Below are positions 1-64,000 of a stretch of 64,000 nucleotides of DNA, piece by piece. The position numbers were made by a program, and so were the translations under genes. Under the pieces are notes generated by a model. It did not search any database and had not been told where the DNA came from. It saw nothing but the letters and a program-made list of their open reading frames with translations. Positions within the stretch are counted from its first letter, which is position 1. Every line of letters begins with the position of its first letter. Source of the DNA: an uncultured Actinomycetes bacterium (GTDB lineage: Bacteria; Actinomycetota; UBA4738; JBBDTT01); NCBI GenBank assembly GCA_963742735.1, contig CAVUMN010000004.1:704001-768000 (forward strand), written 5' to 3'.

Positions 1-1
1 C

Positions 2-583
2 GCGGGGAACCGCGTCGCCCTGACCTTCGACGACTGCTACTCCTGGGCCGGCTGGGACGGGCTGCTGGACGTCCTGGGCAGCCGGGGAGTGAAGGCGACC
101 TTCTTCTGTTCGGGCAACTACATCGACGACTTCTCGAAGACCGCACAGCGGACCCGGGACCAGGGACACACCATCGGGTCGCACGGGTGGGATCACGCCT
201 CCATGCCCGGGCGCACGCTCGCCGACCAGGAGCAGCGACTGCGCAACGACCAGAACACTTGGTGGACCCACGCGCAGGAGACGACCGCCCCCTACTTCCG
301 CCCGCCGTACGGCTCCTACGACTCGACGACGCTCAAGGCGGCCACCAACACGGGCCATCCGCGAGTGATCCTGTGGGACGTGGACCCGCAGGACTTCTCC
401 ACCTCGAGCTCGTCGCTGATCGCCTCGCGCGTGCTGTCGGCCGTCCGGGCGGGGAGCATCGTCGTGATGCACGCCCTGCCCCAGACGGCGGCCGCGCTCC
501 CCGCGATCCTCGACGGCCTCAGGAACAAGGGGCTCACGCCGGTCTCGCTGGCGACCCTGTTCCGCGAGGCCGGATTCCACTGA
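2..583 (+). CDS. Polysaccharide deacetylase (NodB/CE4), 5'-truncated by the window edge
   Basis: Frame open from position 2: VALTFDD, KATFF, GSHGWDH, FRPPYG, WDVDPQD, IVVMH. Confidence 0.9.
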   Translation, partial: AGNRVALTFDDCYSWAGWDGLLDVLGSRGVKATFFCSGNYIDDFSKTAQRTRDQGHTIGSHGWDHASMPGRTLADQEQRLRNDQNTWWTHAQETTAPYFRPPYGSYDSTTLKAATNTGHPRVILWDVDPQDFSTSSSSLIASRVLSAVRAGSIVVMHALPQTAAALPAILDGLRNKGLTPVSLATLFREAGFH

Positions 584-602
584 GTCCCGCTACCATCGAG
601 CC

Positions 603-935
603 GTGAACGAGGACCTGACCGAGGCCCGCTCGGTCTACGACCGGCGCGACGAGATCCAGATCCTTGACGTCCGGGAGCTCTACGAGTGGGTCGCCGGACA
701 CGTCGACGGGTCGGTGCACCTTCCCCTCAACGCCGTCCTCAACGGCAAGGAGGACCTCGACCCGGCGAAGCCCGTGGCCGTGGTGTGCACCGTCGGCAGC
801 CGGAGCGAGGTCGGCGCGCTCATGCTTCGGGCCCGAGGCTTCGACGCCCACAACGTCGACGGGGGTCTGCACTCCTGGGTGGCCGAGGGCCTTCCCCTCG
901 TCGCCGACGACGGGTCGCCGGGCCGGGTCGCCTAG
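603..935 (+). CDS. Rhodanese-like domain protein
   Basis: ILDVRE..EW..GHVDGSVHLPL; active-site loop VCTVGSRS; VDGGLHSW. Confidence 0.9.
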   Translation: MNEDLTEARSVYDRRDEIQILDVRELYEWVAGHVDGSVHLPLNAVLNGKEDLDPAKPVAVVCTVGSRSEVGALMLRARGFDAHNVDGGLHSWVAEGLPLVADDGSPGRVA

Positions 936-1453
936 AACTCCAGCGAGCAGTTCTCGCAGGCGAACCGTCCACTCGCCTCGCGCTTGCTGTGGCCGCCGCA
1001 CCGGTGGCAGCGCCGGCAGCTCCCTCCGTAGGCGCACTCGATGGAGTCCGTGGTGGTCCCCGGCTCGTCCCAGGTGGTGGCGCCTTCGGCCGGTCGCGGC
1101 AGCTGGATCGAGAGCATGTGCAGGCCGTCGGGTCCCGCCACGAACCCGTGCGGGTGGGCGGCGCCGCGTCCGACCACCGACCCGGGGTGCAGGGGCACGG
1201 GGGTCGCGCTGAACAGCGCCCGGCCTCCGCCCGCGACGACGACCACCCACTCCTCCGAGTCGGGATGCGTGTGCGCGAAGGCGACCTGACCCGCGGCGAA
1301 GCCCTGAAGCGAGATGTAGTAGCCGTCGCCGGCGGTGATCGGGACCCGGCGGAACCCCGAGGGACACGTCCCGATCAGGTCCTCGGGGTGGGTGTGGAAC
1401 ACGCCCAGGTTGTTCAGGACCTCGTCCAGGTGGCCCACCGCGCGGTCGCTCAC
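932..1453 (-). CDS. Cupin-domain protein with C-terminal Cys-rich zinc-ribbon-like tail
   Basis: HTHPDSEE and HPHGF cupin motifs; tail CAYGGSCRRCHRCGG...CENC. Start codon uncertain. Confidence 0.7.
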   Translation of the reverse strand: MSDRAVGHLDEVLNNLGVFHTHPEDLIGTCPSGFRRVPITAGDGYYISLQGFAAGQVAFAHTHPDSEEWVVVVAGGGRALFSATPVPLHPGSVVGRGAAHPHGFVAGPDGLHMLSIQLPRPAEGATTWDEPGTTTDSIECAYGGSCRRCHRCGGHSKREASGRFACENCSLEF

Positions 1454-1512
1454 GGCCGCATCGAACACGCACTCGGCCCGCCTGCGCAACCGCGGGTAGA
1501 GTCGGCGATCGC

Positions 1513-2226
1513 ATGACCGGGACCTTCATCAACGTCGCGACCGTGCTCGTGGGCACGGCCCTGGGGTCGTTCCTGGGCGACCGGCTCCCGGCCCGGATCC
1601 GCGAGACGGTCCTGCACTCCCTGGGGCTGGTCACGCTGGTGGTCGGCCTGGGGCAGGCACTCGAGTTGTTCCAGCCCCCGCTGTCGAAGTACCGGGCGAG
1701 CGTCGTGGTGATCCTCGGCGCCATCCTGGTCGGCGGGCTGATCGGCGAGGCGCTGCGGATCGAGTCGGCGCTGAACCGCGCGGGCGAGGCGCTCAAACGC
1801 CGGTTCGGCAAGGGGCAGGCCCGGTTCGTCGAGGGGTTCGTCGTGGCGTCGCTCGTGTTCTGCGTCGGTCCCCTCACCGTCCTGGGCTCGGTCCAGGACG
1901 GCCTGTCCGGCGACTACGACCTGCTGGCGATCAAGTCCCTTCTCGACGGGTTCGCGGCCATGGCGTTCGCGTCCGCCCTCGGATGGGGCGTCGGCTTCTC
2001 GGTGATCACGATCCTGGTCTACCAGGGCGGGTTGTCGCTGGGCGCGGCGGCGGTGCAGTCCGCGTTCACCCCGATCACCATCGCCGCCCTGACCGCGGCG
2101 GGCGGCATCCTGATCCTGGGGATCGGGCTGCGCCTGCTGGAGCTCAAGGAGATCCGCATCGCGAACCTGCTCCCGGCCCTGATCCTGGCGCCGGTCGCGA
2201 TGGCGTTGGTCGAGCGCTTCGCCTAG
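1513..2226 (+). CDS. DUF554 family membrane protein
   Basis: MTGTFINVATVLVG, FVEGFV.ASLVFCVGPLTVLGS, KSLLDGF; multiple TM segments. Confidence 0.9.
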   Translation: MTGTFINVATVLVGTALGSFLGDRLPARIRETVLHSLGLVTLVVGLGQALELFQPPLSKYRASVVVILGAILVGGLIGEALRIESALNRAGEALKRRFGKGQARFVEGFVVASLVFCVGPLTVLGSVQDGLSGDYDLLAIKSLLDGFAAMAFASALGWGVGFSVITILVYQGGLSLGAAAVQSAFTPITIAALTAAGGILILGIGLRLLELKEIRIANLLPALILAPVAMALVERFA

Positions 2227-3276
2227 GCGGCCCGCGCCTCGCGCCGGCCGTTCGCCTCCGAGGTGTTTTCCAGGAGCCGGATCACGGCGGCCTCGATCGG
2301 GCCCTGTGTCGCGAGCGCGCCCGGCTCGGCGCCCTCGCCCAGGCGGTCGAGTGCTGGTTTGATCGTGGAGCCGCCCAGGTAGGCGTCGATCACCCGCGGG
2401 TCCAGGTAGGAGGCGCGGCACACGGCCGGCGTGTTGCCCAGGTACTGCGCGACCTCCTTGACCGCCCGGGCGACGGCGCGCTTACGGGCCGTGACGCTCC
2501 TCGCCTCGGTCGAGACCGCCAGCGCCACCGCGGCCAGGACCGTCGCGGACCACGTCCGGAAGTCCTTCGCGGTGAACTCGCCGCCGGTGAGCTCCCCGAT
2601 GAACGCGTTGATGTCGCCGGAGCGCACGTCGACCCACTCTCGCCCCTTCCGATAGGCGAGCAGCTCGGCGTGGCCGTCCGTCCGCCGCTTCAGCGAGCGA
2701 ACCACCGCGGCGACCTGCGGGTCCACCAACGACTGGACCCGCCGCTTCTGGCCCTTCGACACGTAGTCGAACGTCACGACGTCGCCGGCGACGTGCGCGT
2801 GGCGCCGGCGCATGGTGGCCAGTCCGTACGTCTGGTTCTCCTCGGCGTAGCCCTCGGTCCCGATCCGGAAGAAGCCCAGGTCGAGCAGCCGGGTCGCGCA
2901 GGCGAGCACCCGTTCGCGAGTCAGGCCCCGCCTCTCCAGGTGCACGCCGCACGCCGCGCGGAGGGAGGGAATGACGCGCGCGAACTCGAGCATGTGGTCG
3001 AACTTCTCGGCGTCGCGCCGGATCCGCCAGGCGTCATGGTACCGGTACTGCCGGCGGCCCCGGGCGTCGAGCCCGGTGGCCTGGATGTGGCCGTTCGGGA
3101 CCGGGCAGATCCAGACGTCCTCCCAGGCGGGAGGGATGGCCAGGTCCCGGATGCGGCCGAGGGTCGCGCGCATCGCGCACCCGCCGTCCCCTCGGATCCA
3201 GGTAGGTGAACCCGCGGCCGCGGCGGCCGCGCGAGATCCCCGGGCCGGAGCAGTCAACGCGCCGAAGTCTTGGCAT
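2223..3276 (-). CDS. DNA topoisomerase IB (bacterial poxvirus-like), frameshift near 3165-3180
   Basis: N-terminal [23 protein letters not shown] in one frame; [41 protein letters not shown] (catalytic Tyr) in the other. Confidence 0.9.
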
Positions 3277-3287
3277 GGCGACCGGTT

Positions 3288-3313
3288 GTTCCCGTGGGGC
3301 GTGCCGCGGAAAC
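3288..3313 (-). promoter_or_regulatory. Putative SigF/SigB-type promoter of topoisomerase IB
   Basis: GTTT-N16-GGGAAC on the minus strand, 11 nt before the ATG. Confidence 0.55.
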
Positions 3314-3334
3314 GAGCGTGTATCGTCCGCCGGC

Positions 3335-4331
3335 ATGACGCGCGTGCTCTCCGGCATCAAGCCGACCGGCGAGGTCCACCTCGGCAACTACGTCGGCGCC
3401 CTGCGCCAGTGGGCCGCCGACCAGGACGAGCACGACTGCTTCTACTCGATCGTCGACCTGCACGCGATCACCGTGCCGCAGGACCCGGTGGAGCTGCGCG
3501 AGTCGACGCGCCGCCTGGCCGCGATCCTGCTCTCGGTCGGGCATCGACCCCGACCGCTCCACCCTGTTCGTCCAGTCCCACGTCCACGAGCACGCCGAGC
3601 TGGCGTGGGTCCTGGGCTGCTTCACGGGCTTCGGAGAGCTGCGCCGCATGACCCAGTTCAAGGACAAGGCCGGGAAGCAGCAGGAGGAGCAGCTCACCGC
3701 CGGGCTGTACACGTACCCGGTCCTGCAGGCCGCCGACATCCTGCTGTACCGGGCGGACCGGGTGCCCATCGGCGAGGACCAGCGCCAGCATCTGGAGCTG
3801 ACCCGCGACATCGCGACGCGGTTCAACAACCGGCTCGGAGAGACGTTCGTGATCCCCGAGGCCGCGATCCCGAAGGTCGGGGGGCGGGTCATGGACCTGC
3901 AGAACCCCTCGGCCAAGATGTCGAAGTCCGAGGAGTCCCCCCAGGGGACGATCGACGTGACCGACTCCCCGGAGGCGATCCTGAAGAAGGTCAAGACCGC
4001 GGTCACCGACTCCGGCCGCGACGTCGTCGCGTCCGAGGACAAGCCTGCCGTCACCAACCTCCTCGGGCTGCTCTCGGTGGCCACCGGCCGCCCGGTACCC
4101 GACCTCGAGGCGGACTACGTGGGGAAGGGCTACGCGGACCTGAAGCGCGATCTGGGAGAGGCGCTGGTGGTCATGCTCTCCCCGATCCGGGAGCGGTTCG
4201 AGTCGCTCATGGCCAACCCTGCCGAGCTCGAGCGGCTGCTCGAGGTGGGGGCGAGCAAGGCTCAGGCGGTCGCTCGGGAGACGCTGGCGACGGTCTACGA
4301 GCGCGTCGGGTTCTTGCCCCGCCGGGGCTGA
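3335..4331 (+). CDS. trpS: Tryptophanyl-tRNA synthetase, +1 frameshift at ~3540
   Basis: SGIKPTG..HLGNY (HIGH), [28 protein letters not shown]; extra G in GTCGGGCATCGAC. Confidence 0.95.
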
Positions 4332-5821
4332 TCCGCAGACTTCGCGTCGGGTTCCGAGGCCCACACCGCGCGGTCGGCCGCCCACTCCCGCAGGGCGAGG
4401 ACGTCCTCGACCCGGGCTCGTGACAGCGGAACGGTCGAGGCGAGCTCGGCGTCGATCTCTGCGGTGGTGAGCTCGCCCCCTCCCGCGTAGGCGCGGTAGA
4501 GCGCCCCGACGATGGCCGCCTCGATCTCCGCGCCGGTGAACCCCTCGGACGCTCCGGCCAGCCGCTCCAGGTCGAAGTTCTCCGGGTCCCGGTGGCGGCC
4601 GTTCAGGTGCAGACGCAGGATGGCGCGGCGCTCCTCGGCGCTGGGGAGGTCGACGAAGAACACCTCGTCGAACCGGCCCTTGCGCAGCAGCTCCGGCGGC
4701 AGCGCGCGCACGTCGTTGCACGTGGCCGCGATGAAGACGCCGGGGGGCCGGTCCTGCATCCAGCGCAGGAACGTGCCGAGGACTCGGGTGCTCACGCCGC
4801 CGTCGCCTTCACCGCTGGTGGCGAAGCCCTTCTCGATCTCGTCGATCCACAGGACCACCGGGGCCATCGACTCGATCGACTCGAGGGCCTCGGCCAGGCG
4901 CTGCTCGGACTCGCCCACGTACTTGGCGTAGATGCGGGCCGGGTCGAGCAGGACCAGTGGGTGCCCCCACGTGCGGGCGAGGGTCTTCGCGACGAGCGAC
5001 TTCCCGCACCCGGGCACCCCGGTGATCAGGATCCCCCGGGGAGGCTCCAGCCCGAACCGCTCGGCCTCGGCCTCGAGGCCCTTGCCGCGCAGGCGGAGCC
5101 ACGCCTTCAGCCCCTCCATGCCGCCGACGTTGTCGAGCGTCCCCAGGTCGGCCTCCACGAGCTCCAGGACGCCGCTCGACTCCACCCGCTCGGCCTTCGC
5201 CTCGCGGACGAACGCGATGTCCTCGGGGGTGAGGGCGCCGTCGCGGGTCGCGGCCTGCTCGAGCAATCGCTCGGCCTCGGTGAGGGAGAGCCCGCGAAGG
5301 GCCCCGGCCATCGATCCGATCGCGCCGTCGTCCAGGGTCACCGGGGTGCCGCGGGCCCGGAAGTTCTCCAGGCCGCGCCGGACCAGCTGCTCGATCTCGG
5401 CGTGGCCCGGGGGGTCGAGCTTCCAGGGCAGCGCGAGCCCGGTCAGCTCCGGCGGGACCGTCCGGTCCGGCCCGGTGAGGATCACGGTCCGGCCCGGGGC
5501 CGCCGCCTGCGCGAACTCCTTGATCCGCCGGAGCGCCACCGGGTCCTGGAGCACCGCGCCGGCGTCGGCGAACACGAACACGCCGGGCCCGCTGAGCTCG
5601 TCCATGAACTCGAACGCCTTCATGACGTTCACGGTGCCGTAGGTCGGCTCCCCGCCGTCGCGGCACAGGCCGCGGGTCACCGACCACATCCACAGCGGCA
5701 CGCCGAGCGTCCCCGCCGCCACCCGCAGGATCTGCAGGAACCGCTGCTCGTCGCGCATCTCCGCGATGACCAGCGGATACTTCGAGGCGAGGAGGATTCG
5801 GAGGTCCTCGGTCCCGTCCAT
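4295..5821 (-). CDS. AAA+ ATPase (Ycf46/SpoVK-like)
   Basis: Walker A GVPGCGKS, Walker [29 protein letters not shown]. Confidence 0.9.
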
Positions 5822-5868
5822 GTGGCCCGGATTATCCCGCGCACACCGGCGCCGGCCGTGGTTGGTTC

Positions 5869-5894
5869 GTTTGGGCCGGTCCCAGAGCAGGTAG
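5869..5894 (+). promoter_or_regulatory. Putative SigF/SigB-type promoter of the YihY gene
   Basis: GTTT-N16-AGGTAG, 11 nt before ATG 5906. Confidence 0.45.
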
Positions 5895-5905
5895 ACCAGG
5901 GTTCG

Positions 5906-6979
5906 ATGAAAGCGCTCATCGCCCGCATCGACGAGTACCAGCGGCGTCACCCCTGGCTGGGGTTTCCCCTCGCGGTCGCGAAGAAGTTCGGGGAGGACCG
6001 GGCGGGTCACCTGGCGGCGCTCATCGCGTACTACGCCTTCTTCTCGCTCTTCCCGCTGCTGATGGTGTTCACCGCGGTCCTGGCCTTCGTCCTGCGCGGC
6101 AACGACGAGCTGCAGAGCGCGATCCTGGACTCGGCGCTCACGCAGTTCCCGGTGATCGGCGAGCAGATCCGCACGAACATCGGGTCGGTGGCGGGCAGCG
6201 GGCTCGCCCTCGGCGTGGGGATCGCCACGGCGCTGTGGGCGGGCATGGGTGTCACCAACGCGCTGCAGGTGGCCCTCAACACCGTCTGGGACGTTCCGAT
6301 CCGCCGCCAGCCGAACTTCCTGATCGCACGGCTGCGGAGCCTGGCGATGCTGGGCGTGCTGGGTGTCATGACGGTGGGAGCGGCGATCCTGTCTGGGCTC
6401 GGTTCGGGGGAGGGGGCCATCGCCATCTCCCTGCGTGTCGTCGGAATCATCGGGGGGATCCTGGTCAATCTCGCGCTGTTCCTCCTGGCGTTCCGGATCC
6501 TCACCAACCGCAAGCTCTCGTGGCGGGACGTCTTCCCGGGCGCGGCGACGGCGGCCCTCGGCTGGGCGGCGCTGCAGCTCGTGGGGTCGTGGTACCTGAC
6601 CAACCAGCAGCGTGGGGCCGAGGCAACCTACGGCGAGTTCGCGTTCGTGATCGGGCTGCTGATCTGGCTCTACCTGGGATCGCAGCTGACGATGTACGCG
6701 GCGGAGATCAACGTCGTCCGCGTGGAGCGCCTCTCGCCCCGTGGCCTGCGCAAGGAGCCGATGACCGAAGCGGACCGTCGCGCGCTCCGCCGCCACGCCA
6801 GGATGGAGGAGCGCCGAGAGGACGAAGACGTCGACGTGAGCTTCGACGGATCCGACCCCGAGGGCCCGTCCTCGGCGCGGGCGGTCCGGCGCGCGCGGGA
6901 GGCCCTGGACGAGGCCACCGAGGCCGTGGAGGACGCCCGGGCCGCCGTCGAACGCGACGGCAAGGACGATCGCGGCTAG
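5906..6979 (+). CDS. YihY/virulence factor BrkB family membrane protein
   Basis: AALIAYYAFFSLFPLL, ALNTVW, YGEFAFVIGLLIWLYL..AAEIN. Confidence 0.9.
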   Translation: MKALIARIDEYQRRHPWLGFPLAVAKKFGEDRAGHLAALIAYYAFFSLFPLLMVFTAVLAFVLRGNDELQSAILDSALTQFPVIGEQIRTNIGSVAGSGLALGVGIATALWAGMGVTNALQVALNTVWDVPIRRQPNFLIARLRSLAMLGVLGVMTVGAAILSGLGSGEGAIAISLRVVGIIGGILVNLALFLLAFRILTNRKLSWRDVFPGAATAALGWAALQLVGSWYLTNQQRGAEATYGEFAFVIGLLIWLYLGSQLTMYAAEINVVRVERLSPRGLRKEPMTEADRRALRRHARMEERREDEDVDVSFDGSDPEGPSSARAVRRAREALDEATEAVEDARAAVERDGKDDRG

Positions 6980-6984
6980 TTCGC

Positions 6985-7010
6985 GATTGCCGGGTGTTCA
7001 CAACGGGAAC
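6985..7010 (+). promoter_or_regulatory. Putative SigF/SigB-type promoter of the hemerythrin operon
   Basis: GATT-N16-GGGAAC followed by AACC, the same -10 context as the TopIB promoter. Confidence 0.45.
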
Positions 7011-7041
7011 AACCCCTGCGTCAGCCGACGAGGAGGCCGGA

Positions 7042-7533
7042 ATGGACGCGATCACGCTGCTGAAGGAAGACCACCAGAAGGCTCGCAAGCTGTTCGCGGA
7101 CTTCGAGGGACTGGGAGACACCGCCTACAAGACCAAGCGCGAGGTCGTGGACAGGATCATCGAGGAGCTCACGGTCCACGCGTACATCGAGGAGCAGTTC
7201 TTCTACCCGGCCGCCCGGGAGCTGGAGGCCAAGGACGGCGGCGAGGAGCCGGAGGAGCTCGTCAAGGAGGCCGAGGAGGAGCACGCGCAGGTGAAGACTC
7301 TCCTGGCCGAGCTGGAGGGCATGAGCCCGGAGGACGAGTACTTCGACGCCAAGGTGACGGTGGTCATCGACAACGTCCGCCATCACGCCGAGGAGGAAGA
7401 GGAGGAGATGTTCCCCAAGGTGCGGGACGCCATGGGCCGCAACGACCTTCAGGCGCTGGGGGAGCGGATGGAGGGGGCCAAGCAGGCGGCGCCCAGGCTG
7501 CCCTCCGAGGAGGCACGAAAGGGGGCGGCGTGA
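7042..7533 (+). CDS. Hemerythrin (HHE cation-binding) domain protein
   Basis: MDAITLLKEDH, HAYIEEQFFYP, EEEH, HHAEEEEEEMFP; RBS GAGGAGG. Confidence 0.9.
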   Translation: MDAITLLKEDHQKARKLFADFEGLGDTAYKTKREVVDRIIEELTVHAYIEEQFFYPAARELEAKDGGEEPEELVKEAEEEHAQVKTLLAELEGMSPEDEYFDAKVTVVIDNVRHHAEEEEEEMFPKVRDAMGRNDLQALGERMEGAKQAAPRLPSEEARKGAA

Positions 7534-8066
7534 TGGCCGCCCGGTCGGTTCGCCGCGTCGCGGCCGTCTTCCGTCACCGGGCGCAGGCCGAGCGCGCCGC
7601 GCAGTCGCTCGAGCGGCTCCGCCTGGGCGACGACATCCAGGTGACCCTGGAGGACCGCCGCATGACCGACGATCCGCCGGACGAGCCGCCGGCGGCCGTG
7701 GAGGACTTCGAGTACGAGCGGGACCGGGAGGTGGTCGGGCACGTCTTTCGAACCACCGCGACGCTCTCGATCCTCTACGCGATCGGCGGGGCGCTGGTCG
7801 GTGGCGGGGCCGGCTGGGCCATCTGGGGCTGGTCCACCACCGGCTTCTGGATCGCCCTCGTCGTCGGCGCCGTCACCGGCACCGTCCTCGGGGCCATGCA
7901 GGGTGGCATTTCGGCGGCGATGGACGAATCCGAGAAGGAGGAGGGCACGGTGCTGATCGCCGAGACGCGCGACCCGCGCAGCGCGCGGTTCGTCGAGGAG
8001 GCCCTGCAACGCCACGGGCCGGCGAGGATCGACACGTCCGGGGCCCGCGGGAGGCTGGCCGGCTAG
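7533..8066 (+). CDS. Hypothetical membrane protein (general-stress/glycine-zipper-like)
   Basis: Coupled to the hemerythrin gene (TGATG); VAAVF..R.QAERA..L; two Gly-rich TM helices. Confidence 0.6.
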   Translation: MAARSVRRVAAVFRHRAQAERAAQSLERLRLGDDIQVTLEDRRMTDDPPDEPPAAVEDFEYERDREVVGHVFRTTATLSILYAIGGALVGGGAGWAIWGWSTTGFWIALVVGAVTGTVLGAMQGGISAAMDESEKEEGTVLIAETRDPRSARFVEEALQRHGPARIDTSGARGRLAG

Positions 8067-8072
8067 CGGCGC

Positions 8073-9302
8073 TCAGTCGCCGAAGAGCTCGACCGTGACG
8101 TCCGTCCCGGCGGCCAGCCCACCGGGGGGGATCATCGCGAAGCCGTCCGCCTCGAAGGCGTGGGACAGCGCCTGGCTGGAACGGCTGGGCACGGGCGCCG
8201 CCTCGTGTCCGTCCAGGACGACCGGGCAGTAGAAGGTTCGCACCGGGTCACCCGCCACCGCGTCCGTCAGCACCCCGGGCACGCTCCGCGACTCGGGGGA
8301 GCGGCCGGCCAGCCGGCGCAGGGCCGGCGCCACGAACACGTGCGCGCAGGCGAGCACGCTCCCGGGGTTCCCGGGGAGCCCGAGGACGGGCGTGCCCCGA
8401 ATCGTTCCGAACAACACCGGCTTGCCCGGCCGCATGGCGACCTTCCACAGGTCCACCTCGCCGGTGCGCGCGAGAACGGCGCGGACCCAGTCGTGCTCCC
8501 CGACCGACGCACCACCGCTCGTCACCAGGAGGTCGGCGGTGTCCGCGCTCGCCGCGAACCAGGCCTCGATCGCCCCCGGGTCGTCCCCGACCAGATCGGA
8601 TCCCGTGACCTCCCCCCCGGCCTGGGCGCACAGCGCCGCGAGCAGGGTGCCGTTCGCGTCGTGCACCTGTCCGGGCCCCGGCGGCCACCCCGGCGGCACC
8701 AGCTCGTCGCCGGTGGACAGGATCGCGACGCGCGGGCGGGGGACCACCGAGGCTTCGTCCCGGCCGAGCAGCGCGAGCACGGCGACGTGGGCGGGGCGCA
8801 GCCGCGTGCCCGACTCGGCCACGAGCGTGCCCGCGCGCAGGTCCTCGCCGGCCGGGCGGACGTGGCGTCCGGCGGCTGCCGGCACGCGCACGGCGACGGT
8901 GCCCGCGCCGGTCCCGGGGTCGGTGTCCTCCCAGGGGACCACGGCGTCGGCCCCCGGAGGCACCGGCGCGCCGGTCATGATCTTCGACGCGGTCCCGGGC
9001 TCGACCGCCCCGCCGGTCGTGCCCGCGGGGACGTCGCCGGCGACCGTCAGGACCGTCGGGCGCTCGGCCGAGGCCCCCGCGACGTCGTCCGCCCGCACCG
9101 CGTACCCGTCCATGGCCGAGTTCGCGAACGCGGGGACGTCGCGGTCGGCCACCACGTCCTCGCCGAGGACCAGCCCGGCGCAGTCCGCGAGCCGCATCCG
9201 CCGCGGCGCGAGCGGTTCGAGGGCGGCGAGGACGCGCGCCACCGCCTCGGCGGGCGGAAGCAGGGGCTGGGCGAGCTCCTCCGGGGTGACCTCTCGACGC
9301 AC
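8073..9302 (-). CDS. moeA: Molybdopterin molybdotransferase
   Basis: NSAMDGYAV, IMTGAPVP.GADAVV, STGDEL, TSGGASVG, MRPGKP, LPGNP. Confidence 0.93.
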   Translation of the reverse strand: MRREVTPEELAQPLLPPAEAVARVLAALEPLAPRRMRLADCAGLVLGEDVVADRDVPAFANSAMDGYAVRADDVAGASAERPTVLTVAGDVPAGTTGGAVEPGTASKIMTGAPVPPGADAVVPWEDTDPGTGAGTVAVRVPAAAGRHVRPAGEDLRAGTLVAESGTRLRPAHVAVLALLGRDEASVVPRPRVAILSTGDELVPPGWPPGPGQVHDANGTLLAALCAQAGGEVTGSDLVGDDPGAIEAWFAASADTADLLVTSGGASVGEHDWVRAVLARTGEVDLWKVAMRPGKPVLFGTIRGTPVLGLPGNPGSVLACAHVFVAPALRRLAGRSPESRSVPGVLTDAVAGDPVRTFYCPVVLDGHEAAPVPSRSSQALSHAFEADGFAMIPPGGLAAGTDVTVELFGD

Positions 9303-9312
9303 GACCGCGATG

Positions 9313-11913
9313 CTACTCGCGGGTGATCGTGACCTCGGACTCCATCACGGCGAGCGCCTCGTCCAACGTCGTGGGCATGGGCTTGTACCGCCACTCCAGG
9401 TACAGGGCGAGCTGGTCCTCGTAGTGCGCGGCCTCCTGCCCGAGCAGGTTCACGAACCCGCTCTGCCCCGGCGGGATCACGCTGCCCGCGCTCGACGCGC
9501 TCCGCCCGAGCGGACCCGAACGCCTCGGCGGGCTCAGGTACAGGACGACGTGGCCGTACGTTCCGCGGTCCATCTCGATGAGGTCCTGGACGTCGCCCGG
9601 CGTCCCCAGGTCGTCGGAGTTGTCCAGCCCCGCCTGGGCGAAGACCGTGTCGGCGAACAGGTCGGCGTTGAGGCGCTGGTAGTGCTCCTCCGCCACGGCC
9701 TGCCGCCAGGTCTCCGGCTCCTCGTTCTCGAACTCCGCGGCCAGCGAGGCGACGGCGGCCTCGAACGCCTCGGCCGCGAGCGTCCTCGCCGGCGTGGCCC
9801 CCAGCCACTCGAACCCCTGGGCCAGGCGGTCCTTCGTGGACGAGCAGATGCCACAGCAGGGTCTCGCTCGCCTGGCCGGCCTGGTCGCCGAGGTCGTCGG
9901 CGAAGGCCTGCGTCCGCATCGTGGCCACCCACCGATCCAGGATGGTCTTGCCGGCGTCGTACAGGCCGTCCTCGTCGAGGTCCGTCAGGAACCCGTCCCA
10001 CCCGCGGAGCACCGCCGCGGCGGACCTCCCCAGGTCGGTCTCGAGGGCCGAGTCCGCGTGGGAGGAAGGGGCGGAAGAACGCGTCGCGGTGGTGCCGGAA
10101 CGCGCGCGTACTTGAGGTTGTCCACCAGATCGTCGTGGTCGACCTGCTTGTCGGCGTTGATGTCGCCTCCCGTGAGCGGGTCGACGAGCTGCCGCCCGCC
10201 CGGGTCGAGGGCGTTCTCCAGGTCCTGGGCGTTGTCGACCACCGAGTAGGCGCGCTCGCGCTTCCAGCCGAGCGCCGGCTGGTTGTTCCAGTTCGCCAGC
10301 CACGAGCGCTTGAAGTTCACGGCGTGGGGGACCCGCTGGATGGGCAGGAGGCCCTTCCACTCCGAGCCGCCCCGCCCGTCCTGGGGCAGGCGGAGGTCGA
10401 CGCCCTTCGCGCGGACCGGGTGGTTGCCCGGGTGCCAGTACCCGAAGTTCCCCTTGTCGTCCGTGTAGAACATGTTGTGGTTGGAGGAGAGGTAGTTCAC
10501 GTACGTGGCGTAGTCCTGGAGGCTCCTCGACTGGTTGTAGCGGAAGAACCCCTCGACGGTCTGCTGCTCGCGGTTGAACCAGGCGTACCGGATCGAGTAC
10601 GCGACGTCGTTCTCCAGGTCGAAGCCGACGACCGGGCCGTGGCGGGTCCGGCAGATCTCGGACTCGTCGAACGGCACGCCGCGGAGCGAGAACGTCTCGG
10701 TCCGGCAGTCCATGTCCTCGTACGTCCCGTTGAACAGGTACTGCCGGTCGTTGTCGGGGTTCAGCTGCTCGACGTAGGTGTCGGTGAGGTCCGACGCGCC
10801 GGTGGTCGTCGTCCAGGCGAAGCCCCTGCCCCGGCCGATCAGGACCGCGGGGCCGGCACCGGCGAAGGTCATGCCGGTCGCGTCGAGCTTCCCGTCGGCG
10901 CTGTGCAGGCCGAAGTCGGCCAGCCACTGGGGGAGGAGATATCCGACCTGCGGCCCGCCGGTCTGTGAGGCGTTGCCGGCCTCGGACATGCGCGGCCCCG
11001 CGATCTGCGCGTTGGACCCGAAGCTGAACATGGTGTGCAGCGCGGCCCACAGCTTCTCGAGCGGCTCGAACGCCTTCAGGGCCTTCACGGGGTCGGGGAT
11101 CAGCGCCAGCTGCTCCAACGTGCCCCGGGCGCCCGGACCGGCCTCGGGGGCCGGACCCGCGATCGTGACGGGGCCCAGCCCGAGGCGGGCGTCGTCCTCG
11201 AGGACGCGCTTGGACTGCGCCTCCGCGATCCGCGCGTGCGTCGGGAACCGCTGGTACCGGTAGTCGCGGGGGATGGAGATCGGGCCGTCCGGTTCCTCGG
11301 TGACGACCAGGTCGTTGAACATCCGCAGGCCCTTGCCCGGGCCGTGACGGTCGACGAGCGTCGCGAGCAGGCTCGCGTAGGAGACCTCGTTCCCGCCGCC
11401 CGAGCCGAACGACAGGATCAGGACGTCGCCCAGGGCGACGCTGTCGGTGACGGTCCACTCCCGGATCACGGGCTCCCCGTACTCGACGAACTCGAAGGGG
11501 AGGAGCGATCGGGTCGGCCTGGGCCTGGGCGATCCACGCGTTGATGCCGTCGGCGAACGCCTGCAGGTTGTCGCGGATGTCCTTGGGATAGCGCGTTGTA
11601 GCGGGCGACGCGCTCCTCCTCGGTGTAGGTGAAGAACCGGACCTCCTTGTCGATGTCGACCACCAGGGGACCCAGCAGGTGCGGAGAGCTCGCCCCTGCC
11701 GATCAGGCGGAACACGTGCATCTGCCACAGACGATCCTGGGCCAGGGCGTAGCCCGCGCCGTAGGAGACGTCGGTGGCGGTCGCGCCGAACACGTGGGGG
11801 ACACCGAACGCGTCGCGGACGATCCGGATCTCCGAGGCGGCGCGCGCGGGGGTCGCCGGCGCGAGCGTGGCGGCGACCAGCGTGACCAGGATGACGGCGA
11901 GGCTGCGGCGCAT
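9313..11913 (-). CDS. Secreted penicillin acylase family (Ntn) hydrolase, several frameshifts
   Basis: Signal peptide; IVRDAFGVPHVF, GYALAQDRLWQM, GSNA (beta-subunit Ser), RTRHGPV, ANWNNQP, PPGQSG; pieces lie in different frames. Confidence 0.85.
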
Positions 11914-11951
11914 GGGTCCCCTCCTCGGGCGCGAACGGGGCTCGCTGTCGG

Positions 11952-12010
11952 ATTCGTCCTCGGGGGCCCGGCCTCCTGCCCGGGAGGAACGCGGCCGTCC
12001 GCCACCGAAC
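11952..12010. promoter_or_regulatory. Back-to-back sigma-H-like promoters (AGGA-N18-GAAY) for the acylase and CocE genes
   Basis: Minus: GCAGGA-N15-GACGAAT; plus: GGAGGA-N15-ACCGAAC, 10 nt before ATG 12021. Confidence 0.6.
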
Positions 12011-12020
12011 CCTCTGCCGC

Positions 12021-13817
12021 ATGACCCGTGCCCGCGTCCGTCGCCTGGCGCCGGTGGCCGCGATCCTGGCCGTGGCCGTGCTCGCCGCTCCCGCCGGCGG
12101 CGCGCCTCGACGGCGCGCGCCGAGGACCTATCCGCTTCGCCCCGTGACGCAGCCGGTCTACCAGGCCCTGGCGGATGAGCTCGTCCAGGTCCCGACCCGC
12201 GGAGGGGCGGTGTTCGTGCGGATCGTCCGGCCCGCCGTGCCGGCCGGGGTGCGGGTGCCGGTTATCCTCACGCTCACCCCGTACTCGACGGGGACCGGCT
12301 CCGCGGCCGACGGGCTCGCCGAGTTCTTCGTGCCGCGTGGGTACGCGCGCGCGGTGGCCGACGTCCCGGGGACCGGCCAGTCCGGGGGGTGCTGGGACTA
12401 CGGCGGCTCCCTGGAGCGTTTCGCCGGGTACGACCTGGTCGAGTGGCTTGGGACCCGGCCCTGGTCCAACGGCAAGGTCGGGATGATCGGCGGCTCCTAC
12501 GACGGCACCACCGCCAACATGGTCGCCGCCGACAACGCGCCGCACCTCGCGACGATCGTGCCCGAGGTCGCGATCATGCGGTGGTACGGGTACGCGTACC
12601 ACGACGGCGTTCGCTACTTCGTGATGGATCCGGGCCAGCGCCAGGGTGCGGTCATCGATGAGCAGGGGTTCGACACGCCGATCGGCTTCGACCTGGGGTT
12701 CGGCCTGGCCCCGCCGACCGACCCCGAGCATCCGGCGTGGCCCGATCGGATCGCCGCGCGGCTGTGTCCCGACGTGAAGGCGCGGCACCTGGAGCGCGCC
12801 TACGCCTTCGACTCGGACTACGACGCCTTCTGGCTGGAGCGCGACTACCTGAAGGACGTGGGCCGTCTCGCGATCCCCGACGGGATCGAGATCCCGGTCC
12901 TCGTGGTGGGCGGCTGGCAGGACTACAACGTGAAGCACTCGGAGTCGAGTCGCTGGTTCACGGCGATCCCGGCGGACGACCGCCTGACCCGGGCCGACGA
13001 GGGCGTCCCCATGAAGATGCTCCTGATGGACCAGGTCAGCCACGGCCTCCCGGTCCACGACGAGATCCCGTTCGAGAAGATCCTGCACGCCTGGTTCGAC
13101 CGGTACCTGCTCGGCCATCTGACGAACATCGCCCGCCAGCCGCGGTCGATGTCGGTGACCCAGGAGGGGACGCTTCGGGTCGACGCCACCTGGCCGCCGC
13201 CCGGCACCGCGGACGGCCCGCTGTACCTGGCTCCCGGCGGAGCCCTGACCTCGGACGCCCCGGACGCTCCGGGACCCCTGGCTGCCTACGCGGACGTCCC
13301 GCTGATGACGGAGTCGCTGGCCCTGGCCATGAAGGGCGGCGACACGATGGCGTGGTTCGAGAGCGAACCCCTCACGCGGGAGCTTCGGATCGCGGGGGTG
13401 CCGCGCCTGGACCTGCTCGCGTCGTCCTCGGACGTGTCCACCCACTACACGCCCGTGCTGTTCGACCTGGGTCCGCCGGCCAATCCGGAGGCCGCCCAGT
13501 GCGTCTTCGTCCCGCCGCAGGACGCGTGCGTGATCTCCCGGGGGTTCCTGAACTCACGGTATCGCCGGGGCCTCGACCAGAACGAGGACCTCGAGCCCGA
13601 CGAGCTCTACCGGGCGCCGATCCGGTTCATCGACAACGACTGGGTGATCCCGGCGGGACACCGGATCGGCGTGGCGGTCATGTCCTCGAACCTGTGGTGG
13701 GCCGTCCCCGACGACGTTCGCTCGACGAACGCGCTGTTCACCCACCCGGACTCGCCCTCGGTCCTGGTGCTACCGGTGGTGGGCGGCCCGGCCGCCCTGA
13801 CGGCGGCCGGGCTCTGA
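12021..13817 (+). CDS. Secreted CocE/NonD family hydrolase (S15/Xaa-Pro dipeptidyl peptidase-like)
   Basis: TPY, DVPGTGQSGG, WSNGKVGMIGGSYDG nucleophile motif, GWQDYNV, PepX_C-like tail. Confidence 0.88.
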   Translation: MTRARVRRLAPVAAILAVAVLAAPAGGAPRRRAPRTYPLRPVTQPVYQALADELVQVPTRGGAVFVRIVRPAVPAGVRVPVILTLTPYSTGTGSAADGLAEFFVPRGYARAVADVPGTGQSGGCWDYGGSLERFAGYDLVEWLGTRPWSNGKVGMIGGSYDGTTANMVAADNAPHLATIVPEVAIMRWYGYAYHDGVRYFVMDPGQRQGAVIDEQGFDTPIGFDLGFGLAPPTDPEHPAWPDRIAARLCPDVKARHLERAYAFDSDYDAFWLERDYLKDVGRLAIPDGIEIPVLVVGGWQDYNVKHSESSRWFTAIPADDRLTRADEGVPMKMLLMDQVSHGLPVHDEIPFEKILHAWFDRYLLGHLTNIARQPRSMSVTQEGTLRVDATWPPPGTADGPLYLAPGGALTSDAPDAPGPLAAYADVPLMTESLALAMKGGDTMAWFESEPLTRELRIAGVPRLDLLASSSDVSTHYTPVLFDLGPPANPEAAQCVFVPPQDACVISRGFLNSRYRRGLDQNEDLEPDELYRAPIRFIDNDWVIPAGHRIGVAVMSSNLWWAVPDDVRSTNALFTHPDSPSVLVLPVVGGPAALTAAGL

Positions 13818-13824
13818 CCCAGCC

Positions 13825-14682
13825 TTAGAGCGTCCCCGCCGTGACCAGCGTGTAGCCCACGCCGGTCACCTGCGAGGCCCGGGCGATCTGGGGTCCGACG
13901 CGAGTGATCCCGACCAGGCCGGCGTCCACGCCGCCCGTCCCGAGAGACGCGAGGTGGAGACCGGTGGTGACGACGATCCCCACCGCGCGACCGTCGGCCG
14001 AGGTCACCGCGCTCCCGGAGTCGCCCGGCACGACCAGCCCGAGCGCATACACATGGTCGGGGTCGGGCATCCCCAGGGCCAGCGCGGAACGCGCCGGCAC
14101 CAGCGAGCCGATCCCCAAGCCGTTGCCGAAGTACTGCAGGGTCGTCGTCGCCGATCCCTGGTCGCCGTTGATCCCGGTGGGCCCGCCGAAGTGGCACATC
14201 TGCGGGTTCACCGGCACGCCGGCATCGACGCGGATGAGCGACATGTCCTTCGGGTCCCCCAGGACGGCGTACGCGAACTCGCCGATCCGGTTCCCCTGCC
14301 CGTCGCGGGCCACGGGGCCGGTGCCCGGCGCCCACGAGGACTCGCCGTCGCCGTCGAGGATGCAGTGCCCCGCCGTCCCGATGTAGGTCCGTCCGTCGGA
14401 GCCGGCGTAGACGAAGTTGAACGTGCACTGCCCGACGTCGCTGTTCACGATCGCGCCGGGCCGGACCCCCGGACACGATCCGACGCCCACCGGCGCCGCG
14501 GTGCGAACCGTCGGCACCTCGATGAGGCGGCACGCCTCACCGCCCAGCGTCCAGCTCCCTGCGCTCGATCCGAGTCCGAGCCCACCGAGTGGGCCGGCGC
14601 TCGCGGGCGCGCCGAGGGAAAGCAGGACCACGGTCAGAGCGCACAGGACGAACGCCGTGCGCGAGAGACGTGGAGTCCTCAT
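13825..14682 (-). CDS. Secreted trypsin-like (S1) serine protease
   Basis: Signal peptide; CTFNF..GTAGHC, DMSLIR, GDSGS; RBS GGAGG. Confidence 0.85.
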   Translation of the reverse strand: MRTPRLSRTAFVLCALTVVLLSLGAPASAGPLGGLGLGSSAGSWTLGGEACRLIEVPTVRTAAPVGVGSCPGVRPGAIVNSDVGQCTFNFVYAGSDGRTYIGTAGHCILDGDGESSWAPGTGPVARDGQGNRIGEFAYAVLGDPKDMSLIRVDAGVPVNPQMCHFGGPTGINGDQGSATTTLQYFGNGLGIGSLVPARSALALGMPDPDHVYALGLVVPGDSGSAVTSADGRAVGIVVTTGLHLASLGTGGVDAGLVGITRVGPQIARASQVTGVGYTLVTAGTL

Positions 14683-14901
14683 GAACCACCTCCCATGCAG
14701 CAAGGTCCCGGGGCGTGCCGGGACAGCCAAGGGGCACTCGGGCTTGCCCTGTTCTACCTCGATTGCCGGGTTTGAAACATGGGGTCGGCGCAAAGTCGTC
14801 CGATGAGCACCGGAACGTGGGGGTTCGTCGGTTTCGTGCCGTCTTCTGGTGGTTGGGCGACCCACCATGGCACGCCCCGGTCGTGGGATCATGCGGCGGC
14901 G

Positions 14902-16428
14902 ATGGGGCTTGGTGAGCACAATCTCGCCGTCCTCGGCGACCGGGCGCACGTCCGGCTGGCCGGAGGAGGCGTGGTCCATTTCGAGGGCCACGCGCTGACC
15001 GGTGACGAGGCCTTCGCGCGAGCCAACCGCCTGGGCGAGGGGTTCCGGCAGCTGGGGATCGCCCCCGGCGATCGCGTCGTGGTCTTCATGGCCAACCGGC
15101 CCGAGGTTGGGATCGTGTACCAGGGCCTGTGGCGGGCCGGCGCGGTCATCACCCCCGCGATCTTCCTGCTCCCGCCTCCGGACCTTCGTCACATCCTGGA
15201 GGACTCCGAGGCGGTGGCCATCGTCACCACGCCGGAGTTCGTCGCGAACGCCCGCGCCGCGGCGGAGGGCGTTCCGTCCATCCGGTGGATCGTCCTGGCG
15301 GAGGAGCCGCAGGAGGGGACCGTCTCGCTGGAGGAGCTCGAGGGCTCGGCCGGCGGCGAGATCGTGCCGCGCGAGGACGCCGACCTGGCCGCGGTCATGT
15401 ACACGGGCGGCACGACCGGTCGCGCCAAGGGCGTGATGCTCTCCCACGAGAACCTCGCCCGCACGGCCGCGGCCGCCCACGAGGCAAGCAACGTTCCCGG
15501 CGTCAACCGGACCCTGGTGCCGATCCCGCTGTCGCACTCCTACGGGCTGATCGTGACGGTGATCGGCCTGCAGGCCACCGAACCGGGCGAGGTGGTCCTG
15601 CTCCGGTGGTTCGAGCCGCAGGCCTGCCTGGCGGCCATCCAGGAGCACGCGCTCCAGCGCGCGACGATGGTTCCGACGATGCTCCAGGTCCTGCTGGACC
15701 AGCCGCTCGAGGACTACGACCTCTCCTCGTTGCGATACGTCACGTCCGGCGCGGCCCCGCTCCCGATGGAGGTCGCGCAGGAGTTCGAGCGCCGCGTCCC
15801 CAACGCGCAGATCCTCGAGGCCTACGGCCTGACCGAGAACGCGGCCGCGCTGACCATCAACCGCCCCGGAAGCCGGCGGCTGGGTTCGGTCGGGCAGGTC
15901 ATCCCTGGTGGCGAGCTGGCGATCCTGGACGAGGACGGGAAGCCGGTTCCGACGGGGGAGACCGGCGAGATCTGCTACCGCGGCTCCGGCGTGATGCTCG
16001 GCTACTGGCGGGCGCCCGACGTGACCGAGGAGACGCTGGCGGACGGCTGGCTGCACACGGGAGACATCGGCCGGCTGGACGACGACGGCTACCTCTACGT
16101 CGTCGATCGCAAGAAGGACCTCATCCTGCGCGGCGGCTTCAACGTATTCCCCCGCGACGTCGAGGACGTGTTGGTGCAGCATCCGGCCGTCGCGATGGCC
16201 GGCGTGGTCGGGCGGCCGGATCCACGGATGGGGGAAGAGGTCGTCGCGTTCGTCTCGCTGCACCCGGGGCACGAGGTTTCGCCGGAGGACGTGATCGCGT
16301 TCGCGAAGGAGCGGCTGGGGAAGTACAAGTACCCACGGGAGGTGCGGGTGGTGTCCGCGATCCCGGTGACCCCGGTGGGCAAGATCGACCGCAAGGTCCT
16401 TCGTGGCCGGGCCGTGGCCGACGAGTAG
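14902..16428 (+). CDS. Long-chain acyl-CoA synthetase (AMP-forming)
   Basis: YTGGTTGRAKG, YGLTE, WLHTGDIG, VDRKKDLI, GKIDRK. Confidence 0.92.
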   Translation: MGLGEHNLAVLGDRAHVRLAGGGVVHFEGHALTGDEAFARANRLGEGFRQLGIAPGDRVVVFMANRPEVGIVYQGLWRAGAVITPAIFLLPPPDLRHILEDSEAVAIVTTPEFVANARAAAEGVPSIRWIVLAEEPQEGTVSLEELEGSAGGEIVPREDADLAAVMYTGGTTGRAKGVMLSHENLARTAAAAHEASNVPGVNRTLVPIPLSHSYGLIVTVIGLQATEPGEVVLLRWFEPQACLAAIQEHALQRATMVPTMLQVLLDQPLEDYDLSSLRYVTSGAAPLPMEVAQEFERRVPNAQILEAYGLTENAAALTINRPGSRRLGSVGQVIPGGELAILDEDGKPVPTGETGEICYRGSGVMLGYWRAPDVTEETLADGWLHTGDIGRLDDDGYLYVVDRKKDLILRGGFNVFPRDVEDVLVQHPAVAMAGVVGRPDPRMGEEVVAFVSLHPGHEVSPEDVIAFAKERLGKYKYPREVRVVSAIPVTPVGKIDRKVLRGRAVADE

Positions 16429-16439
16429 GGGGCGGGCGG

Positions 16440-16907
16440 ATGTATCGGTGGTGGGTGTTCGCGCACGTCGTCGGGGCCTTTCTGTTCGTCGGCGCGCACG
16501 GAGCGTCGGCGTTCGTGTCGTTCCGGATCCGCCGCGAGCGCGACCCGAAGACGATCAGCGCGCTCTTGCAGCTCTCGCTCGCCAGCGTGAAGCTCGCCTA
16601 CCTCGGCCTCCTGGTGCTGATCGTCGCGGGCGTGGTCGCCGGGTTCCAGATCAACGCGTGGAGTCGGGGATGGATCTGGACCGCCATCGCCGTTCTGGTG
16701 GCGACCACCGGGTTCATGTACGCGGTCGGGACGACCTACTACAAGAAGGTGCGCACGGTCACCGAGGCGCTGGTCGGCGGCTCCGAGGCCGTGACGCCCG
16801 AGCAGTACGCGGAGGTCCTGTCCTCCCGGCGGCCGCACCTGCTCGCTGCCGTCGGCCTGGTGGCGCTGCTGGTGATCCTCTGGTTGATGCTGCTCAAACC
16901 CTTCTAG
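16440..16907 (+). CDS. DUF2269-like integral membrane protein
   Basis: MYRWWVFAHV...HG, four TM helices, ends LWLMLLKPF. Confidence 0.75.
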   Translation: MYRWWVFAHVVGAFLFVGAHGASAFVSFRIRRERDPKTISALLQLSLASVKLAYLGLLVLIVAGVVAGFQINAWSRGWIWTAIAVLVATTGFMYAVGTTYYKKVRTVTEALVGGSEAVTPEQYAEVLSSRRPHLLAAVGLVALLVILWLMLLKPF

Positions 16908-16917
16908 GGTTGGTCGC

Positions 16918-17970
16918 GTGAGCTACCAGACGATCATCGTGGCCACCGACGGCTCCGAGAGCGCGCTGATCGCCCAGCGCCGCGCCATCGGGCTTGCCCG
17001 CCCGCTGTGGGCGAAGGTCTTCATCGTCACCGCTTTCTCCGAGCCGGGGATCCCGCGCGACGTGGCCGAGGACGTCCTGCGCTACGCCGCCCAGGATGCC
17101 CGGCGCGGCGAGGTCGACGTGAAGACGCTGTTGGTGGAGGGACCTCCCGGCGACGCGCTCCCCACCGCCGCGGCCGACGGGTGGGCCGACCTGGTCGTGG
17201 TCGGGAGCGCCGGGATGGGCAAACCCGCCCGGCTGCGGATGGGGAGCGTCGCGGACCTGGTGGTCCGGGGCGTGCCCTGCGACGTGCTGGTGGTGCGGAC
17301 CACCGGGCCGACCCCGACCGATCCGAGCCGCGGCTATCGCACGATCGTGGCCGGGACGGACGGCTCGCCCACCGCCGGCGAGGCGGCGCGGCGGGCGTTC
17401 GAGCTCGGGGAGATCGTGGGTGCCGGCGTCACGCTCGTGTCGGTGGGCGATCCGCTGCTCTCGGCCATCGCCCTGGAGCGGACCGTCAAGGGCCACCCCG
17501 GAGGATCGGAGCCGACGACGGTGGTCCGGCAGGGTGATCCCGTGGAGGAGATCTGCGCCCTCGCCGCGGAGCGCGGGGCCGACCTGATCGTGGTCGGCAA
17601 CCAGGGCCTCACCGGGGTGAAGGGGCGCGTCCTCGGCTCCGTCCCCGGGGACGTCGCCCACCGGGCGCCGTGCGATGTGCTGATCACCCGGACGGGCGGC
17701 CACAAGCTCGAGGACCTGAAACCCGGCACGGCGTCGGTCGTCGACATGGACGGGCGGAAGGCGGCGGCGTACGTGGACGACGAGGGAACCGCACACGTGC
17801 TGTCCGCGCGATGCCGCCATCTGGGCTGCACCGTCGGGTGGAACGAGGCCGATCGAACCTGGGACTGTCCGTGCCACGGCTCGCGGTACACCTTCGAGGG
17901 AAAGGTCATCCAGGGCCCGGCGACGAAGGACCTGCCCGTGTTCGGAGAGTCCGAAGCCGCCGAGTCGTGA
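16918..17970 (+). CDS. Tandem universal stress protein domains fused to a C-terminal Rieske [2Fe-2S] domain
   Basis: IIVATDGS / IVAGTDGS, DLVVVGS..GSV, PCDVL twice; CRHLGC...CPCHGS. Confidence 0.88.
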   Translation: MSYQTIIVATDGSESALIAQRRAIGLARPLWAKVFIVTAFSEPGIPRDVAEDVLRYAAQDARRGEVDVKTLLVEGPPGDALPTAAADGWADLVVVGSAGMGKPARLRMGSVADLVVRGVPCDVLVVRTTGPTPTDPSRGYRTIVAGTDGSPTAGEAARRAFELGEIVGAGVTLVSVGDPLLSAIALERTVKGHPGGSEPTTVVRQGDPVEEICALAAERGADLIVVGNQGLTGVKGRVLGSVPGDVAHRAPCDVLITRTGGHKLEDLKPGTASVVDMDGRKAAAYVDDEGTAHVLSARCRHLGCTVGWNEADRTWDCPCHGSRYTFEGKVIQGPATKDLPVFGESEAAES

Positions 17971-19502
17971 CCCGCCGCGCCCTCCTCGCCCTGGCGAGCG
18001 CGCTGGCCCTGCTGGCCGTCCCGCCGGCGGTGGCGGCGGAGCCCCGTCCCGACCCCCACACCCAGCCGCTGCTGGACGGGTGCCAGCGCAGCAACACCTT
18101 CACCCTGGCCCGGACCACCCCCGAGTGGGTGTACGTCGACCGAGCCGCGGCGATGGAACAGCTTCTGGCGGGGGATCCGCTGCGCGGGGTGCGTCGCGCG
18201 TCGGGCCGGGTGGTGGAGAGCCGGCCGGCGGGCGAGGACCTGTACATCAGCCACGACTTCCACGACATGAACGTGATGTTCGTCCCGGACGCCCCGTCCG
18301 AGGGGTTGCTCGCTCAGGGACAACAGGTCATCGAGGGCGAGCTCGAGGCCTCGAACATCCCGTTGTGGGCGATGCCCGCGGCGGGAGACCGAGTGGTCAT
18401 GAGCGGGTCGTGGATCTGGGACTGCGGCCACTGGGGGAACTCCGCCGCCGACCCCACCGGGCTGTCTCAGTTCCTGGTGTACGACCCGGTCGAGACGGGT
18501 CAGGACCTGCTGCGGCCCGGAGCCATCCGCGGCGAGCAGACCGAGCTCCACCCCTTCCACGAGCTGGCCACCACCCGGCTCGACGCGGCCGGCCGGCTCG
18601 CGGGCCGCCGGGTGGCGACGGAGCTGTCGAGGCTGGACGTGTGGATCAACGGCGACGGCGGGCCCGCCCTCTCCGAGGAGGACTGCGCGCTCCAGGGCAT
18701 CCCCATGACGGCCTTCACCGAACGGCTCTGCTCGGATGTGCGCGACGTCGGCGGGGACTACCGGTACGTGCTCCCGCTGGGACCTCGTCCGTCGCGCGGC
18801 TCGCGCGTGGTCGTGAACCGCGTCCGGGTCCATTCCGAGACGCACCCGGCCGTCGCGAAGGTCCCGGTGAGTGTGCGGCCCGACGCGGCGCGGGGGCGCG
18901 TGACCGTCTCCTTCTCGCTCCCGCACTCGGCCACGGCGACGCCGTTCGGCGTCACCGTCGAGGCCGGGTGGACGGGAGCGCGCCGTGCGGTCCGGCATCG
19001 GGTGCGCCTGGACTCCATCCACATCTCCGGGGCCCTCGACGGCGACACCGAGCCGAACGCCAATCCGGTCTCGGCTCCCGAGCAGACCCCGGCGCCGGGG
19101 GAGTGGGCGCTCTACGCACAGGTGAGTGGCCGCTGGGCGCGGCTGCCGGTGGCCCGGGTCACCGACGGGCAGACCATCCCGCTCGGCGTCACCTTCGACT
19201 TCTGGCTGCCGCGGGGCGTCCAGCCCACCCTGTTCGTCTCCGGCCACGAGTGCGACGAGCCGATCATCACCTGCTCCGACGAGCGCTACGGCGCCGAGCC
19301 CACGGAGGTGTCCACCGAGCTCGGGTTCAACGACCGACCCGGCCGCATCGAGCTGATGAACGCGGGCGTTCCGCTCACCCTCGGCACCGCCACGTATGCG
19401 CCCATGACCAACCCCGCCGGCGCCGGCAACGAGGACCTCTCCGACGCCACCTGCGGCCCCAACGGCTGCTACCAGCTCAAGGTCACCTGGCAACGGGGGT
19501 AG
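17967..19502 (+). CDS. Secreted hypothetical protein (Cys-containing, beta-rich)
   Basis: GTG overlapping the upstream stop; RR + hydrophobic + AAA signal; SHDFHD, WIWDCGHW, TELHP motifs; typical GC3 bias. Confidence 0.7.
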   Translation: MTRRALLALASALALLAVPPAVAAEPRPDPHTQPLLDGCQRSNTFTLARTTPEWVYVDRAAAMEQLLAGDPLRGVRRASGRVVESRPAGEDLYISHDFHDMNVMFVPDAPSEGLLAQGQQVIEGELEASNIPLWAMPAAGDRVVMSGSWIWDCGHWGNSAADPTGLSQFLVYDPVETGQDLLRPGAIRGEQTELHPFHELATTRLDAAGRLAGRRVATELSRLDVWINGDGGPALSEEDCALQGIPMTAFTERLCSDVRDVGGDYRYVLPLGPRPSRGSRVVVNRVRVHSETHPAVAKVPVSVRPDAARGRVTVSFSLPHSATATPFGVTVEAGWTGARRAVRHRVRLDSIHISGALDGDTEPNANPVSAPEQTPAPGEWALYAQVSGRWARLPVARVTDGQTIPLGVTFDFWLPRGVQPTLFVSGHECDEPIITCSDERYGAEPTEVSTELGFNDRPGRIELMNAGVPLTLGTATYAPMTNPAGAGNEDLSDATCGPNGCYQLKVTWQRG

Positions 19503-19513
19503 GCTTCCGCGCC

Positions 19514-20671
19514 GTGGACGTCACCGAGCGGACCGAGATCGAGCGGCGGTACCAGAGCGGCGAGAACGTGTGGCCCGTCGGCTTCGAGGACTGGCAGGGT
19601 GAGGCGGAGCGCATCCTGGATGCGCGGGCGTTCGACTACGTGGCGGGCGGGGCCGGGACCGAGTCCACGATGCGCGCGAACCGCGAGGCGTTCTACCGGT
19701 GGCGGCTGCGGCCGCGGATGCTCTCGGGCAACGCCGAGCGCGACCTGTCGGTGGAGGTCCTGGGGTTGCGAGCCCCGTCGCCCTTCCTGCTGGCGCCGGT
19801 GGGCGTTCTGTCGATCGTCCACCCCGAGGGCGAGCTCGCGGTGTGCCGCGCCGCCCGGGCCACGGGCGTGCCGTACTGCGTGAGCACCGCCGCGTCGCAC
19901 TCCATGGAGGAGATGGCCGAGGCGATGGGGCCCGACCACCCGAAGTGGTACCAGTTCTACTGGCCGCGGGACCGGGAGGTGGCGGCGTCGTTCCTCGACC
20001 GCGCGGCCGCCGCCGGCTACGGCGCCATCGCCCTGACCGTCGACACGCTCACCGTCGGGTGGCGAGACCGCGACGTTCGCAACGGCTGGTACCTGCCGTT
20101 CCTGGAGGGTGAAGGGATCGGCCAGTACACGGCGGACCCGGCGTTCACCTCGAAGCTCGCCGTCTCGGCCGACCAGGACAAGGCGGCGGCCGGCGCGACG
20201 ATGGCCGGCATGTTCTCGAACCTGGCGCTCAACTGGGACGACCTCACGTGGCTCAAGGAGCGGACGGAGCTGCCGGTGCTGTTGAAGGGCATCCTCACGT
20301 CCGAGGACGCGCTCCGGGCCCGGGACGCCGGCATCGACGGCATCGTCGTCTCGAACCACGGCGGGCGGCAGGTCGACGGGTCGGTCGGCGCCCTCGACGC
20401 GCTGGTCGAGGTTCGCGACGCGGTCGGCCCGGACTACCCGATCGTGATGGACAGCGGCGTGCGCCGCGCCTCGGACGTCCTCAAGGCGCTGGCCCTCGGG
20501 GCCGACATCGTCCAGATCGGCCGGCCCTACGTGTGGGCCCTGGGCGTGGGCGGGCAGGGGGGCGTCGAGCACTTCCTGCGGACGCTCATGGGCGAGATCG
20601 ACGTGACGGCCGCGCTCATCGGCATCCGTCAGACGGCCGACCTGGGGCGATCTTCGGTCGCGTACGTCTGA
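19514..20671 (+). CDS. FMN-dependent alpha-hydroxy acid oxidase (lactate 2-monooxygenase-like)
   Basis: FDYVAGGAG, LAPVG, WYQFY, LTVD, LKGI, SNHGGRQVD, DSGVR. Confidence 0.92.
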   Translation: MDVTERTEIERRYQSGENVWPVGFEDWQGEAERILDARAFDYVAGGAGTESTMRANREAFYRWRLRPRMLSGNAERDLSVEVLGLRAPSPFLLAPVGVLSIVHPEGELAVCRAARATGVPYCVSTAASHSMEEMAEAMGPDHPKWYQFYWPRDREVAASFLDRAAAAGYGAIALTVDTLTVGWRDRDVRNGWYLPFLEGEGIGQYTADPAFTSKLAVSADQDKAAAGATMAGMFSNLALNWDDLTWLKERTELPVLLKGILTSEDALRARDAGIDGIVVSNHGGRQVDGSVGALDALVEVRDAVGPDYPIVMDSGVRRASDVLKALALGADIVQIGRPYVWALGVGGQGGVEHFLRTLMGEIDVTAALIGIRQTADLGRSSVAYV

Positions 20672-20711
20672 GCGCACCCGGGCCGGGATTCGTGTAGAAC
20701 GAGGCCCAGCC

Positions 20712-23700
20712 GTGATCCGCAAGCCCGCCCGCATCGTCGTCGTCAGCGCCCTGGCGCTTTCGCTCGCGCTGCCCTCGGCGCCCGCGCCGGCCGCCACCGG
20801 GACGGCCTTCCCGGCGCTCCACGCAACGCTTCGGGCCACGCCCGAGGAGGTTCGGCCGGGCGAGCCGGTGACGATCCGCGGCTCCGTCGCGAGGATCGAC
20901 ACCGCCACGGGGCGAGCGATCCGCGGGGTGCCGGCAACCTACGGGCTCCGGGTCGAGGGCCCGGGAGGCGCCCCGCTCGCCGAGCTCGGGCCGTTCACGG
21001 CCGGCCCGAAGGGGGAGGTCGCCGAAACCGTCCCGGGCGCGGTGACGCACGGGGTGACGGAGACGTCCACGCTGGCCGTGCGGCTCGTCGGCGCCCGGTT
21101 CGGCGCGGTGGCCGTGGCCGACGCCGGGGCGGCCGGCGTCTCCGTGTCGGTGCCGCCCACGACGCTCGAGCTCGAGAACCGCTTCGTGTCCTCGGTCGGC
21201 TGGGTGAAGCCGGGGGAGAGCTATCCGTTCCGGATCCTGGTGCGCAACCACACCTGGAGTCCCCGATACCGCGCCGTGGTACGAGTCCGCCCCGCGCGGG
21301 GGATGCGCTTCGTTCGCGCGGCCCCGGCGGGCCGGGCCGGGAGCGCCGCGATCGAGGGCGGCGAGATCGTGTGGCGGATCGGGAAGGTCCGGGCCCGCAC
21401 CGACGCGGGGGCCTCGGTGACCTCGCTCATCGCTCTGGCCCGGGCCGACTCGCTCCGCCAGGACCCGAAGATCTCGTGGCGCGATCTGTCGACCACCGCA
21501 ACCCTCACGTACCGGTACGGGCCCAAGCCGGGGATCTCCGACCGGAGCCACGGGCCGAAGGTCGTGCCGCCGGGCGGCGCGTACGAGACCGCCCGCTACG
21601 GGGACCGCCCCTTCCCGGTCGTCCCGGTCGACTACTTCGACCGCGCGCACGAGCCGGCCCACACCGCGGAGGGCCTCGCCGCGATCATCAACTCCGAGGA
21701 CATCGAGGGCTCGACCTTCAACCTGTACCAGGAGATGTCCTACGGGCAGCTCTTCCCCCACGCCACCATCCCGTCGGCCGGCGTCGGAACGGCGAGCTTC
21801 GACGTGGCGTGGAAGAGCGATCGCTACCGGGAGAGCGGGTTCCAGTTCACGGAGCTCGCGCCGGCCGGGACGTGCCACGGCGTGAGCGCGTCGGCCCTCG
21901 TCGCATCCCCCGCCTACGAGGAGCGGATCGTCGACGGCTGGTACCGCCTGCCGGGCACCACGGACTACTACGGCGACGACCGCTTCGGGTTCGCCGCGGT
22001 GGGCCAGATCGCCGGCAACGCCCTGCTCGCGGACATCGACGGCGCGTGCGGGCCCGCGGCGAAGGCGGTCTACGACGCCGCGCACATCGCCGATCCCGAC
22101 ATCGACTACTCGGACTTCGACACGGACAAGGACGGCGTCGTCGACTTCTTCATGATGGTCTTCGCCGGCGTCGGCGGGAACGGCGGCTCGCAGACCACCG
22201 TGCCGCCCTACGACAACATCTGGCCGCACTCGTTCAGCCTGGAGTTCGCGTACAGCGACCCGGAGACCGGCCTGGCCGGCTACATCACCGACGACCAGCT
22301 CCGGGACCTCGAGGATCACCCGCTCTACTACACCAACGCGTCCCGCACGGTCATGACGCGCAAACGCACCGCGTTCCCCGTCTACGTCCGGGTGGGGCCG
22401 TACAACGTGAACCCCGAGACCGCCGTCGAGAAGGCCAGCGTGATCTCCCACGAGTACGGGCACTCGCTCGGCCTGCCGGACTTCTACTCGAACGCCCGGA
22501 GCGACTACGGCGACTTCAACCTGATGGCCACCGACAAGAGCCAGAACATGGACGTGTTCGCCAAGCAGGAGCTCGGGTGGCTGATCCCCCGAGTGCTGCG
22601 GCGGGGGGAGTACACGATCCAGGACTGGCGGGACTCGAAGGTCAACTCCCACCGGATCCACTGGCGGACGCCGGACGGCACCCCGTACGTCCTGAAGGGG
22701 GGGAACGTCCGCAACGGGACGGCGTTCGCCGTGAAGCTTCCCGCGCGGCGGCTCCTGGATCTGGAGAAGATCAAGCAGGGGGCCTCCCCGAGCCACGTCT
22801 GGTGGTCGACGTCGGGGAACAACTACGGGTGCCCGCCGGGGGGCGGGCGGAACCTCGACGTGTTCCTGCCCGAGCTCGAGAAGCTGCCGGCGGGCACGCC
22901 CGTGACCCTGACGTTCAACCACTACTGGGACGTCGAGTGGGACTTCGACTACGGGTTCGTGCTGATGACCGGAGACAACGGCCAGTCCTACGACTCCGTC
23001 CCCTCGGAGAACGGCTACACGACCGAGGCCTCGTTCAACCCGCAGTCGATCCCGTGCCAGACGCTGTACGGGAACGGGATCACCGGCACGAGCGGGTCGT
23101 TCGAGGCGGGGACGGAGACCCTCGACCGTACGAACGGCGACTACCCGGACGGCCCCTTCCTGGCCGACCAGTACGACCTGAGCGCCTACGCGGGGAGCCC
23201 GGCGGTCCTGCGGTTCGCGTACTCATCGGACGGCGGCGTGGCCCACCCCGGCTGGTTCATCGACGACGTCAAGGTCACCGCGACGGTCGACGGGCAGGAG
23301 CGCATCATCTACACCTCGAACTTCGAGCGCGGGCGCGACGAGGCCCGGCTGTTCAACGGCGGGTGCAAGGGGGCCATCGCCACCGCGGCCGTCTGCACCA
23401 AGCCGTGGCTCTACGTGCAGGGCGACGGCGCCTCACCCTTCGACCACGCCTACTACCTGGAGATGCGAGACCGGTCGGGCTTCGACATGGACGGGCAGAA
23501 CCAGAACGACCGAGAGCCGATCGCGTTCGAGCCCGGGCTCCTCATGTCGTACACCGACGAGACGCACGGGTACGGCAACAACGGGACGGACGACCCGCCG
23601 GCCCAGTCTCCGATCGACGCGCAGCCGGAGGCCGGGAACAACAGCCCGAACCTGAACGACGCGACGTTCAACGTCGACGAGACGTTCTCGGACTTCGGCG

Positions 23701-23957
23701 ACGGGTACACGAACAGCTACCAGGACGACGCCTCGGACGACGGCAACTGGCACTTCGCGTACAACTGTCTCGCGCTGCGCGTGGTCCGCATGGCCGGGAC
23801 CGACGTGGGCCCGGACGTCAGTCCCGGGAACCTGATCGGCGACGTCCACTTCAGGATCGGCGGCGGCTGCGCGAAGTGGGATTACGGCTACGGCCTGTCG
23901 GTCACCGCCGGCGCCGGCCGCGCGGCGGCATTCCGGCCGCCCCAGCACCGTCCGTAG
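20712..23957 (+). CDS. Large secreted M6 (immune inhibitor A-like) metalloprotease
   Basis: Signal peptide; DYSDFDTDKDGVVD, IWPHS, HEYGHSLGLPDFY, WDVEWDFDYG, GWFIDDV. Confidence 0.85.
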   Translation: MIRKPARIVVVSALALSLALPSAPAPAATGTAFPALHATLRATPEEVRPGEPVTIRGSVARIDTATGRAIRGVPATYGLRVEGPGGAPLAELGPFTAGPKGEVAETVPGAVTHGVTETSTLAVRLVGARFGAVAVADAGAAGVSVSVPPTTLELENRFVSSVGWVKPGESYPFRILVRNHTWSPRYRAVVRVRPARGMRFVRAAPAGRAGSAAIEGGEIVWRIGKVRARTDAGASVTSLIALARADSLRQDPKISWRDLSTTATLTYRYGPKPGISDRSHGPKVVPPGGAYETARYGDRPFPVVPVDYFDRAHEPAHTAEGLAAIINSEDIEGSTFNLYQEMSYGQLFPHATIPSAGVGTASFDVAWKSDRYRESGFQFTELAPAGTCHGVSASALVASPAYEERIVDGWYRLPGTTDYYGDDRFGFAAVGQIAGNALLADIDGACGPAAKAVYDAAHIADPDIDYSDFDTDKDGVVDFFMMVFAGVGGNGGSQTTVPPYDNIWPHSFSLEFAYSDPETGLAGYITDDQLRDLEDHPLYYTNASRTVMTRKRTAFPVYVRVGPYNVNPETAVEKASVISHEYGHSLGLPDFYSNARSDYGDFNLMATDKSQNMDVFAKQELGWLIPRVLRRGEYTIQDWRDSKVNSHRIHWRTPDGTPYVLKGGNVRNGTAFAVKLPARRLLDLEKIKQGASPSHVWWSTSGNNYGCPPGGGRNLDVFLPELEKLPAGTPVTLTFNHYWDVEWDFDYGFVLMTGDNGQSYDSVPSENGYTTEASFNPQSIPCQTLYGNGITGTSGSFEAGTETLDRTNGDYPDGPFLADQYDLSAYAGSPAVLRFAYSSDGGVAHPGWFIDDVKVTATVDGQERIIYTSNFERGRDEARLFNGGCKGAIATAAVCTKPWLYVQGDGASPFDHAYYLEMRDRSGFDMDGQNQNDREPIAFEPGLLMSYTDETHGYGNNGTDDPPAQSPIDAQPEAGNNSPNLNDATFNVDETFSDFGDGYTNSYQDDASDDGNWHFAYNCLALRVVRMAGTDVGPDVSPGNLIGDVHFRIGGGCAKWDYGYGLSVTAGAGRAAAFRPPQHRP

Positions 23958-25217
23958 CTAGACGTCCCCGGCCGCGCGGCGCGACTCCTCGGCCGCCCAC
24001 CGGAAGATCCCCTTCGCCATCGTGGATCGCTCGCCGGCCGTGCGGGCCTCGAACACCTCCGCGTGCGCGGCGAGGACCTCGGGATCGCGGGGCGCGGCCA
24101 GCCGGGCCGCCTCGGCCAGGTGGCCCGCCAGCCGGTGTTCGCCCGCCGCCGAGAGCTCCCGCGCCCGCGCGGCCAGGCGCCCGGCGCCGCCGGCCAGGGC
24201 CGCGAGCTCGCCGGCCAGGGCGTCTTCGGGCGCCGGCTTCAGGGTCGCCGGGTTGCCGTCGTACCACCCGCCGTACAGGCGCCACACGTTGCGGACGATG
24301 AACTCGGGCTCGTCGTACACGGGCTGGAGATACGGGAGGTTCGCCAGGCGGTCCGGGACCTCCACCGCGTGGATGGCGTCGTCCAGGCGGCCGCCGGCGT
24401 TCATCACCGACATCGTCTGGACGACGAGCGACTCGAGCAGCTCGGCGGTGTGGGACAGGGCGTCCCGGATGCGGTCGGCGCCGATGATCGGCCAGCCGTG
24501 TCCCGGCAGGAGGACCTCGGCCCCAAAGCTCGCCATCCGCCGCAGCGCCGCGGCCCAGTCGTCGGGGTAGCGCTGGACCTTCTGGGGATTGCCGGCGTTC
24601 GGCGTGCACCAGATGAACAGGTCGCCCGCGCACAGCACGCGTCGCTGCGGCAGCCACGTCCACGTGGCGTCGTCGGTCTCACCGCGCGCATGCCTGAGCT
24701 CCACGAGCTCGTTGCCGACCGAGACCGCGAGCGACTCGCGGTACGTCTCGTCGGGATACCGGTACTCGGTGGGCCACTCCAGCCCCGAGGCGGAGAACTG
24801 CCGGCGGTTGATGATCGCGTTGTAGCCGGCCGTGAACCGGTACCGGTCGAACCGCAGCGGCACGTTCTCGTGCGCCACCACGTTTGGTGGCGTCCATCGC
24901 TTCGCGCGCGCTTCCTCCTCGAACGGGCCCAGGCCGAAGACGTGGTCGATGTGGCCGTGCGAGAAGACCGCGGTGTGCAGGCGATCGGACGTCCACCCCC
25001 GCAGGGTCTGGTGAACCCAGCCGGCCGACGCCGGGTTGCCCGAGTCGACCAGGAGCAGGCCGCCCTCGGTGCTCACCGCGGTGACGTTGGCGAACGCGTG
25101 CAGGAAGGCCACGCCCCCGCTCACCTCGACGAGCTCGCCCGATCCGGCCAGCGGGTGCGCGTCGTCGACGCGAAGCTCTCCGCGCCAGGCCCGCTCCGCG
25201 TCCTCCAGAACGCCCAT
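23958..25217 (-). CDS. Alkyl sulfatase-like metallo-beta-lactamase fold hydrolase
   Basis: SHGHIDH, GETDD, PNAGNPQK, LLPGHG, YGGWYDGNP (SdsA-type dimerization region). Confidence 0.88.
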   Translation of the reverse strand: MGVLEDAERAWRGELRVDDAHPLAGSGELVEVSGGVAFLHAFANVTAVSTEGGLLLVDSGNPASAGWVHQTLRGWTSDRLHTAVFSHGHIDHVFGLGPFEEEARAKRWTPPNVVAHENVPLRFDRYRFTAGYNAIINRRQFSASGLEWPTEYRYPDETYRESLAVSVGNELVELRHARGETDDATWTWLPQRRVLCAGDLFIWCTPNAGNPQKVQRYPDDWAAALRRMASFGAEVLLPGHGWPIIGADRIRDALSHTAELLESLVVQTMSVMNAGGRLDDAIHAVEVPDRLANLPYLQPVYDEPEFIVRNVWRLYGGWYDGNPATLKPAPEDALAGELAALAGGAGRLAARARELSAAGEHRLAGHLAEAARLAAPRDPEVLAAHAEVFEARTAGERSTMAKGIFRWAAEESRRAAGDV

Positions 25218-25225
25218 GCGTTCTT

Positions 25226-25993
25226 TTACCCCGAGCGCCGTCCGGCTGCCGCCGTCTCGCCGCGGAGGAACACCGACCGCAACAGGTCGTCGCGCCCCCG
25301 GAGCTTCGACGAGGGGCCGGAGAACCGGATCTCCCCGCGCTCCAGGAAGTAGGCGCGGCTCGCGACGTCCAGGGCCATGTCCACGTGCTGGTCGACCAGG
25401 AGCACCGAGAGTCCGTCGGCGTTGAAGCGTCGAAGGATCTCCAGGAGCTCCTCGACGACCTTCGGCGCGAGCCCCAGCGAGAGCTCGTCGACCAGGAGCA
25501 GGCGCGGGCGCATCACGAAGGACTTCGCCAGCGTGAGCATCTGCTGCTGTCCGCCCGACATGCTGCCGGCCGACTGCCGGCGCCGGTCGGCGAGCTGAGG
25601 GAAGTACTCGAAGACCTGCTCCACGGCCTGCCGCCGGGCGGCCTTGTCGCGGCCGAACAGGAAGCCGCCGAGCTCGAGGTTCTCCTGGACGGACAGGCCC
25701 GGGAACACCCCTCGTCCGCCCGGCATCTGCACGATGCCGGCGCGCACGATGTCGGCGGGGCGGACCCCCCGCAACGAGGCCCCCCGCCAGGTGACCTGGC
25801 CCGCCACCGGCTTCAGGATCCCCGAGACCACCCGCAGGATCGTGGTCTTTCCGGCGCCGTTCGTCCCCAGCAGGGCGACCATCTCTCCCTCCCGGACCTC
25901 CAGGTCGATGTCGAACAGGACCTGGACGGGGCCGTAGAAGGCCTGGACGTCGACGAGGCGAAGGACCGGCTCGGGGGCGGGGACGCGCGTCAT
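25226..25993 (-). CDS. Liv-type ABC transporter ATP-binding protein (LivF-like)
   Basis: GTNGAGKT, MSGGQQQM, LLVDELSLGLAP. Confidence 0.92.
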   Translation of the reverse strand: MTRVPAPEPVLRLVDVQAFYGPVQVLFDIDLEVREGEMVALLGTNGAGKTTILRVVSGILKPVAGQVTWRGASLRGVRPADIVRAGIVQMPGGRGVFPGLSVQENLELGGFLFGRDKAARRQAVEQVFEYFPQLADRRRQSAGSMSGGQQQMLTLAKSFVMRPRLLLVDELSLGLAPKVVEELLEILRRFNADGLSVLLVDQHVDMALDVASRAYFLERGEIRFSGPSSKLRGRDDLLRSVFLRGETAAAGRRSG

Positions 25994-26766
25994 CCGGCCC
26001 TCCGCGTCCGGCCCAGGTAGGACTCCAGGACCCGGTCGTTCGAGACGACCTCGTCCGGCGTCCCCTCGGCGATCACCCGGCCGAAGTCGAGCGCGATGAC
26101 CCGTTCGGAGACGGAGAGCAGCAGCCGCATGTCGTGCTCGATGAGCAGCAGGGCGCACCCCTGTTCGTCGCGGACCCGGGTCAGGAGCGGCCCGAGAGCC
26201 TCGACCTCCTTCTGGGCGATGCCGCTCGCCGGCTCGTCGAGGAGCAGGATCCGCGGCTCCAGGGACAGCACCGACGCGAGCTCCAGGAACCGCAGCGTTC
26301 CGTAGGAGAGCTGCGTGGGATAGGCGTCGCGCCACGGGCGGAGGTTCACGACGTCGAGCATCGCCTCGACCCGCTCGCGGGCCACCCGCTCGTCCCGCCG
26401 CCACGACGGCAGCCGCAGCATCGCCGAGAACGACCCGCCCGACAGGTGCCGGTGCTGCGCGACGACCAGGTTCTCGTAGACGGTCAGGTTCCGGAACAGA
26501 CGGACGTGCTGGAACGTCCGCCCCATCCCGGCGGCGACACGCTCGTAGGGCAGCAGGTGTCCGACGTCCTCACCGTCGAGCAGCACCTGTCCGGCGTCGG
26601 GCTTCAGGAACCCGCCGATCACGTTGAACAGCGTGGACTTGCCGGCGCCGTTCGGGCCCAGCAGCCCCACGATCTCGCCCGCCTCCACCTGGAGGTCCAC
26701 GCCCTCGAGCGCGGCGATGCCGCCGAAGCGCTTGCCCACCTGCCGGGTCTCGAGGAGGGGAGTCAT
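25990..26766 (-). CDS. Liv-type ABC transporter ATP-binding protein (LivG-like)
   Basis: GPNGAGKS, RTFQ, LSYG, LLDEPASG, IEHDM. Confidence 0.92.
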   Translation of the reverse strand: MTPLLETRQVGKRFGGIAALEGVDLQVEAGEIVGLLGPNGAGKSTLFNVIGGFLKPDAGQVLLDGEDVGHLLPYERVAAGMGRTFQHVRLFRNLTVYENLVVAQHRHLSGGSFSAMLRLPSWRRDERVARERVEAMLDVVNLRPWRDAYPTQLSYGTLRFLELASVLSLEPRILLLDEPASGIAQKEVEALGPLLTRVRDEQGCALLLIEHDMRLLLSVSERVIALDFGRVIAEGTPDEVVSNDRVLESYLGRTRRAG

Positions 26767-27869
26767 GACAGCGACAGCACCAGCCAGGCGATCGCCACGT
26801 TCGCCCCAAGGACCCCGGCCGCCACCGCGATCCCGAGCACCGGTCGCCGGCGGATCAGCTCGAGCTGCAGCTTGCCGATCTGCATGAGACCGCCCGGGCG
26901 GAACATCAGGAACAGGATCACGGTGAACCCGGTGTAGATCCCGAAGAACGCGAAGAAGAACTCCGCGCCCTGGAAGACCTGCTGCTGGATGACCAGGGCG
27001 ATCGCCCCGAGGAACGCGCCGAGCGCCCGGTCGATGCCGCCGATCGCCACCAGGGTGATCAGCACGATCGAGGTGACCTCGGCGAACGGCGGCCGGAACG
27101 CCGACGGGCTCGGGTTCAGCAGCAGCGCGGCCAGGAAGCCGCCGCCGATCGCCGCGATCATCCCCCCGATGACGAGCGCCACCAGCTTCGTCTTGTAGAC
27201 ATTGATCCCCAGGGCCTGGGCCTCGAGCTCGTTGTCGCGCACCGCGAGCATCGCGCGGCCGGTCCGCGAGGTCCGCAGCCCCTCGACCATCCACAGCAGC
27301 AGCAGGACGACGACCAGGCACAGCCCGTAGAACATTCGGTCCGAGGCGAAGTCGACCGGCCCGAGCCGCGGCCGTTCGATCAGCCAGCCGGTGTTGCCGC
27401 CGGTCACGTCGCCCCACTGGAAGAACGTCTCGCCGAGCGCGTTGGCCATGGTCAGCGTGGCGATCGCCAGGTACAGCCCCTTCAGGCGGATCGATGCCAC
27501 CCCGACGAGCACCGAGAACGGGATGGTCGCCGCCGCGCCGAGCAGGATGGCCAGCCAGAACGGCCACCCCCACGACGCCATGGCCAGGCCGGTGATCATC
27601 GCGCCGATCCCCGCGAACGAGTACGGCATCAGCGAGATCAGTCCCGCGTAGCCCGTGACGACGGTGACCGACAGCCCGAGCATCGCGTACACCAGGGCGT
27701 ACTGGCCGGCGAAGAACCCGAAGTCGCCGAAGGGGATCGGCAGGAGCGCCAGGAGTCCGAGCAGGCCGAGTCCGATCAGGCGGGCTCGCCGCCCGGAGCC
27801 GGTCACCGCGGAGGGCACGGGCGGCTCGGTCTCCGGAGCCCTGGGCCGGGCCTCGACGTCGACGGCCAT
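26763..27869 (-). CDS. Liv-type ABC permease (LivM-like)
   Basis: GYAGLISL, RLKGLYLAIATL, GRAMLAVRDNE..A.ALGIN. Confidence 0.9.
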   Translation of the reverse strand: MAVDVEARPRAPETEPPVPSAVTGSGRRARLIGLGLLGLLALLPIPFGDFGFFAGQYALVYAMLGLSVTVVTGYAGLISLMPYSFAGIGAMITGLAMASWGWPFWLAILLGAAATIPFSVLVGVASIRLKGLYLAIATLTMANALGETFFQWGDVTGGNTGWLIERPRLGPVDFASDRMFYGLCLVVVLLLLWMVEGLRTSRTGRAMLAVRDNELEAQALGINVYKTKLVALVIGGMIAAIGGGFLAALLLNPSPSAFRPPFAEVTSIVLITLVAIGGIDRALGAFLGAIALVIQQQVFQGAEFFFAFFGIYTGFTVILFLMFRPGGLMQIGKLQLELIRRRPVLGIAVAAGVLGANVAIAWLVLSLS

Positions 27870-28795
27870 CACAGCTCCAACGCCTCGAGCTCCTGCTTGG
27901 TCGCGAAGAACCGCTCGGTTCGCAACAGCAGGAGTCCGACGATGAGGATCGCGGCGATCGAGGAACGCAGGTCGCTCCACGGCTTCGGCGCCAGCACCAG
28001 GAGCTCGCGTGCGAGGCCGAAGACGAAGCCTCCCACCACGGCCATGGGGAGGTTGACCAGGCCGCCCACGAGGGCGGCGCCGAACGCCGGGATGAGGAGC
28101 GTCCCGAACGGCGTCAGGTCGAAGGTGGTGATCAGCCCGCCCTCCTCCCCGCCCGCATGGGGCAGGACCATCAGCAGCGCCAGCGCGGCCAGCGCCGATC
28201 CGATCCCCCACGCGATCGTGGAGTGACGGGCCTCGTCGATCCCGGCGAGGGCGGCGGCCTCCCGGTTCTGGGCCACGGCCCGCAGTGCGCGCCCGGTCAT
28301 GGACGCGCGGAACCAGACCAGGAAGCCGAACGCGACGCCCACCGCGGTGACCGCGGTGAAGATCTCCGTGGAGCGAACGTTGACGCCGCCGATGCGCAGG
28401 TCGCTCACGGGGAGCCAGGGCGGGATCGAGGTGAACGCCTCGAACCCCAGGATCATCTGGGCCAGGGAGGACAGCAGGGTGGCCATCCCGATGGAGATCA
28501 GGATCACGATCAGCTGGTTGGCGCGGTTCAGCCGGCGGAACACCAGGCGGTAGGCGAGCGCCCCGATCATCACGGCCACCCCGAGAGACAGGACCGCCGC
28601 CACGGCCGCCGGCATCCCGGTCTTCGCCAGGAGGGCATAGCCGACCATCGACAGCAGGCCGATGGCCCAGTGCGCGAAGTTCAACACGCCGGTGGTGCGG
28701 TAGATCAGGACCAGCCCCAGCGCGAGCAGCCCGAAGACGGCTCCGGCGGACAGGCCGAACACCGTGACCTCGATGACGGGGGCGGACGAGGTCAT
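27869..28795 (-). CDS. Liv-type ABC permease (LivH-like)
   Basis: ALGLVLIYRTTGVLNFAH, GRALRAVAQN.EAA.LAGI, AALVGG. Confidence 0.9.
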   Translation of the reverse strand: MTSSAPVIEVTVFGLSAGAVFGLLALGLVLIYRTTGVLNFAHWAIGLLSMVGYALLAKTGMPAAVAAVLSLGVAVMIGALAYRLVFRRLNRANQLIVILISIGMATLLSSLAQMILGFEAFTSIPPWLPVSDLRIGGVNVRSTEIFTAVTAVGVAFGFLVWFRASMTGRALRAVAQNREAAALAGIDEARHSTIAWGIGSALAALALLMVLPHAGGEEGGLITTFDLTPFGTLLIPAFGAALVGGLVNLPMAVVGGFVFGLARELLVLAPKPWSDLRSSIAAILIVGLLLLRTERFFATKQELEALEL

Positions 28796-30192
28796 GTCTT
28801 CACGAACGCTCGATACAGCCAGTCGATCGAACGGAACGGACGCGTTCGCTGGAGCCGGCGACCCCACGGGAAGCGGCCGATCCAGCGGAACAGCAGGAGG
28901 AGCGCGACGAGCAGGCCCGCGGCGAGCGTGGCGGGGACCACCCACCGGCCGGTCTCGACGCGGGACACCGCGAACTCGGGCTCGGGCGGCGCCGCCACCG
29001 GGGTCGCCGACGGCGAGGGGCTCGTCGACGGCGTCGGCAGGCTGATGCCTGGGCCGATGGGCCCCGTGTCGATCCCGCCCGGATCCACGATCGGGCCCGG
29101 CGTCACCCGGTCCCGGCCCATCGTGGCGTGGAGCTCGGCCCCGCCGAACAGCACGGTCTGGTTGGGCACGGCGAGGTACAGGCCCGCCGCGACGACGTCG
29201 AGGCCTCCACCGTCGTCGGCGGCCTTCACGAACGGCGCGGCCAGGCCGACCTGCATCCCGCCGACCTCGATGGGCTGGCCGGGAGCCAGCGCGATGGGCT
29301 CGCCGCCCAGTCGCACGCCGACGGCCGCGGTCGTGACGGAGTACCCGAGCCCCTCAGGGGTCCCGTCCGAGGAGAACGACACCGTGGTCTCCAACAGGTC
29401 CATGGTGAGCTCGCCCCCGGCCCACACCGCGTCGTGGAGCGAGCTGTGCACCAGCCCGTGGACCCTGCCGCCGCGCTCGAACAGGTGCACGACGGTCCGG
29501 CCCTCCTCGGACTCGGCGCCCACGGCGATGCCGCCGAACGTGCACTCGCCCTCGCGACACTCGGCCAGGTGATAGGTCTCCGGCGTCTCCGCCGACCGGG
29601 ACAGATAGTGCGCGTACTCCTCCGGGTTGTCGGCCGGGGCACAGCGCTCCTCGTACACCGCTCGGTTGGGGCTGAACGCGTCGGACTCCGTGTGCATCGA
29701 CGGCTCCTGACGCCCGGAGAGGTCGACGTAGGAGTCGGTGGCCAGGCCGCCCGCCTCGAAGACGCCGCCGAGGTTGCTGAGGGTGCCGAGGGAGAGCTGC
29801 TCGTTCAGCGTGATGGGGCTGGCCAGGGGCGGCCGCTCCGCGGAGCCCGCGTCGTCGCCCGATCCGCCCGTCGCCGGCTCGACGCCGGCGAACGGCTCCG
29901 GCTCCGGCGCCTCCTCGCCCTTGCCGAGGGCGACCGCCGGCGGGCAGTTCGGCGCGTGGTCGTAGGCGGCGTCGTCGCAGCGGTAGGGGTCCGTCTCGGG
30001 GTCGCAGGGCTGGGCCGTCTGGGCCGCCTCGATCACCTCTCCGGACAGCGAGACCCGATAGGCGTACGCGCGGGCCTCCCGGATCGAGAACGTGAGGACG
30101 GTCTGCGTCGCCGCGGCGGCGGGCGTCGCGCCGAGCAGCGGCGCGACCAGGCAGGCGGCGACGGCCAGCCGGGCGAGCGCGGGAGCTCTCAC
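28792..30192 (-). CDS. Exported beta-rich hypothetical protein with Pro/Ser linker and C-terminal membrane anchor
   Basis: Signal peptide (ARLAVAACLVAPLLGATPAAAA), several Cys, PTPSTSPSP linker, C-terminal TM; 4-bp overlaps with both neighbours. Confidence 0.7.
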   Translation of the reverse strand: MRAPALARLAVAACLVAPLLGATPAAAATQTVLTFSIREARAYAYRVSLSGEVIEAAQTAQPCDPETDPYRCDDAAYDHAPNCPPAVALGKGEEAPEPEPFAGVEPATGGSGDDAGSAERPPLASPITLNEQLSLGTLSNLGGVFEAGGLATDSYVDLSGRQEPSMHTESDAFSPNRAVYEERCAPADNPEEYAHYLSRSAETPETYHLAECREGECTFGGIAVGAESEEGRTVVHLFERGGRVHGLVHSSLHDAVWAGGELTMDLLETTVSFSSDGTPEGLGYSVTTAAVGVRLGGEPIALAPGQPIEVGGMQVGLAAPFVKAADDGGGLDVVAAGLYLAVPNQTVLFGGAELHATMGRDRVTPGPIVDPGGIDTGPIGPGISLPTPSTSPSPSATPVAAPPEPEFAVSRVETGRWVVPATLAAGLLVALLLLFRWIGRFPWGRRLQRTRPFRSIDWLYRAFVKT

Positions 30193-31658
30193 AGGCGCGT
30201 GAGGGACTCGGGGACGCCGACGTCGTCGATCGTGATGAAGTCCCCGGTCAGGTCGTCGAACCAGGGCGAGCGGCCGGTGAAGCGGATCATCCACATGGCC
30301 TTGGCGCCGAAGTGGTCGCCGTCGCTCAGGTTGAGGATGGGCCCGATACCACTCGACCAGTTCCGGAGGTTGCCCACCGTCTCGGCGAAGGCCTCGCGCG
30401 AGAGCTCCGGTCCGGTCATGGCGAGCCACAGGGCGATGCCGGAGGTGATCGCGGCCGGCCCGTAGGTCACGGCGTCCTCGGGCTCGCCGCGCAGGTAGGT
30501 GTTCCGGAGGTCGCGGAGGTTCTTCACCGAGGGGTACTTGTTCTCGTCGGCCCACGGGATGCAGGGCAGCGTGGAGCAGTCGGTGATCATCCCCTCGCAC
30601 GCGGTCGTGCAGACCTCGGCGAGCGCCGTGACCCAGCAGGACGGCACGGTGCACGCCCACTGGACGCCGGCGTCCGCGCCGCGCCATCCCTGCCGGCGGG
30701 CCTCCATGGCTCCGAACACGCCCTGGAGGGCGTCGAGGGCGAGCACCGCGTCCGGGGCCTGGCCGTTGTAGCAGGTCCGCAGGCGGGCGATCTCCGAGCG
30801 CATCCCGTTCGGCGCCTCCTGCGAGCGCTTGAGGACCACGCAGTCCTCGGGGATGGGCCGGCCGAAGTGCTCGGCGATGTTCATGGCGACCTGGACGATG
30901 GTGTCGCGGGCGTACGGGTCGGCCAGGATGCCGATCCGCTGGCGGCCCAGCTCGTTGAGCAGGTATCCCATGTGGATCGCGACCTGCGTGTAGGGGTCGA
31001 TGCCGGGTGAGAAGTTCCACGGCGCGAGCGACGGCACCGGCATCTCGCCGTAGTGGCACCAGATCGCGGGGACCGCCTTCGAGTTCTGGTACTGGGTGGC
31101 CGGCCCCATCAGCGAGGTCTGCAGGTAGCAGTCACGAACCAGGAACACGTTCTCGACGTCGATGAGCCGCCGCATGCCCGCCAGGGCCTCCTCGGGCGTG
31201 GAGGACTGGAGCGAGAAGATCTTCAGGGAGACCTTCCGTCCGTAGATCCCCGGCCGCCCCGGACATCCCCAGTTGACGTGGGCCAGGTGGCCGTCGAAGT
31301 GATCGACCTTGTTCAGGTAGTCGACGGTGACCCGCATCACCCTGGCCGTCTGCTCGCCGAGCGGCCGGAGGGCGCCGGTCAGGGGCAGGATCGTCCCGAG
31401 CTCGATCGCGTCGGCGGTGAATCCCTCCTCGGGGTTCGAGTTCGTCGCGCACTTCGCGTTGGCGCCGGCTCCGCCCGTCGGCGTCGCGCCCGGCTCCCCG
31501 AGGTTCACGCCCTCGTTGCCCTCCGCGGTGGCCGGGGTGGGGGAGGTCCCGGGCGGCAGCGGCGCCCCCGCCACCGTGGTGACCTCCAGGCCGTGCCCGC
31601 CGCAGGCCGCCGCGAGCAGGGCCCACGTGAGGAGCAGGACCCACCGCGGGCGCCTCAC
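30189..31658 (-). CDS. ABC substrate-binding lipoprotein (periplasmic binding protein type 1, LivK-like)
   Basis: Lipobox LAAAC; IELGTILPLTG, GIYGRKV, RRLID.ENVF, GPELSRE.F. Confidence 0.85.
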   Translation of the reverse strand: MRRPRWVLLLTWALLAAACGGHGLEVTTVAGAPLPPGTSPTPATAEGNEGVNLGEPGATPTGGAGANAKCATNSNPEEGFTADAIELGTILPLTGALRPLGEQTARVMRVTVDYLNKVDHFDGHLAHVNWGCPGRPGIYGRKVSLKIFSLQSSTPEEALAGMRRLIDVENVFLVRDCYLQTSLMGPATQYQNSKAVPAIWCHYGEMPVPSLAPWNFSPGIDPYTQVAIHMGYLLNELGRQRIGILADPYARDTIVQVAMNIAEHFGRPIPEDCVVLKRSQEAPNGMRSEIARLRTCYNGQAPDAVLALDALQGVFGAMEARRQGWRGADAGVQWACTVPSCWVTALAEVCTTACEGMITDCSTLPCIPWADENKYPSVKNLRDLRNTYLRGEPEDAVTYGPAAITSGIALWLAMTGPELSREAFAETVGNLRNWSSGIGPILNLSDGDHFGAKAMWMIRFTGRSPWFDDLTGDFITIDDVGVPESLTRL

Positions 31659-32224
31659 GACCGGGCCTCCCGGCGAAGGTCGAGCTCGCGGAGGAGGCCG
31701 GCGAGGACGCCGATCCCCACGACCACCGCCCCGACCAGCATCAGCCACGCCCCCCAGCCGAAGCCGGCGTGGAACTCCACGAACTCAGGCGAGGGCCGCT
31801 CCCGGGCGACCAGGCCCGCCGCGCGGGCGTCCAGCACCCGCAGGCGCCAGACGACCAGCCCGATCCCGGCGGCGGCGGCGGCCACCGGGGCGGCCGTGGC
31901 CAGACGCGACCGGGCCAGCCAGCCGAGGGACGCCACCAGGGTCACGGCGCCGACGATCGCGATGAGCCACCCCGTTCGGCTCGCGTAGCCGTAGCTCCGA
32001 AGGACCACCTCGGCGCCGGCGCCCTCGATCAGCCTGCGGGTGGCCCGGAGGTGCAGGCCCAGCCCGCCGGCCACCAGGAGGGCGCCCCCGCCCGCCGTCA
32101 GGCTCGGCGCGAGGGTTCGCGAGAAGGTTCGATAGCCGATCGCCGGGCGCGACGAAGCTCCGGCGGTCGCGTTCGAGGCGGACCGCTCCACGGACACCGG
32201 CTCCCTCACCTGGACGACAGTCAT
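31655..32224 (-). CDS. Hypothetical four-TM membrane protein, first gene of the ABC operon
   Basis: Hydrophobic helices, GFGWGAWL; overlaps the SBP start by 4 bp. Confidence 0.65.
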   Translation of the reverse strand: MTVVQVREPVSVERSASNATAGASSRPAIGYRTFSRTLAPSLTAGGGALLVAGGLGLHLRATRRLIEGAGAEVVLRSYGYASRTGWLIAIVGAVTLVASLGWLARSRLATAAPVAAAAAGIGLVVWRLRVLDARAAGLVARERPSPEFVEFHAGFGWGAWLMLVGAVVVGIGVLAGLLRELDLRREARS

Positions 32225-32318
32225 GGTGGTACGAGCATCGGGGCGTTGCGGGCGCTCGTGTAGAAGCGTATTCCGCGCGGCGGCCCTCAGTCCTGCGTCC
32301 GGCCTGGACGAGCTGGAT

Positions 32319-32735
32319 CTAGCCTCGGTCCAGGTCCAGCGAGCACGAGTTGATGCACCACCGCTGGCCCGTCGGGTTTGGGCCGTCGTCGAACACGTGG
32401 CCCAGGTGGCCGCCGCAGCGGGCACACGTGGCCTCGGTTCGGATCATCCCGTAGGCCGTGTCGGTCTCCAGCCGCACCTTGGTGGGGTCGAGGGGCTCCG
32501 TGAAGCTCGGCCACCCCGTCCCCGAGTCGAACTTGGTCTCCGAGGAGAACAGCTCGGCCCCGCACGCCGCGCAGCGGTAGACGCCCGTGCCGTGCTCGTC
32601 CCAGTACGCGCCGGTGAACGCGCGCTCGGTGCCCTTCTCCCGCAGCACGTGGTACTGCTCCGCGCTCAGGCGCTCCCGCCATTCGTGCTCAGTGGTGGGC
32701 AGGTCCGCCTGGTCTCCCGAGGTCTCCGGTCTCAT
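32319..32735 (-). CDS. msrB: Peptide-methionine (R)-S-oxide reductase
   Basis: [51 protein letters not shown]. Confidence 0.96.
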
Positions 32736-32765
32736 GTTGCCTCCTTCCGGCGTTGCATCCACCTG

Positions 32766-32792
32766 AACGAGCACGCCCCGGGGGTTGTTCCC
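32766..32792 (-). promoter_or_regulatory. Putative SigR/SigH (actinobacterial thiol-stress ECF) promoter of msrB
   Basis: GGGAAC-N17-CGTT on the minus strand. Confidence 0.65.
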
Positions 32793-32903
32793 GCCGTGTC
32801 CCCCAGGTGGGCGACGGCCACAGGGGCTGCTCCGCACCGCCGCCTGGCCGACAGCCGACCTCCCGATTGAATCAACACGGTCCAGGCAGCACGATGGCAG
32901 GCG

Positions 32904-33482
32904 ATGAGGCCCCTGAGCGAGTTTTCGGCACCCACGTCCCGCGGCCTGCGCCGCGTGCCCGGCGGCGGGCTCCTGGGCCGGGTTCGTGGGCACGACCGCG
33001 AGGCCGCGGCCCCGGGAGTGAGCACGGCCTCCCTGCTGGAGGGGCTCGGGGACGAGGGCTACGCGATCGTCCACGGCGTGCCGACCGCGCGGGGACGTCT
33101 CGACTACGTGGTGATCGGGCCGACGGGCGCCTTCGCGATCCAGTCCGAGCCCTGGAGCGGCAAGGTCCGCGTGAGCAGTGAGCCCCGCCTGACCGTCGAC
33201 GGCCGCGACGAGCACGCGACCGTGCGCCAGGTCCGGGGCGCCGCCAACGACGTGCAGACCCGGCTGTCGCGGGCCGGCGTCGTCCCGTGGGTCGAGGCCG
33301 TGATCGCCGTTCCTCCCAAGGCCGAGCTGCCCCGTCCGCGCATGCCCGTCTCCACCGAGCGGGTGACCCTGGTCCAGACCGGCGACGTGGCGAGCTTCAT
33401 CCGCCAGCACACCGGCCGGCTCTCGGCCCAGGACGTCGTCCGCGCCGTCGAGGCGTTCACCGGGCAGACCGCCCGGGCCTGA
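32904..33482 (+). CDS. NERD (nuclease-related) domain protein
   Basis: GYAIVHGV...[18 protein letters not shown]. Confidence 0.7.
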
Positions 33483-33532
33483 GCCGCCCGCCCGCTGGCG
33501 CGGCGGCACCGAACTCGTCCACACTTGCGCCC

Positions 33533-34903
33533 ATGGCTTCGAGCGACCTCGTCGGGTCGACCGCCGCCCAGATCGCCGACCGGGTCCGGGCCGGCGACGC
33601 CGCCCCCGCCGAGGTGATCCGGGCGCACCTGGAGCAGATCGACCGGGTCAACCCGAGGCTGAACGCGTTCCAGGTCGTCCGGGCCGAGCGTGCGCTGGCC
33701 GAGGCGAAGGCGCTGGGCCGCCGGCGGGCCGCGCTGTCCGACCTCCCCCTCGCCGGGGTCCCGTTCGCGGTCAAGGACAACGTGCCGGTGGAGGGCGAGC
33801 CCATGCGCGACGGCTCGCCGGCGACCTCGGACGCGCCGCAGGCCCGCGACCACGTCGCGGTGGCTCGGATCCGGGCCGCGGGGGGGATCGTGATCGGCCT
33901 GACACGGGTGCCCGAGCTCTGCATCTGGGGGACCACCGACGGGCCGTGGGGGATCACCCGCAACCCGTGGGATCCGTCGCGGACGCCGGGGGGTTCCAGC
34001 GGCGGCTCCGCCGCGGCCGTCGGCAGCGCCATGGTCCCGGTGGCCCACGCCAACGACGGCATGGGCTCGATCCGGATCCCCTCGGCGAACTGCGGGCTGG
34101 TGGGGATCAAGCCGGGGGTCGGGGTGATCCCGTGGGGCGATCAGGCGAGCGAGTGGTTCGAGCAGGCCCAGCACGGCCCCCTGGCCACGACCGTCCAGGA
34201 CTGCGCCCGGTTGCTGTCGGTCATGGCCGAGCGCCCCGAGTGGGCGACGGTGAAGCGGCCCCGGGCGGGAGCGGTGCGGTTCGCGGTCTCGGTGAAGTCG
34301 CCGCTCGCCGGCGTACCGGTCGACGCGGAGTGGAAGGCGGCAGCGCGGTCCACCGCGGAGCTGCTGGCCGGCGCGGGGCACCGGGTCGAGGATCGCGACC
34401 CGCCGTACTCGTCGAAAATCCTCCTGGGCAACATCCTCCGCTGGTATGCCGGTTCCTGGGAGGACGCCCGCGAGCTCGACTGGGCGAAGCTCCAGCGCCG
34501 GACGCGCGGACACGCCCGCGCGGGACGCGTGGCGCTTCGGCGCGGATGGGTCAAGCCCGCGCAACGGGAGACGTGGCGCGCCGCGCTCGAGCCGCTGTTC
34601 GAGGCCCACGACGTCCTGCTCACGCCCATGCTCGCGCAGGTCCCCATCAAGGCGGTGGCCTGGGACCGGCGGGCCTGGGCCGCAAACCTGCTCTCCAACA
34701 GCCGCTACGCCCCGTTCGCCGCCCCCTGGAACTTCGCGGGGTATCCGGCGATGGCGGTCCCGGCGGGGATGCACTCGAAGGGGATGCCGCTGTCGGTGCA
34801 GCTGGTGGCCAAGCCTGGCGGCGAGCCGCTGCTGCTCTCGGTGGCCGCGCTTCTGGAGAAGCTCCGCCCCTGGCCGCGCCACGCGCCGATCGCCCGGGTC
34901 TGA
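33533..34903 (+). CDS. Amidase signature family enzyme
   Basis: [43 protein letters not shown]. Confidence 0.93.
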
Positions 34904-34909
34904 GCCCGG

Positions 34910-34937
34910 ACAGGTCCGGGACCCCTCGGGGACGAAC
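34910..34937 (+). promoter_or_regulatory. Sigma-H-like promoter of the GDPD gene
   Basis: ACAGGT-N15-GACGAAC, 11 nt before ATG 34949. Confidence 0.55.
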
Positions 34938-34948
34938 TCCTCACCCGT

Positions 34949-35932
34949 ATGGTCGCCCGCCGAACGCTCGCCTTCGTCCTGCTGTCCTGCCTGGTCGTGG
35001 GACTGCTCCCCGCCCCGGCCTCGGCCGCGCTGCCCGTCCCGAACCCATGGCGCACCCGGCGGATCCTGAACATCGCCCATCAGGGCGGGGAGAACGAGGC
35101 CCCTTCGGACACCCTGTTCGCCCTGAAGACCGCGATCCAGAAGGGCGCGGACGTCCTGGAGATCGACGTGCATGCCACGGTGGACGGCCAGATCGTCGTG
35201 CTGCACGACACGACGGTCGACCGGACGACAAACGGGACCGGCCGGGTCGACCAGCTCACCCTCGCCCAGATCAAGGCGTTCGACGCGGCCTACTGGTTCG
35301 TTCCCGACTGCGGCACGTGTCACAACCGCCCCGTCTCGCAGTACGCGTACCGGGGGATCGCCACCCGGTCGCGCCCGATGCCTCCCGAGCTCGCGGCCCA
35401 GGGGTTCGCGCCCAACGACTTCAAGATCCCGACGCTGCGCGAGGTCCTGATCCGCTACCCGAAGACGCTCATCAACATCGAGATCAAGAACACGTTCCCC
35501 GACACCACCGGCTACGAGAAGAAGCTCGCCACCCTCCTGGCCGAGTTCGGCCGGACCACCGACACCATCGTCGTCTCCTTCCTGGACCACGCCACCGAGC
35601 TGTTCAAGCTCTTCGCGCCGAACGTCAGCACGGCGACGGGGACCGTGGAGACGGCCCTGTTCAAGGTCTCCTCCGAGGGGCCGCTGCCCGGCCTGCCGAA
35701 CCCCCGCTACCACGCGATCCAGCCGCCCATGGACTTCTTGGGGATCGAGGTGGTCAACGCGGACTTCATCGCCGCCGCCCACCGCAATGGCTTCGCGGTA
35801 CACGTCTGGACGATCAACGACCGGCCCACCATGGAGCAGCTCGTCCGGTGGGGCGTGGACGGGATCATGACCGACTACCCCACGCTCCTCGAGCAGGTCC
35901 TGACGGAGATGGACGTCCGCTACAACGTGTGA
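34949..35932 (+). CDS. Secreted glycerophosphodiester phosphodiesterase
   Basis: Signal peptide; IAHQGG, EIDVH.T.DG..VVLHD, NIEIK, WTIND, GVDGIMTDYP. Confidence 0.92.
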   Translation: MVARRTLAFVLLSCLVVGLLPAPASAALPVPNPWRTRRILNIAHQGGENEAPSDTLFALKTAIQKGADVLEIDVHATVDGQIVVLHDTTVDRTTNGTGRVDQLTLAQIKAFDAAYWFVPDCGTCHNRPVSQYAYRGIATRSRPMPPELAAQGFAPNDFKIPTLREVLIRYPKTLINIEIKNTFPDTTGYEKKLATLLAEFGRTTDTIVVSFLDHATELFKLFAPNVSTATGTVETALFKVSSEGPLPGLPNPRYHAIQPPMDFLGIEVVNADFIAAAHRNGFAVHVWTINDRPTMEQLVRWGVDGIMTDYPTLLEQVLTEMDVRYNV

Positions 35933-35938
35933 CGGCGG

Positions 35939-38593
35939 CTACGTCTCGCTGAGGATCCGCTCGACCGCGGCCAGGCTCTCGTCGAAGGAGAGCTTCCGGC
36001 CGCGCTCCCAGGCGGACTCGGCGACCTCCTCGGACAGGGCCGCCCGGGCTTCCACCGCGGGGTCGCCGTAGACGTCCGTGAGGACCTCGAGGGGCGCCCC
36101 GCCGCCGGTGAGCTCGCGGAGGGTCGCGTCGGCACCGAACAGCATCAGCGCCTCCTCCGGGCGGTGCTCGTAGACGAGCATCGCCGCCGCACTCCACACG
36201 CACTGGGCCAGGCCGGTGGGGTTGTCCGCCTGACGGAACAGCTCGATCGCCTCCGTGAGGTCGCGCCGGGCCTCCACGGGCTCGCCGACGATGGCCCGTC
36301 CGATCGCGGATCCGGTCAGGCTGTCGGCCAGCCCGAAGCGGTTTCCCAGCTCCCGGTAGGTGGCGACGACGGACTGCAGCAGCTGCAGCGCGCCCTCCAC
36401 GTCTCGGTCCTTCAAGTCCTCGTACGCCATGAGCGAGTTCGCGTTCGCCTCCAGGAGCCGATCCCCGGCGCTTCGGGCCAGGGCCGCGCTCTCCTCGAGC
36501 GCCTGCCGAGAAGCCGCGCGGTCGCCCCCGATCAGGTGGATGAACGCCAGGTCGAACAGCGCGTTCGCGGTCCCCGCGTCCTCACCGATCCCGCGCCACA
36601 CCGTCAGCGCCTCGTCGTAGTACCGCCGGGCCGTCACGAAGTCGTTCTGCCAGTAGACGATCCCGCCCGCACCGGTCAGGGCCTTGGCCCGGTGGCGGGT
36701 CGGCGTCTGCGCGGCGGGATGCTCCAGCGCTCGAGCGGCCCAGCGGCGGCCCTCGTCCAGATGACCGCGCTGATGGAAGAAGCGCCACAGGGACCCGAGG
36801 ATCCGCATCGCCGGCTCGGGGTCGTCCCCCTCGAGCGACCAACGCAGGGCCATTCGCACGTTGTCGTGCTCGCGCTCGATCGTGCCGAGCCACGTGACCT
36901 GTTCCGCCCCGGTCAGGTGTGGCTCGGCCTCCTCGGCCAGGGCCACGAAGTGCCCCGCGTGCCGTCGCCGGACCTCCTCGACGTCGAGGGCTCCGTCGAG
37001 CTTCTCCTCCGCGAACTCGCGGATCGTCTCGAGCATGACGAACCGCGGCTCCCCGTCCTCGTCGATCTGGCGAAGGAGGCTCTCGTCCACCAGGTCGGCG
37101 AGCCCGTCGAGGGTGTCGAGCTCGAGCTCGTCGCCGGGGTTGGTCACCGCGTCGGCCGACTCGAACGTCGCGCCGCCCATGAACGCGGCCAGTCGCGCGA
37201 AGAGGGCCCGGTGGGGATCGTCCAACAGGTCGTAGGACCACTCGATGGCCCCGCGGAGGGTCCGCTGCCGCTCGGGGAGGTCCTTCGCACCGGAGGTCAG
37301 CAGCTGCAGCCGGTGCTCGAGCTTCGGCAGCATGGCCTGGGGTGAGAGCAGCTTGACCCGCGACGCGGCGAGCTCGAGCGCGAGGGGCAGCCCGTCCAGG
37401 CGGTAGCAGATCTCGGCGACGGCCGGCGCGTTCTCGTCGGTGACGACGAAGTCGGGCTTGGCCGCCCGGGCCCGGTCGATGAACAGGGCGACCGCCTCGT
37501 ACTGGCTCACCGCCTCGGCGTCGGGGAGCGCCGCGGGATCGGGCAGCACGAGCGGCGGCACCGGGAACTCGTGCTCGCCGTAGATGTGCAGCGGGATGCG
37601 GCTGGTGGCCAGGACCGTCAGCCCGGGGGAGGCGGCCAGCAGGTCGGCGACGACCGAGGCCGCGTCCGTGACCTGCTCGTAGTTGTCGAGGACCAGCAGG
37701 AGCTCGCGCTCCTTCAGATGCTCGGCCAGCATCTCCACGGCGCTTCGCCCCGGGTTCTCGGGGACCCCGAGGGCCTCGGCGATCGTCGGCGCGACCAGGG
37801 CCGCGTCCATCAGCGGGGACAGGTCCACGAAGAAGGCTCCGTCGCGGAAGGAGGTCAGCAGGTCCATCGCCGTTCGCAGGGCCAGGCGGGTCTTGCCCGT
37901 GCCGCCGGGCCCGGTCAGGGTCAGCAGGCGCGCCTGCATCAGCCGCTCGGCGATCTCGACGAGCACCTCGCCGCGGCCGATGAACCGGGTCAGCTGCGCC
38001 GGCAGGTTGTTCGGCCGGGCGTCCAGCCCCCGGGGGGCGGGGAAGTCGGGCTGGCACCCCTCGATCACCAGCTGGTGGAGGTGCTCGGGATGGTCGAGGT
38101 CCTTCAGGCGGTGTGAGCCGAGGTCGCGAAGGGAGGCGCCCGGGGGCAGGGACCGCTCGACGAGCGCACGCGTCGCGTCGGAGAGCAGGACCTGGCCACC
38201 GTGAGCCGCCGCCGCGATGCGCGCGGCGCGGTTGACGTCGAGGCCCGCGTAGTTGTCGCCGCCCCGGATCCCCTCACCGGTGTGCAGGCCCATCCGGACC
38301 CGGACCGTTCGCCCCTCGGGCCATGGGTGGGCGACGAGGGCCCGCTGCGCCTCGTGTGCCGCCGCCACCGCCGCGACCGGGGAACGGAACACCGCGAAGA
38401 AGGCGTCGCCGTCCGTGGAGACCTCCACGCCGTCGACGCCGGCGATCGCCGTTCGGATCAGGCCGGCGTGGGTCTCGAGCAGGTTGGCGTAGTCCTCAGC
38501 CGCGGCCTGGAGCAGTCGCGTGGAGCCCTCGATGTCCGAGAACAGGAACGTGACGGTCCCGATCGGCAGGTCGCGCTCGCGCGGCTCGCTCAC
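35939..38593 (-). CDS. Class III adenylate/guanylate cyclase - STAND (NB-ARC-like) ATPase - TPR protein
   Basis: TFLFSDIEGST, DGDAFF, VRMGLHTGE, DVNRAARI; GPGGTGKT, LVLDNYE, LDGLPLALELAA; C-terminal helical repeats. Start GTG 38593 or in-frame ATG 38716. Confidence 0.9.
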   Translation of the reverse strand: MSEPRERDLPIGTVTFLFSDIEGSTRLLQAAAEDYANLLETHAGLIRTAIAGVDGVEVSTDGDAFFAVFRSPVAAVAAAHEAQRALVAHPWPEGRTVRVRMGLHTGEGIRGGDNYAGLDVNRAARIAAAAHGGQVLLSDATRALVERSLPPGASLRDLGSHRLKDLDHPEHLHQLVIEGCQPDFPAPRGLDARPNNLPAQLTRFIGRGEVLVEIAERLMQARLLTLTGPGGTGKTRLALRTAMDLLTSFRDGAFFVDLSPLMDAALVAPTIAEALGVPENPGRSAVEMLAEHLKERELLLVLDNYEQVTDAASVVADLLAASPGLTVLATSRIPLHIYGEHEFPVPPLVLPDPAALPDAEAVSQYEAVALFIDRARAAKPDFVVTDENAPAVAEICYRLDGLPLALELAASRVKLLSPQAMLPKLEHRLQLLTSGAKDLPERQRTLRGAIEWSYDLLDDPHRALFARLAAFMGGATFESADAVTNPGDELELDTLDGLADLVDESLLRQIDEDGEPRFVMLETIREFAEEKLDGALDVEEVRRRHAGHFVALAEEAEPHLTGAEQVTWLGTIEREHDNVRMALRWSLEGDDPEPAMRILGSLWRFFHQRGHLDEGRRWAARALEHPAAQTPTRHRAKALTGAGGIVYWQNDFVTARRYYDEALTVWRGIGEDAGTANALFDLAFIHLIGGDRAASRQALEESAALARSAGDRLLEANANSLMAYEDLKDRDVEGALQLLQSVVATYRELGNRFGLADSLTGSAIGRAIVGEPVEARRDLTEAIELFRQADNPTGLAQCVWSAAAMLVYEHRPEEALMLFGADATLRELTGGGAPLEVLTDVYGDPAVEARAALSEEVAESAWERGRKLSFDESLAAVERILSET

Positions 38594-38746
38594 GAGGGCG
38601 ACCGTACGACGGTTCGACGGAACCGAACAAGGCCGAGGCGCGTCCGAACCCCTCGGGGGGCCTCGTGGCCTCGAAGATCCGCTCCGCCGCGCCGTCCACA
38701 GGTCACCGTCCTCCATGGGAGGGCCCCGCCGCGCGCGGCTCCAGAC

Positions 38747-38857
38747 AGGACACGTGGTTGCTCGTGACTCGAGCCACATCCCGGCCGGAGCCGGAAGGCA
38801 CCTTGGGTGTCCCTCCCAGGTTGCCGGGCCCGGCGAACCGGGCCGCTCTCGATGCGG
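38747..38857 (-). ncRNA. SAM riboswitch, SAM-I/IV-type architecture
   Basis: Minus strand: CGCATC GAGAG [GCCCGG TTCG CCGGGC] CC GGCAACC TGGG AGGGACA CCCA AGGTGCC TT CCGGC TCCG GCCGG GATGTG, then hairpin GCTCG-AGTCA-CGAGC and GTGTCCT complementary to loop GGGACAC; -10 TATCCT at 38863-38868. Confidence 0.85.
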
Positions 38858-38924
38858 GCCGAAGGATAGCGGCGTTCGTCGCCGGGCGACAAACGGGGGG
38901 GAGTGCGGGGGGTAGCCTTCGAGG

Positions 38925-40157
38925 ATGGCCGGGGCCGCCGAGGTGACGCCGCTCGACGTCGGGTTCGACCCCACGGACCCCGGGTTCGTCGCCAACCCGT
39001 ATCCGGCGTACGCGAGGCTCCGGGAAGCGCACCCGATCCTGCACAACCCGCTGACCGACCAGTGGGTGGTGTCGAGGCACCGCGACGTCAACCGGCTGCT
39101 CCGCGACCGGCGGTTCGGCCGCACCTACCTGCATCTCGCGACCCCCCAGGAGATGGGGCACGTCCCCGAGCCGGAGTGGCTGGCCCCGTTCTGGTACGTG
39201 ATCCGCAACGGGATGCTCGACCGCGAGCCCCCGGACCACAGCCGGTTGCGGACCCTCGTCTCCAAGGCGTTCACGCCGCGCACCGTGGAGCGGCTCCGGC
39301 CCCGCGTGCAGGCCCTGATGGACGGCCTGGTCGACCGCGTGGCCGGCGCCGGCGAGTTCGACCTGCTCAAGGAGCTCGCCGAGCCGCTTCCGGTGACGGT
39401 CATCGCCGAGATGCTCGGGGTCCCCGAGTCCGACCGTCACCTCCTTCGGCCGTGGTCGGCCGACATCTGCCGGATGTACGAGCTGAACCCCACCGACGAG
39501 GACGGCCGGATCGCCCTGGGCGCCGCCACCGAGTTCGCCGAGTACCTCCGCGGGCTGATCCGCGAGCGGCGGGACCGGCCCGGCGAGGACCTGATCAGCG
39601 GCCTGGTGCACGCGGTCGAGGAGGGGGACCGGCTGACCGAGGACGAGGCCATCGGGACCTGCGTGCTGGTGCTGAACGCGGGCCACGAGGCCACCGTCAA
39701 CGTGACCGGAAACGGATGGTGGGCGCTGTTCCGCAACCCGGACGAGCTCGCGCGCCTCCGGGAGGACCGCGCGCTCCTGCCCGGCGCGGTCGAGGAGCTC
39801 ATGCGCTACGACACGCCGCTGCAGATGTTCGAGCGGTGGGTGCTCGAGGACGCCGAGATCCTGGGGGTGCCGGTCCCGAAGGGCAGCGAGCTGGCGCTCC
39901 TGTTCGGCAGCGCCAATCACGATCCCGAGGCCTTCGACCGGCCCGACGCGCTCGACGTGGGGCGCGAGCCGAACCCGCACGTGAGCTTCGGCGCGGGCAT
40001 CCACTTCTGCCTGGGTGCGCCGCTGGCGCGCGTGGAGCTCGCGATCAGCTTCGGGACGATCCTCGATCGCCTCCCCGGCCTGGAGCTGGTCGAGGAACCC
40101 GAGTGGAAGCCGAACTACATCATCCGCGGGCTCACATCCCTGCGCGTACGCAGCTGA
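38925..40157 (+). CDS. Cytochrome P450
   Basis: AGHEAT (I-helix), EELMRY (ExxR), FGAGIHFCLG heme motif. Confidence 0.95.
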   Translation: MAGAAEVTPLDVGFDPTDPGFVANPYPAYARLREAHPILHNPLTDQWVVSRHRDVNRLLRDRRFGRTYLHLATPQEMGHVPEPEWLAPFWYVIRNGMLDREPPDHSRLRTLVSKAFTPRTVERLRPRVQALMDGLVDRVAGAGEFDLLKELAEPLPVTVIAEMLGVPESDRHLLRPWSADICRMYELNPTDEDGRIALGAATEFAEYLRGLIRERRDRPGEDLISGLVHAVEEGDRLTEDEAIGTCVLVLNAGHEATVNVTGNGWWALFRNPDELARLREDRALLPGAVEELMRYDTPLQMFERWVLEDAEILGVPVPKGSELALLFGSANHDPEAFDRPDALDVGREPNPHVSFGAGIHFCLGAPLARVELAISFGTILDRLPGLELVEEPEWKPNYIIRGLTSLRVRS

Positions 40158-40183
40158 GCGTTCCCGGGCAGTACGCTTCGCTC

Positions 40184-40945
40184 GTGGATCGCGTCTTCCG
40201 ATGCTTCGTCGCGCTGGGCGACAGCGTGACGGAAGGGGTGGGGGACCCGCTGCCCGCGCGCCGGCTCCGCGGATGGGCGGACCGGCTGGCGGAGGGGTTG
40301 CGCACGGTCAACCCCGGCCTCGAGTACACGAAGCTCGCGGTGAAGAGCCTGACGAGCCGTGAGATCCGAGACGCACAGCTCGAGCCCGCCCTGGCGCTGG
40401 AGCCCGACCTGGCGGGAGCGATCGTCGGCATGAACGACGTGCTGAAACCCGGGTTCGACCCCGAGAACGTCCGCGAGCCGCTCGAGGACGTCGTCACGCG
40501 GCTGCAGGAGGCGGGGGCGACGGTCCTGATGGCCACCCTCCCCGACGTCACCCGGATCCTTCCGCTGCCGGAGCGGGTCAAGGCCCCGATGCGTCCCAGG
40601 CTCGAGGCGGCCAACGACGTGGTGCGCGCCATCGCGGCGGCGCATGACGCCGTGCTGGTGGACGCCAGGGACTGGCCGGAGGAGCTCCGCCGGGCCAACT
40701 GGAGCATCGACCTCCTGCACCCCAACTCCCGCGGCCACCTGCTGATCGCCCGGGCCTTCGCGGACAAGCTCGGCCTGCCCTCCGACGCCCTTCCCGAGCC
40801 GGAGCGCGTCCGGATCGTGGGCGCGGAGTCGGCCCGCCACGCCCGGTGGCTGGCCCAGGAGGTCGGCATCCCCCAGGTCCGCCGTCGGGCGGCGCGGCCG
40901 GCGGCCGCGATCGGGAAGCTGGGACGACGCCTGGGCCGTTCTTGA
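40184..40945 (+). CDS. SGNH/GDSL hydrolase
   Basis: ALGDSVTEG, GMND, DLLHPN..GH. Confidence 0.9.
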   Translation: MDRVFRCFVALGDSVTEGVGDPLPARRLRGWADRLAEGLRTVNPGLEYTKLAVKSLTSREIRDAQLEPALALEPDLAGAIVGMNDVLKPGFDPENVREPLEDVVTRLQEAGATVLMATLPDVTRILPLPERVKAPMRPRLEAANDVVRAIAAAHDAVLVDARDWPEELRRANWSIDLLHPNSRGHLLIARAFADKLGLPSDALPEPERVRIVGAESARHARWLAQEVGIPQVRRRAARPAAAIGKLGRRLGRS

Positions 40946-40975
40946 ACCGGCCTTAACCTCACGCCCCCTAGCGTC

Positions 40976-41731
40976 GTGGCCATGAAGCGTCTCCTGGCCC
41001 TGATCGTGACCGCCGCGCTGACGGCCGTCGGCTGCGCGGGCTCGGCGCCCGCCCCGGCCGAGCCCGCCGGCCGGGCCACCCCGTCTCCGGCCGCCGCCGG
41101 CCCGTCGGCGCCCGCCCGGCCGGCGAAGCCGGTCGACCCCCGGACGGGCGGGCTGGAGATCGGGCTGGCCGAGTGGGCGGTGACCCTGGAGGCGGGCGCC
41201 ATCCGTCCCGGGCGAGTTACGTTCGTGATCCACAACGGCGGCACGCGCGGCCATGGGTTCGAGATCGAGGCCGAGGGCCGCGACTCGAGCGGTCACGGCA
41301 GCGGCGGCGGATTCAAGGTCGAGGACCGGCTCTTGGAGCCCGGTCAGACGTCGCGGGTGGTCCTGGACCTCGCCCCGGGCGTCTACAAGGTCGAGTGCCT
41401 GGTCGACGGCCACGACGACCTCGGGATGGAGACCCTCCTGGAGGTCCGCCCGGACGCGCCGCTGGTTCGGCCGGTCCGCCGCGCCCCCGACGCCGTCGCC
41501 ATCGAGGGGATCGCGTTCCGCCCCGGCGAGCTCACCGTGCCCGCGGGCACCGAGGTCACGTGGACCAACCAGGACCCCACGGCGCACACCGTGAGCGCGG
41601 AGGACGACTCCTTCGACTCCGGCGTCCTGGACCCGGGCGCCTCGTTCTCCTGGACGTTCGAGACGACCGGGACCGTGACCTATCTCTGCCGGATCCATCC
41701 GGACATGCAGGGGTCGATCCGGGTCGACTAG
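40976..41731 (+). CDS. Lipoprotein with two cupredoxin domains
   Basis: Lipobox AVGC; HGF...CLVDGHDDLGM; WTNQD..AHTV...CRIHPDMQG. Confidence 0.85.
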   Translation: MAMKRLLALIVTAALTAVGCAGSAPAPAEPAGRATPSPAAAGPSAPARPAKPVDPRTGGLEIGLAEWAVTLEAGAIRPGRVTFVIHNGGTRGHGFEIEAEGRDSSGHGSGGGFKVEDRLLEPGQTSRVVLDLAPGVYKVECLVDGHDDLGMETLLEVRPDAPLVRPVRRAPDAVAIEGIAFRPGELTVPAGTEVTWTNQDPTAHTVSAEDDSFDSGVLDPGASFSWTFETTGTVTYLCRIHPDMQGSIRVD

Positions 41732-41766
41732 GCTCAGCCTTGGACCGCTCGAGGAGGAGACGTTCG

Positions 41767-42675
41767 ATGGCGCTCGGCTACGACAGGCCCCTGTACATCC
41801 TGGCTTTCGACCACCGCGGGTCGTTCAAGAAGGTGTTCGGGTTGTCCGGCGACGTGTCGCCGGAAGAGCGAGAGCGGCTCTCCGACGGCAAGATGCTGAT
41901 CTACGAGGGCGTGCAGCAGGCCCTCGCGGACGGCGCGCCCCGCGAGGCGACCGGCATCCTGGTGGACGAGGAGTTCGGCGCGGACATCCTTCGCCGGGCG
42001 AAGAAGGACGGCGTGCTCTTCGCGATGCCGGCGGAGAAGTCGGGACAGGACGAGTTCGACTTCGAGTACGGCGAGGACTTCGGTGCCCACATCGAGGAGT
42101 TCGACCCGACGTTCCTGAAGGTGCTCGTCCGCTACAACCCCGAGGGCGACGCGGAGATGAACGCGCGCCAGACCGAGCGCCTCAAGCGCCTGTCGGACTG
42201 GCTGCACGCGAACGACCGCAAGTTCCTGTTCGAGCTTCTGGTGCCGGCCGAGCCCCACCAGCTCGAGAAGGCGGGCGGGGACGAGGATCGATACGACGCG
42301 GAGATCCGCCCAGCGATGATGCTCACCGCGATCATGCAGCTGCAGCTGGCGGGCGTGGAGCCCGACATCTGGAAGATCGAGGGCATCGACGCTCGGGAGG
42401 ACTGCGAGCGGATCGCCATCCAGTGCCGCTCGCACGGGCGCGACGGCGTCGCGTGCGTCGTCCTGGGCCGGGGCGCCGACGACGACAAGGTCGCCCACTG
42501 GCTGGGAATGGGGGCGGGCATCCCGGGCTACATTGGCTTCGCGATCGGGCGCACGATCTGGAACCCGCCGCTGAAGGCGTTCCTGGCCGGCGACCTGGAC
42601 CGCCCGGCCGCCGTGAAGGCGATCGGCGACAACTACCGCAAGTTCATCGACGTGTGGGAGCAGGCGGCCTCCTAG
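41767..42675 (+). CDS. DUF2090 / 2-deoxy-5-keto-gluconate-6-P aldolase-like TIM-barrel protein
   Basis: LYILAFDHRGSF, EKSGQDEFDFEYG, KVLVRYNP, PDIWKIEG, GFAIGRTIW. Confidence 0.85.
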   Translation: MALGYDRPLYILAFDHRGSFKKVFGLSGDVSPEERERLSDGKMLIYEGVQQALADGAPREATGILVDEEFGADILRRAKKDGVLFAMPAEKSGQDEFDFEYGEDFGAHIEEFDPTFLKVLVRYNPEGDAEMNARQTERLKRLSDWLHANDRKFLFELLVPAEPHQLEKAGGDEDRYDAEIRPAMMLTAIMQLQLAGVEPDIWKIEGIDAREDCERIAIQCRSHGRDGVACVVLGRGADDDKVAHWLGMGAGIPGYIGFAIGRTIWNPPLKAFLAGDLDRPAAVKAIGDNYRKFIDVWEQAAS

Positions 42676-42694
42676 ACGAGGCCTCGCCGGATCG

Positions 42695-44565
42695 TTGACG
42701 TCGCTCCTCGACCCCGAGGACCTGCGCAGGTTCGCCCAGGGGACGCATCGCCGGATCGGCGAGAAGCTCGGCGCCCACGTGATGGAGGCCGACGGGGCGC
42801 CCGGGACCGCCTTCGCGGTCTGGGCTCCGGGAGCGGCCTCGGTGAGCGTTGCCGGCTCGTTCAACCGCTGGGACCCCGAGGCCAACCCCCTGAGCCGGGT
42901 AGCCGACTCCGGGATCTGGGAGGGGTTCGTCGCTCGCGTGGCGTCCGGCGCTCAGTACAAGTTCCATGTCGTCTCCGCGGGCGGTCCCGCCGGCGTGTTC
43001 AAGGCCGACCCCTACGCCGCCCACACCGAGGCGGCCCTCCAGGGGGCGTCGATCGTGTGGGACGAGGCGTATCGATGGGACGACGCCGCCTGGATGGCTG
43101 CGCGAGGCGTACGCCAGGCCCCGACCGCGCCCATGTCGGTCTATGAGATGCACCTGGGTTCGTGGGCCCGGGTGGGGGGGAGGGGAATCGGTCGCTCTCG
43201 TACGCCGAGCTCGCGCCGCGGCTCGTGGACCACGTTCAGCGGGCCGGGTTCACCCACGTCGAGCTGTTGCCGCCGATGGAACACCCCTTCTACGGCTCGT
43301 GGGGCTACCAGATCACGGGATACTTCGCGCCCACCAGCCGCTACGGGACGCCTCAGGACTTCAAGGCCTTCATCGACATGCTGCACGGCCGGGGGATCGG
43401 CGTGATCCTGGATTGGGTCCCCTCCCACTTTCCGGACGACCCCCACGGACTGGCTCGCTTCGACGGCGGACCCCTGTACGAGTACGCGGACCCTCGGCTG
43501 GCGATCCAGCCCGAGTGGAACAGCCTGATGTTCGACTACGCCCGCGGGGAGGTGCGGAGCTTCCTCATCTCGAGCGCCCTGCACTGGCTGAGCGAGTACC
43601 ACGCCGACGGGCTTCGGGTCGACGCGGTCACCTCGATGCTGTACCGCGACTACTTCCGAGGGGCCGGGGAGTGGGTACCCAACGCGGAGGGCGGACGGGA
43701 GAACCTCGAGGCGATCGAGTTCCTCCGAGACCTGAACGACGCGGTCTCGGCGGTTCAGCCGGAGGTGGTGATGATCGCGGAGGAGTCCACCAACCGGCCT
43801 GGCGTCACCCGCCCCAGGCGGGAGGGCGGGCTCGGATTCGGCCTCAGGTGGGACATGGGCTGGAGTCACGACACGCTCGACCTCCTCCAGCGCGATCCGG
43901 CCGAGCGACCGGCCCACCTCGGGCGCCTGGCGGTCCGTCAGGGGTACCTCCCCGGCGAACGCTCCGTGCTGGCCCTGTCCCACGACGTGGGATCACTGCT
44001 CGGCAGGATGCCCGGCGACGACCCGGAGCGGCGGGCGACCCTGCGGCTCCTCCTCGGCCTCATGTACGCGCAGCCCGGCAAGAAGCTGCTGTTCATGGGC
44101 GGGGAATTCGGTCACCCAACGGCGTGGAACCACGATGACGCGCTGGCGTGGGAGTGCCTCGACGAGCCTCGCCACGCGGGGATCCTCCGATGGGTGGGCG
44201 AGTTGAACGGTCTGTACCGCGACGAGCCCGCGCTGCACGAACGCGACGGCGGCGAATGGTTGGAGTGGATTGGCACGTCCCGCGAGGGGGTGGTCGGCTT
44301 CCTTCGCCGCGCGGAGGGTGGCCGGGTGGTGCTCGTCGCCGCGAACGTCACCCGGGAGATGCGTTCCGGATTCACGGTGAGCGTCCCGCTCGAGGGGCGA
44401 TGGCGTGTGGCCGCCAACAGCGATCGGGAGGTCTACGGGGGCGCCGGCGCACACGTCGCCGACGAGCTCGTGACCGTCTCCGCACCCGCCGACGGCCGGG
44501 ACCCGTCGTTGATGTTGGAGCTGCCCCCGCTGGCGATCCTGTTCCTGCGCCCCGAAGCGCCCTAG
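42695..44565 (+). CDS. glgB: 1,4-alpha-glucan branching enzyme, frameshift in a G-run at ~43175-43185
   Basis: [67 protein letters not shown]. Confidence 0.92.
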
Positions 44566-45377
44566 CCGCGGTAGACCGAGACCTTCGTCCCGAGGTGCAG
44601 CTTCGGCCACAGGCGGTCGATGCCGGACATCGTCACCCGGACGCAGCCGTGGCTCGCGGGATAGGGAGGGACCGACGCCGATCCGTGGATGGCGAACCCG
44701 CGCAAGTAGAAGCTCGAGCGATACATCGGCCCGACGCTGCTCTCGTACCAGCCGTCCTTCTGCAGGTAGACCTCGTAGTCGCCGGTCACCGTCATCGCCA
44801 CCTTCGTCACACCGCGGGAGACGAACGTGTAGCCGCCGCCGGTCGAGACGTCGACGATGCGCCCGATGTCGCCCTCCTGCAGCAGATACAGAACCTGGCG
44901 GGTCAGGTCCACCTCGATGGAGGTCCCCCTCCGCTTCGGATGGCGGGGCACCGGGATGATCGGGTCCGACAGCGCCCGCCGCGTGGCCCTGCCGACGACG
45001 CCGTCTCGGGGCAGGCCCTGGACCTTCTGGAACGCGACCACCGCGTGATGCGTGTCGTCGCCGAACCGCCCGTCGATTTCGCCGACGTCGTAGTCGAGGT
45101 TCGCGAGGATCCGCTGCAGGATCCGGACGCCGGGACCCTTGTTCCCCTGCTCGAAGTCGCGGTTGGGCAGGACGAGCGCGGGTGCCGGCTCGACCGACGG
45201 CGAGGGTTCGACCGGCGCGGGCGAGCTGGGACTCGCCGAGGAGGTGGGCGCGGCGACGGTGTCGGACGTGCGCTGCGTCCAGGCGAGGGCGCCGGCGCCC
45301 GCGAGGGATCCGGCGATCACGGTCGCCAACAGGATGGCGGGCCAAGCCCGCCGACGGCTCGGGGGTGCGTCGGTCAT
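44562..45377 (-). CDS. L,D-transpeptidase with peptidoglycan-binding domain
   Basis: LQRIL...DGRFG..T..AV.AFQK..GL..DGVVG; EVDLTRQ, IHGS, SHGCVR. Confidence 0.9.
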
Positions 45378-45442
45378 GGTCGCCCGCATTCTGCGCGGTC
45401 GAGGGGACCCGTGCCAGTAGCCATGCGTGTAACGTCCCCGCG

Positions 45443-46909
45443 ATGGCGCGTACGCAATCGGTGAACCTGCTCGACGGGGACTTCTGGGCGGCCGACCCCC
45501 TCAGCGCGCTCGACTGGATGCGCCGCCACGAGCCGGTCTACCGCGACGAGACCAGCGGGATCTGGGGGATCACCCGACACGCTGACGTCCGGACGATCGG
45601 CGCGGACCCGCGTTCGTTCTCCAGCGAGGACGGAGCCCGCCCGGACGCCCCGCACATGCCGATGATGATCGACTTCGACGACCCCGAGCACGCCCGCCGG
45701 CGGGGGCTCGTGGGACGGGGATTCACCCCTCGGCAGGTCGCGTCGCGCGAGCCGCGGATTCGCGAGATCGTCGACGACATCATCGATCGGGTGTGCGAGC
45801 GGGGAGCGGCCGACTTCGTGTGGGACCTCGCCGCGCCGCTGCCGCTCATCGTGATCGCGGAGCTTCTGGGCGTCGCGCCGGAGGACCACGCCGACCTGCT
45901 TCGGTGGTCCGACGAGATGCTCCGCGCGCTCGGCTCGCCGGACCCCGGCGCCATGGACGTGGCGACGCGCGCGTTCGGCGACTACTCGGGCTACATCTCC
46001 CGGGTCATCGACGATCGGCGACGGACCGGCGACCGCGAGGACCTGGTCGGCATCTTCGTCCACGCCGAATGGGAGGGTCAGACCCTCGACGACGACTCGC
46101 TCGTCTACGAGACCCTGAACCTGCTCATCGGCGGAGACGAGACGACGCGGCACGTGATCTCGGGGGGGATGTACGAGCTCGTGCGGAACCCGGACCAGCG
46201 CGAGCTTCTGGCCGCCGACCCCGCCCGGATCCCCACGGCGATCGAGGAGATGCTCCGGTGGGTGTCACCGATCAAGGGCATGGCTCGCACGGCCGTGCGG
46301 GAGGTGGAGGTCGGCGGACACGCCTTCCGTCCGGGCGACCGCGTGCTGCTGCTGTATCCGAGCGCCAACCGCGACCCGGACGCGTTCCCGGACCCCGACC
46401 GGTTCGACGTGGCCCGCACCCCCAACGACCACGTCGCGTTCGGGCACGGGCCGCACTTCTGCCTGGGGGCCAGCCTGGCACGGCTGGAGATGCGCGTGAT
46501 GTTCGAACGGCTGCTGGAGCGCCTGCCGGACCTCGCCTACGCGGGCGACGCCCCGCCGCCGATCCGCCGCGCCAACTTCGTGACGGGATTCGAGTCGATG
46601 CCCGTCACCTTCACGCCGTCGCGGCCCTCAACCCGGACCTGGGCGGCTCGCCACTCGAAGACCTGCGGCGGCGGTGCCGGCGGAGGCTGGTCGGCGGGCC
46701 AGTTCCGGAGGTCGAGCCCGTTCACGTCGCGGAGGAAGTCGAGCCACCAGTTGTCGTACTCGGACTCGGTGAAGGCGGCGCGGACCTTCTCCGGGTCCTC
46801 GAGCTCCCAGGTGTTCACCATGAAGCTCCCCATCGGGGTCTCCTGGAGGAACACGTTGAAGCTCGTCCACCCTCCGGCTTCCCGGTTGAGGCGCTCGAAC
46901 TCCTCCTGA
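45443..46909 (+). CDS. Cytochrome P450, CYP142-like; natural end probably ~46642
   Basis: NLLDGDF, MMIDFDDPEH, IGGDETTRH, EEMLRW, FGHGPHFCLG, ANFVTGFESMPVTFTP; ORF reads through its expected stop. Confidence 0.88.
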   Translation: MARTQSVNLLDGDFWAADPLSALDWMRRHEPVYRDETSGIWGITRHADVRTIGADPRSFSSEDGARPDAPHMPMMIDFDDPEHARRRGLVGRGFTPRQVASREPRIREIVDDIIDRVCERGAADFVWDLAAPLPLIVIAELLGVAPEDHADLLRWSDEMLRALGSPDPGAMDVATRAFGDYSGYISRVIDDRRRTGDREDLVGIFVHAEWEGQTLDDDSLVYETLNLLIGGDETTRHVISGGMYELVRNPDQRELLAADPARIPTAIEEMLRWVSPIKGMARTAVREVEVGGHAFRPGDRVLLLYPSANRDPDAFPDPDRFDVARTPNDHVAFGHGPHFCLGASLARLEMRVMFERLLERLPDLAYAGDAPPPIRRANFVTGFESMPVTFTPSRPSTRTWAARHSKTCGGGAGGGWSAGQFRRSSPFTSRRKSSHQLSYSDSVKAARTFSGSSSSQVFTMKLPIGVSWRNTLKLVHPPASRLRRSNSS

Positions 46910-46995
46910 TGCTCCGCGACCTCCTTGGCGAAGTTGCGGACCCGGTCCTCCTGGCCCGGCACGATGGGCAGTGCGACCGCTCCGAAGTGCCCCAT
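46537..46995 (-). CDS. Hypothetical protein (possible dimeric alpha-beta barrel); natural end probably ~46639
   Basis: Strong RBS GAGGAGG, typical codon bias, ALPIVPG...FLQETPMG...DVNGLDL. Confidence 0.7.
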   Translation of the reverse strand: MGHFGAVALPIVPGQEDRVRNFAKEVAEHQEEFERLNREAGGWTSFNVFLQETPMGSFMVNTWELEDPEKVRAAFTESEYDNWWLDFLRDVNGLDLRNWPADQPPPAPPPQVFEWRAAQVRVEGRDGVKVTGIDSNPVTKLARRIGGGASPA

Positions 46996-47063
46996 CACGA
47001 CCTCCTCTTGTCGGTGGACGTGACGAAGCGTATCGGCGTGCCGGGCCGGAAGGAACGGGAGCT

Positions 47064-48248
47064 CTAGGCGGTTCGACGGGCGCGGGGGGCGACGCGCCGG
47101 CGGCGGCCGCCGGAGCTGAACACCACCCGCGGGGGGACCACGATCATGCCGTCGGCCTTGAACTCGTCCTCGAGCTGAAGGCGGCTGGCCATTCGGCCGG
47201 CGTCGCCCTCCTGCTCGGGCAGGACGAAGGTCACGGCGATGCCCGACCGGCCCGCGCGGGCCGTGCGGCCCACCCGGTGCACGTAGGCCTTGTCGTCCTC
47301 GGGCGGGTCGAAGTTGACGACGTGGCCGATGCGGTCCAGGTCCAGGCCGCGCGAGGCGACGTCGGTGGCGACCATCACGCGAACGGCCCCCGAGTCGAAG
47401 CGCTTGAGCGCGCGCTCACGGGCTCCCTGCTGCATGTTTCCGTTCAGGCAGGCGGTGGCCACGCCGCGGCGACCGAGCCGTTCCGCGAGACGCTCGGCGC
47501 CCCGTTTGGTCCGGACGAACACCAGCGTGGGCCCCTCGACCTCCTTGAGCATCTCCACGAGCGCGTCGACCTTGCGATCGGCGCGAACGGCGACGAACTT
47601 GTGCTCCACCTCGTCGACCGTCTGCTTGGGCGACTCGATCTCGTGCCAGCGGGCGGCGCGGGTGTAGGACTTGGCGATGTGACCGACCGCGCCGTCGAGC
47701 GTCGCCGAGAAGAACAGGGTCTGGCGGTCGCCGGTAAGCCGGCGGACGATGCGGTCGACCTGGGGCTGGAAGCCCATGTCGAGCAGGCGGTCGGCCTCGT
47801 CGAGGACCAGGATGTTCACGTCGTCCACGGAGACCATGCGCCGCTCGAGCAGGTCCTCCATGCGACCGGGGGTGGCCACGATCACGTCGGCCTTCGCCGC
47901 GCGGTTGGCCTGCTCGCGAAGCCCGACGCCGCCGTAGACGGTGGCCACGCGGAGGCCCTTGGCCTTCGCGATCGGGCCGAACTCGTCGGCGACCTGCGTC
48001 GCGAGCTCGCGGGTGGGGACCAGGACCAGAGCTGACGGCCGGCCGGAGCTCTTCACGAGCTCCACGATCGGGATCGCGAACGCCAGGGTCTTGCCCGAGC
48101 CCGTCCGGGACTTGGCGAGCACGTCGTGGCCCGCCAGGGCGTCCGGAAGGACCATGGACTGGATGGGGAAGGCGCTCTGCACGCCGCGGCCCTCGAGGGC
48201 CTGACAGACGGCGCGGGATACGCCGAGCTCAGAGAACTGAGTGTTCAT
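47064..48248 (-). CDS. DEAD-box RNA helicase
   Basis: Q motif, RTGSGKT, PTRELA, TPGR, DEAD, SAT, SRGLD, HRVGRTAR. Confidence 0.95.
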   Translation of the reverse strand: MNTQFSELGVSRAVCQALEGRGVQSAFPIQSMVLPDALAGHDVLAKSRTGSGKTLAFAIPIVELVKSSGRPSALVLVPTRELATQVADEFGPIAKAKGLRVATVYGGVGLREQANRAAKADVIVATPGRMEDLLERRMVSVDDVNILVLDEADRLLDMGFQPQVDRIVRRLTGDRQTLFFSATLDGAVGHIAKSYTRAARWHEIESPKQTVDEVEHKFVAVRADRKVDALVEMLKEVEGPTLVFVRTKRGAERLAERLGRRGVATACLNGNMQQGARERALKRFDSGAVRVMVATDVASRGLDLDRIGHVVNFDPPEDDKAYVHRVGRTARAGRSGIAVTFVLPEQEGDAGRMASRLQLEDEFKADGMIVVPPRVVFSSGGRRRRVAPRARRTA

Positions 48249-48391
48249 TCGGTTGCACTCCTTTGCAATGGGCGGGTCAGCGCCCACGACTCGTCGAGGA
48301 TTCGCCGACCTCGACGCCATCCGAAAGGAGGAACCGTAGGAAGAAGAAGCCTCACAGGTTCGCGAAGATCGCGATCCGTGCGAAGAGCGTA
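48249..48391 (-). promoter_or_regulatory. Structured 5' leader of the DEAD-box helicase gene
   Basis: -10 TACGCT (48386-48391); three hairpins; SD AAGGAG inside TTGCA...TGCAA; upstream anti-SD CTCCTTT. Confidence 0.55.
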
Positions 48392-48512
48392 CCAGGTACC
48401 CGGGCCGTTTCCTGGGAGGCGGCGTCCCGCGCGGCCGATCCCGGGGATTTGGAGCAGGTTTTTCCGATATCCACAGAGGAGTCGGGCGGCCGCGGTCGAA
48501 CTCAACCCCCAA

Positions 48513-48604
48513 GGCCCCGGAGGCTCGCCGCGGTGCCGGATGGACGTCGCGCCAGCTGTCTAGACGCCCCTCCGGCTATGCCCGCGGTGGCGAACCCCGG
48601 GGTC
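48513..48604. other. ~92-nt imperfect long hairpin, candidate small RNA
   Basis: GGCCCCGG/CCGGGGTC, TCGCC/GGCGA, GCCGGA/TCCGGC, CGTC/GACG nested stems. Confidence 0.5.
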
Positions 48605-49049
48605 GAGTGCTGTCCGCCCTGCGCTCCAGGACGATCACCGGGATCCGGCGGGTGGTGACCCGCCGGTCGTACTCCGCGTACGCGGGGTCGGTCTCCACGG
48701 CCCGCGCCCACAGCCGCTCGCGCTCCCCGCCCTCGGCCTCGTGTCCGGTCACCGCGAAGCGCTCGCCCTTGCGGAAGAGCGTCGCCTTCGGATCGACCCG
48801 CAGGTTCCGGACCCAGTCGGGATCGGCCGGGTGTCCGGCGTTGGAGCCGACGCACACGAACGCGTCGCCGTCGGCGATGAACGGGATCGTCACGCTGCGC
48901 GGCTCCCCGGTCTTCCGGCCGGTCGTGGTCAGCATCACGATCGGCATGCCCTGGAACGTGGTGCCCACCCGGCCGCCGGTCACCCGGAACAGCCATCGGT
49001 GGAGCCGCCAGCTCGTCTCGAGCAGCTTCGTGCGTCGCACCGCCGCCAT
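48576..49049 (-). CDS. Deazaflavin (F420)-dependent nitroreductase family protein
   Basis: LTTTGRKTGEPR, GSNAG...PDWVRNLR, YAEY...RRIPVIVL. Confidence 0.9.
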   Translation of the reverse strand: MAAVRRTKLLETSWRLHRWLFRVTGGRVGTTFQGMPIVMLTTTGRKTGEPRSVTIPFIADGDAFVCVGSNAGHPADPDWVRNLRVDPKATLFRKGERFAVTGHEAEGGERERLWARAVETDPAYAEYDRRVTTRRIPVIVLERRADSTRPRGSPPRA

Positions 49050-49073
49050 CGCGGTGCAGCCTACCGCGGAGGT

Positions 49074-49487
49074 TCAGTCCCAGAGGACGACGATGATCGA
49101 GGCCAGGGTGATGCCGACGATCGCGTAGCCGGCGTTGATCGCCACCAGGTTGCGGGGCCGCTTCTCGTACATGGCGTTCAGCACGAGCTGCGCGGTCACG
49201 AACGCGATGCTCACGCCGAGACCCAGCTGGACCCCGTCGCTGAGGTCGGTCCCCCCGGTGGTCTCCTTGAGGAAGGCCAGCCCGACCGTGGTGATGAACA
49301 ACAGGACCAGCCCGCCCAGGTACGTAAGCATCGGACTGGGCGCGTTCTCGGCCGTGACGCCGGTCAGCGCCTGCCACGTCTTGCCGAAGAGCACCGGGGA
49401 GTACCACAGCGCACCCACCAGCCAGTACGCGACCGCCCCGGCGAGGATCGCCAGGTAGTTGAGGTCCTTGAAGTCCGAGAGCTCCAT
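49074..49487 (-). CDS. DUF1761 family membrane protein
   Basis: NYLAIL..A.....GALWYSPVLFGKTW, YE...L..INAGY. Confidence 0.88.
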   Translation of the reverse strand: MELSDFKDLNYLAILAGAVAYWLVGALWYSPVLFGKTWQALTGVTAENAPSPMLTYLGGLVLLFITTVGLAFLKETTGGTDLSDGVQLGLGVSIAFVTAQLVLNAMYEKRPRNLVAINAGYAIVGITLASIIVVLWD

Positions 49488-49639
49488 CCCTTCCCCCTTC
49501 CTCGGCTTGTCGGGCGGAGCTTGTCACAGGCCGCCGCGGGTTCCCAGGACCGAGGCCCGCAGGAATAGGCTTCGGGCTGCAAGAACGCCCGCGAGCTGGT
49601 CGACGCCCGGGTCGAGGTGATCTCCACGAAGCTGCCGCG

Positions 49640-50341
49640 ATGAGGGCGACCCAGTACGGCCTGCACCTGGAGTCGGGCCCGATGCGCCGCAAGACCATGG
49701 TCCACGTCCTCGACCTCCTCGGGTGCGTCGTGATGATGCCGACCACGGACGAGGCCGTGGACGAGGCGCCGGCGGCGATCCGGCGGTACCTGGAGTTTCT
49801 GGCCGCCCACGGTGAGCCGGTCGATCCGAAGGCCGCGTTCGGCACGGCGATCCGCGAGCACGTCACCGAGGGAACCTTCCTGGGACAGGGCGGGGCGCAC
49901 TTCGCCTGGGACGAGCGGACGATGCGCGCCGGCGAGGTCCGGGCCGCCGCGGCGCGGTTCGGCGGGCTGCGAGCGGCGCTGCTCGAGGCGGCGGAGGAGA
50001 TCCCCTCGACGTGGCTCGCCGTGAAGCCGGCGACGGGTGACCGGGCCCTCGGCGGGATCCTGTTCCACGTCCTGGGAGCGTCGAGTGGCTACCTCAGCTC
50101 GGTGATCGGCGGCACGCCGGAGATCGGCCGCCTGCGAACCCAGGCGGAGAAGGGCGAGCTCCGCGCGATCGACGGGCTCCGGGCGCAGGCGCCGCTCCTC
50201 GCCGAGCGGCTCGAGCAGCTCGCCCCCGGCGGGAAGTCGCGGGCGGCGCTGAAGCGGCCGGAGCAGGTCACCCGGGGGATCCGCCGGCTCCTCGAGCACG
50301 AGTGGGAGCACCTGGAGGAGCTCCGGCGCCGGATGGCGTAA
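49640..50341 (+). CDS. Hypothetical protein (HicB-like N-terminus, DinB-like C-terminus)
   Basis: VHVLDLLGC....T.DEA....AIRRYL.FL.AHGE; ILFHV, RRLLEHEWEH. Confidence 0.6.
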   Translation: MRATQYGLHLESGPMRRKTMVHVLDLLGCVVMMPTTDEAVDEAPAAIRRYLEFLAAHGEPVDPKAAFGTAIREHVTEGTFLGQGGAHFAWDERTMRAGEVRAAAARFGGLRAALLEAAEEIPSTWLAVKPATGDRALGGILFHVLGASSGYLSSVIGGTPEIGRLRTQAEKGELRAIDGLRAQAPLLAERLEQLAPGGKSRAALKRPEQVTRGIRRLLEHEWEHLEELRRRMA

Positions 50342-50352
50342 CGCCCGATTCG

Positions 50353-50380
50353 GGAGGAGCCCGCGCGGGCGGGGTCGAAC
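50353..50380 (+). promoter_or_regulatory. Sigma-H-like promoter of the GH5 gene
   Basis: GGAGGA-N15-GTCGAAC, 8 nt before GTG 50389. Confidence 0.6.
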
Positions 50381-50388
50381 CGAGAAGG

Positions 50389-51888
50389 GTGCGCCGGTCG
50401 CTCGTTCTCCTGCTTGTCCTCGCGCTGCTGCCCGCCGCGCCGGGGGATCGGGCGTCCGGCGCGCCCGCATCGGGGACGCCGAAGCTGATGCCGCGAACCA
50501 TCGACGCGCGGACCCTGCCCCTTGGTCACCGCGGCCGCTGGATCACCGACCGCCACGGCCGGGTGGTGATCATGCACGGGGTCAACATGGTGATGAAGCT
50601 CCCGCCCTACGACCCCGGCCGTCTGGGGTTCGGCGAGGACGACGCCGACTTCCTGGCCTCGGAGGGGTTCAACACCGTGCGCCTGGGCCTGATCTACAAG
50701 GGCCTCGAGCCGAACCGCGGACGCTACGACGACGCGTACCTGGAGCGGATCGCGCGGCTCGCCCGGATGCTGGGGCGCCACGGCATCCACGTCCTGCTCG
50801 ACTTCCATCAGGACCTGTTCAACGAGCGGTTCCACGGCGAGGGGTTCCCCGACTGGGCGGTGATCGACGACGGTCTTCCGGCGCAGCCGGACGTCGGGTT
50901 CCCCGGCAACTACTTCGTGATGCCCGCCCTGTGGCGCGCCTTCGATCACCTGTGGGCGAACGACCCGGGGCCCGACGGGGTGGGGCTGGCGGACGCGTAC
51001 GCCGCGGCCTGGCGGCACGCCGCGACCCGGTTTCGCCGCGAGCCCGCCATCTTCGGCTACGACCTGCTGAACGAGGCCTGGCCCGGTACGCCGTGGCTGA
51101 CGTGCTTGAACCCGGCGGGGTGCCCGGTGTTCGACGCGTCGCTGAAGCCGTTCTACGACCGGATCATCACGCAGATCCGCAAGGTCGACCCGACCCGGCT
51201 GGCGTTCTACGAGACGCACCCGATCTTCGGCGGCGGCGGGGACGTGGCCATCCCGGACCTCGAGGACCCGAACGTCGGGTTCTCGTTCCACGTCTACTGC
51301 CTGGGGGCGCTGTTCGGCGGCTCGCAGACCGGCGCGCCGGAGCAGGTCAACTGTCCCCTGGGTGAGGACCGCCCGTTCGAGCGGGCGGAGGCCCAGAGCG
51401 CGCGGACCGGCGACGCGCTGTTGATGACCGAGTACGGCGCGACCGACGACCTGGACACCATCACGCGGGACGTCGAGGCGTCGGACGCGCACCTGATGTC
51501 GTGGCAGTACTGGTCGTACTTCGGCCTGGACCCCTCCGGCGAACGATCGGCCGAGGGGATCATCATCGACCCCCGCAAGCCGCCACGGCCGGGCAACCTG
51601 AAACAGCCCAAGCTCGGCGTCCTGGTCCGCCCCTATCCGCGGGCCGTGGCCGGCACGCCGACGTTCTGGCGGTTCGACGCCGACGGGCGTTCGTTCGTCT
51701 TCCGGTTCACGACGGACCCGCGCATCCGCGTCCCGACGGAGATCTTCATCCCGGCCCGCCACTACCCGCGCGGCTACCGGCTCGCGGTGGAGGGTCCCGC
51801 TCGAGTGGTCTCCGCGCCGAACGCCCCACTGCTGCTGCTGCGCTCGACCGGTGCCGGTGTGGTGACGGTGACGCTCAGCCCTCGCTGA
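50389..51888 (+). CDS. Secreted GH5 endoglycoceramidase-like glycosidase
   Basis: Signal peptide; GRVVIMHGVN, GFNTVRL, LLDFHQD, GEGFPDWA, DLLNE (acid/base), TEYGA (nucleophile), RPYPRAVAGTP. Confidence 0.85.
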   Translation: MRRSLVLLLVLALLPAAPGDRASGAPASGTPKLMPRTIDARTLPLGHRGRWITDRHGRVVIMHGVNMVMKLPPYDPGRLGFGEDDADFLASEGFNTVRLGLIYKGLEPNRGRYDDAYLERIARLARMLGRHGIHVLLDFHQDLFNERFHGEGFPDWAVIDDGLPAQPDVGFPGNYFVMPALWRAFDHLWANDPGPDGVGLADAYAAAWRHAATRFRREPAIFGYDLLNEAWPGTPWLTCLNPAGCPVFDASLKPFYDRIITQIRKVDPTRLAFYETHPIFGGGGDVAIPDLEDPNVGFSFHVYCLGALFGGSQTGAPEQVNCPLGEDRPFERAEAQSARTGDALLMTEYGATDDLDTITRDVEASDAHLMSWQYWSYFGLDPSGERSAEGIIIDPRKPPRPGNLKQPKLGVLVRPYPRAVAGTPTFWRFDADGRSFVFRFTTDPRIRVPTEIFIPARHYPRGYRLAVEGPARVVSAPNAPLLLLRSTGAGVVTVTLSPR

Positions 51889-53836
51889 GGGCGATCGGGG
51901 CGCCGAGCAGCTCGTCCGGGATCGAGAACGCGTCGACGAGGTCCACGGCGACGGGACGAAGGTCCGCGCAGGCCTCGTTCACCAGCCTGACGATCGCCTT
52001 GGAGCTGCGCGGCGACAGGTGGCCGTGCTCGATGAACCAGCCCCGGTCGCGCTCGATCCTCGACAGCGCGTGGAGGTCGCCCAGGCGATCGAGCGCCTCG
52101 CGCGCACCCTTGTTTCGGACCTTCCGCGTGCGGGTCGTGAAGGACTCGATGACCACGCGGTCCACGTGGGCCATCGCGGTCGAGACGACGTGGTCCTGAG
52201 CCGCGACGAACGCGCCGAACGGGTCCTCCTTCATCCCCTTGCGGAGCCGTCGACCCAGCCCCTCGAGCAGGTGCTCCTCCCGGAACCGCATCGCCTGCAG
52301 GTGGGCGCCCCTGGGAAGGAGCTCTCCCTCGCCGGCCTGGCCGGGGACGGCCGCGATCATGCCGACCAGCCCGGCCGGCACGCGCTCGCTGATCACGTCG
52401 ACCACCCGGGACGCCACATAGCGCATCGTCTCGAACAGGTCCAGGTCGCCGAACTCCTCCTGGTAGTCGGTGAGCAGGCTGCGCGCGACGAGCTGGAGCA
52501 GGACGGTGTTGTCGCCCTCGAAGGTCGTGAACACCTCGGTGTCGGCGGCCAGCGAGGCGAAGCGGTTCTCGGCCAGGTAGCCGGCGCCGCCGCACGCCTC
52601 GCGGCACGCGCGGATGGTCTCGACGGCGTGCCAGGTCGCGTAGGCCTTCAGCCCGGCCGCGTGCGCCTCCAGACGGCGGCGGTCGCGCGCCGACGTCCGA
52701 GCCCTGGACTGCGAGCGCGCGTACGACGCCACCAGGTCCTTCACCGCGAAGTCCAGCGCGTACGTCGTCGCCAGCGCGGGCAGGAGCCGCCGCTGGTGGG
52801 TCCGGTAGTCCAGGAGCGGGACCTCCTCGCCCCCGGGCGGGCCGAACTGGCGGCGGCGGTCCCCGTACCGGATGGCGATCGTGAGGGCGGACTTCGCCGC
52901 GCTCACCGAGGCGGCCGCGATGCAGATCCGCCCCTGGATCAGCGCGCCGAGCATCGTGAAGAAGCGACGGCCCGGCTCCGCGATCGAGCTCGAGTAGCGG
53001 CCGTCGGCGTCGACGTCGGCGAACCGGTTCAGCAACGCGTCGCGGGGGACGCGCACCCGCTCGAACCGGATGCGGCCGTTGTCGACGCCGTTCAGGCCCA
53101 TCTTCTGGCCGCAGTCCTCGATGCGGACGCCCTTGCGGGGCCGCCCGCGGGCGTCGCGGATCGGCACCAGCAGCGCGTGGACGCCGTGGCCCTCGCCGGC
53201 CACCTCGAGCTGGGCGAACACCACGGCCATCCGCCCGTCGGCGGCCGCGTTGCCGATGTAGTCCTTGCGGGCCGACGCGTTCGGTGTGTGCACCACGAAC
53301 TCGCCGGCCTCGGCGTCGTAGCGCGCGATCGTCTCCAGCTCCCGGACGTTCGAGCCGTGTCCGGTCTCGGTCATCGCGAAGCAGCCGGGCAGGTCCCCCG
53401 TCCCCGCGTCGCGCAGGTAGCGCGCGTGATGCTCGGCGTTCCCGAGCTGCTGGATCGCCCCGCCGAACAGCCCGATCTGCACGCCGAGCTTCACCAGCAG
53501 CGAGAGGTCGTGGAACGCGACGGTCTCGAACAGCGCGATGTTGCCGGCGGCGTCCCCGGCGCCGCCCACCTCCGGGGGAAACGCGGTCAGCCCGGAGCCG
53601 TCCTTCAGGAGCTGTCGCAGCCACCGCATGACCAGGGCGCGATAGGCGTCGGTGTCGAGGCCGTACCGGTAGGCGAACCCGGGCTTCGACAACGCCGTGC
53701 GGCATCGTTCGCGGAGCTCGGCGTGGTCGCCGTCGAGGACCTTCGCCAGTGCGGGGACGTCGAACGAGGGCGGGGCGGCCGGGGGGCGGGGTCCGTCCCG
53801 CTCGGCCTTCGCGGAGTTGGGGGAGGCGGTCGACGT
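51875..53836 (-). CDS. Acyl-CoA oxidase/dehydrogenase
   Basis: GCFAMTETGHGSNV, KDYIGNAA, KMGLNGVDNG, RRQFG, CREACGGAGY, TFEGDN; first canonical start is TTG 53692, frame extends to ACG 53836. Confidence 0.9.
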   Translation of the reverse strand, partial: TSTASPNSAKAERDGPRPPAAPPSFDVPALAKVLDGDHAELRERCRTALSKPGFAYRYGLDTDAYRALVMRWLRQLLKDGSGLTAFPPEVGGAGDAAGNIALFETVAFHDLSLLVKLGVQIGLFGGAIQQLGNAEHHARYLRDAGTGDLPGCFAMTETGHGSNVRELETIARYDAEAGEFVVHTPNASARKDYIGNAAADGRMAVVFAQLEVAGEGHGVHALLVPIRDARGRPRKGVRIEDCGQKMGLNGVDNGRIRFERVRVPRDALLNRFADVDADGRYSSSIAEPGRRFFTMLGALIQGRICIAAASVSAAKSALTIAIRYGDRRRQFGPPGGEEVPLLDYRTHQRRLLPALATTYALDFAVKDLVASYARSQSRARTSARDRRRLEAHAAGLKAYATWHAVETIRACREACGGAGYLAENRFASLAADTEVFTTFEGDNTVLLQLVARSLLTDYQEEFGDLDLFETMRYVASRVVDVISERVPAGLVGMIAAVPGQAGEGELLPRGAHLQAMRFREEHLLEGLGRRLRKGMKEDPFGAFVAAQDHVVSTAMAHVDRVVIESFTTRTRKVRNKGAREALDRLGDLHALSRIERDRGWFIEHGHLSPRSSKAIVRLVNEACADLRPVAVDLVDAFSIPDELLGAPIALSEG

Positions 53837-53886
53837 GGTGGGCGAACCCTAGCCCCGGGGCTCGCCCCTCACAAGCTCGGGCCGGG

Positions 53887-55077
53887 TCACGACGGGGTCG
53901 CGGCCGGCCGGCGCGCGGGCCGCTCGAACCGGCCGAAGAGCCACACCAGCCCGACCAGGAACACCGCCGGGACCAGCTCCCACAGGGGCCGCTCGGCCCA
54001 CCACGAGGCGGTGGTGTCGCCCTGCTGTCCGAACCCGATCGGCCACAGCACGAAGATCGCCAGCAGGAACGCCGTCATGTGCCACAGGAACAGGGTCATC
54101 ACGATGGTGTTCAGCGAGATCACCGCGGCCCACACCTTTCGGCGCTGCAGCCAGCGGGACAGGACCGGACGCAGCAGCATGACCGCGCCGATGCTCCAGA
54201 TCCCCATCGCCAGCATCATCAGCGTGGGCGGGTTCGTGTTCGTGATGAGCTCGACGTCGGTCCCCAGCAGGCTCCGGGGGTAGATGCTCACGCCGGGCCA
54301 CACGCGGTTCAGGTTGGTGAACGCCATCATCGCCAGGAACCCGATCACGGCCATCGCCGCGAACCCCTTCGTCCCGAGCTTCAGCAGACGGCCTTCGGCG
54401 TAGAAGTAGCCGAGCTGGTGGGCGAACAGGAACACCAGCCACACGTTCGCGAACCCGATCCCCTCCACGTCCAGGCCGAAGCGGACGATGTCGACCGCGA
54501 TCGCCCCCAGGACGAACGCGATCGGGACGGCCGCGCCGAACCGATCGTGGAGCCAGATCGTGACCGGGCTCACCATGACGACGACCAGGTACACGGCCAG
54601 GAACCACAGGGGGCCGAACGGGATCGTCGCCCCCGGCGGGCGCATCCCGCGGAGCCAGGGGACCTCGGGCCTGACGCCGCCGGTGTCGGTCAGGTGCAGG
54701 ATCACCTGGATCACCACCCAGATCCCCACGAAGATCAGCGACGGCTTCAGGAGCCGCTCGGCCCGAGTCCACAGGAACCGCCACACCGGCTCGCCGCGCT
54801 TGCGGTACGAGCGATACGACGTGAAGTTCGAGAAGCCCCCGACGAAGAAGAAGATCGGGATCACCTGCATGGCCCAGGTGAGCATCCACAGCCAGGACGT
54901 CAGCCCGATCGCCGAGACCGACCGGATGATCCCGTCCTCCCAGATGATCACGCCGATGAACCAGTGGCCGAAGACCACGGTCACGATGCTCGCCGCGCGC
55001 AGGAAGTCCATGAACCGGTCCCGGGAGCCGGGCGTGGCGTCGACCAGGTCCTGCAGGGTGGTTTTCGGGGCGGGCAT
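53887..55077 (-). CDS. Acyltransferase family 3 membrane protein
   Basis: RDRFMDFLRA, VVFGHW, QVIPIFFFVGGF, LWFLAVY, NTNPPT, MTLFLWH. Confidence 0.9.
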   Translation of the reverse strand: MPAPKTTLQDLVDATPGSRDRFMDFLRAASIVTVVFGHWFIGVIIWEDGIIRSVSAIGLTSWLWMLTWAMQVIPIFFFVGGFSNFTSYRSYRKRGEPVWRFLWTRAERLLKPSLIFVGIWVVIQVILHLTDTGGVRPEVPWLRGMRPPGATIPFGPLWFLAVYLVVVMVSPVTIWLHDRFGAAVPIAFVLGAIAVDIVRFGLDVEGIGFANVWLVFLFAHQLGYFYAEGRLLKLGTKGFAAMAVIGFLAMMAFTNLNRVWPGVSIYPRSLLGTDVELITNTNPPTLMMLAMGIWSIGAVMLLRPVLSRWLQRRKVWAAVISLNTIVMTLFLWHMTAFLLAIFVLWPIGFGQQGDTTASWWAERPLWELVPAVFLVGLVWLFGRFERPARRPAATPS

Positions 55078-55124
55078 CGGCGTCAGTATCGCGCGCCGGG
55101 GCGCTCGGCCGAGTTGCCCGAGGG

Positions 55125-55145
55125 TTTGTTTATAGACTTGACGAA
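55125..55145 (+). promoter_or_regulatory. Putative ROK-family operator overlapping a leaderless -10 box
   Basis: TTTGTT-N9-GACGAA imperfect inverted repeat containing TAGACT, directly before ATG 55146. Confidence 0.5.
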
Positions 55146-56051
55146 ATGGCGCCCATCGGGACCGAACGCGTCGCCGCGGCGTGGACCGACGTCCGCGTGC
55201 TGGACACGGACCGCGGACCGATCGAGGTGGCCACGGCCGGCGCCGGACCCGCGGTGCTGGTGATCCACGGCACCCCCGGCTCGTGGCGGCAGTGCTTCAG
55301 CCTGGCCGAGGACCTGGCCGACGCGTACACGATCGTCGCGCCGTCGAGGCCAGGCTACGGGCAAACCCCGGTGTCCTCGGGCCGCACCTTCGAGGAGCAG
55401 GCGGCGGCGTACGCCGCGGTCCTCGACGCGCAGGGGATCGAGCGCGCCGCGATCGTGGGAGCCTCCGGAGGCGCGCCGTCGGCCCTCGCCTTCGCGCAGA
55501 CCCAGGCCGGCCGGTGCACGGCGCTGGTCCTGTGCTGCCCGGTGGTGCCGATGCGCATCCGGCTCCCGTGGCCGCTGCGGTATCTCCTGGCGCCTCGCGG
55601 GCTCGGCGAGGCGCTCTCCGGCCTGGAGCGCTCGATCAACCGGCGGCGCATCGAGGATCCCAAGGCCGTCGACAAGTGGCTGCGTACGAACCTGACCCCT
55701 GACGAGCTGAAGCGCATGCTCGAGACCGCGGGGATGCGCGAGGACCTCGTCGAGTTCTCGCGGACGCACCTCGACGCGCCGGCCGGGCTCGCCGGTCTCC
55801 GCAACGACCTGGCCCAGGTGCGATCCGCGAAGCGCGCTCCCGAGGCGGCCGTGGAGGTGGGCGCGCCGACGCTGGTGATGCAGGGCGACGCCGACCCGGT
55901 CGTCCCGCTCGCCGACGCCCAGCACCTGGCCGCCGTCATCTCCGGGTCCGACCTCGAGGTGTACGCGGACGCGGGACACGCGTTCTTCTTCACCCGCCGG
56001 CGCGAGGTGAACGAGCGGCTCCGGACGTTCTTCGGGCGGGTGCTGCGATGA
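55146..56051 (+). CDS. Alpha/beta hydrolase
   Basis: IHGTPG, SRPGYG, GASGG nucleophile elbow, QGDADPVV, AGH. Confidence 0.88.
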   Translation: MAPIGTERVAAAWTDVRVLDTDRGPIEVATAGAGPAVLVIHGTPGSWRQCFSLAEDLADAYTIVAPSRPGYGQTPVSSGRTFEEQAAAYAAVLDAQGIERAAIVGASGGAPSALAFAQTQAGRCTALVLCCPVVPMRIRLPWPLRYLLAPRGLGEALSGLERSINRRRIEDPKAVDKWLRTNLTPDELKRMLETAGMREDLVEFSRTHLDAPAGLAGLRNDLAQVRSAKRAPEAAVEVGAPTLVMQGDADPVVPLADAQHLAAVISGSDLEVYADAGHAFFFTRRREVNERLRTFFGRVLR

Positions 56052-57187
56052 GCTGGCGGGTGGGGTTCGGCTCGGCGGCCATCACGCCCGCCGTGCCCGT
56101 TCGCCTGGCCGGGTTCTCCGAGCGGACGGAGCCGGCGGCGAGCGTCCACGACGAGCTCGAGGTCCGGACGATGTGGATCGACGACGGGACCCGTTCGGCC
56201 TGCCTGCTGGTACTGGACCTGCTCGGGCTCTCGGAGGAGTTCTCGGATCCGGTCCGCGACGCGATCGCCGGCGACCTCGGCGTGGGCCGGGAGGCGGTAC
56301 TGACCGCGGCCACGCACACTCACAACGGCCCGAACGCGATCCGCGGCGGCGAGCTCCTGGGGTGGGGCAGCCCGGAGGGCTACGCGGAGCTGCTCGTCGA
56401 ACGGTGCCGGGCCGCGGCGCAGGCCGCGCGCGACGCCGCCGAGCCGGCCACCCTCCACGCGGCCGGCGCGGCCCTGCCCGAGGGCCTGTCGATGAACCGG
56501 CGCGGACTTCCCTACGATCCACGGTTCTCCGTTCTGGACGTGCGCCGCCCGGACGGGAGCCGCGCGGGAACGCTCGCCAACGTGTCGATCCATCCGGTCG
56601 TCCTCGGCTCGCCGTGGCTCGAGGTGTCCGCCGACTGGGTGGGCCCGTTCCGGACCGCGCTCGAGGCCGCCGGCGGCGGGACCGCGATCCTGCTGTCCGG
56701 CCCGCTGGGCGACGTGAACCCGGTCGAGCACCACCAGGACGTTCCGACGCACCTGGCCGGGGCGATCGAGGAGGCCACCACGCTGGCCGCCGGCGTCGCG
56801 GAGGCGGTGTCGCGTGCGGTGGAGGCGGCGGAGCCCGTGACCGGCGGCCTGGCGGTCGCGTCGGACTCCGTGACGGTTCCCGTCGCCGGCACGCCGCTCG
56901 CCGGGCTGCTCGGGGTGAGCGAGGTCACCGTCGAGCTGATCGAGTGGGCGATCGGCGACGTCCGGCTGGCGTCGGTTCCCGGGGAGCCCTTCCACGCCCT
57001 GGGCCGGCGGATCGAGGCGGCCCGCCGCGGCGTGACGCTCATCGCGGGGCTGGCCCCCGTGTGGGCCGGCTACCTGCCCGAGCCGTACGGCGAGGGGTAC
57101 GAGGAGACGGTCTCGCTGGGCCCGGAGGCCGTACGGGCGATCTCCGACGCGGTGGTCGGCGGCGTGCTTCAGGGGGCCGCGACGTGA
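56048..57187 (+). CDS. Neutral/alkaline ceramidase N-terminal-like amidohydrolase
   Basis: ITPAVPVRLAGF, VHDELEVR, ATHTHNGP, IHPV, SADW.G, GDVNP, VPGEPF, GYLP, GYE. Confidence 0.75.
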   Translation: MSWRVGFGSAAITPAVPVRLAGFSERTEPAASVHDELEVRTMWIDDGTRSACLLVLDLLGLSEEFSDPVRDAIAGDLGVGREAVLTAATHTHNGPNAIRGGELLGWGSPEGYAELLVERCRAAAQAARDAAEPATLHAAGAALPEGLSMNRRGLPYDPRFSVLDVRRPDGSRAGTLANVSIHPVVLGSPWLEVSADWVGPFRTALEAAGGGTAILLSGPLGDVNPVEHHQDVPTHLAGAIEEATTLAAGVAEAVSRAVEAAEPVTGGLAVASDSVTVPVAGTPLAGLLGVSEVTVELIEWAIGDVRLASVPGEPFHALGRRIEAARRGVTLIAGLAPVWAGYLPEPYGEGYEETVSLGPEAVRAISDAVVGGVLQGAAT

Positions 57188-58410
57188 CCACCGGGTCCGG
57201 CACGGTCGTGGGCGAGAGCCGAAACGGCGGGCAGGTCTCCTTCGCGCCGGTGATGTCGCCGACCCGGATGGGCGACGTCAACCGGTCGCGGGTCCTGCAG
57301 GCGCTGTGCGACGTCGGCCCGCTGACCCGCGCCGAGCTGGCCCGCCTGGCCGGCGTCCCGCGGGCCACGATCTCGGGCATCGTCCGGCCCCTGCTGGACA
57401 GCGGCCTGCTCGAGGAGGGGGACCCCGACCGCAGCGTGGCCCGGGTCGGAAAGCCCGGGCGGCCGCTGTGGTTCCGCTCCGGCGCCGGCCTGTCGGGCGC
57501 GGTGGCGCTTCGCGGCGACGGGTGCGAGGCGGCGCTGGTGAGCGCCCGCGGCGAGATCGTCGCGCACCACCAGGCCGTGCTCTCCGACCCGGGCGATCTC
57601 GCGGCCGTGCACCGCGACCTGTTCGGCTGTCTCGAGGGTGCGCTGGGATCCAGGCGCGGCGAGATCCTGGGGATCGGCGTGGCCGTCCCGGGGGTGTGCG
57701 ACTCGTCGACCGGGACCGTGGTCGGCTCCTCGCAGGTCCCGGCGCTCACCGGACATCGGCTCGGACCCGAGCTCCAGCGGGAGATCGGCGTGAAGGTGGT
57801 CATCGACAACGACTCCCGGGCCCAGGCCCTGGGCGAGAAGTGGTTCGGGGAGGGCCGAGGGTTCAGCCACTTCGCCGCGATCCAGACCGGCCACGGCCTG
57901 GGCGCCGGCCTGGTGCTGGGTGGCCAGGTGTTCCGGGGGACCGGCGGCCGCGTCGGGGAGATCGGCCACATCCCGGTCGACGGCGAGGGAGTCTGCGCGT
58001 GCGGGCTCCGCGGATGCTGGGAGACCATCGCGACCCTGCGCTGGGTCCGGGCGGAGGCGAGGGCGGCGAAGCTCCCGGGGGCGGCGGCGATGGATGCCCG
58101 CGCCTTGTCGAGGCTCGCGGAGGAGGGATCGGCTGGCGCGGCGGACCTGCTCGACCGGTACGCGGCGAACCTCGCCCGCGGGGTGGCCACGCTGGTCCAG
58201 GTCGTGAACCCCGACCGGATCATCCTGCACGGCGACGCCGTGGGCGGGGGCGAGCCGTTCCGCGAGGCGATCGCCGGGCACGTCCGGTCGCGTTCGCTGC
58301 CCCACCTCCGCGAGGGGGTGGACATCGTCCTGTCCAGGCTCGACCAGCAGGCCGGGCTGCTCGGCGCGGCTGGACTCGTCCTGTCCGAGACGTTCAATCT
58401 GGCGACATGA
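57184..58410 (+). CDS. ROK family transcriptional repressor (NagC/XylR-like)
   Basis: NRSRVL...LTRAELA HTH, GKPG, GIGVAVPG, IDND, GLGAG, GEIGH, CACGLRGCWE. Confidence 0.92.
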   Translation: MTTGSGTVVGESRNGGQVSFAPVMSPTRMGDVNRSRVLQALCDVGPLTRAELARLAGVPRATISGIVRPLLDSGLLEEGDPDRSVARVGKPGRPLWFRSGAGLSGAVALRGDGCEAALVSARGEIVAHHQAVLSDPGDLAAVHRDLFGCLEGALGSRRGEILGIGVAVPGVCDSSTGTVVGSSQVPALTGHRLGPELQREIGVKVVIDNDSRAQALGEKWFGEGRGFSHFAAIQTGHGLGAGLVLGGQVFRGTGGRVGEIGHIPVDGEGVCACGLRGCWETIATLRWVRAEARAAKLPGAAAMDARALSRLAEEGSAGAADLLDRYAANLARGVATLVQVVNPDRIILHGDAVGGGEPFREAIAGHVRSRSLPHLREGVDIVLSRLDQQAGLLGAAGLVLSETFNLAT

Positions 58411-59114
58411 CCGCGCGGGCCGTCTGCGTCGAGCTCGGAGGAGGAGGCGCCCAGACCATCGTGTTCGAGGCCGACGGTCGGACGACGTTCCACGACGGCG
58501 CCCGCAACGAGGACGGCCCCCTGCTGCTCGCCGTTCCCGGCATCGTCAAGGGCGACCGCGTGGTGGCCGCCTCGAACCTCGGCTGGTACGACGTCGACCC
58601 CGTCAGGGAGCTCGGGCTGCGGGGTCCCGCGGACGTGGTGGCCAACGACGCCGAGGCCGCCGCCCTGGGCGAGTCGGTGCTGCGCGGGCTGGTGGACCTG
58701 GCGTACATGGGCCTGGGGACCGGGATCGGCGGCGCGATCGTCTTCGAGGGCCGCGTCGCCCAGACCGAGGTGTTCGGGCACCGGACCGGCTACTCGGACC
58801 TGCCGTGTCCCTGCGGCCGCGTGGGATGCCTGGAGACCGTGGCCGCGGGGTGGGCGCTGCCCAGCCCGGTTCCGCCCGAGCGGATCCCCGAGGTCGCGTC
58901 GGCGCTGGCCACGGCGCTGGAGGACCCGTCCCTGCCGAACCTGGTCGTGGTCGCCGGGGGGCTGGTGACCGACAACCCCGTGATCGTCGAGGAGCTCCGG
59001 GCTCGCGTCACCCGCCGGACCGTCGAGACGTCCCGCGCCCCGGCCCAGGCGAAGTCCGCGGCGGCCTGGGGCCTGCTCCGCCTGGCCGGCCTGGACGCCG
59101 GCGTCCCGACCTAG
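58407..59114 (+). CDS. Compact ROK family sugar kinase-like protein
   Basis: VELGGG, AVPG, SNLGW, ANDAEAAALGE, GLGTGIGG, GH, CPCGRVGCLE. Confidence 0.8.
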   Translation: MTARAVCVELGGGGAQTIVFEADGRTTFHDGARNEDGPLLLAVPGIVKGDRVVAASNLGWYDVDPVRELGLRGPADVVANDAEAAALGESVLRGLVDLAYMGLGTGIGGAIVFEGRVAQTEVFGHRTGYSDLPCPCGRVGCLETVAAGWALPSPVPPERIPEVASALATALEDPSLPNLVVVAGGLVTDNPVIVEELRARVTRRTVETSRAPAQAKSAAAWGLLRLAGLDAGVPT

Positions 59115-59722
59115 GGGACCCGCAGCCGGTCGGCGAATTCCAGGAGGTCTTCCAAGGACTGACCGCCGAATCCGAACACCTCTGTGAGGTGCTCGCCTTC
59201 GATCCACACGAGGTACGCGGATCCGCTCGGAGTACCGGGGGCGCCGGCACCAGTCACGCCTCGCACCTCGAGCAGCTTTCCACTGTCCCAGAACCCCCCT
59301 TCGATGCTCTCGGACGCATCCTTCGCGTAGTCCTCGGAGCTCCGAGCGTCGTCGGTGTATGTGACCCAGATGCCATTGCCGAGGATGAGTCCGAGGTTCA
59401 AGCTGCCGAGTGCCCATCGTTCCGTCACCCACCCTGACCGCGAGTTGCTCGGCGGCGGTCCCGGACACTGGCATCGAGAAAGCATCGAATTCGCTTCCGC
59501 CTTGGAGACCGGCCGACCGCCTGGGAACGGATGAGGAGGGAGGGAAAACCCCTTTGCCAGCGAGAGGTCAGGTCCTTGCGGGGTGGCCAGAACGACGGGA
59601 GTCCGGTTGACCGACGGCCGTTCGGCACGATGGGACGTCACGAGGTTCAGGCCGAAGCCCACCGTCAGAAGACAGATCCCGACGGCGCTCGCCCGTCTCG
59701 CGACCGTCCAACGCTTCGCCAC
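59111..59722 (-). CDS. Orphan membrane-anchored/secreted protein with atypical composition
   Basis: 203-aa ORF with N-terminal hydrophobic segment; visibly more A/T at third codon positions than its neighbours. Confidence 0.5.
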   Translation of the reverse strand: MAKRWTVARRASAVGICLLTVGFGLNLVTSHRAERPSVNRTPVVLATPQGPDLSLAKGFSLPPHPFPGGRPVSKAEANSMLSRCQCPGPPPSNSRSGWVTERWALGSLNLGLILGNGIWVTYTDDARSSEDYAKDASESIEGGFWDSGKLLEVRGVTGAGAPGTPSGSAYLVWIEGEHLTEVFGFGGQSLEDLLEFADRLRVP

Positions 59723-59775
59723 GGTTTGGTCTCTTCTATCTGCTGCTCAATCAGCTGTACGAGAGGGATGGGTGC

Positions 59776-61080
59776 TCAAGCTTGGACGCCGCCGGCGTTC
59801 GCGGCCCGGTCGAGGGCGGCCGACGCGAGGCGATCGGTCAGGTTCTCGCCGGTCATCAGGCCCTCCGCGAGCGGAACCAGGTCCTCGCCGTCGCGGCCCG
59901 TGACGGGGTAGTGCGCCCACCGCACGCCGAACAGCTGGTAGCGCGACGCACGCGCGCGGGCCCACACCTCGGCCAGTGCGAACGCGCCGGACGCGCGGGC
60001 CTCCGGGGGCGCCTCCAGGAGCAGCAGCGCGAACTGCATGGCCATCGACTCGGCGTCCCACTGATCGAGCCAGGGGCCGACCTCCGCCGCGAGCGCCGGG
60101 TCCAGGCCGTTGCGGCACCCGCCCACCAGGTAGGTCCGCAGCGGACCGGGGTCGCCGGCCAGGGCGGCGTCGACCCACCCGGCCACGTCCGGGTCCTCCG
60201 CGGGGTCGCCGGCCCACGTCCGCGACGCCCGGGCCAGCGGCTCCAGGCCGGGCTCCTCCGCCACCGCGTCGGCCCAGGCCGCCTCGGGATCGACCGACGG
60301 GTCGAGCCAGAACCGCACCCCGGCGGCGAGCCCCACCCGGCTGGCGCGGGCCAGGGACATGAAGTTGAAGAAGACGCCGGAGGTGGCCTCGGGGAGATCC
60401 GGGTCGCGGCCGCGATAGGGCCCCAGGTGGAGCACGCTGGACATCGCGCCGTCGTTGACCGGGTAGTTCTCGGCGAACAGCAGCGGGCGGCCCAGCTCCT
60501 CGGCGAGCGAGCGGGCCATCGCGCCTTCGACGCGCGGGCTGACGATCGAGGGGCCGGTCCACATGGCGTCGGCGCCCTCGGGGAGCCCGTCGTGGTAGGC
60601 CCGCAGGTACTCGGTGGCGCGGTTGGTGGCGTAGTCGGTCGGGCAGGTCACCCACCGCACGTCCGGCCCCAGGCGCTGGGCGGCGAACCGGATGCCGCCG
60701 GCGTGGGCCGCGCCCAGGTCGGACCCACCCGGCGGGACGTCGTCGAACGCGACGCCCAGGACGCGCGCCCCGAGCTCGGCGAAGGACTCGAGCTTCGCGG
60801 CGAGGGGCTCCTGGTCGCCCGGGGACCAGTCGAGGCCGGGGGATACGACGAGGGCGACGTCCACGCCGGCGTCGTGGCCGGTCGCCAGCAGCTCACGGAA
60901 TTGATCCTGGCGGTCGGCCGGATAGGGCTCACGCCATCGCTGGCGGTGGAACGGGTCGTCCTTGGGGGCGTAGCCGTAGGCGTTGAACCCGTGGGCGCCG
61001 AGCCATTCCACGAGGTCGAGGCGGTCCTGCGGTTCGAGCGGGGGACCGTAGTACCCCTCGACCGCGCCGAGCCATCTCAT
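59776..61080 (-). CDS. GH84 beta-N-acetylglucosaminidase (O-GlcNAcase/hyaluronidase-like)
   Basis: VEGYYGPP, YAPKDDPFHR..WREPYP, SPGL, FDD catalytic pair, CPTDY, WTGP, NYPVND. Confidence 0.9.
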   Translation of the reverse strand: MRWLGAVEGYYGPPLEPQDRLDLVEWLGAHGFNAYGYAPKDDPFHRQRWREPYPADRQDQFRELLATGHDAGVDVALVVSPGLDWSPGDQEPLAAKLESFAELGARVLGVAFDDVPPGGSDLGAAHAGGIRFAAQRLGPDVRWVTCPTDYATNRATEYLRAYHDGLPEGADAMWTGPSIVSPRVEGAMARSLAEELGRPLLFAENYPVNDGAMSSVLHLGPYRGRDPDLPEATSGVFFNFMSLARASRVGLAAGVRFWLDPSVDPEAAWADAVAEEPGLEPLARASRTWAGDPAEDPDVAGWVDAALAGDPGPLRTYLVGGCRNGLDPALAAEVGPWLDQWDAESMAMQFALLLLEAPPEARASGAFALAEVWARARASRYQLFGVRWAHYPVTGRDGEDLVPLAEGLMTGENLTDRLASAALDRAANAGGVQA

Positions 61081-61095
61081 CGCCTTCGGGCTCCA

Positions 61096-61124
61096 TTGCC
61101 GGGCCCCACGGCGGTAGGTAAGGT
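61096..61124 (+). promoter_or_regulatory. Putative primary-sigma promoter of nagA
   Basis: TTGCCG-N17-TAAGGT. Confidence 0.5.
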
Positions 61125-61145
61125 GCCCTTCCGAATGCCCATCGC

Positions 61146-62200
61146 ATGCTCAGGATAAGTGCGCCCGCACCGCCGGACGGCCCGCCCGTCACGGTGGCCG
61201 TCGATGGGTCCTCGTTCGCCGCTCCGGACGGTGCCGCCGTCGAGCTCCCCGAGGGATGGGCGATCACCGCCGGGCTGATCGACCTCCAGGTCAACGGGCT
61301 CGAGGGCCTGTTCCCGGTGGTGGACCCGGCGTCGCTGCCGGCGCTCGATCGCGAGCTCGCCGCGCGCGGCGTGGCCGGCTACCTGGTGGCGGTGCCCTCC
61401 GGCGATCCGGAGCAGGTCCGGGCCCTGGCGGACGCGGCGGAGGCGTTCGCCGCCGAGCCGGGGTCGGGGCTGCTCGGCCTGCACCTGGAGGGGCCGGTCC
61501 TGGCGCCCGAGTATCGCGGCGCGCACCGCGAGGAGCAGCTGCGCCCCGGGGACGACCCCGAGGCGCTGGCGCTGCTCGATCTTCCCGGCGTGCGGCTGGT
61601 GACCGTGGCTCCGGAGGTCCCGGGAGCGCTGGCCTACGCGCGGGCGGCTCAGGACCGGGGCATCGTCGTGGCCGCCGGCCACACCGGCGCGACGGCGGAG
61701 CAGGCCCGTGAGGCCATCGACGCCGGCATCCGGCTGGTCACCCACGTCTTCAACGCCATGACCCCGGTCCACCAGCGCGCCCCGGGGCTGCGCTGGCCTA
61801 CCTGCAGCATCCGAACGCTCGCGTCGCGTTCATCGCCGACGGCGTCCACCTGCACGACGACCTGGTCGAGCTCATCCTCGCCACCGCTCCGGACCGTTGC
61901 CTGCTGGTCAGCGACGTCGCGCCCAACGACGGGGTGGACCCGGATCACGACGGGCTGGCCGGGTCGGCGGCCACGATCGCCGACGGGGTTCGCCGCGTGG
62001 CGACCGTCCACGGGCTGGGCCTCACGGCGGCCGTCCGCCTGGCCAGCGAGCGTCCGGCCGAGGTGCTCGGGGACCCGAACCGCGGGCGGCTCGAGCCCGG
62101 GGCGCGGGCCGACATGACGATCTGGGCAGCCGACGGCGCGGTCGCCGCGACCTTCCGCGGCGGCCGGCTGGTGCACCGTTCGGACGCCCTCAGCCTGTAG
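61146..62200 (+). CDS. nagA: N-acetylglucosamine-6-phosphate deacetylase, frameshift at ~61790
   Basis: GLIDLQVNG, GLHLEGP, GAH, VTVAPE, AGHT, THVFNAM; after the shift IADGVHL, LVSD, LAGS, NRGRLEPGARAD. Confidence 0.9.
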
Positions 62201-62212
62201 CCCGGCGGCGCC

Positions 62213-64000
62213 TCACCGGACGGTGCGGGCGCCCTCGAGGAAGACCGAGCGGAGCAGGTCGGGGCGCTTCAGGAGCTGGGCGGTGGGGCCCGAGAATCGG
62301 ACCTCGCCCTTCTCCATGAAGTAGGCGCGCTCGGCCAGGGTCAGCGCGACGTTCACCGACTGCTCGACCAGGACCACCGTCACCCCGTCCGCGTTCATCC
62401 GCCGGACCGCCTCCAGCAGCTCCTGGACGACCGTCGGCGCGAGCCCCAGGGACAGCTCGTCGATGAGCAGCAGCTTCGGCCGCAGGAGGAAGGACTGGGC
62501 CAGGGTGAGCATCTGCCGCTCGCCGCCCGAGAGCAGCCCCGCGCGCTGGCGGCGGCGCTCCTTCAGACGGGGGAACATCGCGAGCGCCTCGGCCATCCGC
62601 TGTTCCGCGATCTCGCCGTCGTGGCGGAGCAGGAACGCGCCCATCCGAAGGTTCTCCTCGACGGTCAGCCCCGGGAACACGCCCCGCCCGCCGGGGACCT
62701 GGACGATGCCCCTGGCGACGGTGTGCTCCGGCGCCTCGCCGGTCACCGGCTCGCCCTCGAACCACACGTTGCCGCCGTCGGGCTCCACGATCCCCGAGAT
62801 CGCGTTCAGCGTCGTGGACTTGCCGGCGCCGTTCGTGCCGAGCAGCGCCACCACCTCGCCCCGGCGGATCTCGAGGTCGACGCCGAACAGGACCCGCACA
62901 CCGCCGTAGGAGACCGTCAGGCCCTTGACCTCCAGCAGGACGGCGGCCTCGCCCTGCCTTCGCGGCGTGTTCGGGGGCAGCCGCTCGACGTCGTCGTCCA
63001 GGTAGCGCGCGGCCTGGAAGAAGTACAGGACGCCGCGGAGGAACACCGGCGCCATCGACGAACGGCCCACCGCAAGCTGGCCTCCGCCGAGCGACGCCAG
63101 CAGACGTCCACCCGACGCCCGCCAGCGCGACGAGCCGCCCGAGGGCGAACGCCGACGCGCGGATCTCGGGCGGCGCGACGCTCGCGATCACCGCCAGCAG
63201 GCCCGGGGTGACGAACGCGAACACCGCGACGACGACCCAGATCAGGAACACCAGCGGGGCAGGCTCGGCGCGATGGGCAGGATCGCCAGGGCGATTCCAG
63301 CGAGCACGCCGGACCAGCACAGGATCCGCATCCCGTCGCTCGGCCTGGCGTCGATGCGGCGCTGCATCACCGTGGTGCCGATGATCACGCCGGCGATCGA
63401 GATCGCCGTGCCGGCCGCGAAGAGCAGGGAACGCTGTCCGGGGCGCACATCCCCACTCCTCCTCGAGGAAGAACTGGAGAGCGTTGCCCACGCCGAATAC
63501 CGCCCCGGCGGTGAACGCCAGGCCGATCCACTGATAGCGGAGCGACCGCACCGCCCACAGTCGCCGGGCCATCCGCGCGCAGGGGCGGCGCCTCGGGCGC
63601 CTCGATCGCCTCCCACCGTCCGCGCGGCGGGCTCCTTGAGCCGGGCCGCCAGGACCAGGAGCACCAGGGTCGGGATCGCCAGCACGAAGAACGGCACCCG
63701 CCAGCCCAACTGGTCGGCGATGAACCCCGCCAGAACGGCTCCGAACATGATGCCGGCGGGGTTCGCCAGGGAGTGGATGCCGAACGCCTTCACCCGCGCC
63801 CGCGGCGAGTAGAACTCCGCGATCAGCGCGGCATGGATCGGCTCGTTCACGAACCGGCCGAAGCCCGACTGCCCACCCGCGCCACGACCAGCACCCACAG
63901 CGCCGGCGCCAGGCCGGTCAGGAGCGAGAACGCGCCCCACGCCGCCGCGGCCGCGATGGCCATCGGCATGCGCCGCTTCCGGTCCGCGACGTGGGCGACC
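62213..64000 (-). CDS. MFS permease fused to a LivF-type ABC ATPase, 5'-truncated, frameshifted
   Basis: MFS motifs (ADR.RR, IHAALIAEFY..RAR, GWRVPFF.LAIP, VAPPEIRASAF) run via YLDDD into GTNGAGKS, LSGGERQM, IDELSLGLAP. Confidence 0.75.

What the first reader, a model, noticed from the sequence alone, without database searches (positions are those of the whole stretch)
35939..38868. SAM riboswitch in front of a nucleotide cyclase-STAND ATPase-TPR signalling gene
Seen: the minus strand at 38747-38857 has the SAM-binding core (AUC-GAGAG, GGCAACC...AGGUGCC, closing GAUG). P2 is a plain UUCG hairpin without the SAM-I kink-turn. A P5 hairpin follows P1, and the 3' GUGUCCU pairs with L3 GGGACAC (PK-2). 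A TATCCT -10 box sits just upstream. Established: P5 plus PK-2 without PK-1 defines the SAM-I/IV class, which normally controls methionine, SAM or sulfur genes. Seen: the only substantial downstream gene is a class III cyclase-NB-ARC-TPR protein. Inference: methyl-donor status may be wired to cyclic-nucleotide signalling through an NLR-like protein, a link I do not know to be described.
Basis: partly seen in the sequence, partly recalled or inferred. Interest (0 to 1): 0.82.

Follow-up and report, generated by a model that had tools for sequence, protein, structure and literature searches.

The report
Relocated SAM riboswitch beside cyclase gene
A genuine SAM-sensing riboswitch sits upstream of a cyclase signalling gene, but in the one sister genome the two lie apart, so the pairing looks like a local rearrangement, not a dedicated SAM-to-cyclic-nucleotide circuit.

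Summary
Rfam finds one SAM-I/IV aptamer at 38860-38744 (-), 49.6 bits against a cut-off of 41.1. The plain UUCG-capped P2, P4, P5, PK-2 and the TATCCT -10 box are all present. Covariation in 23 relatives supports the fold.

The proposed link to the cyclase-NB-ARC-TPR gene is not supported.
- In the only same-genus genome, the orthologous P450 and cyclase genes are 55 nt apart with no riboswitch. That genome's riboswitch, with the same SD-led short ORF and an identical 19-nt motif, lies in a different spacer.
- None of 119 further loci with this aptamer core has a cyclase downstream. Most have metX.
- The SD and start codon after the aptamer (GTG 38699) belong to a 67-codon ORF in another frame. 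The cyclase starts 150 nt after the aptamer, at GTG 38593, and has no SD.
- The cyclase has a TANNNT box 7 nt upstream of its start. That is the leaderless-promoter signature seen at 193 of 1458 long ORFs in this genome.

Best reading: a roughly 280-nt riboswitch cassette that changed position. SAM control of the cyclase by read-through is possible only in this genome and remains untested.

The parts
38863..38892 (-). Predicted promoter of the riboswitch unit. The -10 box TATCCT is at 38868-38863. A weak -35 box TTGTCG is at 38892-38887, 18 nt upstream.
   Evidence: Read. TATCCT fits TANNNT and ends 7 nt before P1 G38855. The strict sigma-70 scan found nothing here, so this is a motif only.
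38744..38860 (-). SAM-I/IV riboswitch aptamer: P1, plain P2 with a UUCG loop, P3, P4, P5 and the PK-2 3' strand at 38753-38747.
   Evidence: Rfam RF01725, 49.6 bits against a cut-off of 41.1. Covariation on 23 aptamers.
38709..38723 (-). Candidate expression platform. CCCUCC (38723-38718) faces the Shine-Dalgarno GGAGGA (38714-38709) across a 3-6 nt loop.
   Evidence: Read. In the MFE the SD and the GTG at 38699 are partly paired, but the fold is no better than shuffles (z 0.26). Similar anti-SD/SD hairpins precede the start codons in L003, L005, L014 and L030.
38496..38699 (-). Short ORF of 67 codons, starting at GTG 38699, 9 nt after the SD. It is in a different frame from the cyclase and overlaps the cyclase start by about 97 nt. 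Only its first 26 or so codons look coding.
   Evidence: the GC-rich codon position at 38704-38615 fits this frame. The G001 counterpart also has an SD, then 9 nt, then a start codon, then 12 codons before RPPEGFG. No homologues were found.
38644..38662 (-). A 19-nt motif, GGCCCCCCGAGGGGUUCGG, identical in G000 and G001. It encodes (R)PPEGFG in the short-ORF frame. Its role is unexplained.
   Evidence: Alignment A1. It occurs once in the own genome. The codon differences on either side are synonymous (AGG/CGG and GGA/GGC), read.
38601..38606 (-). TACGGT, the predicted -10 box of the cyclase gene's own leaderless-type promoter. It ends 7 nt before GTG 38593.
   Evidence: Read. Genome-wide, TANNNT ends 6-9 nt before the first start codon in 193 of 1458 long ORFs, against 0-6 per offset at offsets 13-26. 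The G001 ortholog has TAGAAT ending 9 nt before its GTG.
35939..38593 (-). Class III nucleotidyl cyclase - STAND (NB-ARC/AAA_22) ATPase - TPR gene, 884 aa.
   Evidence: Pfam and NCBIfam partial matches. The closest solved cyclase domain is Ma1120, 4wp3, E 3.9e-19. Start set by the GC3 profile and the G001 ortholog.
38913..40157 (+). Divergent cytochrome P450 gene (ATG 38925) with a TAGCCT -10 box at 38913-38918, 6 nt before its ATG.
   Evidence: Pfam p450. 80% identical ortholog in G001. The -10 box was read.

Best explanation
A functional SAM-I/IV riboswitch forms a small self-contained cassette. It holds its own -10 box, the aptamer, an SD that can be masked by a C/U-rich anti-SD, and the start of a short ORF. 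The cassette occupies different intergenic spacers in the two known genomes of this genus. In this genome it fills the P450-cyclase spacer: 331 nt here against 55 nt in the sister genome.

Inferred mechanism: SAM binding locks P1 and PK-2, and the SD GGAGGA (38714-38709) is then masked. This shuts off translation from GTG 38699, as at other SAM-I/IV leaders of this order. The regulated output is the short ORF, or the leader RNA itself. It is not the cyclase.

The cyclase starts 150 nt after the aptamer, has no SD, and carries its own leaderless-type TANNNT promoter. The riboswitch-cyclase adjacency is therefore a species-specific product of local rearrangement. Any SAM effect on the cyclase would be indirect, through read-through or interference.

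Shown: the aptamer, the lack of conserved synteny, and the motif positions. Inferred: the promoters, the SD masking, and translation of the short ORF.
For: - Aptamer: passes the Rfam cut-off. It has been kept in both species with compensatory changes in P2, P4 and P5.
- Sister genome G001, contig read in L043: P450 lies at 23-1258 (-) and the cyclase ortholog (64% identity) starts at GTG 1314 (+). They are 55 nt apart with no riboswitch.
- G001 riboswitch: it sits at 7635-7757, 47.2 bits, in the 356-nt amidase-GDPD spacer. That spacer is only 45 nt in the window.
- Shared tail: both cassettes have an SD, then 9 nt, then a start codon, then 12 codons, then an identical 19-nt motif.
- Wider survey: 0 of 119 genome-contig loci with this aptamer core have a cyclase starting within 700 nt downstream. 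Of 111 loci with enough flank, 90 fall in the metX cluster, 4 are MetE-like and 2 are metK (representatives checked).
- Relatives: tblastn of the cyclase against the 30 riboswitch loci of G000 and the 60 relatives hit only the window's own.
- Coding signal: the cyclase frame shows coding GC3 only from about 38614 downward.
- Own promoter: TACGGT ends 7 nt before GTG 38593. TANNNT at offsets 6-9 occurs in 193 of 1458 long ORFs, against 0-6 per offset at offsets 13-26. TANNNT as the actinobacterial -10 box and widespread leaderless mRNAs are described in passages of PMC3898074.
Against: - Only two genomes of the genus exist in the collections, and G001 is 61% complete. The direction of the move cannot be polarised.
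- The scan found no terminator between aptamer and cyclase, and the hairpin at 38673-38627 is no better than shuffles (z -1.24). Read-through into the cyclase is therefore plausible.
- The short ORF has no homologue in two large protein searches. Outside the 7-residue motif it is not conserved between G000 and G001.
- The SD-masking hairpin is not statistically distinguished (z 0.26).
- Both -10 boxes are motif matches only; the strict sigma-70 scan found 0.
- A conserved, intact aptamer implies that it regulates something, and in this genome the only sizeable gene in its path is the cyclase.
Confidence: 0.6

Rival explanations
1. The riboswitch is the 5' leader of the cyclase-STAND-TPR mRNA. 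SAM level sets cyclase expression by read-through transcription, or through the overlapping short ORF, and so couples methyl-donor status to cyclic-nucleotide signalling in this species.
For: - Same strand, 150 nt apart, with no other sizeable gene between them.
- No terminator by the scan, and the intervening hairpin is unremarkable.
- The aptamer is intact and evidently under selection.
- The cassette insertion separates the cyclase from most of its ancestral 55-nt upstream spacer.
Against: - The adjacency is absent in the sister genome and in every other locus examined. Among the 150 listed cyclase-STAND matches in 61 genomes (32 more were not listed), only the window's own lies next to a riboswitch hit. 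This comes from comparing the tables by eye.
- The SD and start codon that follow the aptamer open another frame.
- The cyclase GTG has no GGAG, GAGG or AGGA within 4-12 nt upstream.
- A TANNNT box sits at the leaderless distance from the cyclase start.
- Ribosomes on the short ORF would run across the cyclase start out of frame.
Confidence: 0.2
2. An orphaned remnant. The cassette is the leftover leader, plus about 26 codons, of a lost SAM-regulated gene such as a metE-like, hom or metX gene. It no longer regulates anything useful.
For: - A coding-like GC-rich third position holds only for the first 26 or so codons of the short ORF and then decays.
- Neither metX nor metH was found in G000 (89% complete), and metX was not found in G001 (61% complete).
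- There is a loose resemblance, RPP at residue 13-14, to the N-terminus of the MetE-like protein that follows the genome's other riboswitch.
- The short ORF has no homologues.
Against: - The aptamer is intact in both species with compensatory pair changes, and a 19-nt tail motif is identical, while the surrounding spacers have diverged beyond recognition. A neutral remnant shared since the split of two species whose orthologs are 64-80% identical should have decayed.
- No significant similarity to any riboswitch-associated protein.
- The apparent MetX-like PATGAWR string in G001 is the antisense of a conserved amidase C-terminus.
Confidence: 0.12
3. A trans-acting riboswitch RNA. The cassette makes a stand-alone SAM-sensing small RNA of about 230-250 nt. 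Its conserved 19-nt tail is the functional (target-binding or protein-binding) part, as with SreA/SreB of Listeria.
For: - It sits in spacers with no gene of its own to control in G001, where it runs into the 3' end of a convergent amidase gene.
- It has its own promoter motif and a conserved tail motif.
- There is precedent for SAM riboswitches that act in trans (passages of PMC8079631).
Against: - No convincing terminator in either genome.
- The motif occurs only once in the genome, and no complementary target was sought.
- The SD, the start codon and the frame-preserving spacing point to translation instead.
Confidence: 0.08

Closest known systems
SAM-I/IV (SAM-I-IV variant) riboswitch, Rfam RF01725
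   Same: It passes the curated score. P2 is a continuous hairpin without an internal loop or PK-1. P4, P5 and the PK-2 pairing between L3 and the 3' tail are present. The features match passages of PMC6890682 and PMC2864571.
   Different: The usual downstream genes are metX, metE-like, metH, hom or metK. This copy is followed only by a short unconserved ORF and then a cyclase-STAND gene. SAM binding was not tested.
The genome's second SAM-I/IV riboswitch (G000 C5:10369-10487, L002), in front of a split MetE-like methionine synthase pair
   Same: Same class, 43 bits. The aptamers are 74.6% identical over 122 nt.
   Different: L002 has the canonical methionine-gene context, and its ortholog in G001 (L028) keeps that context. 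The window's copy does not.
SreA/SreB SAM riboswitches of Listeria, which also act in trans
   Same: Both are SAM riboswitch transcripts that could have a role beyond the gene downstream (PMC8079631, passages read).
   Different: SreA is a SAM-I riboswitch with a defined terminator, a downstream transporter operon and a known target. None of these is shown here.
Actinobacterial class III cyclase-ATPase-TPR/HTH multidomain proteins. The nearest solved cyclase domains are M. avium Ma1120 (4wp3) and M. tuberculosis LipJ/Rv1900c (1ybt).
   Same: The cyclase domain aligns over residues 7-148, and the FxDIEGST, GDA and NxAAR stretches are present. NB-ARC/AAA_22 and TPR follow it.
   Different: No riboswitch control of this family turned up in the searches. 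Activity and substrate are untested. The gene is one of several paralogs.

Membership tests
SAM-I/IV riboswitch (RF01725) | Covariance-model score at or above Rfam's gathering score | tested here: met
   49.6 bits against 41.1, model positions 1-99, not truncated. Same result in the whole-genome search.
SAM-I/IV riboswitch (RF01725) | P2 is a single continuous helix: no internal loop or kink-turn, and no PK-1 | tested here: met
   GCGGCCCGG-UUCG-CCGGGCCC, 38846-38826, with one bulged C. The P2 pairs are 95.1% paired, and 6 of 8 show changes on both sides. The class definition comes from passages of PMC6890682 and PMC2864571.
SAM-I/IV riboswitch (RF01725) | P4 helix present (it is absent in SAM-IV) | tested here: met
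   CCGGC/GCCGG, 38794-38790 with 38785-38781, read. In the MAFFT register only 74.8% of cells pair, because the register shifts by one column in some rows, the window's included.
SAM-I/IV riboswitch (RF01725) | P5 hairpin after P1, and PK-2 between L3 and the 3' tail | tested here: met
   P5 is 100% paired, with 3 of 5 pairs changed on both sides. PK-2 is 90.4% paired, with A-U to C-G in 5 sequences. In A2, L021 has an extra A in L3 matched by an extra T in the tail.
SAM-I/IV riboswitch (RF01725) | Binds SAM and discriminates against SAH | not testable with these tools
   Needs in-line probing or ITC.
SAM-I/IV riboswitch (RF01725) | Sits in the leader of a methionine, SAM or sulfur gene | tested here: not met
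   Downstream are a 67-codon ORF with no homologues and a cyclase-STAND gene. This is a usual context, not a structural criterion of the class.
Cis-regulatory leader of the cyclase-STAND gene | The riboswitch-gene adjacency recurs in related genomes | tested here: not met
   Absent in G001. 0 of the 29 other riboswitch loci. 0 of 119 genome-contig loci.
Cis-regulatory leader of the cyclase-STAND gene | The expression platform acts on the gene's own ribosome-binding site or start | tested here: not met
   The SD and the GTG at 38699 belong to another frame. The cyclase GTG 38593 is 150 nt from the aptamer, has no SD, and has a TANNNT box 7 nt upstream.
Cis-regulatory leader of the cyclase-STAND gene | One transcript spans the aptamer and the gene | not testable with these tools
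No terminator was predicted.
Class III nucleotidyl cyclase-STAND-TPR protein | Guanylate_cyc domain, then a P-loop STAND NTPase, then TPR repeats | tested here: met
   PF00211 E 8.2e-13, PF13401 and PF00931, PF13424 and PF17874. Ma1120 alignment.
Trans-acting riboswitch sRNA (SreA-like) | A discrete terminated transcript and a complementary target | tested here: inconclusive
   0 terminators in the scan. The tail hairpin has z -1.24. No target search was done.

The most novel reading that the evidence does not exclude
A free-standing SAM-I/IV riboswitch unit (promoter, aptamer, masked SD, and a short proline-rich ORF or conserved 19-nt tail) is kept under selection in two species without any methionine gene. 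It has hopped between intergenic spacers. In this genome its SAM-gated transcription and translation run straight over the leaderless promoter and start codon of a cyclase-STAND-TPR gene. SAM level would then modulate cyclic-nucleotide signalling by interference or read-through. That would be a newly captured regulatory link, caught early in its evolution.
Probability: 0.15. Interest if true: 0.7.

Novelty: new member of a known kind. Interest (0 to 1): 0.33.

Why it matters
If SAM really gated a cyclase-STAND sensor, it would tie one-carbon status to second-messenger signalling, which would be a new riboswitch regulon. The evidence instead shows an ordinary, well-formed SAM-I/IV aptamer whose neighbour changed through local rearrangement.

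What remains of interest is narrower. An intact riboswitch has been conserved in two species with no methionine gene behind it. Only a short SD-led ORF and an identical 19-nt motif follow it. This is a small case study in how riboswitch leaders move and may acquire new targets. It is also a caution against inferring regulons from a single adjacency.

Tried and rejected
- Long N-terminal extension of the cyclase (ATG 38716, or the 1061-aa ORF): rejected. The cyclase-frame GC3 is coding-like only below about 38614, and the G001 ortholog starts 9 codons before GTVTFLF.
- metX remnant: the G001 short ORF contains PATGAWR, which matches the MetX N-terminal motif seen. Rejected. The string is the antisense of the amidase C-terminus RHAPVAGL, which is conserved in amidase orthologs of other families that have no riboswitch nearby.
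- hom or MetE-like remnant: loose N-terminal resemblances were not significant. blastp-short found only G000 against G001, E 0.006 in a tiny database. G000's own hom has no such leader.
- Intrinsic terminator between aptamer and cyclase: the scan found 0. The hairpin has dG -32.2 kcal/mol but z -1.24, and 25 of 200 shuffles fold as well.
- Mobile element or MITE: no terminal inverted repeats or target duplications. The cassette is single-copy in the genome.
- More relatives carrying the cassette: a metagenome scan for aptamer core + gap + tail motif gave 0 hits. Of 80 metagenome loci with P450 orthologs (65-74% identity), none had a divergent cyclase or an aptamer-core motif. Of these, 22 had under 700 nt upstream.
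- Source of the aptamer by nearest neighbour: unresolved. All classes are about 77-85% identical.
- Homologues of the short ORF: none at near length, and none scoring E <= 10 among longer proteins.
- Literature: no paper in the library holds both 'SAM riboswitch' and 'adenylate cyclase'. The single paper holding SAM-IV, riboswitch, Actinobacteria and cyclase (listing only) is the 2007 CMfinder survey. These two searches are the only basis for saying the link is not in print.
- Supplements were closed. Additional Files 1 and 6 of PMC2864571, which hold the SAM-I/IV gene contexts, were not seen.
- Unpublished genomes are included in the tallies. These are G006, G039, G049 and G052, plus G014, G027, G030 and G031. 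Loci L011, L015, L019, L024, L029, L250 and L255 come from them. Alignment A2 and the covariation count leave them out. No central conclusion depends on them.


Full report
**The observation.** A cmscan of the whole window against Rfam 15 returns one hit above its curated cut-off. It is RF01725 (SAM-I-IV) at 38860..38744 on the minus strand, at 49.6 bits against 41.1, covering model positions 1-99.
- P1: GCAUC 38855-38851 with GAUGU 38780-38776.
- P2: a continuous hairpin, 38846-38826, capped by UUCG.
- P3: 38825-38797, with loop L3 at 38814-38808.
- P4: 38794-38781.
- P5: 38774-38760.
- PK-2: 3' GUGUCCU 38753-38747, complementary to L3 GGGACAC.
- TATCCT at 38868-38863, ending 7 nt before the first base of P1.

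I aligned 23 aptamers from relatives, leaving out genomes flagged as unpublished, and counted pairs for a structure written from the Rfam alignment plus P4 and PK-2.
- 94.2% of cells form standard pairs, against 35.6-54.3% when the 3' partners are slid by 1-3 columns.
- 0 of 500 shuffles reach the observed covariation score.
- P2 and P5 carry many double changes.
- PK-2 is 90.4% paired, with an A-U to C-G swap in 5 sequences.

The features fit the published description of the class: P2 not split, no PK-1, P4 present, P5 and PK-2 present (passages of PMC6890682; PMC2864571 says the variant lacks the internal loop in P2).

**The downstream gene.** The ORF in that direction carries Guanylate_cyc, AAA_22/NB-ARC and TPR domains. 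Its cyclase domain is closest to the solved Ma1120 domain (4wp3, E 3.9e-19). The true start is GTG 38593.
- The third-codon-position GC of this frame is 0.87-1.0 only from about 38614 downward.
- The ortholog in the sister genome starts at a GTG 9 codons before the conserved GTVTFLFSDIEGST.

The cyclase therefore begins 150 nt after the aptamer ends. The genome holds many such genes: 19 tblastn matches to the cyclase domain at E < 1e-10, four of them full-length cyclase-STAND-TPR paralogs.

**What lies between aptamer and cyclase.** Directly after the aptamer come a C/U-rich stretch (CCCUCC 38723-38718), an SD (GGAGGA 38714-38709) and, 9 nt later, GTG 38699. This GTG opens a 67-codon ORF in a different frame from the cyclase. 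Between 38704 and 38615 the GC-rich codon position is the one expected for this short ORF, not for the cyclase frame. The signal fades after about 26 codons.

Other SAM-I/IV leaders of the same order (L003, L005, L014, L030) show the same arrangement right before the start codon of their downstream gene: an anti-SD, a small loop and an SD. The expression platform here therefore addresses GTG 38699. The local fold is not better than shuffled sequence (z 0.26), so the masking hairpin is plausible but not demonstrated.

**Comparative test of the adjacency.** The whole genome (3.08 Mb, 5 contigs, 89% complete) has two SAM-I/IV aptamers. The other one (43 bits) precedes a split MetE-like methionine synthase pair.

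Of 61 genomes (G000 and 60 relatives), 23 have a hit. Reading the first ORFs after the 30 loci gives:

| Downstream context | Loci |
|---|---|
| MetE-like type A | 5 |
| MetE-like type B | 5 |
| metH | 5 |
| hom | 2 |
| uncharacterised proteins | 5 |
| no clear ORF | 5 |
| contig end | 1 |
| G001 cassette | 1 |
| the window's own copy | 1 |

Representatives of the named classes were checked by Pfam. The rest were assigned by likeness of their N-termini. tblastn of the cyclase against these 30 loci hits only the window's own.

Of these, 8 had too little downstream sequence. Of the other 111, the first ORF falls into one cluster of 90, plus 4 MetE-like, 2 metK, and 15 others in small or single clusters. 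The large cluster is metX by its representative L074 (475.5 bits against a cut-off of 331); L098 is a metX fusion with a Cys/Met PLP enzyme. None of the 119 has a cyclase match starting within 700 nt downstream.

**The sister genome is decisive.** Contig C182 of G001 (same genus, 61% complete) is syntenic with the window (tblastx).
- There the P450 gene (80% identity) and the cyclase ortholog (64%) are divergent neighbours, 55 nt apart, with no riboswitch. In the window the same spacer is 331 nt.
- G001's riboswitch (47.2 bits) lies about 3.7 kb away. It sits in the 356-nt spacer between an amidase gene and a glycerophosphodiester phosphodiesterase gene, on the strand opposite to both, and runs into the 3' end of the amidase gene.
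- In the window those two genes are 45 nt apart, with no riboswitch (families).

Aligned, the two riboswitch segments share several features:
- the promoter region;
- the aptamer, with compensatory changes in P2, P4 and P5;
- an SD followed 9 nt later by a start codon;
- exactly 12 codons of diverged sequence;
- an identical 19-nt stretch, GGCCCCCCGAGGGGTTCGG, reading (R)PPEGFG, flanked by two synonymous differences.

After that stretch they are unrelated. So a unit of about 280-310 nt sits at different places in the two genomes. Two other genes of the neighbourhood have also moved. With no outgroup that carries the cassette, the direction of the move is unknown.

**The cyclase's own promoter.** In this genome, TANNNT hexamers ending 6, 7, 8 or 9 nt before the first start codon of long GC3-rich ORFs occur 69, 47, 30 and 47 times (193 of 1458). 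At offsets 13-26 the count is 0-6 each. This is the signature of leaderless mRNAs driven by the actinobacterial -10 box, as described for M. tuberculosis (passages of PMC3898074).
- The cyclase has TACGGT ending 7 nt before GTG 38593.
- Its G001 ortholog has TAGAAT ending 9 nt before the GTG.
- The P450 gene has TAGCCT ending 6 nt before its ATG.
- No SD core lies 4-12 nt before the cyclase GTG.

The cyclase is therefore probably transcribed from its own promoter as a leaderless mRNA. On a longer read-through transcript the same GTG would be internal and without an SD, and ribosomes on the short ORF would cross it out of frame. These are inferences from motifs.

**What the cassette is for.** The intact aptamer in both species, with compensatory changes, and the identical tail motif argue for selection and against a decaying remnant. 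The surrounding spacers, by contrast, have diverged beyond recognition.

The short ORF is weakly supported as a gene. The SD, the start codon, the frame-preserving spacing and the synonymous flanking changes speak for translation. The lack of any homologue and the lack of conservation outside seven residues speak against a folded protein. A leader peptide or an RNA-level element are both possible.

Several ideas about its origin did not survive testing:
- a metX remnant;
- a hom or metE-like remnant;
- a mobile element;
- a repeat family.

A stand-alone trans-acting RNA, as with SreA (PMC8079631), remains possible. However, no terminator is evident.

**Verdict.** The riboswitch is real and is a normal member of RF01725. 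Its pairing with the cyclase-STAND gene occurs in one genome only, is not addressed by the expression platform, and is probably bypassed by the cyclase's own promoter. I give these odds:

| Reading | Odds |
|---|---|
| Relocated cassette whose direct output is the short ORF or leader | about 0.6 |
| Real SAM control of the cyclase by read-through | about 0.2 |
| Dead remnant | about 0.12 |
| Trans-acting RNA | about 0.08 |

The tallies include genomes flagged as unpublished. The central comparison (G000 against G001) and the covariation count do not.

Noticed in passing
G000 C5:10369-10487 (L002 1501-1619, minus strand): The genome's second SAM-I/IV riboswitch (43 bits). It lies about 60 nt upstream of two tandem MetE-like (cobalamin-independent methionine synthase, short form) genes. 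This is the canonical context, and it is kept in G001 (L028).
   Followed up: partly
whole genome G000: A strong leaderless-mRNA signature. TANNNT ends 6-9 nt before the first start codon in 193 of 1458 long ORFs, against 0-6 per offset at offsets 13-26. SD cores peak 5-10 nt upstream in others.
   Followed up: partly
G000 C4:1094270-1099575, C4:1536206-1538767, and 15 further sites: A large class III cyclase repertoire for a 3.08-Mb genome: 19 tblastn matches to the cyclase domain. They include a tandem pair of full-length cyclase-STAND-TPR paralogs. Relatives carry up to 11 matches each.
   Followed up: no
L003 and L005 (ORFs of about 129-134 aa), L021, L030, L131/L045/L149: In other Acidimicrobiales, SAM-I/IV riboswitches precede SD-led genes for proteins with no Pfam family. 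The L003 and L005 proteins are homologous to each other. These are possible unrecognised members of the SAM regulon.
   Followed up: partly
L003, L005 and L014 downstream of the aptamer; window 38707-38701; L012 about 1664-1671: A second copy, or near-copy, of the PK-2 3' strand (GGUGUCC-like) lies right next to the anti-SD/SD hairpin in several leaders. It might compete for L3 and form part of the switching mechanism of this class.
   Followed up: no
L098 2427-4862: An 812-aa fusion of a MetX-type alpha/beta hydrolase with a Cys/Met-metabolism PLP enzyme (MetY/MetB-like) directly behind a SAM-I/IV riboswitch.
   Followed up: no
G000 and G001 whole genomes: No metX was found in either genome (only 20-bit hydrolase matches), and no metH was found in G000, although most relatives place their riboswitch before metX. 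The genomes are 89% and 61% complete, so absence is not shown.
   Followed up: partly
L012 1781-1804; window 34880-34903: The antisense reading of the conserved amidase C-terminus (RHAPVAGL) spells PATGAWR. By coincidence this mimics the MetX N-terminal motif (LPATGAWRPGDP), a trap for remnant hunting.
   Followed up: yes
window 40166-40771 and 53908-55056, against L043 4732-6572: Two further genes of this neighbourhood sit at different places in G000 and G001. The region has undergone several rearrangements, not only the riboswitch move.
   Followed up: no
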